Shown: positions 1 through 13,796 of the stretch, piece by piece
Layout: every line of letters starts with the position of its first letter
Numbering within the stretch: position 1 is the stretch's first letter
Source: a virus
Lineage: Duplodnaviria > Heunggongvirae > Uroviricota > Caudoviricetes
Virus record (IMG/VR): IMGVR_UViG_2619619125_000002
Length of the DNA stretch: 13,796 nucleotides
Direction: 5' to 3' (one strand)
The notes under the pieces: model-generated
The model's database searches: none
What the model was told of the DNA's origin: nothing
The model's input: the letters and a program-made list of their open reading frames with translations, nothing else
Made by a program: the position numbers and the translations under genes

Positions 1-576
1 CTACGGCAGTGCTGGCCATTCAATATCCTGTGCAGTTGACGTATCAACACGGTTCAGCAATACCCGATACTTTTTCCATGCTTCCAGCAACGAGATTTCT
101 TCCTCCGTTGCAATTTCCAGATCTGCAGCATCCTGAAGCGGCGCAATATGCTCACTGGCTACCTGCATCAGGCTGTTTTTTGTTTCTTCCGCCTCCCGGA
201 TCCGGAACAGTTTTTCTGCTTCCGTATCCTTCACCCAGGCTGTGCCGTTCCACTTCTGATATTCCCCTCCCGGCGATAACCAGGTAACATTTTCCGGTAA
301 CGGACCGAGTTCAGAAATAAATAACGCGTCGCCGGAAGCCACGTCATAGACGGTTTTTCCCCGATGATCTTCAACGAGATGCCACGATGCCTCATCACTG
401 TTGAAAACAGCCACGAAGCCTGCCGGAATATCTGGCGGTGCAATATCGGTACTGTTTGCTGGCAGACCTGTATGAGGCGGAATATATGCGTCACCTTCAC
501 CAATAAATTCATTAGTTCCGGCCAGCAGATTATAAATTTTTATGGTCCGTGGTTGTTCACTCATTCTGAATGCCAT
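1..576 (-). CDS. Tail fiber assembly protein (Tfa family), 191 aa
   Basis: ORF translation [28 protein letters not shown]... matches the Tfa proteins of E. coli prophages (TfaR/TfaQ/TfaE) as remembered; ATG at 574-576, stop TAG at 3-1 exactly at the window edge. Confidence 0.85.
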
Positions 577-1139
577 TATGCAAGCCTCACAATATAGTTA
601 AATGCGATGTTTTTGACGGTGTTTTCCGCATTACCAGCAGCGTTATCCGGTTTACCGCCCGACGGCTCATAAACAGGCGTATCAATTTTCGTCGTATACG
701 GCTCCTCCTCATTTCCTGTACCGGGCAAAACATCCGTCAACAGTTCATCAATTTCTGTCGGGATGAAGCCTGTCAGGGAGACATCAAAATCAGCATTGAT
801 TAGGTCCGACAGCTCCATCCGCAACAGATCTTCATCCCAGCCAGCATTCATCGGCAGGCGATTATCTGCCAGGCGGTACGCCTTTTTCTGCTCATCCGTC
901 AGGCCAGACAGAACAATGACCGGAACAGAATCCATTTTGAGCATTTCAGCCGCCATAACACGACCGTGACCCGCAATAATTTCGCCCTTTTCGTCAATCA
1001 GCACCGGATTAGTCCAGCCGAATTGCTTAATACTTTCTACCAGTTGTGCCACCTGCTCAGGGCTGTGCGTCCTGGCGTTGTGCGCATACGGTGACAATTC
1101 TTGTAATGGGCGATAGACTATCTTTAATTTCTCGCTCAT
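576..1139 (-). CDS. ParB-like nuclease domain protein (YnaK-like), 187 aa; C-terminal tail may derive from a side tail fiber gene
   Basis: N-terminal region ([50 protein letters not shown]) has a ParB/sulfiredoxin-like motif; ATG at 1137-1139; stop overlaps the tfa start as TAATG. Confidence 0.7.
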
Positions 1140-1166
1140 ACAGCCTTGCTTTATGAATAAAACGCA

Positions 1167-1190
1167 CCCCAGCAGCCAGTGCTACTGGGG
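1167..1190 (-). terminator. Possible hairpin downstream of trkG (ccccag...ctgggg stem)
   Basis: 6-bp GC-rich inverted repeat followed on the - strand by a U-rich stretch (gcguuuuauuc); sits between the trkG stop and the ParB-like gene start. Confidence 0.3.
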
Positions 1191-1276
1191 ACGGAGGGGT
1201 TGCTGGTAAAGTTAGGTATTGGATCAATGAGTGAGTCAACATAATATTAAACTCACAATTATAAATCAGCCATATA

Positions 1277-2734
1277 TTAGGAGCGCCAAAAAAAACCTGA
1301 AAACAATATAATAACAGGATAAATTTCAAGGCGACCAAGAATCATAGCTATGCACATTAAACATTTTGCAATGTCATTAAGCACTCCGAATGACGATGCA
1401 GTAGCCCCAAAACCTAATCCCATATTATTAATACATGCAGCCACTGTTGCAAATGATGTAAGAAAATCATATCCCATACCATTTAACACCAGTATAAAAA
1501 ACACCGTGAAGAGAGTATAAAGAAAAAAGAAACTCCATACAGACCTCATTACACGATCTGTAACTATCTTCCCTCCTACATTTACACTCAACAACGCTCT
1601 GGGATGAGAAAGCTGATTTATCTCGTGTTTGCTTTGTTTGAAAAGTATAAGAAATCGAAGTGACTTAATTCCACCACAAGTTGAACCTATACATCCCCCA
1701 AAGAAACTTGACAACAGCAAAAACACTATCGTGTGCGTGGGCCAACTTGCATAATCCTGCGTAGCTAAACCATTATCAGTGAGCATGGAGCTGGCAAGAA
1801 AAAACGAATGAATAAAACTTCCATGCAAGTCATACATACCTATATGCCAGACCTGGAAAGAGGTAACAATGATCACCCCTAAGGCTATTAACAGAAAGAA
1901 ACGAAGTTCAATATCTCTGATTAAAGGTTTTATCGTTTTCCTGCTAATAACAATATACCAAAGAGTGAAGTTGAAAGCCGATAGCAGGGAAAAAGAACCA
2001 GCCACCAGCTCAACCAAATAGTTATTAAAATATCCGATACTCTCGCTATGAGTTGAGAAACCACCAAGCGAAACTGTGGAAATCCCGTGACAAATAGCAT
2101 CAAACAAAGGCATTCCTGCAAGTCTATAACAGACAATACAAGCAATACCTAATAAAGAATAAGTTATCCACAGTGTCCGTGACGTATCGGCCAGGCGGGG
2201 AGTGAGTTTGTCATCCTTAAATGGCCCCGGCATTTCTGACTGATAAAGCTTTGCACCACCAATACCCAATAATGGCAATACAGCAACCGCCAGAACAATA
2301 ACTCCTAAACCACCTATAAAATTTAACTGTGACCGATAGTACAAATATGCCCGAGGTAATGAACTAACATCATCAATTACAGTTGCTCCTGTTGTTGTTA
2401 TTCCAGAAACCCCTTCAAACAGAGCATCAATGAACGTTAAATTAAGTTCTGAGTCAATCCATAAAGGGAATGCACTAATAACAGAAAACAAAATCCAAAA
2501 CATTACAATTATAATAAACCCATCACGGGTACGTAATTGAATGCCAGATTTCTTAGTTGTATACCACGCTCCGCCACCAATGCAAAAAAATATAACGAAA
2601 GTTATAAAGAAAACGAACAGGCTTTTTTCTTTATAAAACAATGCTACAACCATTGGTGGCAACATTGAAAGACTATAGAGCCAAACCAGGAACCCACACA
2701 TATGAGTAACAACTCTTACATGAGATGTATTCAT
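1277..2734 (-). CDS. trkG: Trk-system potassium uptake protein TrkG, 485 aa
   Basis: Translation from MNTSHVRVVTHMCGFLVWLY... matches remembered TrkG over its length; multi-pass membrane protein; ATG at 2732-2734. An upstream TTG at 2750-2752 with an AAGGTGG Shine-Dalgarno is an alternative start. Confidence 0.9.
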   Translation of the reverse strand: MNTSHVRVVTHMCGFLVWLYSLSMLPPMVVALFYKEKSLFVFFITFVIFFCIGGGAWYTTKKSGIQLRTRDGFIIIVMFWILFSVISAFPLWIDSELNLTFIDALFEGVSGITTTGATVIDDVSSLPRAYLYYRSQLNFIGGLGVIVLAVAVLPLLGIGGAKLYQSEMPGPFKDDKLTPRLADTSRTLWITYSLLGIACIVCYRLAGMPLFDAICHGISTVSLGGFSTHSESIGYFNNYLVELVAGSFSLLSAFNFTLWYIVISRKTIKPLIRDIELRFFLLIALGVIIVTSFQVWHIGMYDLHGSFIHSFFLASSMLTDNGLATQDYASWPTHTIVFLLLSSFFGGCIGSTCGGIKSLRFLILFKQSKHEINQLSHPRALLSVNVGGKIVTDRVMRSVWSFFFLYTLFTVFFILVLNGMGYDFLTSFATVAACINNMGLGFGATASSFGVLNDIAKCLMCIAMILGRLEIYPVIILFSGFFWRS

Positions 2735-2871
2735 ATCTAAATATTCTTTCAATTATAACCACCTTGCTGCAATATTATGATTATACTGTATAAAATTTAA
2801 CTCCTCTTAGATCTTACTTCACTGTTCCTTATGAAACAATCATCAAAATGAATCATATTGTAGTTAAGATT

Positions 2872-3336
2872 TTACTTTAAACACTGCTCGGTTATGTATT
2901 GCTGAGCACCTTCAAGTTGGGCCTGCATCATTACCAGTCGTTCCCGGAGGGTGAAATAATCCCGTTCAGCGGTGTCTGCCAGTCGGGGGGAGGCTGCATT
3001 ATCCACGCCGGAGGCGGTGGTGGCTTCACGCACTGACTGACAGACTGCTTTGATGTGCAACCGACGACGACCAGCGGCAACATCATCACGCAGAACATCA
3101 TTTTCAGCTTTCGCATCAGCTAACTCCTTCGTGTATTTTGCATCGAGCGCAGCAACATCACGCTGACGCATCTGCATGTCAGTAATTGCCGCGTTCGCCA
3201 GCTTCAGTTCTCTGGCATTTTTGTCGCGCTGTTCTTTGTAGGCGATGGCGTTATCACGGTAATGATTAACACCCCATGACAGGCAGACGACGATGCAGAT
3301 AACCAGAGCGGAGATAATCGCGGTTACTCTGTTCAT
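2872..3336 (-). CDS. Rz i-spanin (inner-membrane spanin subunit)
   Basis: Translation [21 protein letters not shown]... with N-terminal TM and coiled-coil-like body; start ATG overlaps the R stop (ATGA); contains the embedded Rz1 frame, as in lambda/P21 Rz. Confidence 0.85.
2931..3116 (-). CDS. Rz1 o-spanin lipoprotein, embedded in the +1 frame of Rz
   Basis: Translation [24 protein letters not shown]... has a lipobox (VVGC) and a PPPPP proline-rich body typical of Rz1; lies wholly inside Rz. Confidence 0.8.
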
Positions 3337-3830
3337 TGCTGACCCCACAAACAGATTTCACGCTCAATCTCACGACGAGTCATGAGACCTTTCCATTGCT
3401 TACCGCCAGCATATGTCCAGCGACGTAGCTGATCACATGCGCCTTTGATATCGCCCTGGTTTATTTTGCGAAGAAGCGTCGATGTTCTGAAATTGCCAGC
3501 ACCCACGTTGTAAACGAATGAGTAAAGAGCGCCGCGCGTTGTTTCCGGTATATCGACTTTGATGTACGGGTTAATTTGTCTGGCGACCGTGGCAAGGTCT
3601 TTATTCAAGAGTGTTTTGCATTCTGCTTTGGTATACGTTTTACCGAGCATGATGTCTTTTCCTGTATGCCCGTGACATACAGTCCATACACCAACAATAT
3701 CTTTGTATGGTATGTAGCTGACACCTTCCAGACCATCGTTACCACTTGGGCCAGTGATTAACACTGATGCTATAGCAATTGCTCCGCCACCAATAGCAGC
3801 AGCAACGACTTTTCGTAATGATGGAGGCAT
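3333..3830 (-). CDS. Phage lysozyme R, SAR-type endolysin (P21 R / RrrD-like), 165 aa
   Basis: Translation [27 protein letters not shown]... has a Gly/Ala-rich N-terminal signal-anchor-release segment and a lysozyme body matching the DLP12 RrrD / phage 21 R as remembered; start overlaps the S stop (ATGA). Confidence 0.9.
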
Positions 3831-4045
3831 TATTCACCTCTCGCAGCCTTGCGCTTATCTTCTTTAATCTTGAAATAAAGGTTTGTCAGGTACGTCAGCA
3901 GGCCAAATACCAGACTACCCAGCACACCGATTGCAGCCCACTGTGACGGAGTTACTCTATCGAGCAACTGTAAAAACCAGTAGCCAGCACTGCCTGCGGA
4001 GGTGCCGTAGGCAATGCCTGTTGAAATTTTGTCCATGGATTTCAT
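3830..4045 (-). CDS. Holin S, phage-21-type pinholin, 71 aa, with dual-start motif MKSM
   Basis: Translation [71 protein letters not shown]; ATG at 4043-4045 and a second ATG at 4034-4036 (Met1/Met4); strong SD GGAGGTG upstream. Confidence 0.85.
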
Positions 4046-4145
4046 AGCCTCACCTCCGCACGGAACGGATGGCATAGTTATTATGTGTAGGCTTTCAGAC
4101 ACATCAATCAGAGCCTTAATTGATATATATGCTGGAGACGATGCA

Positions 4146-4171
4146 ATATAAAAAGCTCGCCGTAGCGAGCT
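4146..4171 (-). terminator. Rho-independent terminator-like hairpin downstream of the second lipoprotein gene
   Basis: Perfect 7-bp stem agctcgc/gcgagct with a 4-nt loop, followed on the - strand by UUUUAUAU. Confidence 0.4.
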
Positions 4172-4296
4172 AATAAAATGTATTTCTCTGATATTATGTT
4201 TATTTGTATTAGCTCAGACTTGACATCACAGGTTTCGTATATAGAACATCATCAAATCTGTCAGTTTGCTATGAATGAGATATAGTAATTGAAGAG

Positions 4297-4692
4297 CTAA
4301 CCTCGCATGTCAAAGCCAGATTTCTGAAAATCTCTGTAGACTTCCGGATTGTTGAAGGCCGGAAATTTGGCTTTATGAGCTGCGGACTTTATCGCTTCGC
4401 AATAGGCTTTATCACCGTTACTGGTAGATATTTTTAACGCCGTGCCATCCTGAGAGAATTCCATATGCAACCTGCATTTTTTCCCTTTCCAGTTATGCGG
4501 CTCATCAAGTTTGGCATTAATTGCAGCTCTGATTCCCCGCGCTTGCGCCCCCCATTCATCCTGATCATCCCAGCGTCCTGAACTGCAACTACCTGTAGCA
4601 GTAGTTTTGTGGCAATCTGAAGGGTGTAAAGGTGTGCATCCCGCAACAAAACCGACCCAAAAAGTCAACATAACGATTTTCTTTAATCCCAC
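4297..4692 (-). CDS. Lipoprotein with divergent TolA C-terminal (domain III)-like fold, 131 aa, probable GTG start
   Basis: N-terminus MGLKKIVMLTFWVGFVAGC is a lipoprotein signal peptide (lipobox VAGC); GTG start at 4690-4692 preceded by AGGAG with an 8-nt spacer; C-terminal region (KKCRLHMEF...YCEAIKSAA...NPEVYRDFQ) parallels the paralog at 4843-5271. Confidence 0.65.
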   Translation of the reverse strand: MGLKKIVMLTFWVGFVAGCTPLHPSDCHKTTATGSCSSGRWDDQDEWGAQARGIRAAINAKLDEPHNWKGKKCRLHMEFSQDGTALKISTSNGDKAYCEAIKSAAHKAKFPAFNNPEVYRDFQKSGFDMRG

Positions 4693-4842
4693 TTCTTGCT
4701 CCTCAATCCATTAAAATCTCAGCAATAGTAGTTGTTACGTCCGCCACTGGCTCAGAGCTGACTATCCGCTAAATTTAGCTCAGTGCCGTAGCTGTGTCAG
4801 AACAAACCTAAGCCGAAACCGTTTATTACAAAACAATAAATA

Positions 4843-5271
4843 TCAGGGTTTAAAATCCAGCACCCCATTTTGAAATACTTTATATACTTCCGGCGAAGGG
4901 GGGGCAGGTATATCAGCATTCTTTATCGCATTCATCGCTTCACGACATAAATCGAGGTCTCCACTTTCTCTTTTAACCTCCAGTAGAAGGCCATTCGGGG
5001 CCATATGCATTCTCAGTGTACACTCTTTTCCTGAATACTTACTCGCATCCCCGAACTGTTTTTCGATGGCGCTCTTGATTTGATGGGCATACAGACGGAT
5101 ATCCTCACTAACATCAGAAGTACGTTCAGATGAACTCACATACTGTGTCTCTATTGCTTTATCGGAGTAATATGATGTACGGTCATGATAATTTGTCGAT
5201 ACAGCATCAGTGCACCCGATAATAATCCCACTAATAATCAACGTAAGAATTGATGCGCTACGAAAACCCAT
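4843..5271 (-). CDS. Lipoprotein with TolA C-terminal domain (TolA-III) homology, 142 aa
   Basis: Signal peptide with lipobox (IIGC); C-terminal 85 aa (YAHQIKSAIEKQFGDASKYSGKECTLRMHMAPNGLLLEVKRESGDLDLCREAMNAIKNADIPAPPSPEVYKVFQNGVLDFKP) aligns with the C-terminus of E. coli TolA as I remember it (YAGQIKSAIESKFYDASSYAGKTCTLRIKLAPDGMLLDIKPEGGDPALCQAALAAAKLAKIPKPPSQAVYEVFKNAPLDFKP); ATG at 5269-5271 with a GAGGA SD. Confidence 0.8.
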   Translation of the reverse strand: MGFRSASILTLIISGIIIGCTDAVSTNYHDRTSYYSDKAIETQYVSSSERTSDVSEDIRLYAHQIKSAIEKQFGDASKYSGKECTLRMHMAPNGLLLEVKRESGDLDLCREAMNAIKNADIPAPPSPEVYKVFQNGVLDFKP

Positions 5272-5300
5272 TTTTCCTCACATATGTCATATAGTAAAGG

Positions 5301-5330
5301 ATTATATATACCGTTGTTTTGGACGCTCAA
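5301..5330 (-). promoter_or_regulatory. Candidate sigma70 promoter for the TolA-domain lipoprotein gene (-35 TTGAGC, 18-bp spacer, -10 TATAAT)
   Basis: On the - strand, TATAAT (complement of 5301-5306) and TTGAGC (complement of 5325-5330) about 30 nt upstream of the ATG at 5271. Confidence 0.35.
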
Positions 5331-5860
5331 ACAGCGAATCAGATCAAATAAAACGCACATTTGTTAACATTTACACAAAGTCTGCGTGGGATATTCTGAA
5401 AGAATATCCATAATGTGGAGAGAATCTATTGAAGTGCATGGTGCCGGGTGCCTTCCGGTGAACAAAATGTTCGTGATACCTGTCGGCGACAGAAAAGGTT
5501 AATGGTATCACCCCACCGCACAGGGGGATTCACCATGCAGGAGTTTTCTTAGCAAACTCACTGCGCGCCCGGCAACTCCCAACCACATAAAATGCGGAGT
5601 TTGTGGTATTTATGCATATAACTCGCAGGAATTATCTTAAAAAACTGATGTCGATCCGGATTAAAAAGAAGCAGGTCATCATCAGATGACTGGAAAAAAG
5701 GAAAAAAAAAATACTCATCATACAGTTTTGATTGCAGGGATGAGCCTGCTATGCACAATATGCAGAATATAAGCAAGATAAAAATATGCAGGCATATTAT
5801 TTCGGATTTTGTTATTAACACAACCTTTTTAATAATCATTTGGCATACAATAAACCAGTC

Positions 5861-5887
5861 CAAAAAGAACCGCCTAAACAGGCGGTT
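5861..5887 (-). terminator. Terminator-like hairpin in the late leader region (aaccgcc / ggcggtt stem followed by a U-run on the - strand)
   Basis: 7-bp perfect stem with a 6-nt loop; - strand reads ...ggcggtt cuuuuugg. Confidence 0.35.
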
Positions 5888-6141
5888 GGTCAATACAAAG
5901 GATGCTTCGTCTTTATTATAGTAATCTGAGGCGTCGGGTGTCTTGTATCAGACAACATATTGTCCCGCTAAACAGCGAATTACAAACCACCCTGCAATGA
6001 TCTCTCATCTCATTTTATATGAGTTGACGACATCAGGATAACGCATCATCAGCCCCTGCCAAGAAATATCAAAACTCCCGCCAGCAATGTGTTATCACAA
6101 TATTGTAAAAAAAACACAGCACCGAAACTATAACTGGTCTC

Positions 6142-6150
6142 TGTTATAAT
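6142..6150 (+). promoter_or_regulatory. Extended -10 element TGtTATAAT on the + strand, flanked by a 9-bp inverted repeat (6132-6140 / 6162-6170)
   Basis: tgttataat at 6142-6150; aactggtct and agaccagtt flank it symmetrically; no good -35. Could drive a short + strand RNA ending at the 6205-6237 terminator, or be an operator or late-promoter-associated element. Confidence 0.25.
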
Positions 6151-6204
6151 TTGGAGCAGAAAGACCAGTTGCCCAACTAGCAGCATTCTCCCCTGCTTTC
6201 CTGA

Positions 6205-6237
6205 CGTAAAAAAACCGCATTAAGCGGTTTTTTTACG
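6205..6237. terminator. Bidirectional rho-independent terminator (14-bp perfect inverted repeat cgtaaaaaaaccgc / gcggtttttttacg), candidate tR' downstream of Q
   Basis: Perfect 14-bp palindromic arms with a 5-nt loop (attaa); GC core flanked by A7/T7 runs so it reads as hairpin plus U-run in both orientations; lies about 80-110 nt downstream of the Q stop. Confidence 0.6.
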
Positions 6238-6314
6238 ATGTCCATGTCTGCAATCCGCCTCGCGATACAGCTGTGCGAAGCATAGCAAAATTGAAGCAGT
6301 TTATACGTAAGAAA

Positions 6315-6857
6315 TCAAGCCATTTTCTCAGCAAATGATTCACGCATGGGAATATATAGGGCATACTCAGCAACAGCTAACCAATTAGCAATCCGTTTTT
6401 CGCATGTGCTAAAACACCACTCTGGGTGTCCATCATTTAGCAATTCAGCCATTTTGCGCTTAGTCATCCCCCGCCCTTCATAGCGTTGCCGGAGAATGCA
6501 AATCAATCCTGGATGCTCTGCCAGCACCTCACTTATGACTCGATCAATACATAACGCCTCTGCATCAGTACAATGCGCCAGCCAGCTCTTTTGCTTGCCG
6601 TTGATCATCTCTCGCAAAAACGCTTCCAGCTCAGCTTTCTCTATTCCCGCTTTTTTCATTCTACGCAGGGCTTCATTAATGGCTGTTTTCGTCAGTTTTT
6701 TGGATGCCAACAACTGATTGAACATATTCCCTGACCTGCCACCGCCAATATACGACCAGCGCCCCCACATACGTAGTTTTCCCTGAATCCAGACACTTTC
6801 CAGCGTGGTGAGGCGAAGGTGTTCTCCGCTTTTTCCTGTATTCGTTGGGTAAATCAT
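6315..6857 (-). CDS. Putative late-gene antitermination protein Q, 180 aa
   Basis: Sits immediately upstream of the late leader/terminator and the S-R-Rz cassette; contains an RMWGRW motif resembling the ERWGAW motif I recall in the DLP12 Q-like protein QuuD; Cys-containing C-terminal half; start overlaps the YbcO-like stop (ATGA). Confidence 0.6.
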   Translation of the reverse strand: MIYPTNTGKSGEHLRLTTLESVWIQGKLRMWGRWSYIGGGRSGNMFNQLLASKKLTKTAINEALRRMKKAGIEKAELEAFLREMINGKQKSWLAHCTDAEALCIDRVISEVLAEHPGLICILRQRYEGRGMTKRKMAELLNDGHPEWCFSTCEKRIANWLAVAEYALYIPMRESFAEKMA

Positions 6858-7144
6858 AAATGACCTTTCTTTCTCCAGATTTCTTGTGTGCGAAAAACCC
6901 CTTCAGCATGCATCAGGCGCAATTCTTCTTTGGTGTAATCGCTGGTTTTTACCCGCCCGTCGATTAGATCGTGGCATGAGCTACAGGCTATCGCCGCCTG
7001 CATATCGTGTGGTTTTGTCGCTGTTCCGCACGTCCCCGCCAGCCTGTAATGCGCCAGCACAGAGGTTTCGGGATTGTGATTGCAGTAGCCAGGGATTCTG
7101 ATCTGGCACATCTGGCCTTTAGCCGCTTTACGTAAATTCACCAT
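6854..7144 (-). CDS. YbcO-like (DUF1364) putative zinc-binding nuclease, 96 aa
   Basis: Size, Cys/His pattern (CxxxxxC ... CxxC ... CSSCHDLIDGR) and position just upstream of Q match the DLP12 ybcO / nin-region genes as remembered. Confidence 0.7.
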   Translation of the reverse strand: MVNLRKAAKGQMCQIRIPGYCNHNPETSVLAHYRLAGTCGTATKPHDMQAAIACSSCHDLIDGRVKTSDYTKEELRLMHAEGVFRTQEIWRKKGHL

Positions 7145-7743
7145 TACGCAAACTCCAGTAGTTGTGCGGCCACATTTTCAACTTCCTCCTGAGAGGAGAA
7201 TTTACGAAACAGAATCCAGTTCCACAGCACATTCAGTACAGATTTATAAACCTGCTGAAACTCGACTTCGTCCATATTCGCAAAAGCGATGGATTTTGCC
7301 CGACGCCCACGGCTACCGTCCGGATAAATATGCTCGGTGTAAAATCCGGCCTGAATGGTTACCCACTCGCGGAAAGCCTCAAACGACTTTAGCAACGCCG
7401 TATCCCGGGTTCTACGAGTCGCAACGGTGTTAAGGTATTGCTCTGCGGCATCACTCAGGGCTGGCGTGTGTTCCCGACCAACTGATTCGCACAGGTAATC
7501 AACGAAACCAGACAGCAGTTCTCGTTCGCGAGGCGTGATCGCCCCACCGACCGGAGTCCAGTAATCGAATCCCAGTTGCAGGAGTTTGAAAAAACGCTTG
7601 TGGAATGCGTAGTTACGCACACGCTTAAAGTCTGCGTGTATCCACTCACCTATTTTGATTTGATGCAGAAAATCGCAACTCTCCGGCGTCGCCGGGAGAA
7701 GTAAACCAGAAGAAGTTTGTTTGACCAGTTGTATATGCGCCAT
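7144..7743 (-). CDS. DUF1367-family phage protein (nin-region), 199 aa
   Basis: ATG at 7741-7743; stop overlaps the ybcO-like start (TAATG); position upstream of ybcO/Q typical of lambdoid nin-region genes; family assignment from memory. Confidence 0.6.
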   Translation of the reverse strand: MAHIQLVKQTSSGLLLPATPESCDFLHQIKIGEWIHADFKRVRNYAFHKRFFKLLQLGFDYWTPVGGAITPRERELLSGFVDYLCESVGREHTPALSDAAEQYLNTVATRRTRDTALLKSFEAFREWVTIQAGFYTEHIYPDGSRGRRAKSIAFANMDEVEFQQVYKSVLNVLWNWILFRKFSSQEEVENVAAQLLEFA

Positions 7744-7801
7744 TTCTCAATCTCTCGATGGCGCAGCGCAGCAGATGCCAGTTGTTCAGGCTGACGAATA
7801 A

Positions 7802-7829
7802 AGTATAAATAAACTGGCTATGGTGTAAA
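7802..7829 (-). promoter_or_regulatory. Candidate sigma70 promoter for the DUF1367-ybcO-Q operon (-35 TTTACA, 16-bp spacer, -10 TATACT)
   Basis: On the - strand about 60 nt upstream of the DUF1367 ATG, at the boundary with the AT-rich island. Confidence 0.3.
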
Positions 7830-8023
7830 GCCCCACATAGCATGAACAAACACTACATATCAAATAGCTGGTACAAGGATAGAAATACGACATTTATTAT
7901 TAAAAACGATTAGATAAATTACATTTTAATGTTATGCAAAAGTTCTTTTTTATCATAACATTTCAATAAAAGCATTACAGATGCAATCATCCCGTCATCA
8001 TCAATTATTTAAGGTGGTTAAAC

Positions 8024-8110
8024 ATGGAAAATAACAAGTTCGCACATCTCGCTCCTTTTTTATCCGTAATCCTTTTCGCTTGTTGTTTTATATGGGCATT
8101 ATTTTTATAA
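8024..8110 (+). CDS. Small hydrophobic ORF, 28 aa (MENNKFAHLAPFLSVILFACCFIWALFL), candidate small membrane protein
   Basis: ATG at 8024 preceded by the strong SD AAGGTGG with a 6-nt spacer; single predicted TM helix; lies in AT-rich DNA with no other ORF. Confidence 0.3.
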   Translation: MENNKFAHLAPFLSVILFACCFIWALFL

Positions 8111-8204
8111 AGTAGCCACATGATAAGTTGCTGGAATCATATTTCCCACTCAAGTCATTAACATTTGATAAGATATATCTAAAAGGACGCCTTTACATTA
8201 TTTA

Positions 8205-8231
8205 TGTGTATATAATTTATTTATATACACA
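8205..8231. repeat. Perfect 10-bp inverted repeat tgtgtatata (7-nt spacer) tatatacaca, candidate protein-binding site
   Basis: Read directly from the sequence; the left arm/spacer junction contains TATAAT (8211-8216). Confidence 0.3.
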
Positions 8232-8556
8232 GTAAAGGTATCCTGGGAAAATATTTATCGTTAAAAAATACATCATAAATAATTAAGCTGAAATTTCAGA
8301 ACACAACTAATACACACAATAAGGTTCAGTAACAATAATCTATGTGGACTACATCGAGATTTTTTGATTAAACTTTAATAACTTATTCCTAACACACAGA
8401 ATGCATAAACTAAAAGTAAAACAAATAGTTATACGAAAAACAACCATATTTATTATATCTTCTCCTCTAATCAACATATCAATTATGTGTTTCATAACAG
8501 CTTGACATAACCCTCAAAAACACGCATTTATAATGCATGTTTTTGATGAGGTGGTT

Positions 8557-8895
8557 ATGACACACAAGAGAATTCCTAAAGATTGGGTAATCAAACGCTC
8601 AACTCCGTTCTTCACAAAAGAGAACGTACCTTCAGCGTTATTAACACATCATAATACAGCAGCAGGTGTTTTTGGGCAGTTGTGCGTAATGGAAGGCACT
8701 GTAACATATTATGGTTTTACTGATGAGAATGCTACTGAACCGGAGATAAAAGTAGTCATTAATGCTGGCGCTTTTGCAACAAGCCCACCACAATACTGGC
8801 ACCGTGTTGAACTAAGCGATGATGCTCAGTTTAATATTAACTTTTGGGTCGCTCCAGACTTCTCGGGCGAAAAAGTCTATAGCACCAAAAAATAG
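8557..8895 (+). CDS. DUF1971-family protein (YeaR / TehB-N-terminal-domain-like), 112 aa
   Basis: Translation MTHKRIPKDWVIKRSTPFFTKE...VMEGTVTYYGFTDENATEPE...AGAFATSPPQYWH...FNINFWVAPD parallels E. coli YeaR as remembered (RSTPFW...VMHGAVKYLGYADEHSAEPD...AGQFAVFPPEKWH...FNIDFFVAPE); SD GAGGTGG before the ATG at 8557; own terminator downstream. Confidence 0.7.
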   Translation: MTHKRIPKDWVIKRSTPFFTKENVPSALLTHHNTAAGVFGQLCVMEGTVTYYGFTDENATEPEIKVVINAGAFATSPPQYWHRVELSDDAQFNINFWVAPDFSGEKVYSTKK

Positions 8896-8924
8896 ATGAT
8901 CATATTAAAAATGCTTTAACAGTC

Positions 8925-8961
8925 AGACCCGGCAGGGCTATCCCCGACGGGTCTCATTTTT
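8925..8961 (+). terminator. Rho-independent terminator downstream of the DUF1971 gene
   Basis: Long interrupted hairpin (agacccggcaggg ... ccccgacgggtct) followed by cattttt. Confidence 0.6.
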
Positions 8962-9618
8962 GTAAATATATTGGTTCTACATTGACAGGAGACTTCAACC
9001 ATAAGAAGTAATCTGAATACTTGAGCAATAAATTTACTTAAGATTAATGAGCGCACCTTGCCGGACAAAGATAAACCAAGGTAACACCTTTTTTCTAGCC
9101 AGTATGTAATCAATCAGAAAGCCGCTCCATAAGAACAACAGCAAGACAATAAATTGCCATTACAGCCGCAATAGCTAGCGCACATTTGAGAACCAGCACG
9201 ACAACCTCCTGTATTGGACGTACACCAGTTCTGATAAATATGAGGCTGTCTCATCATTGATTCAATATAACTATTGGGTATAGTTTCTGTGATTTTGTTC
9301 TGTAGAAATGGAACACAACAACCAGTCACCACCAGCACTTCTTTAAATACGCCAAGTCCGACGCAAGCTAACCTTCTAGTCCGCTTTGAGCGAGGAGCGG
9401 ACCAAACCCGGCCAACTGACTCTTAAAGGGGCCGCAGGAATTTTTCGTCTGAACTTTCGAAGCTCCTCTCCCTGAAGACAGAAAACTTCTGTGTGCTGTG
9501 GGAATATTGAATCTTTGCCTTAGATATAAATAATTTTATCCCGCCTGAAGTTTACATTATTTTATTTATCTGTTTTTCTAAATCAGACTGCACTCCTTAC
9601 TTAAATCAGGAGCCAGTC

Positions 9619-11010
9619 ATGCCATTTGTTATTTATGTGTTTACTATCAGTGCCTTTGCGCTCGGACTCGCGGAATTTGTCCCCATTGGGCTGACAGACG
9701 TTATGGCTCAGGGGTTGTGTGTGGGTGTGGAGCAGACCGGGGCAGCGGTTACAACCTATGCACTGGGGGCAACGTTCGCGGCACCCGTACTGTCTGCGCT
9801 GACAGCAAGCTGGAGCCGGAAAAATGTAATGCTTACAACTGCCGTTGTGTTTACTGCCGGTAGTCTGGCGGCCGCGTTTGCAGCCACATTACCTCAGCTC
9901 CTGTTAGCGCGGTTCATTGCTGGTCTGGGACACGGCCTGTTTCTGGCTGCGGCATCCAGTACCGCAGCTCGTCTTGCTGGACCGGGTAACTGCCCTGACT
10001 GTGGTGCGGTGATGGGCGACGCAACATACCAGGAAACATTCGATGAAGAGAGTCAGGTTGAAGCTAAGGAAAATGATCCGGAGGAAATGGAAGGCGCTGA
10101 ACATCCGCACAATGAGAATGCTGGCAGCGATCCGCATCGCGATTGCAGTGATGAAACTGGCGAAGTCGCAGATCCCGTAATCGTAGAAGACATAGAGCCA
10201 GGTATTTATTACGGAATTTCGAATGAGAATTACCACGCGGGTCCCGGTATCAGTAAGTCTCAGCTCGATGACATTGCTGATACTCCGGCACTATATTTGT
10301 GGCGTAAAAATGCCCCCGTGGACACCACAAAGACAAAAACGCTCGATTTAGGAACTGCTTTCCACTGCCGGGTACTTGAACCGGAAGAATTCAGTAACCG
10401 CTTTATCGTAGCACCTGAATTTAACCGCCGTACAAACGCCGGAAAAGAAGAAGAGAAAGCGTTTCTGATGGAATGCGCAAGCACAGGAAAAACGGTTATC
10501 ACTGCGGAAGAAGGCCGGAAAATTGAACTCATGTATCAAAGCGTTATGGCTTTGCCGCTGGGGCAATGGCTTGTTGAAAGCGCCGGACACGCTGAATCAT
10601 CAATTTACTGGGAAGATCCTGAAACAGGAATTTTGTGTCGGTGCCGTCCGGACAAAATTATCCCTGAATTTCACTGGATCATGGACGTGAAAACTACGGC
10701 GGATATTCAACGATTCAAAACCGCTTATTACGACTACCGCTATCACGTTCAGGATGCGTTCTACAGTGACGGTTATGAAGCACAGTTTGGAGTGCAGCCA
10801 ACTTTCGTTTTTCTGGTTGCCAGCACAACTATTGAATGCGGACGTTATCCGGTTGAAATTTTCATGATGGGCGAAGAAGCAAAACTGGCAGGTCAACAGG
10901 AATATCACCGCAATCTGCGAACCCTGTCTGACTGCCTGAATACCGATGAATGGCCAGCTATTAAGACATTATCACTGCCCCGCTGGGCTAAGGAATATGC
11001 AAATGACTAA
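9619..11010 (+). CDS. recE: Truncated exonuclease VIII (RecE C-terminal catalytic domain) fused in-frame to a foreign N-terminal segment of about 120 aa resembling the first TM helices of an MFS transporter
   Basis: C-terminal ~300 aa (...[17 protein letters not shown]... ending [11 protein letters not shown]) is the RecE nuclease domain with a PD-(D/E)xK-like D-x-K motif and overlaps the recT start by 8 nt; N-terminal 1 to ~120 ([25 protein letters not shown]...[18 protein letters not shown]) is hydrophobic and MFS-like; real ATG with AGGAG SD at 9608-9612. Confidence 0.8.
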
Positions 11011-11812
11011 GCAACCACCAATCGCAAAAGCCGATCTGCAAAAAACTCAGGGAAACCGTGCACCAGCAGCAGTTAAAAATAGCGACGTGATTAGTTTTAT
11101 TAACCAGCCATCAATGAAAGAGCAACTGGCAGCAGCTCTTCCACGCCATATGACGGCTGAACGTATGATCCGTATCGCCACCACAGAAATTCGTAAAGTT
11201 CCGGCGTTAGGAAACTGTGACACTATGAGTTTTGTCAGTGCGATCGTACAGTGTTCACAGCTCGGACTTGAGCCAGGTAGCGCCCTCGGTCATGCATATT
11301 TACTGCCTTTTGGTAATAAAAACGAAAAGAGCGGTAAAAAGAACGTTCAGCTAATCATTGGCTATCGCGGCATGATTGATCTGGCTCGCCGTTCTGGTCA
11401 AATCGCCAGCCTGTCAGCCCGTGTTGTCCGTGAAGGTGACGAGTTTAGCTTCGAATTTGGCCTTGATGAAAAGTTAATACACCGCCCGGGAGAAAACGAA
11501 GATGCCCCGGTTACCCACGTCTATGCTGTCGCAAGACTGAAAGACGGAGGTACTCAGTTTGAAGTTATGACGCGCAAACAGATTGAGCTGGTGCGCAGCC
11601 TGAGTAAAGCTGGTAATAACGGGCCGTGGGTAACTCACTGGGAAGAAATGGCAAAGAAAACGGCTATTCGTCGCCTGTTCAAATATCTGCCCGTATCAAT
11701 TGAGATCCAGCGTGCAGTATCAATGGATGAAAAGGAACCACTGACAATCGATCCTGCAGATTCCTCTGTATTAACCGGGGAATACAGTGTAATCGATAAT
11801 TCAGAGGAATAA
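11003..11812 (+). CDS. recT: Recombinase RecT (single-strand annealing protein), 269 aa
   Basis: Translation from [35 protein letters not shown]... matches remembered RecT end-to-end; ATG at 11003 overlaps the recE 3' end. Confidence 0.95.
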
Positions 11813-11820
11813 TTCAGCCT

Positions 11821-11839
11821 GGCGGTGTAATGCACCGCC
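11821..11839. other. Hairpin ggcggtg(taatg)caccgcc between recT and ralR
   Basis: 7-bp perfect stem; no immediate U-run on either strand; possibly an RNA structural or processing element. Confidence 0.25.
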
Positions 11840-11868
11840 AACTTGAAATATTTTTTATGAGAAAAATT

Positions 11869-12063
11869 ATGAGATATGACAATGTTAAACCATGTCCATT
11901 TTGTGGTTGTCCATCAGTAACGGTGAAAGCCATTTCAGGATATTACCGAGCGAAGTGTAACGGATGCGAATCCCGAACCGGTTATGGTGGAAGTGAAAAA
12001 GAAGCACTCGAAAGATGGAATAAACGAACCACTGGAAATAATAATGGAGGTGTTCATGTATAA
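11869..12063 (+). CDS. ralR: RalR, Rac prophage restriction-alleviation protein / type I toxin (DNase), 64 aa
   Basis: Translation MRYDNVKPCPFCGCPSVTVKAISGYYRAKCNGCESRTGYGGSEKEALERWNKRTTGNNNGGVHV matches remembered RalR; stop overlaps the ydaC start. Confidence 0.9.
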   Translation: MRYDNVKPCPFCGCPSVTVKAISGYYRAKCNGCESRTGYGGSEKEALERWNKRTTGNNNGGVHV

Positions 12064-12265
12064 AATTACCGCCACTATTGAAAAGGAAGGTGGCACTCCT
12101 ACTAACTGGACAAGATATTCAAAATCTAAACTAACGAAATCAGAATGCGAAAAAATGCTCTCAGGTAAAAAAGAAGCAGGCGTTTCCAGAGAGCAGAAAG
12201 TAAAACTGATAAATTTTAATTGCGAGAAACTTCAGTCCTCGAGAATTGCATTGTATTCAAATTAA
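12056..12265 (+). CDS. ydaC: YdaC, Rac prophage small protein, 69 aa
   Basis: Translation MYKITATIEKEGGTPTNWTRYSKSKLTKSECEKMLSGKKEAGVSREQKVKLINFNCEKLQSSRIALYSN; SD GGAGG upstream of the ATG at 12056. Confidence 0.85.
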   Translation: MYKITATIEKEGGTPTNWTRYSKSKLTKSECEKMLSGKKEAGVSREQKVKLINFNCEKLQSSRIALYSN

Positions 12266-12343
12266 AACTTCATAGCTGATTATTAATAATCAACATCGGG
12301 CGTCAATTTCAGTCTAACATTGGCGCCTGCCAGAGGTGATGCG

Positions 12344-12559
12344 ATGGCACAAGTAATCTTTAATGAAGAGTGGATGGTTGAATACGGCCTGATGCTTCGC
12401 ACTGGTCTGGGGGCCAGACAAATTGAAGCATACCGCCAGAACTGTTGGGTGGAGGGCTTCCACTTCAAACGAGTATCTCCTTTAGGTAAGCCAGACAGCA
12501 AACGAGGGATTATCTGGTACAACTATCCAAAGATAAATCAGTTTATCAAAGACTCATGA
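12344..12559 (+). CDS. ydaQ: YdaQ / XisR, putative excisionase, 71 aa
   Basis: Translation [71 protein letters not shown]; SD GAGGTG; lies immediately upstream of int, as expected for xis. Confidence 0.85.
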
Positions 12560-12560
12560 T

Positions 12561-13796
12561 ATGTCTAAATTACCAACAGGTGTCGAGATTAGAGGTAGAT
12601 ACATTCGCATCTGGTTCATGTTTCGAGGAAAACGATGTCGGGAAACATTAAAAGGCTGGGAGATTACAAACAGTAATATTAAAAAGGCCGGAAATTTAAG
12701 AGCGCTGATAGTTCATGAAATAAACTCCGGTGAATTTGAGTATTTAAGACGTTTTCCCCAGTCCAGCACTGGGGCAAAAATGGTGACAACGAGAGTCATA
12801 AAAACGTTCGGAGAGCTTTGTGATATCTGGACAAAAATTAAAGAGACAGAGTTAACAACAAACACAATGAAGAAAACGAAATCACAATTAAAAACACTCA
12901 GAATAATAATTTGTGAAAGTACCCCGATATCACATATTCGTTATAGCGATATCTTAAACTACCGGAATGAACTGCTGCATGGAGAAACGCTTTACCTGGA
13001 TAATCCAAGATCCAACAAAAAAGGAAGAACCGTGCGCACAGTTGATAACTATATCGCCCTGCTCTGTTCGCTGTTGCGTTTTGCGTATCAGTCGGGATTT
13101 ATATCAACCAAACCATTTGAAGGAGTAAAAAAATTACAGCGAAACAGAATAAAGCCTGATCCGTTATCTAAAACAGAATTCAATGCATTAATGGAAAGTG
13201 AAAAAGGACAGAGCCAGAACTTGTGGAAATTTGCCGTTTACTCAGGACTTCGTCACGGGGAACTGGCAGCTCTGGCGTGGGAGGATGTGGATCTCGAAAA
13301 GGGAATAGTGAATGTCAGAAGAAACCTGACGATACTTGATATGTTCGGTCCCCCAAAAACAAATGCCGGGATCCGAACAGTAACACTACTGCAGCCTGCT
13401 CTTGAAGCACTGAAGGAGCAATACAAACTGACCGGGCATCATCGCAAAAGCGAAATCACCTTTTATCATCGGGAGTACGGCAGAACCGAAAAGCAAAAAC
13501 TGCATTTTGTTTTCATGCCCAGGGTGTGTAACGGAAAACAAAAACCTTATTACTCGGTAAGCAGTTTGGGGGCAAGGTGGAATGCAGCAGTAAAACGTGC
13601 TGGTATTCGCCGCCGTAATCCGTACCATACGCGGCATACTTTTGCCTGCTGGCTGTTGACGGCAGGAGCGAACCCGGCATTTATAGCCAGCCAAATGGGG
13701 CATGAAACTGCGCAGATGGTGTATGAAATTTACGGTATGTGGATTGATGACATGAACGACGAACAGATAGCCATGTTGAATGCGCGGTTATCGTAG
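12561..13796 (+). CDS. intR: Tyrosine integrase IntR (Rac prophage integrase), 411 aa
   Basis: Translation MSKLPTGVEIRGRYIRIWFMFRGKRC... with the C-terminal catalytic region (HTRHTFACWLLTAGANPAFIASQMGHE...) typical of tyrosine recombinases; ends with TAG at the window edge. Confidence 0.95.
   Translation: MSKLPTGVEIRGRYIRIWFMFRGKRCRETLKGWEITNSNIKKAGNLRALIVHEINSGEFEYLRRFPQSSTGAKMVTTRVIKTFGELCDIWTKIKETELTTNTMKKTKSQLKTLRIIICESTPISHIRYSDILNYRNELLHGETLYLDNPRSNKKGRTVRTVDNYIALLCSLLRFAYQSGFISTKPFEGVKKLQRNRIKPDPLSKTEFNALMESEKGQSQNLWKFAVYSGLRHGELAALAWEDVDLEKGIVNVRRNLTILDMFGPPKTNAGIRTVTLLQPALEALKEQYKLTGHHRKSEITFYHREYGRTEKQKLHFVFMPRVCNGKQKPYYSVSSLGARWNAAVKRAGIRRRNPYHTRHTFACWLLTAGANPAFIASQMGHETAQMVYEIYGMWIDDMNDEQIAMLNARLS

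Follow-up and report, generated by a model that had tools for sequence, protein, structure and literature searches.

Among the described systems closest to this locus is DLP12 of K-12 (quuD–nmpC–essD–rrrD–rzpD/rzoD), a lambdoid prophage remnant that carries Q–S–R–Rz genes without a repressor, and whose S–R–Rz/Rz1 genes are reported to affect OMV production, to have roles in biofilm and to be controlled by RpoE, Hha and a Q-like factor (PMC7918800). In phage 21, the cassette runs in the order Q gene, promoter, pause element, terminator and late genes (bioRxiv 10.1101/651190). In the Gifsy prophages of Salmonella, irsA lies downstream of a LexA-regulated dinI–antirepressor pair (PMC3121763). Full-length Rac-type phages and prophages are arranged as racR / ydaS–ydaT–ydaU–...–DUF1367–YbcO–Q–(morons)–S–R–Rz–trkG, in which DUF1367–YbcO–Q are the last genes of a rightward early operon that starts from the racR/ydaS switch.

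Here we analyse a viral sequence of 13,796 nucleotides (the window) that resembles each of these systems in part. Like DLP12, it is what remains of a lambdoid prophage, has no repressor, and retains an intact Q-type gene together with an intact cassette of phage-21-type pinholin, SAR endolysin and embedded spanins, and its positions 2947–4060 are about 96–97% identical in DNA to DLP12. Unlike DLP12, it belongs to Rac at ttcA, a different prophage and attachment site; its Q is a 180-amino-acid DUF1133 protein, whereas quuD is presumably a shorter Q of another family; and its Q–S interval differs, carrying TolA-like morons and STnc100. Because the homology stops 15–27 nt upstream of S, it does not extend to the promoter region of DLP12, and although DLP12 is reported to be RpoE-controlled, we found no match to an RpoE-type promoter in the window. 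With phage 21 it shares the lysis protein families (S falls in the P21 holin family) and, as predicted here, the cassette logic, although the element itself is a defective chromosomal remnant. R matches the PDB 3HDE lysozyme chain, which we take to be phage 21 R, almost identically over its full length (E 3e-110). With Gifsy-1 and Gifsy-2 it shares an irsA (DUF1367) homologue in the same nin-like position, the phage homologue bearing the name Gifsy-2 STM1020, but the window has no dinI, antirepressor or LexA box. The full-length Rac-like phages Rac-SA53 (KU052037), vB_EcoS-683R6 and vB_EcoS-666R9 have DUF1367–YbcO–Q, trkG and a ParB-like gene as in the window, although in Rac-SA53 the holin and endolysin differ and there are toxin morons.

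The window is an ordinary, recently truncated Rac-type lambdoid prophage of Escherichia coli at ttcA. It contains trkG and an intR–xisR...recT–recE arm next to ttcA, and this arm (int–xis–rcbA–ralR–recT–recE) is 99.9% identical to that of K-12 Rac, which shares the integration site. In a genome identical to the window, in which the remnant measures 15.6 kb in total, intR adjoins ttcA and pinR/ydfK/ynaM lie at the opposite end. Positions 644–4087 match the long Rac prophage of DSM 103246 at 100%, and positions 4076–9989 match it at 99.93% before a 12.9-kb jump into recE (window 4076–9989 corresponds to L004 19768–25682, and window 9977–12052 to L004 38607–40682). The long prophage retains racR–ydaS–ydaT and has a late module 100% identical to that of the window. 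Neither the window nor the rest of the remnant has the RacR–YdaS–YdaT immunity switch, which is present in the long form and in K-12; the element is therefore a deletion derivative of Rac, and it arose from the DSM 103246 form by two deletions. The 12.9-kb MFS'–'recE deletion took most of the cargo island along with the genes for replication and racR–ydaS immunity, so that the switch and all DNA from there to DUF1367 are gone. K-12 Rac is the opposite case, having kept racR–ydaS–ydaT and lost ydaW'...Q–S–R–'Rz. Among 5,426 complete genomes, just 2 have precisely the arrangement seen in the window.

The anatomy of the module agrees with the original prediction, which had described an intact Q–holin–endolysin–spanin unit with full-length, translationally coupled genes, a candidate sigma-70 promoter upstream and no structural genes. 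All nine minus-strand genes between 2872 and 7743 have a start, a stop and a Shine–Dalgarno-like sequence, and none has an internal stop. Each of the predicted overlaps can be read directly from the sequence: TAATG at 7144 (DUF1367/YbcO), and ATGA at 6857–6854 (YbcO/Q), 3833–3830 (S/R) and 3336–3333 (R/Rz). The promoter exists as a consensus match whose activity is only predicted. Structural genes are almost, but not entirely, lacking: tfaR, a tail-fibre assembly gene (1–576), and one tail-fibre fragment are left. S begins M-K-S-M and has two hydrophobic segments, as expected of a class II holin of the S21 family; R has a Gly/Ala-rich N-terminal SAR segment (residues 8–27) followed by the Glu-Asp-Thr catalytic triad, E35–D44–T50; and Rz1 lies wholly within Rz, giving a two-component embedded spanin. 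For Rz we used the ATG annotated by RefSeq (3336), the mechanical ORF list starting at GTG 3348. The lysis genes are 99.2–99.8% identical in DNA to those of released phages and their products are near-identical to characterized proteins. The cassette is predicted to be competent for lysis.

Table 1 Features of the late module and its surroundings, in window coordinates
Feature	Position	Strand	Evidence
Rz i-spanin	2872–3336	−	PF03245 E 4e-53
Rz1 o-spanin lipoprotein, inside Rz in another frame	2931–3116	−	PF06085 E 2e-19; lipobox VVGC, proline-rich mature part
R, SAR endolysin, RrrD/R21 type	3333–3830	−	162/165 identical to K-12 RrrD 4ZPU
S, phage-21-type pinholin, dual start S71/S68	3830–4045	−	PF04971 E 4.5e-35, 63/64 profile positions
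Terminator-like hairpin just upstream of S, moron unit end	4154–4171	−	dG −13, z −4.2
TolA-C-terminal-domain lipoprotein-like moron gene 2	4297–4692	−	PF06519 E 1e-14; lipobox VAGC; PHROG 5772
TolA-C-terminal-domain lipoprotein-like moron gene 1	4843–5271	−	PF06519 E 2e-23; lipobox IIGC
STnc100-family prophage sRNA	5382–5568	−	Rfam RF02076, 82 bits (gathering score 47), E 1e-16
Second terminator-like hairpin with T-run	5868–5887	−	dG −12.5, z −2.1; weak
Intrinsic terminator, tR'-like	6208–6234	−	Hairpin and U-run; dG −19.7 kcal/mol, z −5.6
Conserved non-coding block, 62 nt, directly 3' of Q; presumed PR', Q-binding and pause elements	6253–6314	−	Conservation
Q-like late antiterminator, DUF1133 family, 180 aa	6315–6857	−	PF06576 E 7e-107; PHROG 753 'Q-like'
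YbcO/DUF1364, putative nuclease	6854–7144	−	PF07102 E 5e-45
DUF1367/irsA homologue (NinB/Orf-like), nin-like operon gene 1	7144–7743	−	PF07105 E 6e-98; PHROG 319; intact
Invariant 18-mer CAGCCTGAACAACTGGCA, DUF1367 5' leader	7776–7793	−	Identical in 4/4 Rac-type sequences, Rac-SA53 (83% identical) included
Candidate sigma-70-like promoter TTTACA-16-TATACT	7802–7829	−	10/12 consensus match; ~60 nt upstream of DUF1367
Deletion junction MFS'–'recE	9977–9989	+	Imperfect 13-bp homology at junction

Q is a remote relative of Q21 and is predicted to act in antitermination. A profile of its family, and only the profile search, matched the Q21 structures 6P18 and 6JNX (E 3e-5) across the N-terminal motif and residues 95–178, and Q itself scored 26.4 bits against PF06530, a threshold match (cutoff 26); the AlphaFold model was too poor in quality for testing the fold, and the literature searched contained no report of experimental antitermination by a DUF1133-family Q. 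The 62-nt block that follows Q is near-invariant in 33 unique relatives, whose sequences diverge beyond it. Within it are TTGATT-17-TTCAAT, a TAYGCT resembling a −10 element, and GCTTCAAT/GCTTCGCA, which is repeated. We regard these as candidate PR', QBE and pause elements; PR' was not called by a consensus promoter scan of the region, and similarity to phage 21 gave no identification of the QBE or pause element. About 85–105 nt past the Q stop, between candidate PR' and the late genes, lies the intrinsic terminator at 6234–6208. Its position is kept in relatives although at least five different stems occur there, each with a T-run; two base pairs show compensatory change. Two further terminators or terminator-like sites precede S. 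Judged by its sequence, the late module is a standard lambdoid Q-dependent cassette with predicted Q-dependent read-through.

None of the window ORFs matched an HTH, cI, Cro or RacR family, and no repressor is annotated across the 15.6-kb remnant, in line with the expectation that the window has no CI/RacR-type repressor; nor did the window yield RacR-operator-like palindromes. In an intact phage, production of Q would depend on transcription of the rightward early operon starting at the racR/ydaS switch, and deletion of the switch would leave DUF1367–YbcO–Q without a known strong promoter. The late promoter would be constitutive and followed by a pause/Q-loading site and then by the intrinsic terminator. 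With no Q, transcripts begun past Q would end at the strong terminator at 6234–6208 or at the two before S, and the lysis genes would stay off with no repressor required. What keeps the lysis switch silent is thus probably the loss, with the deleted DNA, of the early promoter for Q; a repressor would be dispensable because its target promoter is gone. Overall, we consider it likely that this is a recently truncated Rac with a Q-cassette silenced by loss of its early promoter, and kept intact by recency, not by maintenance. Control of the cassette, which the original prediction had called unexplained, can be accounted for by deletion of the early-right promoter for Q and by the three terminators that separate Q from S. 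Lack of a repressor has also been tolerated repeatedly: XJ34, ST12468 and OW1E2 each lost the immunity region independently and still have the complete module, ST12468 even without the AT-rich DNA. Phage 666R9 carries a divergently oriented moron between its early genes and DUF1367, which makes early-promoter read-through itself an assumption for that phage group.

The candidate promoter at 7829–7802 is presumably silent. Its sequence does not vary between the window, XJ34, ST12468, OW1E2 and the phages 666R9 and 683R6, and TATAAT occupies the aligned position in Rac-SA53. This perfect conservation, in chromosomal variants and phages alike, counts against silence through promoter loss, and the site could be an autonomous Q promoter; if it were genuine, other silencing (H-NS, Rho or a low Q level) would be needed. 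Rho and H-NS are well established as silencers of prophage genes in E. coli. Q might accordingly be held off, from a functional 7829–7802 site, by H-NS bound to the 28%-GC spacer at 7830–8532 and/or by Rho-dependent termination, and both the conservation of the site and the position of this roughly 700-bp AT-rich spacer directly upstream of it would fit. We nevertheless find such silencing unlikely. The same spacer and promoter-like site occur in phages that need Q expression for growth, and sigma-70-like matches in the region are no commoner than chance (17, against 14.5 ± 3.2 in shuffled sequences). In ST12468, moreover, an IS1 lies 158 nt upstream of DUF1367 and replaces all but about 150 nt of the spacer, and Q, S, R and Rz are intact. 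Because ST12468 keeps an intact module without that DNA, H-NS silencing through the adjacent AT-rich island, as had been proposed, cannot be essential.

The other proposal was that the cassette is domesticated. On a fuller version of this reading, the host would keep Q–S–R–Rz/Rz1 for a regulated benefit, as argued for DLP12, under the conserved promoter upstream of DUF1367 or a host sigma factor; the benefit might be lysis of part of the population under stress, release of vesicles or toxin, remodelling of peptidoglycan, or biofilm. For the DLP12 cassette, a role in vesicles and stress lysis has been put forward in print (PMC7918800). The effects reported for DLP12 lend it some plausibility, as do the roughly 96–97% identity of the window cassette to loci annotated essD–rrrD–rzpD, the invariance of the 7829–7802 site and the survival of the module in at least four independent immunity-region deletions: the window and three others, XJ34, ST12468 and OW1E2, in all of which the whole module is intact. 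But sister strains carry near-identical copies that IS elements have disrupted at four positions, namely in DUF1367, in Q, in R and in the leader of S, and K-12 Rac has lost the module altogether. Comparison of ten genes (the module and trkG) between the window and the long form gave no substitution at all, and given this 100% identity the intactness of the module is explicable without selection and appears to reflect very recent truncation. The few substitutions that separate the variants are not skewed to synonymous changes: S, R and Rz of XJ34 together have two, against five nonsynonymous. The DLP12 promoter region and an RpoE-type promoter are both missing, as described above, and we found neither a host-controlled promoter nor conservation beyond neutral expectation. 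Given the identity to the long form, the IS-hit sister copies and the loss in K-12, nothing favours domestication, and we think it improbable.

Control in trans, in which another prophage in the genome supplies a repressor or a Q with matching specificity, is the least credible reading and very improbable: enterobacterial prophages often encode a DUF1133 Q (905 protein clusters, at least 585 viral contigs) and parts of the region have further matches in the genome identical to the window, but no operator-like sequence was recognised near either promoter candidate, and cross-activation by the Q of another phage would be confined to cells in which lysis is under way.

The AT-rich island might have been foreign to the phage, a possibility we rejected because phage vB_EcoS-666R9 has the spacer and the DUF1971 gene in the same place at 88% identity. 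Between Q and S, the first TolA-like moron gene is 99% identical to its counterpart in phage mEp460 and has a promoter-like site at 5330–5301.

The window is identical to the chromosome of E. coli strain SW071614 across all 13,796 bases, and there the remnant is flanked by pinR/ydfK/ynaM on one side and ttcA on the other, the Rac prophage site. Its late module is also 100% identical to that of the long Rac prophage of strain DSM 103246 (locus L004), with 0 substitutions in DUF1367, YbcO, Q, both TolA-like genes, S, R, Rz, Rz1 and trkG. The DSM 103246 prophage still carries racC-kilR-sieB-racR-ydaS-ydaT-ydaU, full-length recE, and head and tail genes, two of which contain internal stops. Between its replication genes and DUF1367 lies an 8-kb non-phage cargo island (L004 24250–31562) encoding DUF1971, an MFS transporter, gamma-glutamylcyclotransferase, a LysR regulator, DUF2254 and a BCCT transporter, of which only DUF1971 and the 5′ end of the MFS gene survive in the window. 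Two deletions separate the two forms. One, of 12.9 kb, starts within the MFS gene and ends within recE, its junction falling at an imperfect 13-bp homology (9977–9989); the other extends from ynaK as far as the tail-fibre gene's end and has been joined near 644.

Three further strains, XJ34, ST12468 and OW1E2, have each lost the immunity region by a different deletion, leaving 1911, 810 and 1026 nt of recE, respectively, and IS1 or IS421 is present at the junctions in two of them. Immunity-region loss has thus occurred in several independent events. DUF1367, YbcO, Q, S, R, Rz and Rz1 are full-length in all three strains, and these independent losses with the module kept indicate that the repressor-less state has been tolerated repeatedly. 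In the window, the deletion joined the first ~122 MFS codons in frame to RecE residues ~527–866 (the PD-(D/E)XK nuclease part), with intact recT next; this fusion and the differing recE truncations of the other strains are reminiscent of the RecET-activating sbcA fusions known from the laboratory, and RefSeq calls both halves pseudogenes. The 187-aa ‘ParB-like’ ORF is a chimera over the second junction, formed from the 5′ part of ynaK and a tail-fibre remnant.

Features of the window in its own coordinates
Feature	Position	Strand	Remark
tfaR	1–576		
IS009 (Rfam match)	35–233	-	inside tfaR
ParB-like fragment (ynaK)	576–1139	-	
trkG	1277–2752		
Rz	2872–3336	-	
Rz1	2931–3116	-	embedded in Rz
R	3333–3830	-	
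S	3830–4045	-	
Terminator-like hairpin before S	4171–4154		closes typical moron unit starting at promoter-like site 5330–5301
TolA-C-terminal-domain lipoprotein-like genes (2)	4297–4692 and 4843–5271	-	
STnc100-family sRNA	5382–5568	-	
Terminator-like hairpin before S	5887–5868		weak hairpin with T-run
Q-like DUF1133 gene	6315–6857	-	
YbcO	6854–7144	-	
DUF1367	7144–7743	-	
AT-rich spacer, 28% GC	7830–8532		between divergent DUF1367 and DUF1971
DUF1971	8533–8895	+	
MFS'-'recE fusion ORF	9619–11010	+	
recT, ralR (+ RalA antitoxin RNA), rcbA, xisR, intR			beyond MFS'-'recE, in this order
RalA antitoxin RNA (Rfam match)	12062–12240	-	opposite ralR

The late genes are full-length and overlap, as originally predicted: each of the nine late-region genes runs from start to stop codon without an internal stop and has a plausible ribosome-binding site, and the overlaps can be read directly (TAATG at 7144; ATGA at 6857–6854, 3833–3830 and 3336–3333). 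S is a holin of the phage 21 family, with an M-K-S-M dual start. The R endolysin shares 162 of 165 residues with the solved K-12 RrrD (4ZPU), matches along its full length the 3HDE lysozyme chain, which we take to be phage 21 R, and has both a Gly/Ala-rich N-terminal segment and the E35/D44/T50 triad. Rz and Rz1 form an embedded spanin pair.

The original prediction had further observed that no repressor is encoded in the window and had concluded that control of the cassette is unexplained, a reading that is partly supported overall. The observation is confirmed: cI, Cro, HTH and RacR-type proteins are absent among the encoded proteins, and no neighbouring repressor gene is annotated across the entire remnant. 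The conclusion is not borne out. Full-length Rac-like phages have been described, for example Rac-SA53 (PMC5917428), and the released or sequenced Rac-type phages vB_EcoS-683R6, vB_EcoS-666R9 and Rac-SA53 share a gene order of immunity switch, replication genes, DUF1367-YbcO-Q, morons (extra gene units between Q and S), lysis genes, trkG, ParB-like gene and terminase. In intact phages, a rightward early operon would end with Q, and RacR would act at the racR/ydaS switch; in the window, this switch and the genes between it and DUF1367 have gone with the deletion. The cassette would be safe without a repressor because lambdoid late genes sit behind a transcriptional cascade whose first promoter left together with it, making the locus a clean example of how a prophage minus its repressor can safely carry complete lysis genes. 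The residual uncertainty lies in a conserved promoter-like site 5′ of DUF1367 and in the uncharacterised DUF1133 subfamily of Q proteins.

The sigma70-like candidate at 7829–7802 does exist (TTTACA-16-TATACT, a 10/12 match to consensus) and is the sole candidate promoter for Q in the window. Promoter-like matches across the region show no excess (17 versus 14.5 ± 3.2 in shuffled sequences). The site is invariant in the window, XJ34, ST12468, OW1E2 and phages, so it may be a genuine promoter, though a weak or conditionally active one. An 18-mer in the DUF1367 leader, CAGCCTGAACAACTGGCA (7776–7793, minus strand), is unchanged even in Rac-SA53, in which the neighbouring DNA is just ~83% identical; its AACTGGC pairs with GCCAGTT at 7812–7818, the arms flank the -10-like hexamer, and it may be a regulatory site.

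Silencing by H-NS bound to the AT-rich island is improbable. In phage 666R9, too, DUF1367 is preceded by the AT-rich spacer and DUF1971 (88% identical), so the two are phage cargo and not a separate island. In ST12468, IS1 lies 158 nt upstream of DUF1367 and all but ~150 nt of the spacer is lost, which argues against an essential nucleation role for H-NS there. RacR control of the Q operon was rejected, since the window and the racR-ydaS intergenic regions have no 12-mer in common; shared 9–11-mers are at about chance level, with none within 500 nt of the promoter-like site, and RacR-operator-like TAGGC-N-GCCTA palindromes are absent from the whole window. In Gifsy prophages, a DUF1367 homologue, irsA, lies within a LexA-controlled dinI-antirepressor-irsA operon (PMC3121763). 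LexA control of this kind was rejected because no box within three mismatches of consensus was found; the one CTGT-N8-ACAG-like match in 7744–8540, with one mismatch, is at 8485–8500, adjoining DUF1971. An RpoE-type promoter as in the K-12 prophage DLP12 has no match upstream of DUF1367.

DUF1133 is labelled ‘Q-like’ in PHROGs, and the protein marginally passes the Pfam Q21-family threshold. Searched with a profile of 19 family members, the PDB gave Q21 structures as the only significant matches (E 3e-5), spanning an N-terminal W-x-x-G-x-L-x-x-W-G-x-W motif and the C-terminal 84 residues. This profile–sequence evidence points to a probable Q-like family member. An AlphaFold2 model from the 19-sequence alignment was too poor for fold comparison (pLDDT 52). 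Among 33 unique downstream sequences from IMG/VR relatives, a 62-nt block directly 3′ of the Q stop (6314–6253) is near-invariant; beyond it the sequences diverge, yet a GC-rich hairpin with a T-run always follows at equal distance, its stem having at least five different sequences. In the window this terminator occupies 6234–6208 (dG -19.7 kcal/mol, z -5.6). The arrangement would correspond to that described for Q cassettes, in which the Q gene is followed by PR′, a sigma-dependent pause element, a terminator and the late genes (bioRxiv 10.1101/651190). From this likeness we infer candidate -35/-10, pause and QBE bases: TTGATT-17-TTCAAT, then a -10-like TAYGCT, and repeated GCTTCAAT/GCTTCGCA. 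For annotation, DUF1133 proteins may be handled as late regulators related to Q21, whose genes are followed by a conserved site and a terminator that can be recognised.

The original prediction had raised possible domestication, for example for stress-induced lysis or for vesicle or toxin release, which is improbable: intactness is expected soon after the deletion, recency suffices, and sister copies have been hit by insertion sequences. Among 5426 complete E. coli genomes, 447 carry the module at ≥80% coverage and only two show the exact window architecture, one of them with DUF1367 interrupted by an IS3-family element. In further near-identical copies, IS3 lies in Q, two IS elements lie in R, or IS2 lies in the S leader at 4076–4087; these cases come from a dozen or so loci, not sampled at random, among the matches listed, with IS-bearing copies ordered first. 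Remnant variants differ by 0–13 substitutions per comparison, too few for a dN/dS or selection test, and their lysis-gene changes show no synonymous bias; against 683R6, DUF1367 has 25 synonymous and 4 nonsynonymous changes, ordinary purifying selection in deeper phage comparisons. The intact genes do not speak for domestication. In K-12, Rac has lost ydaW through the 5′ part of Rz and kept racR; Rac thus decays by opposite routes in E. coli lineages, the switch kept and lysis genes lost in K-12, the reverse here.

The nearest known counterpart is DLP12, which also lacks a repressor and retains a Q-type gene together with the same lysis cassette, its DNA ~96–97% identical over 2947–4060 and its R three residues apart. 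For DLP12, published work (PMC7918800 and references 27–29 therein) describes control by a Q-like factor, RpoE and Hha along with biofilm and outer-membrane-vesicle effects, so lysis or vesicle domestication has already been proposed for a sister locus. We consider it very improbable that the promoter-like site and the 18-mer leader form an autonomous host-regulated control region and that the remnants hold a working Q-triggered autolysis or vesicle module, repeatedly kept by the host with trkG and recT while the toxic immunity/kil region was shed. What is specific to the window is one particular Rac deletion derivative; it is otherwise ordinary and leaves current understanding unchanged.

Between Q and S, the TolA-like genes are paralogues encoding lipobox proteins that are almost entirely TolA C-terminal domain; they are 99% identical in phage mEp460, with 87% identical homologues on pO157-type plasmids. 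A literature search on the function of these morons returned nothing; as a guess, they could be decoys for TolA-binding colicins or filamentous-phage g3p. No tRNA genes are present between Q and S, in contrast to 683R6 or Stx phages. No homologue of the ~700 bp from the tR′-like terminator to STnc100 (5560–6250) occurs among 50,697 phage records, and the sole ORF of this segment (5558–5893, TTG start) matches no protein family; the segment also holds a promoter-like site (5944–5915). The STnc100 match is clear (82 bits, gathering score 47) and shares the strand of the late transcript, 5′ of the TolA-like genes; STnc100 is linked with PasD sRNAs in a 2026 preprint. The AT-rich spacer contains a perfect 11-bp inverted repeat (8205–8215/8221–8231), and a 15-nt inverted repeat (8514–8528/8532–8546) spans the start of DUF1971.

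Follow-up and report, generated by a model that had tools for sequence, protein, structure and literature searches.

Short lipoproteins with a TolA domain III fold in the Q-to-holin slot of a prophage: a possible decoy for TolA-dependent import

Between the Q gene and the holin gene of a degenerate Rac-like prophage, outside the tol-pal operon, lies a cassette of two intact genes whose products are predicted lipoproteins ending in domain III of TolA (TolA-III). The genes, here called ORF-A and ORF-B, were studied in a window of 13,796 nucleotides, which is the whole stretch of viral DNA that was analysed (record IMGVR_UViG_2619619125_000002), and the pair is found in 14% of complete E. coli genomes. 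We propose, tentatively, that its products are tethered to the outer membrane and would act there as decoys or competitors in TolA-dependent import.

Two Short Lipoproteins with a TolA Domain III Fold

The original prediction described two minus-strand frames that each begin with a lipoprotein signal peptide and a lipobox, and both parts of this description hold. The frames are intact genes (Table 1), preceded by the Shine-Dalgarno sequences GAGG (5279-5276, ORF-A) and GAGGAG (4704-4699, ORF-B). Lipoproteins were recognized by a positively charged N-terminus, a hydrophobic core and a lipobox Cys within residues 15-35, using a pattern built from the PROSITE rule (PS51257-type). In ORF-A, R4 is followed by the hydrophobic core and by IIGC20; ORF-B has K4K5 and VAGC19, and the pattern fits when translation begins at the GTG. 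From the start chosen by PGAP, an ATG at 4671, the pattern finds no match, and the GTG position is kept as ATG or GTG in pO157, an IncI-like plasmid, Enterobacter and Serratia. Both proteins have Thr instead of Asp at position +2, so that sorting to the outer membrane is predicted; a set of 45 related lipoproteins is likewise free of Asp at this position. The lipobox together with the +2 Thr leads us to infer that both proteins are lipidated and located in the outer membrane.

Table 1. Positions of the cassette features and of neighbouring elements in the window
Feature	Position	Strand	Description
ORF-A	4843..5271	-	142-aa lipoprotein, C-terminal TolA domain III; stop codon included; intact
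ORF-A signal peptide and lipobox (predicted)	5212..5271	-	residues 1-20, IIGC20, +2 = Thr
ORF-A TolA-III domain	4846..5109	-	residues 55-142, C-terminal VLDFKP
ORF-B	4297..4692	-	131-aa lipoprotein, divergent TolA domain III; GTG start, stop codon included; intact
ORF-B signal peptide and lipobox (predicted)	4636..4692	-	residues 1-19, VAGC19, +2 = Thr
ORF-B TolA-III fold	4303..4572	-	residues 41-130, C-terminal GFDMRG
DUF1133/Phage_antitermQ gene	6315-6857		upstream of ORF-A
Sigma-70 promoter-like site	5301..5330	-	TTGAGC, 18 nt, TATAAT; upstream of ORF-A
Predicted intrinsic terminator after ORF-B	4144..4171	-	AGCUCGC-UACG-GCGAGCU + U tract; immediately 5' of the holin gene

The proposed kinship with the TolA C-terminus was recovered by profile, sequence and structure. 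Both proteins score above the 25-bit gathering threshold of Pfam PF06519 (TolA_C), ORF-A with 82.6 bits (E 2.4e-23, residues 49-140) and ORF-B with 54.6 bits (E 1.3e-14, residues 44-125). Against the solved E. coli TolA-III chains, ORF-A gives an E value of 5e-28, and its residues 55-142 align gap-free with TolA 334-421 (52 of 88 identical, 59%) as far as the LDFKP ending that had been pointed out, which reads VLDFKP in ORF-A and PLDFKP in TolA; the corresponding values for ORF-B are 5e-9 and 27 of 82 (33%). The AlphaFold2 models of both proteins contain the TolA-III fold of three helices on a three-stranded sheet, with a domain pLDDT of about 90 or higher (above 90 over the whole domain in ORF-B). 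By Foldseek, the ORF-A model superposes on TolA-III chain 2x9a_B with a TM score of 0.94 and an rmsd of 0.6 Å, and the ORF-B model on 3qdp and 2x9a_B with TM scores of 0.90-0.91 and an rmsd of 1.1-1.2 Å, at 31% identity. Both disulfide cysteines are retained in ORF-A and ORF-B, the pair being invariant in the alignment.

Absent from both proteins, which are only 142 and 131 residues long, are the inner-membrane anchor that couples TolA to TolQR and the long helical domain II. The cleavable lipoprotein signals are followed instead by 20-35 disordered or linker residues; in the model of ORF-A, residues 1-52 are disordered. The TolA models reflect this architecture: against NF007065, ORF-A and ORF-B score 107.8 and 53.7 bits where the cutoff is 213, with only model positions 293-386 covered, and against TIGR02794 (cutoff 59.45) ORF-A passes with 75.6 bits through its C-terminal domain alone while ORF-B fails with 47.2.

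The beta3 docking strand of TolA-III, A415-K420 (LDFKP), contains D418 and K420, where colicin N, g3p-N1 and TolB bind by strand addition; all three interactions are lost when proline is substituted there (PMC4339652); colicin A uses L375-P380 together with contact lysines (PMC3365938). ORF-A retains the beta3 strand including the equivalents of D418 and K420, and also K379, K396 and most of the colicin A site at L375-P380. We considered the idea that its likeness to TolA is focused on the ligand surfaces, and the identities by segment (6/8 in beta3, 12/19 in alpha1, 7/15 in alpha2) give no clear sign of that; across 49 short lipoprotein relatives beta3 is conserved, yet not above the structural core. 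In ORF-B, the colicin A contact lysines are replaced by E, S and H, and beta3 is identical to TolA at one of eight positions, with GFDMRG keeping the Asp and changing the Lys to Arg. Since the contact lysines and most of beta3 are replaced, the ligand of ORF-B may be a different or a narrower one, and of the two proteins ORF-A is the likelier direct mimic of TolA.

ORF-B had been taken for a divergent tandem copy of ORF-A. Divergent it is (29% identity), and it does have the TolA-III domain; the notion of a copy made in place does not stand, as ORF-B is best read as a separate, widely distributed lineage and not as a local duplicate. Its pre-domain segment is acidic and Trp-rich and contains an extra, highly conserved Cys-x8-Cys, which suggests a role beyond that of a simple tether. 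One might see a colicin-like TolB box in this linker, SSGRWDDQDEWG; that is speculation on our part, and there is no match to DG[ST]GW. The ORF-B lineage is under strong constraint (dN/dS = 0.06-0.12), and the ORF-A domain is also under purifying selection (dN/dS = 0.24, compared with a 66%-identical variant).

A Two-Gene Unit in the Phage Cargo Slot

The cassette had been assigned to the slot between Q and the holin gene S in which lambdoid phages carry conversion cargo, and its surroundings agree. It lies 3' of Q and of a pR'-like promoter/terminator pair and directly 5' of the holin gene, which is of the P21 type and is followed by genes for lysozyme and Rz/Rz1. In other prophages the slot is filled by other cargo, and the 66%-identical variant of ORF-A is located after tRNAs and before nanS-p, the position of stx in Stx phages. 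The GC content of the cassette is 39-42%, or 39-46% at its widest, compared with 46-51% in the neighbouring genes. Across 80 IMG/VR contigs the pair keeps the same holin and is combined with two types of Q and two types of lysin.

ORF-A was also thought to have promoter-like and terminator-like signals of its own, of which the promoter-like site was recovered, as a match to the consensus. Judged by its match to the consensus (10 of 12 positions), the site at 5330-5301 is the joint best in 3800-6900; the sequence upstream of ORF-A is not conserved in the 66%-identical variant. As for the terminator, a scan of the 150-nt spacer between ORF-A and ORF-B revealed no terminator-like hairpin (folding z -0.42), and the sole strong predicted intrinsic terminator, a hairpin at 4171-4154 with a T tract, is 3' of ORF-B. 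The predicted unit is thus promoter, ORF-A, ORF-B, terminator, i.e., a two-gene moron. The cassette is at the same time within the Q-dependent late transcript, and a role in lysis is therefore conceivable.

Distribution and Relatives

Identical copies of the two genes were counted in 771 complete genomes of E. coli and in over 120 viral contigs, and the exact ORF-A sequence was found on at least 1000 contigs; among 50,697 phage records, mEp460_ev081 is the only one carrying the genes. Short TolA-III lipoproteins make up a large family, and the consensus C-terminus of 49 of them, EVYQVFKNAPLDFKP, is near-identical to that of TolA itself. On ColE1-type cloacin plasmids of Klebsiella, a TolA-III lipoprotein with a C-terminal LDFRP is encoded beside the cloacin operon, and its gene overlaps a gene for a TonB_C protein with a Sec signal.

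The ORF-B lineage was followed by a genome scan with a single-protein query. Homologues occur on about 600 E. coli/Shigella plasmids, among them pO157, whose protein is an orthologue with 88% identity, and in one plasmid setting they are located beside an IncI-type relaxase. Lone chromosomal homologues were found in Enterobacter, Serratia, Klebsiella, Pantoea, Rouxiella and other Enterobacterales. The neighbours of these lone genes are unrelated, which argues for a function independent of the phage; one homologue, in Serratia, adjoins GmrSD and HEPN defence genes.

A gene annotated as TolA in prophage CP-933O, EDL933_2012, is induced 32-fold by ciprofloxacin (PMC11125564). This lead was set aside, since a 49-kb stretch of the EDL933 chromosome with two prophage Q-to-S regions contains no TolA-like gene.

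The view that this is not a described system is in keeping with what the databases hold. The names of the two proteins are automatic only, and their PHROG, 5772, is of 'unknown function'. Neither protein has a match in the PADLOC defence catalogue at E values up to 1, in Pfam to any family beyond TolA/TonB, or in the BFVD viral fold library below E 0.001. Full-text searches of the literature yielded passing annotations (PMC6854850, PMC10269471) and work on Tol biology, and no functional study of these proteins.

A Possible Decoy for TolA-Dependent Import

Under our proposal, the two products would receive their lipid after export, and Lol would deliver them to the periplasmic side of the outer membrane; there, a flexible tether of ~20-35 residues would leave the TolA domain III of each of them free. 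Having no connection to the TolQR motor, the displayed domains would act as competitive decoys for ligands that dock on the real TolA-III by beta-strand addition, namely the N-terminus of TolB, the g3p-N1 of filamentous phages, and the translocation domains by which group A colicins and bacteriocins related to them enter. Capture at the outer membrane would uncouple these ligands from energised import, and the lysogen would thereby tolerate filamentous phages as well as bacteriocins that depend on Tol. Both the binding of ligands and the tolerance phenotype are properties that we infer. [quoted passage not shown] The converse arrangement has been described as well: periplasmic g3p-N1 occupies TolA-III, lowers the sensitivity to colicin A and reduces phage uptake by 4 logs (PMC10424213).

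The conserved beta3 of ORF-A, the relatives beside a cloacin operon and the GmrSD/HEPN neighbourhood lend the decoy idea circumstantial support. In addition, ORF-B homologues travel on conjugative plasmids, and hosts of plasmids of this sort are targets of pilus-specific, TolA-dependent filamentous phages. There are also points against the decoy idea. The changes in the contact residues and linker of ORF-B, the spread of the ORF-A likeness beyond the known binding surfaces, the promoter-like site that the ORF-A variant lacks and the absence of a PADLOC match all count here. The affinity of TolA for TolB is weak, about 40 µM (PMC4339652), and a decoy would therefore need a high local concentration; free TolA-III should disturb Tol-Pal too, which could be a cost in the lysogen; and the position in the late transcript beside the lysis genes fits a lytic role equally well.

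The main rival takes up this last point and holds that the proteins, made mainly by Q-dependent late transcription together with holin, endolysin and spanins, modulate Tol-Pal in the service of the phage at lysis. Free TolA-III would titrate the TolB N-terminus and stop TolA from pulling TolB off Pal; with TolB kept on Pal, the outer membrane would be held less tightly to the cell wall, lysis would be faster or be brought to completion, or more vesicles and cargo would be released, and colicin tolerance would be a side effect. The location directly upstream of the P21-type holin, after Q and the pR'-like pair, is what one would expect for such a factor, as is a holin that stays constant while Q and lysin types vary; ORF-A does retain the TolB-binding strand, and blocking the TolA-TolB contact results in a full tol phenotype with leakage (PMC4339652). 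We nevertheless consider this explanation unlikely, because lone ORF-B homologues on chromosomes and plasmids have a dN/dS of about 0.1 and no lysis genes nearby, and because the two genes have stayed intact in the defective prophage of the window and have the same sequence in hundreds of genomes. Moreover, the promoter-like site and the predicted terminator bracket the pair in the manner of lysogen-expressed morons, and lambdoid lysis needs no such factor.

It is also conceivable, if somewhat improbable, that in these envelope lipoproteins the C-terminal fold of TolA and TonB serves to bind something else, such as an outer-membrane protein, a TonB-box-like strand, the peptidoglycan machinery or a host factor, with a benefit unrelated to Tol-dependent import, for example in colonisation or in resistance to stress, serum or bile. 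The ORF-B lineage is the foremost case, in which identity to TolA-III is only 33%, the known contact residues are lost and the conserved Cys-x8-Cys with its acidic, Trp-rich segment precedes the domain; the lineage is carried on the pO157 virulence plasmid, and the fold is common to TonB C-terminal domains, whose partner strands are many and varied. It sits poorly with ORF-A, 59% identical to TolA-III with the docking strand included, with the nearly TolA-like consensus ending of the 49 short relatives, and with the link between relatives and a cloacin operon. That the two genes are functionless remnants of a tolA gene once captured by the phage is scarcely credible. Such a reading could appeal to RefSeq, where PGAP labels ORF-A an incomplete tolA (a pseudogene 'missing N-terminus'), a label that we regard as an artefact, because the comparison is with full-length TolA. 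We rejected it as contradicted by the purifying selection on both genes and by their integrity, with intact frames that have their own starts, Shine-Dalgarno sites, signal peptides and lipoboxes; the many identical copies in genomes and viral contigs and the confident folded models also speak against it.

The decoy proposal can be extended, with more reserve, to a wider group. Mobile elements of Enterobacterales might possibly spread 'transducer-tip decoys', i.e., lipid-anchored TolA C-terminal domains, sometimes together with secreted TonB C-terminal domains, that would protect broadly, by acting on import, against filamentous phages and against bacteriocins that depend on Tol or Ton. The elements concerned are lambdoid prophages, IncF/IncI plasmids including pO157, bacteriocin plasmids and small chromosomal islets. 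If true, cells would have a layer of protection separate from the loss of receptors, from cognate immunity proteins and from defence systems inside the cell, and wild E. coli would owe to it part of their high natural insensitivity to colicins.

Were the prophage cassette itself a decoy, roughly every seventh sequenced E. coli, and pO157, would have a so far overlooked factor that confers broad tolerance to filamentous phages and group A colicins. This touches on the long-known insensitivity of most natural isolates to several colicins and is relevant to the colicins, klebicins and plasmid-dependent phages planned as antimicrobials. It would also be a natural case of defence by mimicry of the host's own import hub and would supply Tol-Pal research with natural dominant-negative probes. 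If the proteins weaken Tol-Pal at lysis instead, they would form a class of accessory lysis factors that is new. On both readings the RefSeq annotation is due for correction, with ORF-A called a tolA pseudogene and ORF-B given too late a start.

Comparison with Known Systems

One of the closest known systems is TolA domain III of E. coli (PDB 1S62, 3QDP, 1TOL, 2X9A), with which the prophage proteins share the fold (rmsd 0.6-1.2 Å), the disulfide cysteines and, in ORF-A, the LDFKP sequence of the docking strand; they differ from TolA in having a lipoprotein signal in place of the transmembrane anchor, domain II and the TolQR link. Another parallel is that of the laboratory dominant-negatives, periplasmic TolA-III and g3p-N1 (PMC10424213), in which a soluble piece of TolA or of a ligand competitively blocks Tol-dependent entry of colicins and phages. 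Those constructs are engineered and overproduced, whereas the cassette is natural, predicted to be lipid-anchored, spread by mobile elements and known from sequence.

Cor (phi80/N15/mEp phages), Llp (T5) and TraT (F) are likewise small, predicted outer-membrane lipoproteins of mobile elements, thought to guard the carrier cell against incoming phages, colicins or DNA. There is no relation in sequence or fold (no such match in Pfam, PHROG or PADLOC). Cor and Llp block the receptor FhuA, whereas the mechanism proposed here is mimicry of a periplasmic hub that invaders must reach. With the lambdoid Q-to-S cargo (stx, nanS-p and other morons), the cassette shares the slot, the lower GC content and the flanking promoter-like and terminator-like sites; the product is a different one, and the benefit is presumed to lie in bacterial competition rather than virulence.

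The short TolA-III lipoproteins of plasmids (Klebsiella cloacin, IncI-like and pO157) have the same order of lipobox, linker and TolA_C domain. The Klebsiella plasmid versions, however, are only about 38-39% identical to ORF-A, and they pair with a secreted TonB_C or thioredoxin-fold protein instead of a second TolA-like gene.

Domain, fold and sorting signals of the two predicted lipoproteins

[quoted passage not shown] The Pfam TolA_C scores are 82.6 bits for ORF-A and 54.6 bits for ORF-B, against a cutoff of 25. In a search of solved structures, residues 55-142 of ORF-A align without gaps to residues 334-421 of E. coli TolA (E 5e-28, 52/88 identical), and ORF-B aligns to the solved E. coli TolA-III at E 5e-9, with 27 of 82 residues identical. 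AlphaFold2 places a confident domain behind a disordered N-terminal region in both proteins; superposed on the TolA-III crystal structures, the models give a TM of 0.94 and an rmsd of 0.6 Å for ORF-A, and 0.91 and 1.1 Å for ORF-B. The two disulfide cysteines of TolA-III are retained in both. Since the PROSITE-type lipoprotein rule identifies Cys20 in ORF-A and Cys19 in ORF-B, each followed by Thr, Lol sorting to the outer membrane is predicted for the two products.

The linker of ORF-B (residues 20-48, window 4548-4635) is as conserved as its domain. It contains a Cys-x8-Cys pair, which recurs in distant relatives, and a segment SSGRWDDQDEWG. This segment bears a vague likeness to the TolB boxes of colicins, but leaves DG[ST]GW unmatched.

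It should be pointed out that neither protein is TolA: membrane anchor, domain II and operon context are absent from both, and both score below the NF007065 cutoff. Automatic names already see the domain ([quoted passage not shown], "tolA family protein"), and PHROG 5772, "unknown function", takes in both ORFs. In RefSeq/PGAP, ORF-A counts as incomplete and carries the label "tolA pseudogene missing its N-terminus", and ORF-B starts at ATG 4671, which drops the charged Lys-Lys N-terminus so that the lipoprotein rule fails. Both calls look wrong, the pseudogene label being an artefact. The true start of ORF-B is the GTG at 4692, with a GAGGAG site 6 nt upstream, and four other replicons have an ATG or GTG at this position. 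Conservation of ORF-B sets in some 40 nt upstream of the start codon and runs to the stop codon, with a dN/dS of 0.06-0.12 at a dS of 0.5-1.1; a pseudogene reading of the pair is excluded by the purifying-selection and gene-integrity data.

Prophage setting and transcription

The window consists of a degenerate, Rac-like lambdoid prophage located at ttcA/intR in an E. coli other than K-12. NZ_CM129856 carries the stretch in identical form, between ompN-uspF and intR-ttcA. About 1 kb of mainly non-coding DNA separates the Q gene from ORF-A on the minus strand, and the pair is followed by a phage-21-type holin, lysozyme, Rz/Rz1 and trkG. The GC content of the cassette is 39-46%, compared with 46-51% in its neighbours. 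The 463-aa MFS/RecE fusion is probably a deletion junction within the Rac remnant, because RefSeq marks both halves as partial.

Features of the prophage window
Feature	Position	Strand	Remark
Rfam IS009 match	35-233	-	inside tail-fibre assembly gene
Rz1 o-spanin lipoprotein	2931-3116	-	embedded in Rz
Strong intrinsic terminator	4171-4154	-	3' of ORF-B; the only strong one
ORF-B	4297-4692	-	131 aa
ORF-A	4843-5271	-	142 aa
Promoter-like site	5330-5301	-	consensus 10/12, upstream of ORF-A
Rfam STnc100 (RF02076)	5382-5568	-	82 bits; immediately 5' of the promoter-like site of ORF-A
Strong terminator	5887-5868		within about 30 nt of the next site (window 5856-5944)
Promoter-like AAGACA-18-TATAAT	5944-5915	-
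Antiterminator Q / DUF1133 gene	6315-6857	-	after NinB-like DUF1367 and YbcO nuclease genes
463-aa ORF	9619-11010	+	MFS-transporter N-terminal fragment fused in frame with RecE C-terminal nuclease part
RalA antitoxin sRNA	12062-12240	-	opposite ralR; 225 bits

ORF-A had been credited with promoter-like and terminator-like signals of its own. The promoter-like site stands; the terminator does not, since neither scanning nor folding gave a terminator-like structure in the 150-nt spacer past ORF-A. Because the sole strong intrinsic terminator lies past ORF-B, the predicted unit is promoter, ORF-A, ORF-B, terminator. The promoter-like site and terminator within 5856-5944 are possibly the pR'/tR' pair of the DUF1133-type Q, which would put the cassette inside the late transcript.

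STnc100 also precedes ORF-A in phage mEp460 (L002 5444-5634) and the nanS-p esterase gene in an EDL933 prophage (L049 37039-37211). These occurrences suggest a conserved component of the interval between Q and holin, placed just ahead of the cargo genes.

Distribution of the pair and of its two lineages

Of 5,426 complete genomes of E. coli, 771 have the 1.5-kb cassette region (identity of at least 99% over at least 80% of the region), and so do over 120 viral contigs of IMG/VR. Its sole carrier among 50,697 deposited phage genomes is the isolated temperate phage mEp460_ev081, again between Q and holin. Across 80 viral contigs, the two ORFs always occur together where the sequence allows, accompanied by two unrelated Q types, two lysin types and one constant holin.

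Members of the ORF-A lineage, among them variants of 91, 74 and 66% identity, are restricted to the genera Escherichia and Shigella. The 66% variant stands alone in other lambdoid prophages (L013/L014 6566-7429), in the order two tRNA genes, variant, nanS-p esterase, DUF1378, DUF826, holin. In Stx phages the stx genes lie at this position, and the slot originally proposed for the cargo is thereby confirmed.

ORF-B had been taken for a divergent copy of ORF-A. With 29% identity to ORF-A and a wide lineage of its own, it is instead a separate lineage, comprising 368 clusters at 90% identity in Citrobacter, Enterobacter, Serratia, Klebsiella, Raoultella and others, and present in 33 species-representative genomes. 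Outside Escherichia, the homologue is a lone chromosomal gene among unrelated neighbours, with no lambdoid genes. In Serratia marcescens (L009 6957-8736) it adjoins a GmrSD-type (PF03235) gene and a HEPN-domain gene, likely a defence islet. Homologues also occur on about 600 plasmids of E. coli and Shigella, among them pO157, the virulence plasmid of EHEC (pO157-type NZ_CP038350, L003 4815-5246), with an 88% identical orthologue after psiB-psiA-hok, and an IncI-like conjugative plasmid (L015 8965-9396), with one directly after the relaxase gene.

An exhaustive phmmer search with ORF-B gave 130 clusters at 50% identity, 70 of them 100-170 aa long. A lipobox is present in 45 of these 70, none of the 45 with Asp at +2. 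The consensus C-terminus of 49 short lipoprotein relatives, EVYQVFKNAPLDFKP, is almost that of TolA itself. TolA-like matches occur on about 660 plasmids of Klebsiella. On ColE1-type cloacin plasmids of this genus, such as CP043367 of Klebsiella pneumoniae (L004 3687-4420), a gene for a 123-aa TolA-III lipoprotein (LLLTAC lipobox, LDFRP end) is joined through an ATGA overlap to one that encodes a 121-aa TonB_C protein bearing a Sec signal peptide, near the cloacin operon; the two are possibly a paired decoy for both import systems. An IncI-like Klebsiella plasmid carries another short TolA-III lipoprotein gene, 3' of a thioredoxin-fold gene.

Possible functions

PADLOC returned no match for either ORF, and full-text searches of the literature gave no functional work on these short TolA-III genes, with passing mentions in two papers (PMC6854850, PMC10269471). 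They are alike in presumed role to the exclusion lipoproteins Cor, Llp and TraT, and unlike them in sequence. The cassette products are presumed to be protective outer-membrane lipoproteins of mobile elements, with a proposed mimicry mechanism undescribed for natural genes.

TolA-III is a periplasmic hub to which TolB, the g3p-N1 domain of filamentous phages and colicin N bind by strand addition to beta3, and the substitutions D418P and K420P abolish all three interactions (PMC4339652). Colicin A uses the opposite edge, L375-P380 plus K368, K379 and K396 (PMC3365938). By alignment, beta3 is preserved in ORF-A as VLDFKP, as is the greater part of the colicin A site, which reads LLEVKR and has H, K and K at the three lysine positions. 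Being unlinked to TolQR, a free TolA-III tethered to the outer membrane should compete with real TolA for its ligands. Export of TolA-III reportedly rendered wild-type cells leaky and tolerant to colicins (Levengood-Freyermuth et al. 1993). In the reciprocal case, g3p-N1 placed in the periplasm reduces sensitivity to colicin A, and phage uptake falls by 4 logs (PMC10424213).

We tentatively favour an import decoy, at somewhat less than even confidence, because ORF-B is independent of phage, a cloacin plasmid carries a TolA/TonB pair, the Serratia homologue has a defence-gene neighbour, and homologues are carried on conjugative plasmids. Filamentous phages that need TolA are drawn to the pili encoded by plasmids of this kind. 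The observation itself is solid; the decoy interpretation is a reasonable hypothesis, somewhat strengthened by the comparative context. The cassette might instead serve lysis by disabling Tol-Pal, which would fit its apparent place in the late transcript, directly before the holin, and its constant linkage to the same holin; we consider this unlikely. Only slightly less doubtful is that ORF-B in particular reuses the TolA-III fold for another partner. ORF-B has neither side-chain set, its beta3 reading GFDMRG and the three lysine positions holding E, S and H.

Follow-up and report, generated by a model that had tools for sequence, protein, structure and literature searches.

Gene order and elements of the late region

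The analysed sequence (13,796 nt, IMG/VR record IMGVR_UViG_2619619125_000002; in the following referred to as the window) matches, with 100% identity, a defective Rac-like prophage of E. coli from which the immunity and replication genes are gone; their place (7744-9980) is taken by a gene for a DUF1971 protein and by a fragment of an MFS transporter that is joined to a recE-like gene in truncated form. On the minus strand, the genes for DUF1367, YbcO and DUF1133 are followed by 1.2 kb without annotated genes, by two ORFs with a TolA-C domain and by the lysis genes (see Table 1). The first of the two ORFs (TolA/TonB C-terminal domain, 142 aa, 4843-5271, minus strand; a pseudogene in RefSeq) is preceded by a good promoter match, TTGAGC-18-TATAAT (5301-5330, minus strand), and a ribosome-binding site, and the second is located at 4297-4671; a TonB-C-domain gene is also present near the right end of phage 21. 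Matches to Rfam families in the window comprised STnc100 within the gene-free segment, the RalA antitoxin RNA (full-length match at 12062-12240, minus strand, opposite ralR) and IS009 (full-length match at 35-233, minus strand, inside tfaR).

Table 1. Genes and sequence elements of the late region, with their positions in the window.
Feature	Position	Strand	Remarks
DUF1367 gene	7144-7743	-	First in the minus-strand gene order
YbcO gene	6854-7144	-	Between DUF1367 and DUF1133
DUF1133 Q-type gene	6315-6857	-	180 aa
-35 element TTGATT	6318-6313	-	Predicted; overlaps the Q stop codon TGA (6317-6315)
17-bp spacer TCTTACGTATAAACTGC	6312-6296	-	Ends in the extended -10 TG (6298-6297)
-10 element TTCAAT	6295-6290	-	Predicted; without the usual A at -11
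Pause element (SDPE) TATGCT	6284-6279	-	Predicted, sigma-70-dependent; 5 nt after the -10 element
Leader hairpin GCUUCGC/GCGAGGC	6281-6257	-	7 bp (arms 6281-6275 and 6263-6257), 11-nt loop; starts inside the pause hexamer
tR'-type intrinsic terminator	6237-6205	-	14-bp stem including A7/U7 tracts, loop UUAAU
O157-type spacer block	6155-6204	-	~76% shared with O157-type prophage late regions
9-bp inverted repeat around TGTTATAAT	6132-6140/6162-6170		On the mosaic junction ~6154/6155
Degenerate STnc100-like element	5855-6045	-	18-nt internal deletion; TATAAT at 5915-5920; ends in terminator 5868-5887
Bona fide STnc100 sRNA element	5382-5568	-	Rfam RF02076, 82.1 bits (gathering threshold 47)
Lysis genes essD-rrrD-rz	4045-2872	-	After the TolA-C ORFs; followed by trkG

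The DUF1133 protein and the predicted promoter region at its stop codon

The DUF1133 protein matched Pfam family PF06576 (7e-107), reached 26.4 bits against a cut-off of 26 with PF06530 (Phage_antitermQ), and was assigned to PHROG phrog_753, "anti-termination protein Q-like" (6e-79); by cross-matches, PHROG "Q-like" families were common to this protein and the Q protein of phage 21 (Q21). An alignment of 11 DUF1133 homologues compared with Q21 by hhalign gave a probability of 94.9% (E 4e-8) over nearly the full length. The two proteins differ by an insertion of ~30 aa in the DUF1133 protein and in their recognition helices (TCEKR versus TCRRE), the base-contacting residues being different. A Salmonella homologue of 83% identity is encoded directly upstream of an above-threshold IsrK match; the same position is held in Gifsy-1 by AntQ, a Q-like protein encoded directly upstream of isrK, for which antiterminator activity has been demonstrated (PMC4825925), and the gene was therefore placed in the AntQ family. 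Judged by these homologies, the gene is of the DUF1133/AntQ type and distantly homologous to Q of phage 21. The RefSeq name of DUF1133 is still "domain of unknown function"; the PHROGs, a genomics paper that labels DUF1133 as Q antiterminator by HHPred (PMC8136144) and the work on Gifsy-1 AntQ already treat it as Q-like.

The initial annotation had reported no clean -35/-10 pair on the minus strand downstream of this gene. A candidate pair is, however, present at 6318-6279 (TTGATTTCTTACGTATAAACTGCTTCAATTTTGCTATGCT), where the arrangement TTGATT-17-(TG)TTCAAT-5-TATGCT starts 4 nt outside the interval considered there. The generalized 40-nt pattern, TTG-N17-TGnTTnAAT-N5-TAnGCT, occurred once in the window and in none of 200 window shuffles, and transcription is predicted to start near 6283.

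The conservation of this arrangement was assessed in 342 loci with DUF1133 homologues (52-100% identity) from enterobacterial genomes and IMG/VR, which were reduced to 146 unique downstream sequences; 145 were kept after removal of a sequence whose Q ORF fell short of 140 aa. A TAnGCT hexamer (or TATATT in the cassettes termed group D) was located at most 60 nt from the stop codon in 143 of the 145 unique cassettes (TAnGCT in 132), a terminator hairpin 25-79 nt past the hexamer in 142, and both elements in 141; the terminator hairpins comprised 92 distinct sequences. With the start placed 7 nt after the hexamer, the predicted RNAs of these 141 cassettes measured 43-100 nt (median 61). Across the 132 unique TAnGCT cassettes the layout TTGnnn-N14-TGn-TTnAAT-N5-TAnGCT was kept: TTG was positioned exactly 34 nt upstream of TAnGCT in every one, TG was present in 128 and TTnAAT in 130, and wherever the -35 element is coding, i.e. 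situated inside the Q gene, the leucine codon was TTG (99/99 unique sequences). A scan of IMG/VR with the pattern returned 120 matches, 78 of them directly after a DUF1133 ORF; among the others, ~25 clearly represented the same cassette and ~17 were chance-like. The cassettes, which comprise several sequence types, were present in ~30% of complete E. coli genomes.

The A at -11 is missing from the -10 element in all E. coli, Klebsiella and Enterobacter-type cassettes. The corresponding arrangements of more distant DUF1133 relatives are TTGATT-17-TATCTT-5-TAAGAT in Rac-SA53, TTGACT-18-TAGTTT-5-TATGCT in Providencia PSTCR8lys (44% amino acid identity) and TTGACA-19-TATTTT-4-TACGCT in Edwardsiella EPP-1 (34% amino acid identity): in all three the first hexamer is a canonical -10 element with a strong -35 element at the stop codon, so that the first hexamer is best read as the -10 element and TAnGCT as the sigma-dependent pause element. 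The same order is found in phage 21 (TTGACA-17-AACACT-7-TAAGCT) and in lambda (TTGACT-17-TAAATT-6-AACGAT). In group D (Salmonella and some E. coli) the stop codon is overlapped by TTGACT-18-TATATT, and the leader belongs to the Rfam family IsrK (67-78 bits, gathering threshold 50), the match starting exactly 7 nt after TATATT. From this geometry TATGCT of the window is predicted to be a sigma-70-dependent pause element. The terminator, 78 nt past the Q stop codon, would also suit a reading in which the conserved block has no promoter of its own and forms the untranslated 3' part of the Q operon, with the hairpin at 6205-6237 terminating early transcription. This is very improbable in view of the -35/TG/-10/-10-like geometry, which is fixed to the base pair, of the TTG that is kept even as codon choice, of the layout shared with phage 21 and lambda pR', and of the homologous position in group D, which is the experimentally used IsrK promoter.

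A further alternative concerns the register of the promoter. By itself TATGCT is a better -10 element than TTCAAT, and in 99 of 141 cassettes the hexamer has a TG of its own, 1 nt upstream, so that a shift of the register by 12 nt is possible: TGcTATGCT (6287-6279) would then be an extended -10 promoter with a start near 6272 and an RNA of ~65 nt, and the upstream TTGATT-17-TTCAAT would serve as Q-binding region or as a second, weak promoter. The combination of the key residues T-12, A-11 and T-7 in TAnGCT, which is missing in TTnAAT, and a purine located 7 nt downstream of TAnGCT in all groups are in line with this shift. However, it leaves the promoter without a -35 element at a usable distance, the TG is absent from group C and part of group A, and the start would cut off the conserved leader hairpin, which begins inside TAnGCT. 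In addition, in the distant relatives including Rac-SA53 a strong -35 element is found 17-19 bp from the upstream hexamer, which is a canonical -10 element, and TAAGCT of phage 21 is an annotated pause element with the promoter elsewhere. Because the annotation of phage 21 and the cassettes of the distant relatives favor it, the model with TTCAAT as -10 element was ranked above the shifted register, which is regarded as unlikely.

With the promoter in its unshifted register, the 17-bp spacer occupies the place of the phage 21 Q-binding element (QBE) between -35 and -10, and is thus a candidate Q-binding element; it is non-coding, yet near-invariant in the E. coli group. A search of the spacer TCTTACGTATAAACTGC for TGAGCA or a convincing direct repeat revealed neither, and its conservation makes a Q-binding site of another type likely instead of TGAGCA repeats. 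The Q21 half-site TGAGCA does occur in Klebsiella/Enterobacter-type leaders; it was rejected as QBE because of its position downstream of the pause hexamer, in the 3' arm of the leader hairpin. This arm contains TGAGCAACA (L163, L167); an identical 9-mer occurs in pR' of phage 21, where it covers the downstream QBE half-site together with the first bases of the -10 element. The shared 9-mer may be a coincidence or a relic of shared ancestry.

Leader hairpin, terminators and the mosaic sequence downstream

In the E. coli group, the conserved stretch begins at the stop codon and breaks off ~26 nt beyond the hexamer; in the window, Q-allele-linked homology reaches as far as ~6253-6256, just past promoter, pause element and leader hairpin, as would be expected for a Q-specific module. 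In each of groups A-D a hairpin was predicted at the position of the leader hairpin, its sequence differing between the groups (e.g. arms GCUCGG/CUGAGC in group B and CGCCAG/CUGGCG in group D), the median z-score for 76 unique leaders being -3.1. A search for compensatory changes within the groups gave no convincing case, the variation being mostly non-compensatory; the support for the hairpin therefore comes solely from comparing the groups with one another. At 9-10 nt past TAnGCT there is a recurrent (A/G)AAGCT motif. The window deviates from most relatives at 6273, in the loop of the hairpin, by a C instead of an A (TCGCACAGCT versus TCGCAAAGCT), which alters the recurrent AAAGCT motif.

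The perfect 14-bp palindrome with A/T runs that had been described at 6205-6237 was confirmed (arms 6205-6218 and 6224-6237, with A7/T7 runs at either side); owing to its symmetry the terminator is potentially bidirectional. On the minus strand, a terminated RNA from 6283 to ~6208 (~76 nt) is predicted. Comparison of the interval with Rfam yielded sub-threshold, terminator-driven matches exclusively (Thr_leader, AgrB and isrK, 16-20 bits); the IsrK model (RF01394) reached 16.6 bits at 6208-6276 (minus strand) against a gathering threshold of 50.

Beyond the terminator the sequence is a mosaic: the O157-type spacer block is followed by segments (5984-6154 and 5860-5943) that are homologous to a block situated just downstream of the tRNA genes of prophages carrying another Q. 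A second hairpin terminator, which the initial annotation had regarded as stacked with the first in the late-operon leader, exists at 5868-5887 (arms 5868-5875 and 5880-5887, 8 bp, followed by CTTTTT), though its affiliation is a different one. The homologues of the surrounding block in two relatives (L033, 2360-2554; L005, 1668-1864) are full-length STnc100 matches of 28.6 and 22.9 bits, below the gathering threshold of 47, and in the alignment the core motifs GGGGTGgT and AGgCACCCGaCaCC are common to the element at 5855-6045 and the true STnc100; the terminator and the TATAAT at 5915-5920 were consequently attributed to an STnc100-like element. The window copy itself gave no match to the Rfam STnc100 model (RF02076) at E<=10. 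Based on this alignment, 5868-5887 is best described as the end of a degenerate STnc100-like element and is no second tR'. The true STnc100 copy is located 290 nt further on in the same leader. Like the STnc100/PasD prophage sRNAs, the element at 5855-6045 has the core motifs and a 3' terminator and is situated in a late-operon leader; it differs from STnc100 by the 18-nt deletion and by homologues that score below the gathering threshold. AAGACA-18-TATAAT (5944-5915) together with the terminator had also been considered, either as an independent sRNA of 47 nt or as another pR'; this was discarded, as the segment is the 3' part of the degenerate element. A comparison of 5845-5960 with the phage collection gave no match. 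The Pas sRNAs (PasA-D), considered for their shared neighbour genes, were set aside; they adjoin holin, esterase or structural genes.

The junction of the two mosaic blocks bears on a further proposal of the initial annotation, an inverted repeat that brackets an extended -10 promoter on the plus strand and a convergent sRNA that would start from it. Both the repeat and TGTTATAAT (6142-6150, plus strand) are present, but the promoter match is at chance level: TGNTATAAT was found once in the 13.8-kb window against 0.79 expected, and at least once in 115 of 200 shuffles. Of the two arms of the repeat, the left one belongs to the tRNA-downstream block (5984-6154), the right one to the O157-like block (6155-6204), and the fold of the repeat is not unusual on the minus strand (z -1.45) and unusual on the plus strand (z -3.7). 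In the relatives, the plus-strand -10 reads CGTTATAAT (L033) or TGTTATAGT (L034) or is absent (L005), and GGTCTC or GGTTTC ... GAGACC is found at a similar place in L033 and L034; there may be a weakly conserved hairpin at the 9-bp repeat. The palindrome-flanked extended -10 is positioned outside the conserved cassette and looks like a chance by-product of mosaic recombination.

The convergent sRNA would comprise ~78 nt from TGTTATAAT, with a start near 6157 and an end at the T-run 6228-6234; it would lie antisense to the late leader of read-through transcripts and could coexist with the cassette. A perfect extended -10, the symmetric terminator with A7 and T7 tracts and the good fold predicted for the plus-strand RNA (z -4.6) speak for it. 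Against this, the promoter consists of the above chance-level consensus match without a -35 element, the terminator hairpin accounts for most of the good fold, and no Rfam family scored above noise. Moreover, promoter and terminator belong to different mosaic blocks joined at ~6154/6155, and the promoter is only partly conserved: homologues of its block lose TG or TATAAT, and their downstream plus strand runs antisense into the tRNA genes. The convergent sRNA is accordingly considered improbable.

Proposed late switch and comparison with known Q systems

Taken at sequence level, the stretch is an ordinary Q-type late regulatory region of the DUF1133/AntQ branch of the Q21 superfamily, and the interval downstream of the gene is probably the Q-dependent late regulatory cassette of a DUF1133/AntQ antiterminator in a defective Rac-like prophage. 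The comparison thus supports the earlier suggestion of a pR'/qut/tR' region and changes its layout: promoter and pause element are positioned at 6318-6279, and tR' corresponds to 6205-6237. The following course of events is proposed. Sigma-70 RNA polymerase would start near 6283 from the promoter abutting the Q stop codon; sigma region 2 would then re-bind the -10-like TATGCT (6284-6279), and the polymerase would pause ~12-17 nt downstream. In cells without Q, transcription would terminate at the hairpin/U7 (6237-6205) to give a leader RNA of ~76 nt with a 5' hairpin, whereas Q, bound to the spacer DNA of the promoter, would be loaded onto the paused polymerase. The Q-modified polymerase could then read through 6205-6237 and the two STnc100-type terminators, i.e. 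three terminators in total between late promoter and lysis genes, and reach essD, rrrD and rz (4045-2872). Several terminators to be passed are normal for late operons. As the prophage is defective, the late switch may be out of use at present.

The Q-pR'-QBE-SDPE-tR' cassette of phage 21 has been described by Yin et al. 2019 and Shi et al. 2019 (PMC6606751). According to the annotation of OL657228, the Q stop codon is followed after 6 nt by TTGACA, the QBE (ATTGAGCA AATGAGCA), AACACT and the start site, then by the SDPE TAAGCTG, 7 nt past the -10 element, the terminator, and the tRNA and holin genes. The window agrees with it in the homologous Q, the position of the predicted promoter a few nucleotides from the Q stop, the 17-bp spacer, the TA(A/n)GCT pause hexamer 5-7 nt past the -10 element, the terminator within ~50-75 nt and, in intact relatives of its cassette, the tRNA genes and then lysis genes downstream. 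It differs by a spacer without the TGAGCA direct repeat, a -10 element without A-11, a pause hexamer that overlaps the predicted start site, and an additional non-terminator hairpin ahead of the terminator. With lambda pR'/6S RNA and StxS (PMC7547250), the cassette would have in common a constitutive late promoter that is terminated just downstream to give a short RNA in lysogens, and a -10-like pause element (in lambda 6 nt after the -10 element); their Q family is unrelated (PF03589), however, and their leaders, with 194 and 258 nt, are far longer.

The third system, the Gifsy-1 antQ-isrK-orf45-anrP locus, was recovered in the survey: C4/a1b1 elements and a gene for an ORF6N antirepressor-like protein come after the group D leader, and the group D locus is this Gifsy-1 locus. 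IsrK is a terminated RNA of 77 nt, some transcription continuing past its terminator (Hershko-Shalev et al. 2016, PMC4825925); the antQ transcript of Gifsy-1 starts ~1.6 kb upstream of antQ. With antQ-isrK-orf45-anrP-isrJ the window shares an antiterminator of the same protein family and, by prediction, a promoter directly after the gene and a short terminated RNA (~77 nt in Gifsy-1) with a terminator that could be read through. In contrast, the leader of the window is not IsrK, the C4/a1b1, orf45 and anrP module is missing, and the Gifsy-1 promoter is of the TTGACT-18-TATATT type without an adjacent TAnGCT. Promoter, short RNA and antiterminator activity have accordingly been demonstrated for one branch of the family, and would apply to the branch of the window by homology.

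The trans-acting function of StxS has been shown experimentally in Stx phages (PMC7547250). It is conceivable, though rather doubtful, that the terminated ~76-nt DUF1133/AntQ leader is likewise a constitutive Hfq-type regulatory RNA in lysogens, like StxS and IsrK. If so, structure might be provided by the conserved hairpin at the 5' end and the seed by the variable segment in the middle, and the crippled TTnAAT with TAnGCT 5 nt further on might set a distinct balance of pausing and promoter escape. In the literature searched, no description of the DUF1133 cis elements (promoter, TAnGCT, leader hairpin, terminator) was found, and the conserved leader sequences gave no match. Knowledge of the cassette allows the annotation of late-operon starts, and of the toxin and moron genes behind them, in many enterobacterial prophages (e.g. 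eplBA in Rac-SA53), and the collected cassettes constitute a set of natural variants of a Q21-type loading site for research on Q antitermination.

Two cassettes in tandem were observed in some phages (L457, 5043-6620 in minus-strand view; L434, 5797-7330; L406, 6513-8130): a group D DUF1133 gene with IsrK/C4 leader and the ORF6N antirepressor-like gene are followed by an orphan E. coli-type cassette (TTGCAA-17-TTCAAT-5-TAnGCT and terminator), which is preceded by a fragment of a Q-gene 3' end and occupies the place of isrJ in Gifsy-1. A sub-threshold isrJ match (25.6 bits, gathering threshold 37) was detected in L033 (4204-4275, minus strand) directly after a different Q-type gene; this adjacency suggests that IsrJ, like IsrK, is the terminated leader of a Q cassette. 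In Rac-SA53 (L476, 3992-5223), the pertussis-like toxin operon eplBA is located between the DUF1133 cassette and the holins, a placement that would put it under the control of this late promoter, as is the case for stx in Stx phages.

What the first reader, a model, noticed from the sequence alone, without database searches (positions are those of the whole stretch)
7744..9618. AT-rich 1.9-kb island replaces the immunity/replication region of the prophage
Between the nin-like operon and the recE fusion, where a Rac-type phage would carry racC, kilR, sieB, the racR repressor and replication genes, there is instead AT-rich DNA with sparse coding: a DUF1971 gene, a 28-codon ORF, palindromes, and the promoter and 5' end of an MFS transporter gene. 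This looks like horizontally acquired cargo that inactivated the prophage while preserving int/xis, recET and the Q-lysis module. The composition suggests H-NS-silenced DNA and a possible regulatory or defence locus.
Basis: inference. Interest (0 to 1): 0.55.

Follow-up and report, generated by a model that had tools for sequence, protein, structure and literature searches.

The report
Prophage cargo slot beside a deletion
The AT-rich stretch is an ordinary cargo slot of Rac-type E. coli prophages, here carrying a probably nitric-oxide-regulated stress gene and two unannotated mini-genes, and the phage's immunity and replication genes are missing because of a separate, rare 12.9-kb deletion next to it, not because this DNA replaced them.

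Summary
GC is 0.36 over 7744-9618 and 0.29 over 7790-8530, against 0.45 elsewhere. There is one annotated gene (DUF1971), a 28-codon ORF, palindromes, and an MFS gene start at 9619.

Strain CI5 and other complete-looking Rac prophages carry the same DNA together with racR, ydaS/T, replication genes, sieB, kilR, racC and full recE. The window lacks these because of a 12,937-bp deletion from MFS codon 123 to recE codon 527. The junction is at 9987-9989 and occurs in only 2 of 5426 E. coli genomes. ET729 has an independent MFS-to-recE deletion.

The segment is a mosaic cargo slot between the replication module and the DUF1367-YbcO-Q operon:
- Phage backbone ends at 8111, just after a conserved 28-aa membrane-peptide ORF.
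- 8112-9094 is a 983-bp DUF1971 cassette that occupies the place of hokD in ET729.
- 9095-9402 is a hok-associated element with a conserved 29-aa ORF.
- From about 9506 an Enterobacter-like MFS cassette begins.

The DUF1971 gene is 79% identical to a Salmonella homologue that I take, untested, to be the NsrR-regulated STM1808. It has a strong NsrR-type operator at 8519-8541, conserved in all phage and chromosomal enterobacterial relatives examined. It is probably a nitric-oxide-induced moron. Interest is modest.

The parts
6315..7743 (-). Phage backbone operon DUF1133 (Q-like antiterminator), YbcO/DUF1364 and DUF1367. It forms the left border of the cargo slot.
   Evidence: Pfam E-values of 7e-107, 5e-45 and 6e-98; RefSeq annotation.
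7802..7829 (-). Best sigma-70-like site of the region (TTTACA-16-TATACT, 10 of 12 matches), 59 nt upstream of the DUF1367 start. Candidate own promoter of the DUF1367-YbcO-Q operon.
   Evidence: The surrounding block is conserved in the diverged prophage 683R6. Function is inferred.
7744..8111 (.). Conserved backbone block. It stays with DUF1367 whatever cargo follows, and homology to prophages with other cargo stops at 8111.
   Evidence: The block is in 1176 of 5426 genomes, and all diverged matches end at query position 262, which is window 8111.
8024..8110 (+). Unannotated 28-codon ORF, MENNKFAHLAPFLSVILFACCFIWALFL, with Shine-Dalgarno TAAGGTG at 8010-8016. Predicted small membrane peptide.
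   Evidence: Seven nucleotide alleles in 11 loci, all 28 codons long, with the Shine-Dalgarno kept and pN/pS of 0.26-0.39 for the five alleles with amino-acid changes (the sixth differs from the window by one synonymous change). No Pfam, NCBIfam, PHROG or PADLOC family.
8112..9094 (.). 983-bp DUF1971 cassette: hairpin, AT-rich leader, operator and promoter, gene, terminator and spacer. It occupies the place of a 459-bp hokD module in ET729.
   Evidence: Homology breakpoints at 8111/8112 and 9094/9095. The module is in 468 of 5426 genomes.
8184..8244 (.). 61-nt imperfect hairpin enclosing a perfect 11-bp palindrome. On the minus strand it is followed by TTTT. Likely a transcription stop or insulator after the 28-aa ORF.
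   Evidence: dG -25.6 kcal/mol, z -5.9. A canonical GC-rich bidirectional terminator sits at the same position in 683R6. Function is inferred.
8519..8541 (.). NsrR-type 11-1-11 operator, AACACGCATTTATAATGCATGTT, 15 nt before the DUF1971 start codon. It overlaps the TATAAT at 8529-8534; a TTGACA lies at 8502-8507.
   Evidence: Scores 20.7 bits on a matrix built from 26 distinct CFT073 sites (PMC5320621). The next best site in the window scores 12.5, and 0.05% of shuffles reach 20.7. The site is conserved in orthologues.
8557..8895 (+). DUF1971 gene, 112 aa. STM1808/YeaR family; cupin-like TehB N-domain fold.
   Evidence: Pfam E = 2e-26. 79% identity to the Salmonella homologue, 75% to Vibrio fluvialis, 41% to K-12 YeaR. 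PDB 3DL3 E = 3.5e-59. PHROG 34268.
8926..8961 (+). Intrinsic terminator of the DUF1971 gene: GACCCG...CGGGTC followed by TCATTTTT.
9095..9402 (-). About 300-bp element that lies immediately upstream of hokW/hokD mRNA starts in lambdoid phages. Here hok itself is absent.
   Evidence: 94% identity to phages Evi and Tritos, 86% to mEp460, 98% to pMS20655A, 78% to Shigella pWR501.
9110..9199 (-). Unannotated 29-codon ORF, (M)LVLKCALAIAAVMAIYCLAVVLMERLSD, with a GTG start and Shine-Dalgarno ACAGGAGG. A promoter-like TTGAAT-17-CATATT lies at 9265-9237.
   Evidence: Six nucleotide alleles, all 29 codons long, pN/pS of 0.06-0.36. Present in isolated phages Evi, Tritos, mEp460 and HannyBb.
9506..9989 (+). 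Left end of a captured MFS-GGCT-LysR cassette: upstream region plus MFS codons 1-123 (9619-9987).
   Evidence: 87% nucleotide identity to an Enterobacter sp. chromosome, starting at the window-equivalent position 9506. Pfam MFS_1 over aa 9-122.
9987..9989 (.). Deletion junction: a TAA shared by both parental sequences within a 9/13 imperfect microhomology. 12,937 bp are missing relative to strain CI5.
   Evidence: The junction is present in only 2 of 5426 genomes.
9990..11010 (+). 3' part of recE (RecE residues about 527-866, the whole PD-(D/E)XK domain), read in frame with the MFS 5' end as a 463-aa ORF spanning 9619-11010.
   Evidence: Pfam DUF3799 over aa 212-447; coordinates.

Best explanation
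The window is a doubly deleted Rac-type prophage at ttcA. Bases 7744-9618 are not a replacement island. They are the left part of the normal moron (cargo) slot that Rac-type lambdoid prophages carry between the replication module (ydaU/V/W, DUF977) and the DUF1367-YbcO-Q operon.

The slot is mosaic:
1. 7744-8111 is phage backbone. It ends with a conserved 28-codon membrane-peptide gene.
2. 8112-9094 is a self-contained DUF1971 cassette. A strong hairpin insulates it, and a 23-bp NsrR-type operator overlaps the -10 region of its promoter. The gene encodes an STM1808/YeaR-family protein and ends in an intrinsic terminator.
3. 9095-9402 is an element with a conserved 29-codon hydrophobic ORF that normally sits just upstream of hok genes.
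4. From about 9506 an MFS-GGCT-LysR cassette begins, captured from an Enterobacter- or Klebsiella-like chromosome.

Mechanism (inferred). In the lysogen, the host NO sensor NsrR binds the operator and blocks the promoter. Nitric oxide inactivates NsrR and the DUF1971 protein is made, adding to nitrosative-stress tolerance. This is a host-benefit moron that survives prophage decay.

The immunity and replication genes are absent for an unrelated reason. An illegitimate recombination at a TAA microhomology deleted 12,937 bp from MFS codon 123 to recE codon 527. That removed the rest of the cargo, the replication genes, ydaT/ydaS, racR, sieB, kilR, racC and the recE 5' part in one step.

Shown: the anatomy, the breakpoints, the distribution, the operator match and its conservation, and the coding signatures of the small ORFs. 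Inferred: NsrR binding, NO induction, the benefit to the host, the function of the peptides, and the role of the hairpin.
For: Deletion:
- Window 644-9989 equals CI5 (L001) 7145-16490, and window 9977-10863 equals L001 29415-30301, with junction overlap ending in TAA.
- In CI5 the missing interval holds MFS 3', GGCT, LysR, DUF2254, BCCT, DUF977, replication genes, ydaT, an HTH gene, a racR-like gene, ydaF, sieB, kilR, ydaE, racC and recE 5'.
- The junction is in 2 of 5426 genomes.
- ET729 has a different, out-of-frame MFS-to-recE deletion.

Native slot:
- The module 7790-8900 is in 468 genomes, 450 of them nearly full length.
- It is always next to DUF1367, in prophages that keep the immunity and replication modules.
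- The same slot holds other cargo in other prophages: hok plus KilA-N, QueH, IteS/IteA, IS421 plus hok, or hokD.
- Backbone homology stops at 8111 in every case.

NsrR operator:
- The site scores 20.7 bits, the top site in the window by 8 bits, with shuffle p of about 0.0005.
- Allelic versions score 25.7-26.6 bits.
- Klebsiella and Salmonella chromosomal homologues have unrelated promoter sequence but sites of 26.8 and 27.8 bits.
- All 35 IMG/VR contigs with usable upstream sequence have a site 14-25 nt before the ATG, in 9 variants of 17.7-29.0 bits.
- The Vibrio fluvialis orthologue follows norV-norW.
- STM1808 is described as an NsrR-regulon gene with a virulence role (PMC7527575 and PMC7082413, citing Karlinsey 2012).
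- YeaR, a paralogue, is NsrR-regulated (PMC5320621).

Small ORFs: constant length, retained Shine-Dalgarno sequences, pN/pS of 0.06-0.39 across alleles with amino-acid changes.

Cassette origin: 87% nucleotide identity to an Enterobacter chromosome.
Against: - No expression, ChIP or binding data exist for this locus. K-12 lacks the region, so its data sets do not cover it (for Qin; the K-12 Rac content is from memory).
- The window's operator allele is one of the weaker variants, at 20.7 bits.
- The consensus -35 and -10 hexamers are 21 bp apart, so the exact promoter is uncertain. The scan tool did not call a promoter there.
- The biochemical function of DUF1971 proteins is unknown.
- The identity of the Salmonella homologue with STM1808 rests on gene neighbourhood and my memory of locus numbering, not on a direct sequence check.
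- The 'phage' records carrying the module are PHASTER-predicted prophages, not isolated virions.
- The AT-rich leader at 8245-8500 has no assigned function.
Confidence: 0.8

Rival explanations
1. One reading: a horizontally acquired AT-rich island was inserted into, or substituted for, the immunity and replication region. This inactivated the prophage while leaving int/xis, recET and Q-lysis intact.
For: The immunity and replication genes are absent, and AT-rich foreign-looking DNA lies between the nin-like operon and recE. The cargo is of mixed foreign origin.
Against: The same DNA coexists with intact immunity and replication modules in CI5, AR_0067, GF50 and 666R9. It is 200-fold more frequent than the deletion: 468 genomes against 2. 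The breakpoints lie inside the MFS gene and recE, not at the edges of the AT-rich DNA. No IS remnants or target duplications were found. A second deletion removed the structural genes.
Confidence: 0.04
2. The AT-rich DNA is functionally inert, H-NS-coated filler. The palindromes and small ORFs are chance features of AT-rich sequence, and DUF1971 is a silenced passenger.
For: GC is 0.28-0.29 over about 750 bp. AT-rich xenogeneic DNA is a typical H-NS target (established knowledge). IS1 or IS3 insertions are tolerated in or near the segment in some strains. There is no Rfam family and no promoter excess over shuffles.
Against: The operator is conserved in position and motif across 9 variants and across non-homologous promoters. 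Both small ORFs show purifying selection and fixed length. The gene has its own terminator. H-NS coating and NsrR control are not mutually exclusive.
Confidence: 0.1
3. The core of the locus is toxin-antitoxin or defence-like. The 28-aa and 29-aa hydrophobic peptides would be type I toxins, like the neighbouring hok in sister phages, kept in check by antisense RNAs. The slot would be primarily an addiction or defence hotspot.
For: The peptides are short, hydrophobic and conserved, with strong Shine-Dalgarno sequences. The 29-aa ORF element is physically tied to hok loci. A conserved opposite-strand promoter-like TTGATT-16-TATAGT lies at 9257-9284. The same slot carries hok or IteS/IteA in other prophages.
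Against: There is no match to any known toxin family, PADLOC model or Rfam antitoxin RNA. No antisense RNA complementary to either ORF has been demonstrated. The predicted plus-strand transcript would run away from the 29-aa ORF. Toxicity is untested.
Confidence: 0.2

Closest known systems
Lambdoid prophage morons (autonomous cargo cassettes with their own promoter and terminator, such as lambda bor/lom, or trkG in Rac)
   Same: The cassette is compositionally atypical. It lies between two phage modules and is transcribed opposite to the phage early-right operon. It has its own promoter/operator and terminator. It is present in some otherwise collinear prophages and absent from others.
   Different: The slot lies between the replication genes and DUF1367-YbcO-Q. 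It is bounded by a conserved 28-codon ORF and exchanges discrete cassettes: hokD, DUF1971, IteS/IteA or QueH. I found no description of this slot in Rac-type phages in the searchable literature.
Salmonella STM1808 and E. coli YeaR (DUF1971 proteins of the NsrR regulon)
   Same: Same Pfam domain, with 79% identity to the Salmonella dsbB-ycgN-locus protein and 41% to YeaR. An 11-1-11 NsrR-type operator sits just upstream, as at yeaR, ytfE and hmp.
   Different: The gene is carried on a prophage rather than at the chromosomal dsbB-ycgN locus. The promoter sequence is unrelated apart from the operator. Regulation by NsrR is not shown experimentally here.
Rac prophage of E. coli K-12 and its decay by deletion
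   Same: Same integration site (ttcA) and same genes: intR, xisR, rcbA, ralR/RalA, recT, recE, trkG and tfaR. The prophage is defective through large deletions.
   Different: K-12 keeps racR, ydaS/T, kilR and sieB but has lost the Q and nin region and this cargo slot. The window keeps Q-lysis and the slot but has lost immunity and replication.
sbcA-type recE fusions of laboratory K-12 (deletions that fuse the recE 3' part to an upstream gene)
   Same: A deletion removes the repressor region and the recE 5' part. It leaves the nuclease domain plus recT downstream of a foreign promoter, in frame.
   Different: This is a natural isolate. The fusion partner is an MFS transporter N-terminus with transmembrane segments. 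Activity is unknown, and the independent ET729 deletion is out of frame, so there is no sign of selection for a fusion protein. The resemblance is from memory and was not tested.
hok/sok type I toxin-antitoxin loci of lambdoid phages and plasmids
   Same: The element at 9095-9402 is the DNA that immediately precedes hokW/hokD mRNA starts. The cassette at 8112-9094 sits exactly where hokD sits in ET729.
   Different: There is no hok, mok or sok sequence in the window. Only the upstream 29-codon ORF element remains.

Membership tests
Prophage moron / cargo slot | Present in some and absent from other otherwise collinear prophages, with sharp homology breakpoints | tested here: met
   Breakpoints at 8111/8112 and 9094/9095 against ET729. 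Six different contents at the same slot.
Prophage moron / cargo slot | Own promoter and own terminator, independent of phage operons | tested here: inconclusive
   The terminator at 8926-8961 is clear. TTGACA and TATAAT hexamers are present but 21 bp apart, and the scan did not call a promoter. There are no transcript data.
Prophage moron / cargo slot | Base composition different from the phage backbone | tested here: met
   GC of 0.28-0.41 against 0.49 for the adjacent operon.
NsrR regulon member | 11-1-11 inverted-repeat operator that matches the NsrR matrix | tested here: met
   20.7 bits, within the range of known sites (8.7-30.6 leave-one-out). 0.05% of shuffles reach it.
NsrR regulon member | Operator conserved upstream of orthologues | tested here: met
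   Present in Klebsiella, Salmonella, 3 E. coli alleles and 35 of 35 IMG/VR contigs with usable upstream sequence.
NsrR regulon member | NsrR binding and derepression by nitric oxide | not testable with these tools
   Needs EMSA or ChIP, and expression in an nsrR mutant or after NO donors.
DUF1971 (YeaR/STM1808/TehB N-domain) family | Significant match to Pfam PF09313 over the full domain | tested here: met
   E = 2.3e-26, profile positions 1-80 of 80. PDB 3DL3 E = 3.5e-59.
   No such repeats. No transposase or integrase ORF in 7744-9618.
   It coexists with racR, replication genes, sieB, kilR and racC in CI5, AR_0067, GF50 and 666R9.
Type I toxin-antitoxin (for the 28-aa and 29-aa ORFs) | Small hydrophobic peptide under purifying selection | tested here: met
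Type I toxin-antitoxin (for the 28-aa and 29-aa ORFs) | Cognate antisense or divergent sRNA complementary to the toxin mRNA | tested here: inconclusive
   No Rfam hit. There is a conserved opposite-strand promoter-like site at 9257-9284, but no demonstrated overlap with the mRNA.
Type I toxin-antitoxin (for the 28-aa and 29-aa ORFs) | Toxicity on overexpression | not testable with these tools
   Needs an experiment.
H-NS-silenced xenogeneic DNA | AT-rich relative to the genome | tested here: met
   GC of 0.286 over 741 bp.
H-NS-silenced xenogeneic DNA | H-NS occupancy and derepression in an hns mutant | not testable with these tools
   K-12 lacks this DNA (from memory for Rac; for Qin), so published K-12 ChIP data do not cover it.
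Anti-phage defence system | Match to a known defence protein model | tested here: not met
   No PADLOC hit for DUF1971, the fusion protein, DUF1367 or the peptides.

The most novel reading that the evidence does not exclude
Rac-type and related lambdoid prophages have a defined cassette-exchange slot whose fixed edge is a previously unannotated 28-codon membrane-peptide gene. A second unannotated 29-codon peptide gene travels with hok loci, including upstream of icsP on the Shigella virulence plasmid. Both peptides would be functional, as new type I toxin-like or phage membrane effectors. The DUF1971 cassette in this slot would put a phage-borne gene under the host NO sensor NsrR, giving about 9% of E. 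coli strains an extra nitrosative-stress factor that the species otherwise lacks.
Probability: 0.3. Interest if true: 0.5.

Novelty: new member of a known kind. Interest (0 to 1): 0.3.

Why it matters
The missing immunity region is routine prophage decay by deletion, and the AT-rich DNA is a normal moron slot.

Three things remain of modest value:
- A clean, testable prediction that a prophage-borne STM1808-like gene in roughly 9% of sequenced E. coli is wired into the host NsrR nitric-oxide response. This bears on survival in the inflamed gut or in macrophages.
- Two conserved small-protein genes that RefSeq annotation misses in more than a thousand genomes. One of them marks the exact recombination boundary of the slot.
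- A worked example of how one deletion can remove a repressor together with the toxic genes it controls (ydaS/T, kilR). Repression of the YdaS toxin by RacR is reported in PMC5700373; I inferred this from the title and abstract. That constraint would explain why the whole block goes at once.

Tried and rejected
- Rfam found no RNA family in 7744-9618, either at gathering thresholds on the whole window or at permissive E-values on 7700-9700 (only chance-level miRNA and snoRNA hits).
- The promoter and terminator scan showed no excess over shuffles and missed the DUF1971 promoter.
- Pfam, NCBIfam, PHROGs and PADLOC gave nothing for the two small peptides or for the 65-aa, 67-aa and 74-aa ORFs.
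- A fold of the 306-nt minus-strand transcript region at 9105-9410 was no better than shuffles (z -0.47), so there is no support for a structured long leader.
- K-12 Qin has neither small ORF, so K-12 ribosome-profiling data cannot help.
- The primary paper on STM1808 (PMC3438343) is not held, so I relied on secondary citations.
- Literature searches for DUF1971, IteS/IteA and a Rac hotspot found nothing that describes this slot.
- I considered that the in-frame MFS::RecE fusion was selected. I rejected this as unsupported, because the independent ET729 deletion is out of frame and only two genomes carry the window's junction.
- I considered that the 'phage' records prove infectious phages carry the module. 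I rejected this because they are PHASTER predictions.
Full report
**What the window is.**
The whole 13,796-bp window is identical to a Rac-type prophage remnant at ttcA in E. coli SW071614, a wastewater isolate from the Galapagos. Its gene order is:
- tfaR, ynaK remnant, trkG, Rz-like gene, rrrD, essD, TolA-C-domain genes;
- the DUF1133 (Q-like), YbcO and DUF1367 operon;
- DUF1971;
- an MFS 5' fragment fused to the recE 3' part;
- recT, ralR, rcbA, xisR and intR.

Rfam finds RalA, IS009 and STnc100 elsewhere in the window, and nothing in 7744-9618.

**Observation check.**
The composition dip is real. GC is 0.363 for 7744-9618 and 0.286 for 7790-8530, against 0.447 for the rest of the window. 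The only annotated gene is DUF1971 at 8557-8895 (Pfam 2e-26). The 28-codon ORF is at 8024-8110. The palindromes and the MFS start at 9619 are all present.

**Why the immunity and replication genes are missing.**
Strain CI5 carries the same DNA at 100% identity over window 7500-9800, in a fuller prophage. There, DUF1367 is followed by the AT-rich DNA, DUF1971, a complete MFS gene, GGCT, LysR, DUF2254 and BCCT. After these come DUF977, replication genes, ydaT, a ydaS-like gene, a racR-like gene, ydaF, sieB, kilR, ydaE, racC and full-length recE.

Window 644-9989 aligns to CI5 locus 7145-16490, and window 9977-10863 aligns to 29415-30301. The two parental sequences share only TAA within a 9/13 imperfect match at the junction. 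The window therefore carries a 12,937-bp deletion from MFS codon 123 to recE codon 527. This produces the in-frame 463-aa ORF at 9619-11010, with MFS_1 over aa 9-122 and the PD-(D/E)XK domain over aa 212-447.

A 221-bp probe across the junction is complete in only 2 of 5426 complete E. coli genomes. ET729 has an independent, out-of-frame deletion between the same two genes, 12,456 bp long. The structural genes are also missing, through a second deletion near 576-644. The cargo therefore did not inactivate the prophage.

**The segment is a native, mosaic cargo slot.**
The AT-rich plus DUF1971 module (7790-8900) occurs in 468 of 5426 genomes, in three identity classes. In CI5, AR_0067, GF50 and the PHASTER-'intact' prophage vB_EcoS-666R9 it sits next to DUF1367, in prophages that retain immunity, replication, sieB, kilR, racC and recE.

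The block 7850-8111 is in 1176 genomes, and every diverged match stops at 8111. Beyond that point the content differs between prophages:
- IteS/IteA;
- IS421 plus hok;
- hokD, in a CFT073 prophage with a DUF968-RusA-Q backbone;
- hok plus KilA-N after DUF1971;
- QueH after DUF1971.

ET729 is decisive. It matches the window up to 8111 and again from 9095, and has a 459-bp hokD module where the window has 8112-9094. The AT-rich 'island' proper is therefore a 983-bp cassette.

Bases 9095-9402 are an element found immediately upstream of hokW/hokD mRNA starts. It is present in phages Evi, Tritos and mEp460 and in a plasmid prophage, and at 78% identity upstream of icsP on Shigella pWR501. From window-equivalent position 9506 the DNA is 87% identical to an Enterobacter sp. 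chromosomal MFS-GGCT-LysR cluster.

**The DUF1971 cassette.**
The protein is 79% identical to a Salmonella protein encoded beside ycgN and 75% identical to a Vibrio fluvialis protein encoded directly after norV-norW; a Klebsiella homologue (about 72% nucleotide identity) lies in the dsbB-ycgN interval. It is 41% identical to K-12 YeaR, and has a close solved homologue, PDB 3DL3.

The palindrome at 8519-8541, AACACGCATTTATAATGCATGTT, matches 19 of 23 positions of the ytfE NsrR site. I scored it on a matrix built from the 26 distinct 11-1-11 sequences among the 27 sites listed for CFT073 (PMC5320621). It scores 20.7 bits, against 12.5 for the next best site in the window, and 0.05% of shuffles reach that value.

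The operator is conserved in other contexts:
- The other E. coli alleles score 25.7-26.6 bits.
- The Klebsiella and Salmonella genes have otherwise unrelated upstream sequence, yet carry sites of 26.8 and 27.8 bits.
- All 35 IMG/VR contigs with usable upstream sequence carry a site 14-25 nt before the ATG, in nine variants of 17.7-29.0 bits.

In Klebsiella and in one IMG/VR contig, a TTGAC(C/G)-17-CATATT promoter has its -10 inside the operator. In the window, TTGACA (8502-8507) and TATAAT (8529-8534) are both present but 21 bp apart, so the exact promoter is uncertain. Any reading still puts the -10 under the operator. A clear intrinsic terminator follows the gene at 8926-8961.

STM1808 is cited as an NsrR-regulon gene with a role in virulence (PMC7527575 and PMC7082413, citing Karlinsey 2012). 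I could not read the primary paper. I inferred, but did not test, that the Salmonella homologue used here is STM1808. On this evidence I propose that the cassette is an NsrR-repressed, NO-induced moron.

**Small ORFs.**
The 28-codon ORF (8024-8110) has seven nucleotide alleles in eleven loci. All are 28 codons long, all keep a Shine-Dalgarno sequence, and pN/pS is 0.26-0.39 for the five alleles with amino-acid changes.

The 29-codon ORF (9199-9110, minus strand, GTG start, Shine-Dalgarno ACAGGAGG) has six alleles with pN/pS of 0.06-0.36. Its -35 and -10-like hexamers are conserved in pWR501 although the spacer varies.

Neither ORF matches any family in Pfam, NCBIfam, PHROGs or PADLOC. Neither is annotated in RefSeq. 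Both are absent from K-12 Qin. Both peptides are hydrophobic. Whether they are toxins is unknown.

**Other features.**
The hairpin at 8184-8244 is far more stable than shuffles (z -5.9). It occupies the position where a canonical bidirectional terminator follows the 28-codon ORF in 683R6-type prophages, so I read it as a stop or insulator. The leader at 8245-8500 has no assigned function. H-NS binding is plausible from composition but untestable here.

**Verdict.**
The 'replacement' and 'inactivation' interpretation is not supported. The novelty is that of a new member of known kinds: a prophage moron and an NsrR-regulon gene. The two unannotated conserved mini-genes are a side finding.

Noticed in passing
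window 9619-11010: In-frame natural fusion of MFS transporter residues 1-123 to RecE residues about 527-866 (the complete PD-(D/E)XK domain), followed by recT. It is reminiscent of laboratory sbcA-type recE fusions. Only 2 of 5426 genomes carry it, and ET729 has an independent out-of-frame MFS-to-recE deletion.
   Followed up: partly
window 9110-9199 (-); L006 1610-1699 (Shigella pWR501): The conserved 29-codon hydrophobic ORF also lies about 290 nt upstream of icsP on the Shigella virulence plasmid, next to a remnant of a hok mRNA 5' end. It is unannotated there too.
   Followed up: partly
window 8024-8110 (+); L015 6141-6227 (CFT073): The 28-codon ORF also occurs in a different lambdoid backbone (DUF968-RusA-Q) in CFT073, convergent with hokD. 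It is therefore not restricted to Rac at ttcA.
   Followed up: partly
L009, L016, L017 (slot equivalent to window 8112 onward): Sister Rac-type prophages carry the IteS (S8 peptidase) and IteA (ATPase) anti-phage pair in the same slot, directly after the 28-codon ORF and a GC-rich bidirectional terminator.
   Followed up: partly
window ~576-644: A second deletion joins tfaR and a stub of an upstream gene to a ynaK remnant. Terminase, portal, head and tail genes present in CI5 are missing.
   Followed up: partly
window 5382-5568 (-), 12062-12240 (-), 35-233 (-): Rfam matches above the gathering score: STnc100 sRNA between the Q-like gene and the TolA-domain genes, the RalA antitoxin RNA opposite ralR, and IS009 RNA inside tfaR.
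   Followed up: no
window 4297-5271 (-): TolA C-terminal-domain protein genes (one intact, one partial) lie between the Q-like gene and the lysis cassette, which is an unusual moron position.
   Followed up: no
window 9257-9284 (+) and 9237-9265 (-): Overlapping, oppositely oriented promoter-like sites upstream of the 29-codon ORF. Both sets of hexamers are conserved in the 78%-identical Shigella copy, which suggests a divergent small transcript. It is uncharacterised.
   Followed up: partly
L014 (Vibrio fluvialis plasmid pIDH5335-3) 1-2827: The DUF1971 orthologue is the third gene after norV-norW (NO reductase flavorubredoxin and its reductase). This is an independent genomic link of the subfamily to NO detoxification.
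   Followed up: partly
window 7500-9800 in other strains (one search hits H1-H9; one search hit H136): IS3 or IS1A insertions interrupt this intergenic DNA in several strains.
   Followed up: no

Follow-up and report, generated by a model that had tools for sequence, protein, structure and literature searches.

Does a reading frame of 28 codons, set in AT-rich DNA of a prophage, encode a protein, and what might that protein do? The window analysed here is a 13,796-nt stretch of a Caudoviricetes record (IMG/VR IMGVR_UViG_2619619125_000002). A sequence-only reading had described in it a ribosome-binding site AAGGTGG, a 6-nt spacer and an ATG that opens a hydrophobic frame, all within otherwise non-coding DNA of a prophage remnant. 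Each part of this description agrees with what we found. As read from the window, the Shine-Dalgarno (SD) sequence at 8011-8017 is followed after exactly 6 nt by the ATG at 8024, and the frame closes with a stop codon at 8108-8110. The surroundings are AT-rich and carry no RefSeq feature in the E. coli genomes listed, and the gene content is that of a Rac prophage from which an internal segment has been deleted.

Coding evidence for the 28-codon frame

The spacer around the small ORF covers 7744-8532 (789 nt) and has a G+C content of 30%, compared with 43.6% for the whole window; the ORF itself has 32% and the flanks have 44-50%. To the left of the spacer, on the minus strand, are trkG, Rz, lysozyme, holin, two genes with a TolA C-terminal domain and the sRNA STnc100, and further a Q-like DUF1133 gene, DUF1364 and DUF1367 (7144-7743). 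To the right are DUF1971, an MFS-RecE chimeric ORF, recT, ralR with the RalA antitoxin RNA, ydaC and intR. The chimeric ORF joins the first 124 residues of an MFS transporter to RecE residues 528-877. A second small gene of 48 aa on the minus strand of the spacer (8349-8495) was considered and rejected, as its variants are all non-synonymous and it has no SD.

Around the start of the 28-codon frame the window reads ...ttatttAAGGTGGttaaacATGgaaaataac..., and the exact 16-mer AAGGTGGNNNNNNATG has a single occurrence in the window. No in-frame start was found further upstream of 8024: a TAA at 7967-7969 is followed by no ATG, GTG or TTG before 8024. Several longer ORFs are present in the same spacer, and the length of the small ORF alone is therefore unremarkable. 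An SD-like site followed at 4-9 nt by an ATG and at least 25 open codons arose in 1.6% of spacer shuffles. The features of the locus are collected in Table 1.

Table 1. Features of the small gene and its cassette, in window coordinates
Feature	Position	Strand	Basis
Promoter-like TTTACA-16-TATACT, 10/12, before the DUF1367/DUF1364/Q-like operon	7802..7829	-	Scan; divergent from the small gene
Hairpin T (candidate): CGTTT, 8-nt loop, AAATG, then U-rich stretch; marginal in the window	7891..7908	-	Terminator-like flags in relatives
Near-invariant 48-nt AT-rich block, 14.6% G+C	7893..7940		Alignments; fixed distance to the ORF
Stem-loop D: AATGTTATG (7928-7936) pairs with CATAACATT (7954-7962), 17-nt loop	7928..7962		Inverted-repeat search, folds, RNAalifold consensus
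Candidate antisense promoter: -35 TTTCCA (complement of 8025-8030), -10 AATAAT (complement of 8004-8009)	8004..8030	-	Scan and conservation
Shine-Dalgarno AAGGTGG, 6 nt 5' of the ATG	8011..8017	+	Sequence; same spacing in all haplotypes
Small gene, 28 codons, product MENNKFAHLAPFLSVILFACCFIWALFL	8024..8110, stop included	+	ORF list, conservation, hydropathy
Extended AT-rich hairpin, 61 nt, about 75 nt after the stop	8184..8244	+	Inverted repeats; fold z = -3.9

A sensitive BLAST search with 7960-8160 against 5,426 complete E. coli genomes gave matches in 1,175 (∼22%). The whole query was matched, intact, in 464 genomes; these carry the window's own allele class, termed F-type. A second and commoner class, S-type, is found in 749 genomes, including CFT073, APEC O1 and 042. 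Most of the matches outside F-type have ∼79% identity, limited to ∼8004-8111, the exact extent of SD and ORF. Loci were taken from IMG/VR, a set of one genome per species (Shigella flexneri, E. ruysiae) and RefSeq, giving ∼198 copies (some contigs included twice) with 60 cassette haplotypes, 20 ORF alleles and 16 peptide variants. The carriers are prophages of E. coli, Shigella and E. ruysiae. When one genome per species was scanned, only Shigella flexneri and E. ruysiae were found, plus one spurious match in a MAG. With a looser pattern, in which N-terminus and C-terminus are joined across a gap, all the matches listed were members of the 87-nt family.

All of the ∼198 copies have exactly 28 codons, the ATG and an SD at constant spacing. 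The SD occurs among haplotypes as AAGGTGG, AAGGTGAG, AAAGTGAG or AAGGTAG, and its predicted duplex with the 16S 3' end is strongest in the window, at -8.4 kcal/mol versus -3.9 to -5.8 in the other haplotypes. The sole disrupted copy seen is interrupted by an IS1 element. Third codon positions account for 17 of the 31 variable sites. In divergent allele pairs pS is 0.27-0.62 and pN is 0.05-0.13, giving pN/pS of 0.10-0.28 (Fisher p 2e-6 to 5e-3). The same ratios in frames +2, +3, -1 and -3 are near 1 or above; frame -2 displays the expected mirror effect, yet contains stops in most alleles, and frame +1 is the only one open in every allele. Since dS between alleles is ∼0.8-1.3, the nucleotides themselves are not frozen, and the presence of 20 alleles in three species indicates that these are homologues and not assembly duplicates of one sequence. 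The conservation test proposed in the sequence-only reading was thus strongly positive, with codon number, ATG and SD all kept. Judged by these alignments, 8024-8110 holds a real gene whose protein product is maintained by purifying selection.

The predicted peptide has a polar N-terminus of 9 residues, followed by a hydrophobic helix of 19 residues that reaches the C-terminus. Mean Kyte-Doolittle hydropathy is +2.5 over residues 10-28 and -0.8 over residues 1-9. Within the polar head, MENNKxAHx, residues E2, N3, N4 and H8 are invariant, and many helix positions are likewise conserved. Its composition is that expected of a single-pass inner-membrane microprotein, and the hydropathy profile together with the conservation supports the small hydrophobic single-helix protein first proposed from the sequence. 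That the gene is real and its product a membrane peptide is, on these predictions, very probable.

The family appears in none of the annotation that we searched. Pfam, NCBIfam and PHROG profile searches with the peptide gave noise only, as did Rfam searches with the cassette, in which the positive controls sok (at hokD) and RalA (in the window) were detected. No RefSeq feature covers the small ORF in the E. coli genomes among the matches listed, no GenBank phage annotation of it was found, and an exact look-up of 7 peptide variants in a collection of 15 billion proteins returned none of them. The searchable literature (peptide strings, descriptions of IteAS and of the hotspot, small proteins of Rac) likewise yielded nothing on this ORF. 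Annotation pipelines miss the gene, since it is shorter than the minimum length that they accept. It represents a never-annotated family of predicted membrane peptides, possibly with an associated antisense RNA.

A cassette at the border of a variable region

The gene belongs to a cassette found in lambdoid prophages of the Rac/Qin type in Escherichia and Shigella. On its left, in every case, the nin/Q module begins on the opposite strand, its first gene being either DUF1367, or a 92-aa protein followed by DUF968. The distance to this neighbour is 266-281 nt, and 1,617 nt in one locus with an IS element between. The TTTACA-16-TATACT site is identical in all four locus types. The right neighbour is hypervariable, with >60 gene arrangements in 111 distinct contexts. 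Genes on this side include hokD/sok, QueH, IteAS and a DUF1971-MFS island, as well as proteins matching SIR2/ThsA, Tmn, AbiH, PD-Lambda-2_C and PDC-M36A. In 45 of the 87 classified loci hokD is convergent with the small gene and 110 nt away. In the Qin prophage of K-12, rem is at this position and the small ORF is absent. The small gene is transcribed into the hotspot, away from nin/Q and against the phage early/late operon. By its gene neighbourhoods, it marks one border of a cargo/defence hotspot in Rac/Qin-type prophages. Whatever the peptide does, the gene supplies a fixed landmark for one border of a hotspot that holds IteAS, SIR2/ThsA-like, Tmn, AbiH, PD-Lambda-2, hokD and many unknown genes, and such a landmark is useful for mining new defence systems.

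Alignment of the haplotypes resolves a cassette of ∼220 nt: first the near-invariant AT-rich block and a stem-loop, then a leader that varies, and finally the SD with its ORF. The block lies 85-87 nt from the ATG in all copies (92 in one type). It hardly varies, even though dS between the ORFs is ∼1, and it is more conserved than the synonymous sites of the ORF. We take it to be the presumed promoter region of the small gene; the candidate antisense RNA described below would have its 3' part here as well. Candidate hexamers within it are a -35 TTATTA (7897-7902) with a -10 TACATT (7920-7925), or a -10 TATTAT (7895-7900); they are found in all copies, in the general form TTATTA-17-TA(C/A)ATT. 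The S-type loci have a sense TTGC(C/T)G-16-TATTAT, of which TTGCCG-16-TATTAT was flagged in one locus (L003). These sense candidates match 7-9 of the 12 consensus positions. No sense promoter site for the small gene exceeded the scan thresholds in the window, so the sense promoter placed here is a proposal.

Stem-loop D is kept in every cassette type while its loop sequence is unrelated between types, and its predicted energy on the minus strand is -9.7 kcal/mol. The leader is not alignable between types. On the other side of the gene, homology between F-type and S-type stops at the stop codon. The F-type cassettes have ∼390 nt after the ORF in common, whichever gene comes next. The hairpin at 8184-8244 is conserved in two loci whose downstream genes differ (L038 and L035), and on the predicted fold it may be a transcript 3' end or a stabiliser. 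The S-type loci instead have a G+C-rich hairpin 17-25 nt after the ORF, common to the convergent hokD or iteS. The scan found no canonical terminator after the ORF in the window. Taken together, the fixed distance of the block, the end of homology at the stop codon, the varied right-hand neighbours and the terminator hairpins in hokD and iteS contexts suggest that the cassette is an autonomous unit.

Candidate antisense transcription across the leader

The sequence-only reading had noted that no antisense partner was annotated, and suggested a search for an antisense promoter over the 5' UTR. Such a search yielded a conserved candidate, whose -35 hexamer overlaps the ATG-GAA-AA of the small gene. 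In the form TTTCCA-16-(T/C)AT(G/A)AT the site scores 9/12 and was flagged in three S-type loci (L002, L003 and L004). The two hexamers are 16 nt apart in the other types but 15 nt apart in the window, and it is because of this 15-nt spacer that the window site was not flagged. The -10 hexamer matches at 5 of 6 positions, with A2 and T6, in 194 of 198 copies, as CATAAT, TATGAT or AATAAT.

Hairpin T lies ∼100 nt downstream of this promoter-like site. In S-type it reads CGCTT-N8-AAGCG followed by TTGTTTTTAT; this is terminator-like and was flagged in the same three loci. Its predicted energy is -5 kcal/mol in S-type versus -0.7 in the window. A candidate antisense RNA of ∼110 nt, starting near 7997 and covering the entire 5' leader, is plausible from this arrangement. 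In a covariation test (30-sequence alignment, 500 shuffles), hairpin T was paired in 99.3% of cells and stem-loop D in 92%. Two pairs of hairpin T change on both sides (G-C/G.U/A-U and C-G/U.G/U-A). The combined score for T and D was reached by only 4 of the 500 shuffles, a control that related sequences can beat without structure.

When the two strands were compared over the same columns, helices T, D, A and B paired better on the minus strand and C paired worse. Assigning stem-loop D to a strand by its G.U wobbles was tried and dropped, as 75% of random transitions in the arm are wobble-compatible. The long-range minus-strand helices A, B and C were likewise set aside as shared structure: they occur in S-type only, are not positionally homologous in F-type and are broken by rare alleles, with four such alleles breaking helix B. 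Leader folds on either strand are unremarkable (z -1.3 to -2.3), their structures differ between types, and sequestration of the SD in a conserved helix was not found in them. For S-type, the commoner class, the case for an antisense RNA is of moderate strength; for the allele of the window it is weak.

Possible functions of the peptide

We tentatively favour the cassette as a type I-toxin-like module, a membrane peptide with antisense control from the opposite strand, while giving this proposal somewhat less than an even chance. Under this model the sense mRNA would start in or at the invariant block, and the good SD would drive translation of the peptide, which would insert into the inner membrane. 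An opposite-strand transcript, begun at the candidate promoter that overlaps the ATG, would run through the 5' leader and end at stem-loop D and hairpin T. In the lysogen it would hold peptide synthesis low, either by RNA pairing or by transcriptional interference. Loss of the prophage segment or a disturbance of its transcription, for example by infection, would then let the peptide accumulate and damage the membrane. The outcome would be addiction or abortive-infection behaviour, as for the neighbouring hokD/sok.

Four observations lead us to favour this model: the peptide has a fitting size and composition, the unit stands alone on mobile DNA, an antisense promoter candidate overlaps the start, and hokD/sok is a frequent neighbour. 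Type I systems are close by: hokD is present in about half of the contexts, and the window itself carries RalR/RalA. A type I toxin is expected to be a small (<∼60 aa), hydrophobic, membrane-targeted protein, and a product of 28 residues with a hydropathy of +2.5 has these properties. The known peptides ZorO and TisB have 29 residues, DinQ 27 and ShoB 26. Similar to ldr/rdl, zorO/orzO, shoB/ohsC, symE/symR and hok/sok, the cassette encodes a peptide of comparable size with one hydrophobic helix. Like those loci, in which an sRNA lies over the toxin leader, it is a stand-alone unit on horizontally acquired DNA and has a candidate opposite-strand promoter over the translation start, with a candidate RNA complementary to the leader. 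Type I toxins are described as small hydrophobic proteins repressed by antisense RNAs (PMC2887945, PMC8309996).

The comparison also exposes differences. Unlike the type I loci above, the cassette has no sequence or profile similarity to their toxins and no match to an Rfam antitoxin; neither the Hok, Ldr, Ibs, ShoB, TisB, DinQ and ZorO families nor the Rfam antitoxins were recovered by sequence or profile. Thus the Ibs/Sho/Ldr/TisB-like label given at first sight fits in size and composition, but a sequence relationship to Ibs, ShoB, Ldr, TisB or Hok does not exist at this level. Compared with the type I loci, the cassette is also found in one copy per prophage, its leader is weakly folded, its SD is not sequestered and its antisense features are weak in the window allele. 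F-type has both the strongest SD and the weakest antisense features, yet it is intact in ∼464 genomes, which is hard to reconcile with a potent antitoxin-dependent toxin. In addition, the minus-strand hairpins could be a terminator of the phage early operon ahead of nin/Q. Should the peptide be a toxin, it would found a new type I family in the best-studied bacterium.

The closest alternative is a benign lysogenic-conversion ("moron") gene, a possibility that we regard as serious and yet on the doubtful side of even. Here a non-toxic peptide would be made in the lysogen and would modulate an inner-membrane protein of host or phage, and the minus-strand hairpins would serve the early operon as a terminator or insulator placed before nin/Q. 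Such a peptide might, for instance, keep the DNA of superinfecting phages out of the cell or adjust the activity of a transporter or protease. A real gene for a membrane peptide, in an AT-rich and apparently autonomous cassette that faces the other way, fits this alternative well, as does its place at the border of a hotspot with IteAS, SIR2/ThsA-like, Tmn, AbiH and PD-Lambda-2 genes. The pairing of strongest SD with weakest antisense features in the common and intact F-type, awkward for a toxin, counts in favour here. The strongly conserved polar head and the many conserved helix positions suggest a specific partner. Against this, no membrane-protein neighbour is conserved, the right side being variable and the left genes being of the soluble nin type. 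A conserved helical face as the partner-binding surface was also considered and dropped: the variability moment at 100 degrees is not significant (permutation p = 0.28), the variable positions do not lie on one face, and so there is no positive sign of a packing surface. A -10-like hexamer kept on the opposite strand in all types is left unexplained as well. Small membrane proteins that act as regulators are a well documented class (PMC12648545).

Two known groups help to place such a gene. The atypical composition and patchy presence that characterise morons are both seen here, with 30% G+C, absence from K-12 Qin and occurrence in ∼22% of E. coli genomes. HK97 gp15 is a superinfection-exclusion protein and a moron-type small inner-membrane protein. 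Like prophage morons such as gp15, the cassette is a seemingly autonomous unit within a lambdoid prophage, patchy in presence, lower in G+C (30%) than its flanks (44-50%) and predicted to give a single-pass product. However, its peptide, at 28 residues, is far smaller, and the cassette differs from gp15-type morons in place and direction: it lies where the replication side meets the nin module and is read against the phage operon. MgtR, KdpF, PmrR, MgtS and AcrZ are small single-helix membrane regulators of enterobacteria whose genes lie within or next to their partner's operon, or in a host stress regulon. They resemble the cassette peptide in having a short polar N-terminus and one helix within ∼30 residues, and here the polar head is conserved. 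In contrast to them, the small gene has no linked partner gene and no family match. A partner-linked regulator of the KdpF, MgtR or CydX type was therefore rejected: with >60 right-hand neighbourhoods, and DUF1367 or DUF968 on the left, no operon partner is constant. If the peptide is a modulator or exclusion factor, it would be among the smallest lysogenic-conversion proteins.

A third proposal extends the toxin-like module to its location. A type I-like toxin/antisense family might act as a "gatekeeper" of the defence hotspot, in which the hairpins and convergent transcription would insulate the Q/lysis operon and the peptide would provide addiction or abortive-infection killing. We consider this combined role unlikely. 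Still less likely is a gatekeeper at the level of RNA or transcription, in which the cassette and its minus-strand hairpins stop read-through from the cargo into the nin/Q-lysis operon of the lysogen and the peptide is secondary. It is supported by the constant position between hotspot and nin/Q module, facing the hotspot, by a block whose conservation far exceeds that of the ORF's synonymous sites, and by hairpins D and T and their U-rich tail, which lie on the strand of the phage operon a short way upstream of the strong nin promoter-like site. But a role in RNA alone predicts neither a constant 28 codons nor a kept SD nor pN/pS of 0.1-0.28 with saturated synonymous sites, and hairpin T is weak (-5 to 0 kcal/mol).

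Lastly, it is highly improbable that the frame is a chance ORF in an AT-rich spacer, as the longer chance ORFs beside it might suggest, or a leader peptide controlling the downstream DUF1971, the next gene on the same strand in the window: the former is opposed by the conservation, the codon-position pattern and the rarity of an SD-plus-ORF among shuffles, and the latter, a leader peptide being an option in the sequence-only reading too, fails because DUF1971 is downstream in one allele class only, 447-505 nt away and apparently with its own promoter. A leader peptide or attenuator was rejected on the same grounds across cassette types, which have no conserved same-strand gene downstream. The sequence after the ORF is not conserved between them, and elsewhere terminators and convergent genes come next, the terminator of the relatives being common to the convergent gene.

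Candidate control sites and conserved sequence around the small ORF

Features found on either side of the 28-codon membrane-peptide gene (small ORF) are listed in the table below. Within the invariant AT-rich block of the cassette, TAGATAAATT at 7911–7920 differs by one base from tCGATAAATT, the H-NS high-affinity motif. Because of this near-match, xenogeneic silencing of the cassette is suggested as a possibility. The strong promoter-like site directly upstream of the DUF1367/DUF1364/Q-like operon is conserved, with the same site present in three related prophage loci (L002, L003 and L004). If this site is active, repression in lysogens would be required.

Conservation of F-type sequence, the allele class of the window's own cassette, extends 3' of the small ORF for a stretch of ~390 nt, as far as ~8500, irrespective of which gene lies downstream. 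Just past the hairpin found in this stretch, the related loci L038 and L035 carry a 56-nt segment that the window lacks.

Features of the window flanking the small ORF
Feature	Position	Strand	Remarks
IS009 (Rfam family match, 221 bits)	35–233	-	Left end of the window, inside the tail-fibre-assembly/pin region
Two TolA C-terminal-domain genes	4297–4692, 4843–5271	-	Adjoin the holin gene; annotated from the identical region of the related locus L001
STnc100 sRNA family	5382–5568	-	TolA-like genes on one side, Q-like gene on the other; also in L004 at 1388–1574
Promoter-like site, TTTACA-16-TATACT	7802–7829	-	10/12 match, strong; directly upstream of the DUF1367/DUF1364/Q-like operon
AT-rich extended hairpin, 61 nt	8184–8244		z = -3.9; common to all F-type cassettes
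Chimeric ORF	9619–11010	+	Residues 1–124 match MFS transporters; 114–463 match RecE residues 528–877
RalR/RalA of Rac, type I toxin-antitoxin pair	11869–12063, 12062–12240	+, -	Intact; Rfam, NCBIfam

Neighbouring genes and the deletion

RalA scored 225 bits against Rfam and RalR matched its own NCBIfam equivalog, and thus the small ORF has a confirmed type I system 4 kb away. To the left, the STnc100 element probably belongs to the late-operon leader. The TolA C-terminal-domain genes are unusual prophage cargo and a possible source of interference with Tol-dependent colicins or phages.

With its two-part match, the chimeric ORF marks the deletion in the window's Rac prophage. By comparison with L001, this deletion took away the remaining cargo island together with the regions for replication and immunity, and recE lost its 5' part.

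Cargo hotspot and insertion elements

Between the small ORF and the DUF977/replication genes, gene content is hypervariable and the segment forms a cargo hotspot, its equivalent in the window running from 8111 onwards. More than 60 gene arrangements occur among 111 contexts, and the hotspot was seen directly right of the small ORF in L002–L004, L007, L012, L035, L075, L081, L177 and other related loci. Its cargo includes IteAS, SIR2/ThsA-like, Tmn-like, AbiH-like and PD-Lambda-2_C-like genes, as well as hokD/sok and QueH. Several large NTPase-like hotspot proteins gave no match to defence families.

Insertion elements were also found at the cassette. In one genome, E. coli F1053 (L209, 2501–2580), an IS1 insertion cuts the small ORF short at about codon 16, and the cut ORF adjoins a rearranged recE. 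In another locus, L035, the cassette is intact and an IS3-family element (1490–2830) precedes it by ~60 nt.

Follow-up and report, generated by a model that had tools for sequence, protein, structure and literature searches.

An open reading frame at 9619-11010 joins the N-terminus of a DHA1-like MFS transporter (TM1-TM4), in frame, to the C-terminal part of RecE, and the fusion is confirmed as real. Comparison with an intact prophage showed that the junction was made by one illegitimate-recombination deletion at a 3-nt microhomology. We consider it likely that the reading frame is a deletion chimera produced by the decay of a cargo-carrying Rac prophage, that it came to be in frame by chance, and that it is now, most likely, a neutral remnant. 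Throughout, "the window" refers to the whole stretch of 13,796 nucleotides that was analysed (IMG/VR record IMGVR_UViG_2619619125_000002).

Anatomy of the chimeric reading frame

The 1392-nt reading frame is unbroken across the junction, and Pfam finds both domains in the same frame, which bears out the proposal in the preliminary description of an uninterrupted ORF with an MFS TM1-TM4 start and a RecE nuclease end (coordinates of this and other features are given in Table 1). Residues 9-122 match MFS_1 (E 1e-12; profile positions 2-116 of 347), and residues 212-447 match the PD-(D/E)XK-like family DUF3799 (E 1.4e-28). In NCBIfam, residues 114-463 match exodeoxyribonuclease VIII (NF007259) over profile positions 528-877 of 877; the score of 772 bits, set against an equivalog cut-off of 1269, falls below the threshold for full-length RecE. 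The RecE N-terminal domain PF06630 had no Pfam match in the chimeric ORF, and comparison with an intact recE gene shows that RecE residues 1-526 are deleted in the window. Rfam returned nothing within the coordinates of the ORF.

Table 1. Features of the chimeric locus, in window coordinates
Feature	Coordinates	Strand	Evidence or description
DUF1971/TehB-like upstream cargo gene	8533..8895	+	Pfam DUF1971, E 2.6e-26
Candidate sigma-70 promoter of the MFS gene, TTGAAT-16-AATAAT	9507..9534	+	consensus match, 9/12
Shine-Dalgarno AGGAG, 6-nt spacer to ATG	9608..9612	+	read from sequence
Chimeric ORF, MFS(1-123)::RecE(527-866)	9619..11010	+	463 aa, ATG start
MFS-derived segment	9619..9989	+	nt 1-371 of 1200-nt gene; four hydrophobic spans, TM1-TM4
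Deletion junction, 3-nt microhomology TAA common to both parents	9987..9989	+	
recE-derived segment	9987..11010	+	last 1024 nt of 2601-nt recE; RecE N527-D866 and stop
Acidic linker, fusion residues 124-200 (RecE 527-603)	9988..10218	+	23 D/E vs 2 K/R
Complete RecE nuclease domain, fusion residues 202-463 (RecE 605-866)	10222..11007	+	PDB 3H4R
PD-(D/E)XK motif, RPD (D748) ... MDVK (D759, K761); fusion D345, D356, K358	10651..10692	+	
recT (269 aa)	11003..11812	+	Pfam RecT, E 1.2e-55; PGAP start; own AAGGAA Shine-Dalgarno

The 371 nt of the MFS-derived segment are identical to the 5' end of the intact 1200-nt MFS gene in strain 165, and the annotated ATG of that gene is the ATG of the chimeric ORF. 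Among solved structures, the sugar efflux transporter SotB (6KKI) matches residues 7-125 of the ORF over its own residues 44-162. Hydropathy places four hydrophobic spans, none extending beyond residue 113, and the basic residues R67, K68 and R118 fall in predicted cytoplasmic loops; the segment breaks off in the cytoplasmic loop between TM4 and TM5. In the parent protein (WP_001117227.1, 399 aa), hydrophobic spans are found along the whole length; its best NCBIfam matches, all below cut-off, are Cmx/CmrA-like, sugar transporter, AraJ, NepI and TIGR00880 (TC 2.A.1.2). MFS transporters are built of 12 TM helices in two six-helix bundles, and because the chimera holds only four of the twelve, its predicted architecture indicates that it cannot be a transporter.

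The 1024 nt that follow are, in turn, identical to the 3' end of strain 165 recE. They begin with 77 residues of acidic linker, which lie outside the crystallised RecE domain, and continue with the complete nuclease domain: fusion residues 202-463 and residues 4-265 of PDB 3H4R form a gap-free alignment (E 3.5e-181), with one core difference (P/L at fusion residue 255) and another at the first aligned residue of the construct. The motifs CRPDK (RecE 745-749) and IMDVK (RecE 757-761) are present in the chimera and invariant in a sequence alignment; D748, D759 and K761 are assigned as the catalytic residues of the RecE nuclease. GC content is 0.55-0.58 in the MFS part, where the coding strand is T-rich, and 0.46-0.50 in the recE part, a shift that is expected because the two sides come from different genes. 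An AlphaFold2 model of the chimera built from a 17-sequence alignment was too poor to use (mean pLDDT 33, pTM 0.25), and the architecture described here is therefore drawn from sequence matches.

Parent prophage and deletion junction

The window is identical to positions 2,410,028-2,423,823 of the chromosome of E. coli SW071614, a wastewater isolate, and the locus is a Rac prophage integrated at ttcA. In the + direction, it carries tfaR, trkG, lysis genes, TolA-like ORFs, genes for DUF1133, DUF1364, DUF1367 and DUF1971 proteins, the chimeric ORF, recT, ralR, rcbA, xisR and intR. An intact counterpart is found in the Rac prophage of strain 165, where the first part of a 23-kb region encodes DUF1971, MFS (399 aa), gamma-glutamylcyclotransferase (GGCT) and LysR proteins, followed on the minus strand by DUF2254 and a BCCT transporter. 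The second part holds DUF977, replication genes, YdaT, YdaS-like and RacR-like genes, ydaF, sieB, kilR, ydaE, racC, recE (866 aa) and recT. In this prophage, the MFS gene and recE are intact, collinear and co-oriented.

This arrangement is not peculiar to strain 165. The segment 8300-9976, which takes in the DUF1971 gene and the 5' part of the MFS gene, was found whole in 157 E. coli complete genomes. In about that number of genomes other than that of the window, a single prophage has an intact MFS gene and a full-length recE in the same orientation. Full-length recE-recT is found in 1,636 of the 5,426 complete genomes. The MFS part had initially been described as foreign; since both genes sit in one prophage and on the same strand, it is instead resident cargo of a common Rac variant, located 12.9 kb upstream of recE. 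The horizontal insertion of foreign DNA at recE was also considered, and was rejected on the strength of the same genomes.

Aligned with strain 165, the window shows one clean gap of 12,937 bp, which extends from MFS nt 372 to recE nt 1577 and is flanked by sequences that are 99.9% identical over 5.5 and 3.8 kb. The gap removes the cargo genes, the replication genes, racR, ydaS/T, sieB, kilR, racC and recE codons 1-526. The first part of the ORF traces to the MFS gene that stands intact in strain 165, and the junction lies at the TAA at 9987-9989, inside the range of 9960-10020 in which the junction had been estimated to lie, with the break between residues falling two to the right of where it had first been drawn. 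Sequence similarity around the microhomology is imperfect (CTGGACCGGG-TAA vs CTGG-CGGGGATAA), and the 24-mer that spans the junction is GCTGGACCGGGTAACTGCCCTGAC. At the protein level, ...ARLAGPG, ending at residue 123, is followed by N124 of the sequence NCPDCG, which is found at position 527 of RecE. Alignment to full-length RecE makes N527 the first RecE-derived residue, and residues 1-123 are MFS sequence, not native RecE.

The ancestor, like the strain 165 prophage, had the order DUF1971 - MFS - GGCT - LysR ... replication genes - ydaT/ydaS - racR - sieB - kilR - racC - recE - recT on one strand. A single deletion of 12,937 bp stripped out the immunity/kil block whole. Such a deletion would be viable because racR is essential only while ydaS/T (and kilR) are present; the essentiality of racR has been attributed to ydaS/T (PMC5700377, PMC5700373). 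Joint loss of immunity and kil genes may be a common way in which prophages become inactive.

Carriers of the junction and sister deletions

The exact junction is present in two of the 5,426 complete genomes, SW071614 and GPEC87-32-644, the second of which has an extra IS3 within the DUF1367 gene. Together with about 24 further contigs from different samples (NCBI, ENA, Logan), this brings the number of assemblies to about 26, from chicken, wastewater and other sources. The 30-nt junction sequence was not found in JGI metagenome contigs or in GTDB species-representative genomes. In a large protein collection, the exact chimeric protein occurs on 20 contigs under the name 'MFS transporter [Escherichia coli]', and it has the database entries EFO4444230.1 and UPI00098B2997. 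There are also four close variants: G24E, V264I, V264I with G391E, and a fourth whose C-terminus is changed at the recT start. All carrier contigs that we read have the identical Rac-at-ttcA context. Compared with the window, the carriers show 0-2 SNPs over 5-8 kb, which indicates that the junction goes back to one recent event in one lineage.

Other Rac copies have undergone deletions of their own. These sister variants were found partly through their likeness to the window locus, and their ascertainment is partly biased. In ET729, MFS nt 709 is joined to recE nt 1435 at a 2-nt microhomology; the join is out of frame, with the MFS frame stopping 26 codons past the junction, and is unique among the 5,426 complete genomes. 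SCZE5 and XH993 have an opposite-strand ydaU fragment joined to recE nt 1601, and in Z0117EC0148 an IS1 separates recE nt 1799 from a position 44 nt ahead of the MFS ATG. An IS1-associated deletion in strain 1506 ends just upstream of kilR and leaves recE intact. In an evenly spaced sample of recE-recT matches, truncations ended at recE nt 422, 501 and 720 and at nt 2644, inside recT; BL21 has an internal deletion.

The truncations that end in recE nt 1435-1799 number four, and only that of the window forms an in-frame fusion to a co-oriented ORF. Since each of the sister truncations either breaks the frame or lacks an ORF to fuse with, the in-frame outcome in the window fits chance, and the two broken genes would have met in frame with a likelihood of 1 in 3, rather than through selection. 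We also considered whether retention of the nuclease domain at all four breakpoints (nt 1435, 1578, 1601 and 1799) could reflect selection; this was rejected, as the cases were found by their resemblance to the window and the even sample has other endpoints. As judged from these genomes, there is no sign of selection on the fusion, which is rare and clonal and has parallel truncations with unrelated endpoints and frames.

Expression signals and competing readings

The preliminary description had noted a genuine ATG preceded by an AGGAG Shine-Dalgarno sequence, and both are indeed the intact MFS gene's own. Given that the two fragments are in frame and follow intact translation signals, a chimeric protein is possible. 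The candidate at 9507-9534 is the one promoter-like element close to the ORF. The region contains 6 sites with such a match, against 4.7 +/- 2.3 in shuffled sequences, and the 9/12 match of the candidate promoter is thus not significant on its own. The gene at 8533-8895 is annotated as encoding a DUF1971 protein in H1 and in strain 165, and no terminator-like site was found on the + strand between this gene and 9619, so that read-through into the ORF is possible. The 8896-9618 spacer holds two small minus-strand ORFs of 65 and 74 aa; neither had a Pfam match, and the 74-aa ORF had no NCBIfam match.

At the other end of the ORF, recT is intact and the overlap between the two genes that had been reported is present, with the recT ATG (11003) preceding the end of the chimera stop codon (11008-11010) in ATGACTAA. 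Along with the RacR-like repressor gene, the deletion took the native early-left region that precedes kilR/racC/recE. The LysR-family regulator gene is gone as well; in the strain 165 prophage, it overlaps the MFS-GGCT unit where the latter ends and is co-transcribed with MFS.

Should transcription come from the MFS promoter or by read-through from DUF1971, translation would start from the MFS Shine-Dalgarno sequence and ATG. The product would consist of four N-terminal membrane helices, the 77-residue acidic linker and the intact nuclease domain, with the intact recT gene next to it. The chimera is predicted to insert N-in, and the nuclease domain would then be on the cytoplasmic face because the break follows an even number of helices. 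Translation running to the recT start would favour RecT synthesis.

The silence of recE in K-12 had been ascribed to the want of a promoter; rather, recET is fully repressed in K-12 and is activated by rare sbcA mutations (PMC3945230, PMC10956419). The RecE exonuclease domain lies in the last ~260 aa and the N-terminus is dispensable (PMC13048471). A fragment comprising RecE 564-866 is reported as a genetic substitute for the full protein (PMC11611040), and RecE 588-866, when paired with RecT, matches lambda Red in recombination efficiency (PMC3945230). The assertion that the C-terminal domain is enough for RecET recombination therefore agrees with published work, and RecE 527-866, as retained in the chimera, includes both of these regions.

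In the light of these reports, the locus might be a functional, natural sbcA-like allele, in which the MFS signals drive a constitutively active RecE nuclease, either membrane-tethered or proteolytically released, along with translationally coupled RecT, to give a standing RecET pathway. We regard this as unlikely. It would account for an in-frame junction behind an authentic Shine-Dalgarno sequence and ATG, and the locus has the parts that such an allele would need: a RecE segment that contains the regions reported to be sufficient, intact catalytic residues, a recT start that overlaps the stop, a nuclease predicted to be cytoplasmic, and a path from upstream free of + strand terminators, with the RacR repressor deleted. 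However, the candidate promoter is weak and such matches are no commoner than in shuffled sequences, and both the native early promoter and the LysR regulator cotranscribed with the MFS gene are deleted. An orphan 4-TM piece of a 12-TM transporter would probably be misfolded or degraded, and tethering could hamper tetramer assembly and access to DNA. The rarity and clonality of the junction give no signal of selection, and the sister truncations are not in frame.

The same features have to be counted against an inert remnant, namely the good Shine-Dalgarno sequence and ATG, the intact nuclease with its catalytic residues, and the intact, overlapping recT. In addition, the lineage has lasted long enough to be sampled about 26 times and shows just three missense variants of the ORF and one altered C-terminal end. 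On balance, the chimera is most likely a neutral remnant with little or no activity.

The existence of a wild lineage with constitutive RecET, its nuclease anchored to the inner membrane by four transporter helices or freed by proteolysis of the linker and its RecT translationally coupled, seems to us distinctly improbable. If it were real, altered recombination, phage-mosaic formation or restriction alleviation might result. An expressed and active chimera would be a natural case of the gene-fusion activation of RecET known only from laboratory K-12 mutants, and would provide a strain with standing RecA-independent recombination and an unusual membrane-anchored exonuclease.

Recovery of recE function after a heterologous N-terminus is joined to the C-terminal part of RecE has been reported from the laboratory by Chu, Templin and Clark (1989, J Bacteriol 171:2101; cited in PMC13048471), in a paper whose title records this gene-fusion route. 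As in these laboratory fusions and in sbcA mutants, the 5' end of an upstream ORF replaces the recE N-terminus in the window by in-frame deletion, the nuclease domain and recT are kept, and, with the RacR-like repressor gene deleted, Rac-encoded repression would be lost. In contrast to them, the fusion in the window comes from wild isolates, with no selection in a recBC background, its partner is a transporter cargo gene 12.9 kb away and not a neighbouring Rac gene, and the native early promoter has been lost as well; the likeness is structural. We thus place the locus among the deletion chimeras of decaying prophages, with the potential to act as an sbcA fusion does, and do not class it as an sbcA-type allele: such alleles are defined by expression of exonuclease VIII and RecT and by suppression of recBC defects, and the candidate promoter here is weak. 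Events of this kind are already known, and the instance would be new only as a natural and, by prediction, membrane-anchored version.

Three other comparisons are informative. The retained RecE 527-866 includes all of the RecE constructs used in recombineering (588-866 or 602-866 with RecT; domain 564-866, PDB 3H4R); unlike them, the chimera begins with 123 residues from a polytopic membrane protein, and it depends on putative expression signals. Pseudogene remnants of prophage decay share with the locus a clean microhomology deletion, loss of the immunity/replication/kil block, restriction to a lineage, annotation by PGAP as pseudogenes, and many parallel, differently placed truncations in other Rac copies. 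Unlike the usual remnants of this kind, the fragments in the window are in frame and are preceded by intact translation signals. Finally, a natural ORF with a non-RecE N-terminus before the RecE C-terminal region is also found in Salmonella Typhimurium DT104, as an integrase::RecE chimera (P0076/P0077, 714 aa); it differs in species, in its partner, which has Phage_integrase Pfam domains, and in its breakpoint, at about RecE residue 377.

The route to the junction could also have been longer, with an out-of-frame deletion like that in ET729 followed by a frame-restoring deletion of 481 bp. Such an order of events would parallel the suppression of a recE frameshift by gene fusion known from the laboratory, and would point towards selection for expression of RecE/RecT. 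What ET729 has lost (MFS nt 710 to recE nt 1434) falls entirely within the deletion of the window, and the difference of 338 + 143 = 481 nt, which is 1 mod 3, exactly cancels the ET729 frame error; any nested pair of deletions, however, has a 1-in-3 chance of matching in frame. ET729 is a poor candidate for the intermediate, as its junction has no second occurrence among the 5,426 genomes, its retained recE has two SNPs, and upstream it has a different segment, with hokD in place of the DUF1971 region. On both sides of the junction, the window matches the intact prophage exactly, so that a single 12.9-kb deletion is more parsimonious than two steps. We consider the two-step route very unlikely. 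That the two gene fragments are not truly contiguous, through an error of assembly or annotation, is virtually excluded because about 26 independent assemblies have the identical junction, two complete chromosomes and about 24 contigs of different samples among them, and the split made by PGAP is an annotation convention that provides no evidence of discontinuity.

As the evidence stands, the locus is a clear case of prophage decay giving rise to chimeric ORFs, for which both parents, the breakpoints and sister deletions have been identified. The chimera is already in public databases, where it is mislabelled. RefSeq PGAP presents the ORF as two adjacent pseudogenes and GenBank and UniRef name it 'MFS transporter', and neither label reveals that it contains a complete RecE nuclease domain.

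Public labels and the cargo block

In GenBank and UniRef the chimera (window 9619-11010) is named 'MFS transporter' (EFO4444230.1, UPI00098B2997), and RefSeq PGAP annotates the same stretch as two pseudogenes side by side. From neither name can one tell that the chimera includes an intact nuclease domain of RecE. In the intact prophage of strain 165, an MFS gene is found in a cargo block together with genes for a DUF1971/TehB-like protein, a gamma-glutamylcyclotransferase, LysR, DUF2254 and a BCCT transporter. This block, whole or partial, is present in ~1,800 E. coli genomes.

Other junctions in recE

We also observed a separate, independent MFS::recE junction in strain ET729 (L002, Rac locus 6525-8397), where MFS nt 709 is joined to recE nt 1435 with a 2-nt microhomology, and the reading frame is not kept. 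This deletion is nested within the extent of the window's, from which it differs by 481 nt, a size that would put the ET729 frame right; no second carrier of the junction was found among 5,426 complete E. coli genomes. ET729 also differs from the window before position ~9095 of the latter, where it has a hokD-containing segment instead.

Across the Rac loci compared, which are a biased sample, there are four breakpoints between nt 1435 and nt 1799 of recE, shortly before the part that encodes the nuclease domain. For the BL21 Rac (match H120; NZ_CP010816.1, 1368317-1370218), recE matches as two pieces, with 56% of recE-recT covered, and is annotated as two fragments, which indicates that this widely used laboratory strain has an internal deletion of recE.

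A further natural RecE chimera is represented by two Salmonella Typhimurium DT104 proteins (P0076 and P0077; 714 aa), in which RecE from ~residue 377 through to the end is joined to an integrase-type N-terminus with the phage-integrase Pfam domains PF22022 and PF00589.

Additional features of the window

The best sigma-70 consensus match of the region lies within the recE-derived coding sequence, ~700 nt upstream of recT. The product of the small ORF preceding the chimera is very cysteine-rich (...CASYCGCNGNLLSCCCSYGAAF) and had no match in Pfam or NCBIfam. RalA, directly downstream of ralR, is antisense to the coding sequence of rcbA (DUF1187). One of the two TolA-domain ORFs corresponds to a truncated tolA pseudogene according to PGAP in related strains.

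Features of the window and of Rac loci in other E. coli strains
Feature	Location	Strand	Evidence or context
IS009	window 35-233	-	Rfam, 221 bits, above gathering score; in or near tfaR
TolA C-terminal domain ORF (prophage)	window 4297-4692	-	Pfam E 1.2e-14
TolA C-terminal domain ORF (prophage)	window 4843-5271	-	Pfam E 2.3e-23
sRNA STnc100	window 5382-5568	-	Rfam, 82 bits, above gathering score; spacer upstream of TolA-like ORFs
74-aa ORF, unannotated	window 9114-9338	-	Spacer between DUF1971 gene and chimera
Sigma-70 candidate, ATGACA-18-TATATT	window 10268-10297	+	Consensus match only, 10/12
Lar/RalR ORF	window 11830-12063		
RalA antitoxin sRNA	window 12062-12240	-	Rfam RF02694, 225 bits
Cargo block, ~8 kb	strain 165 (L004) 4053-11365		Between nin-like genes and replication genes
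ydaU'(-)::recE nt 1601	SCZE5 (L005) 17391-18624		Independent Rac internal deletion
IS1::recE nt 1799	Z0117EC0148 (L003) 6632-8142		Independent Rac internal deletion
IS1-bounded deletion	strain 1506 (L006) 10320-11334		Independent Rac internal deletion; end just upstream of kilR
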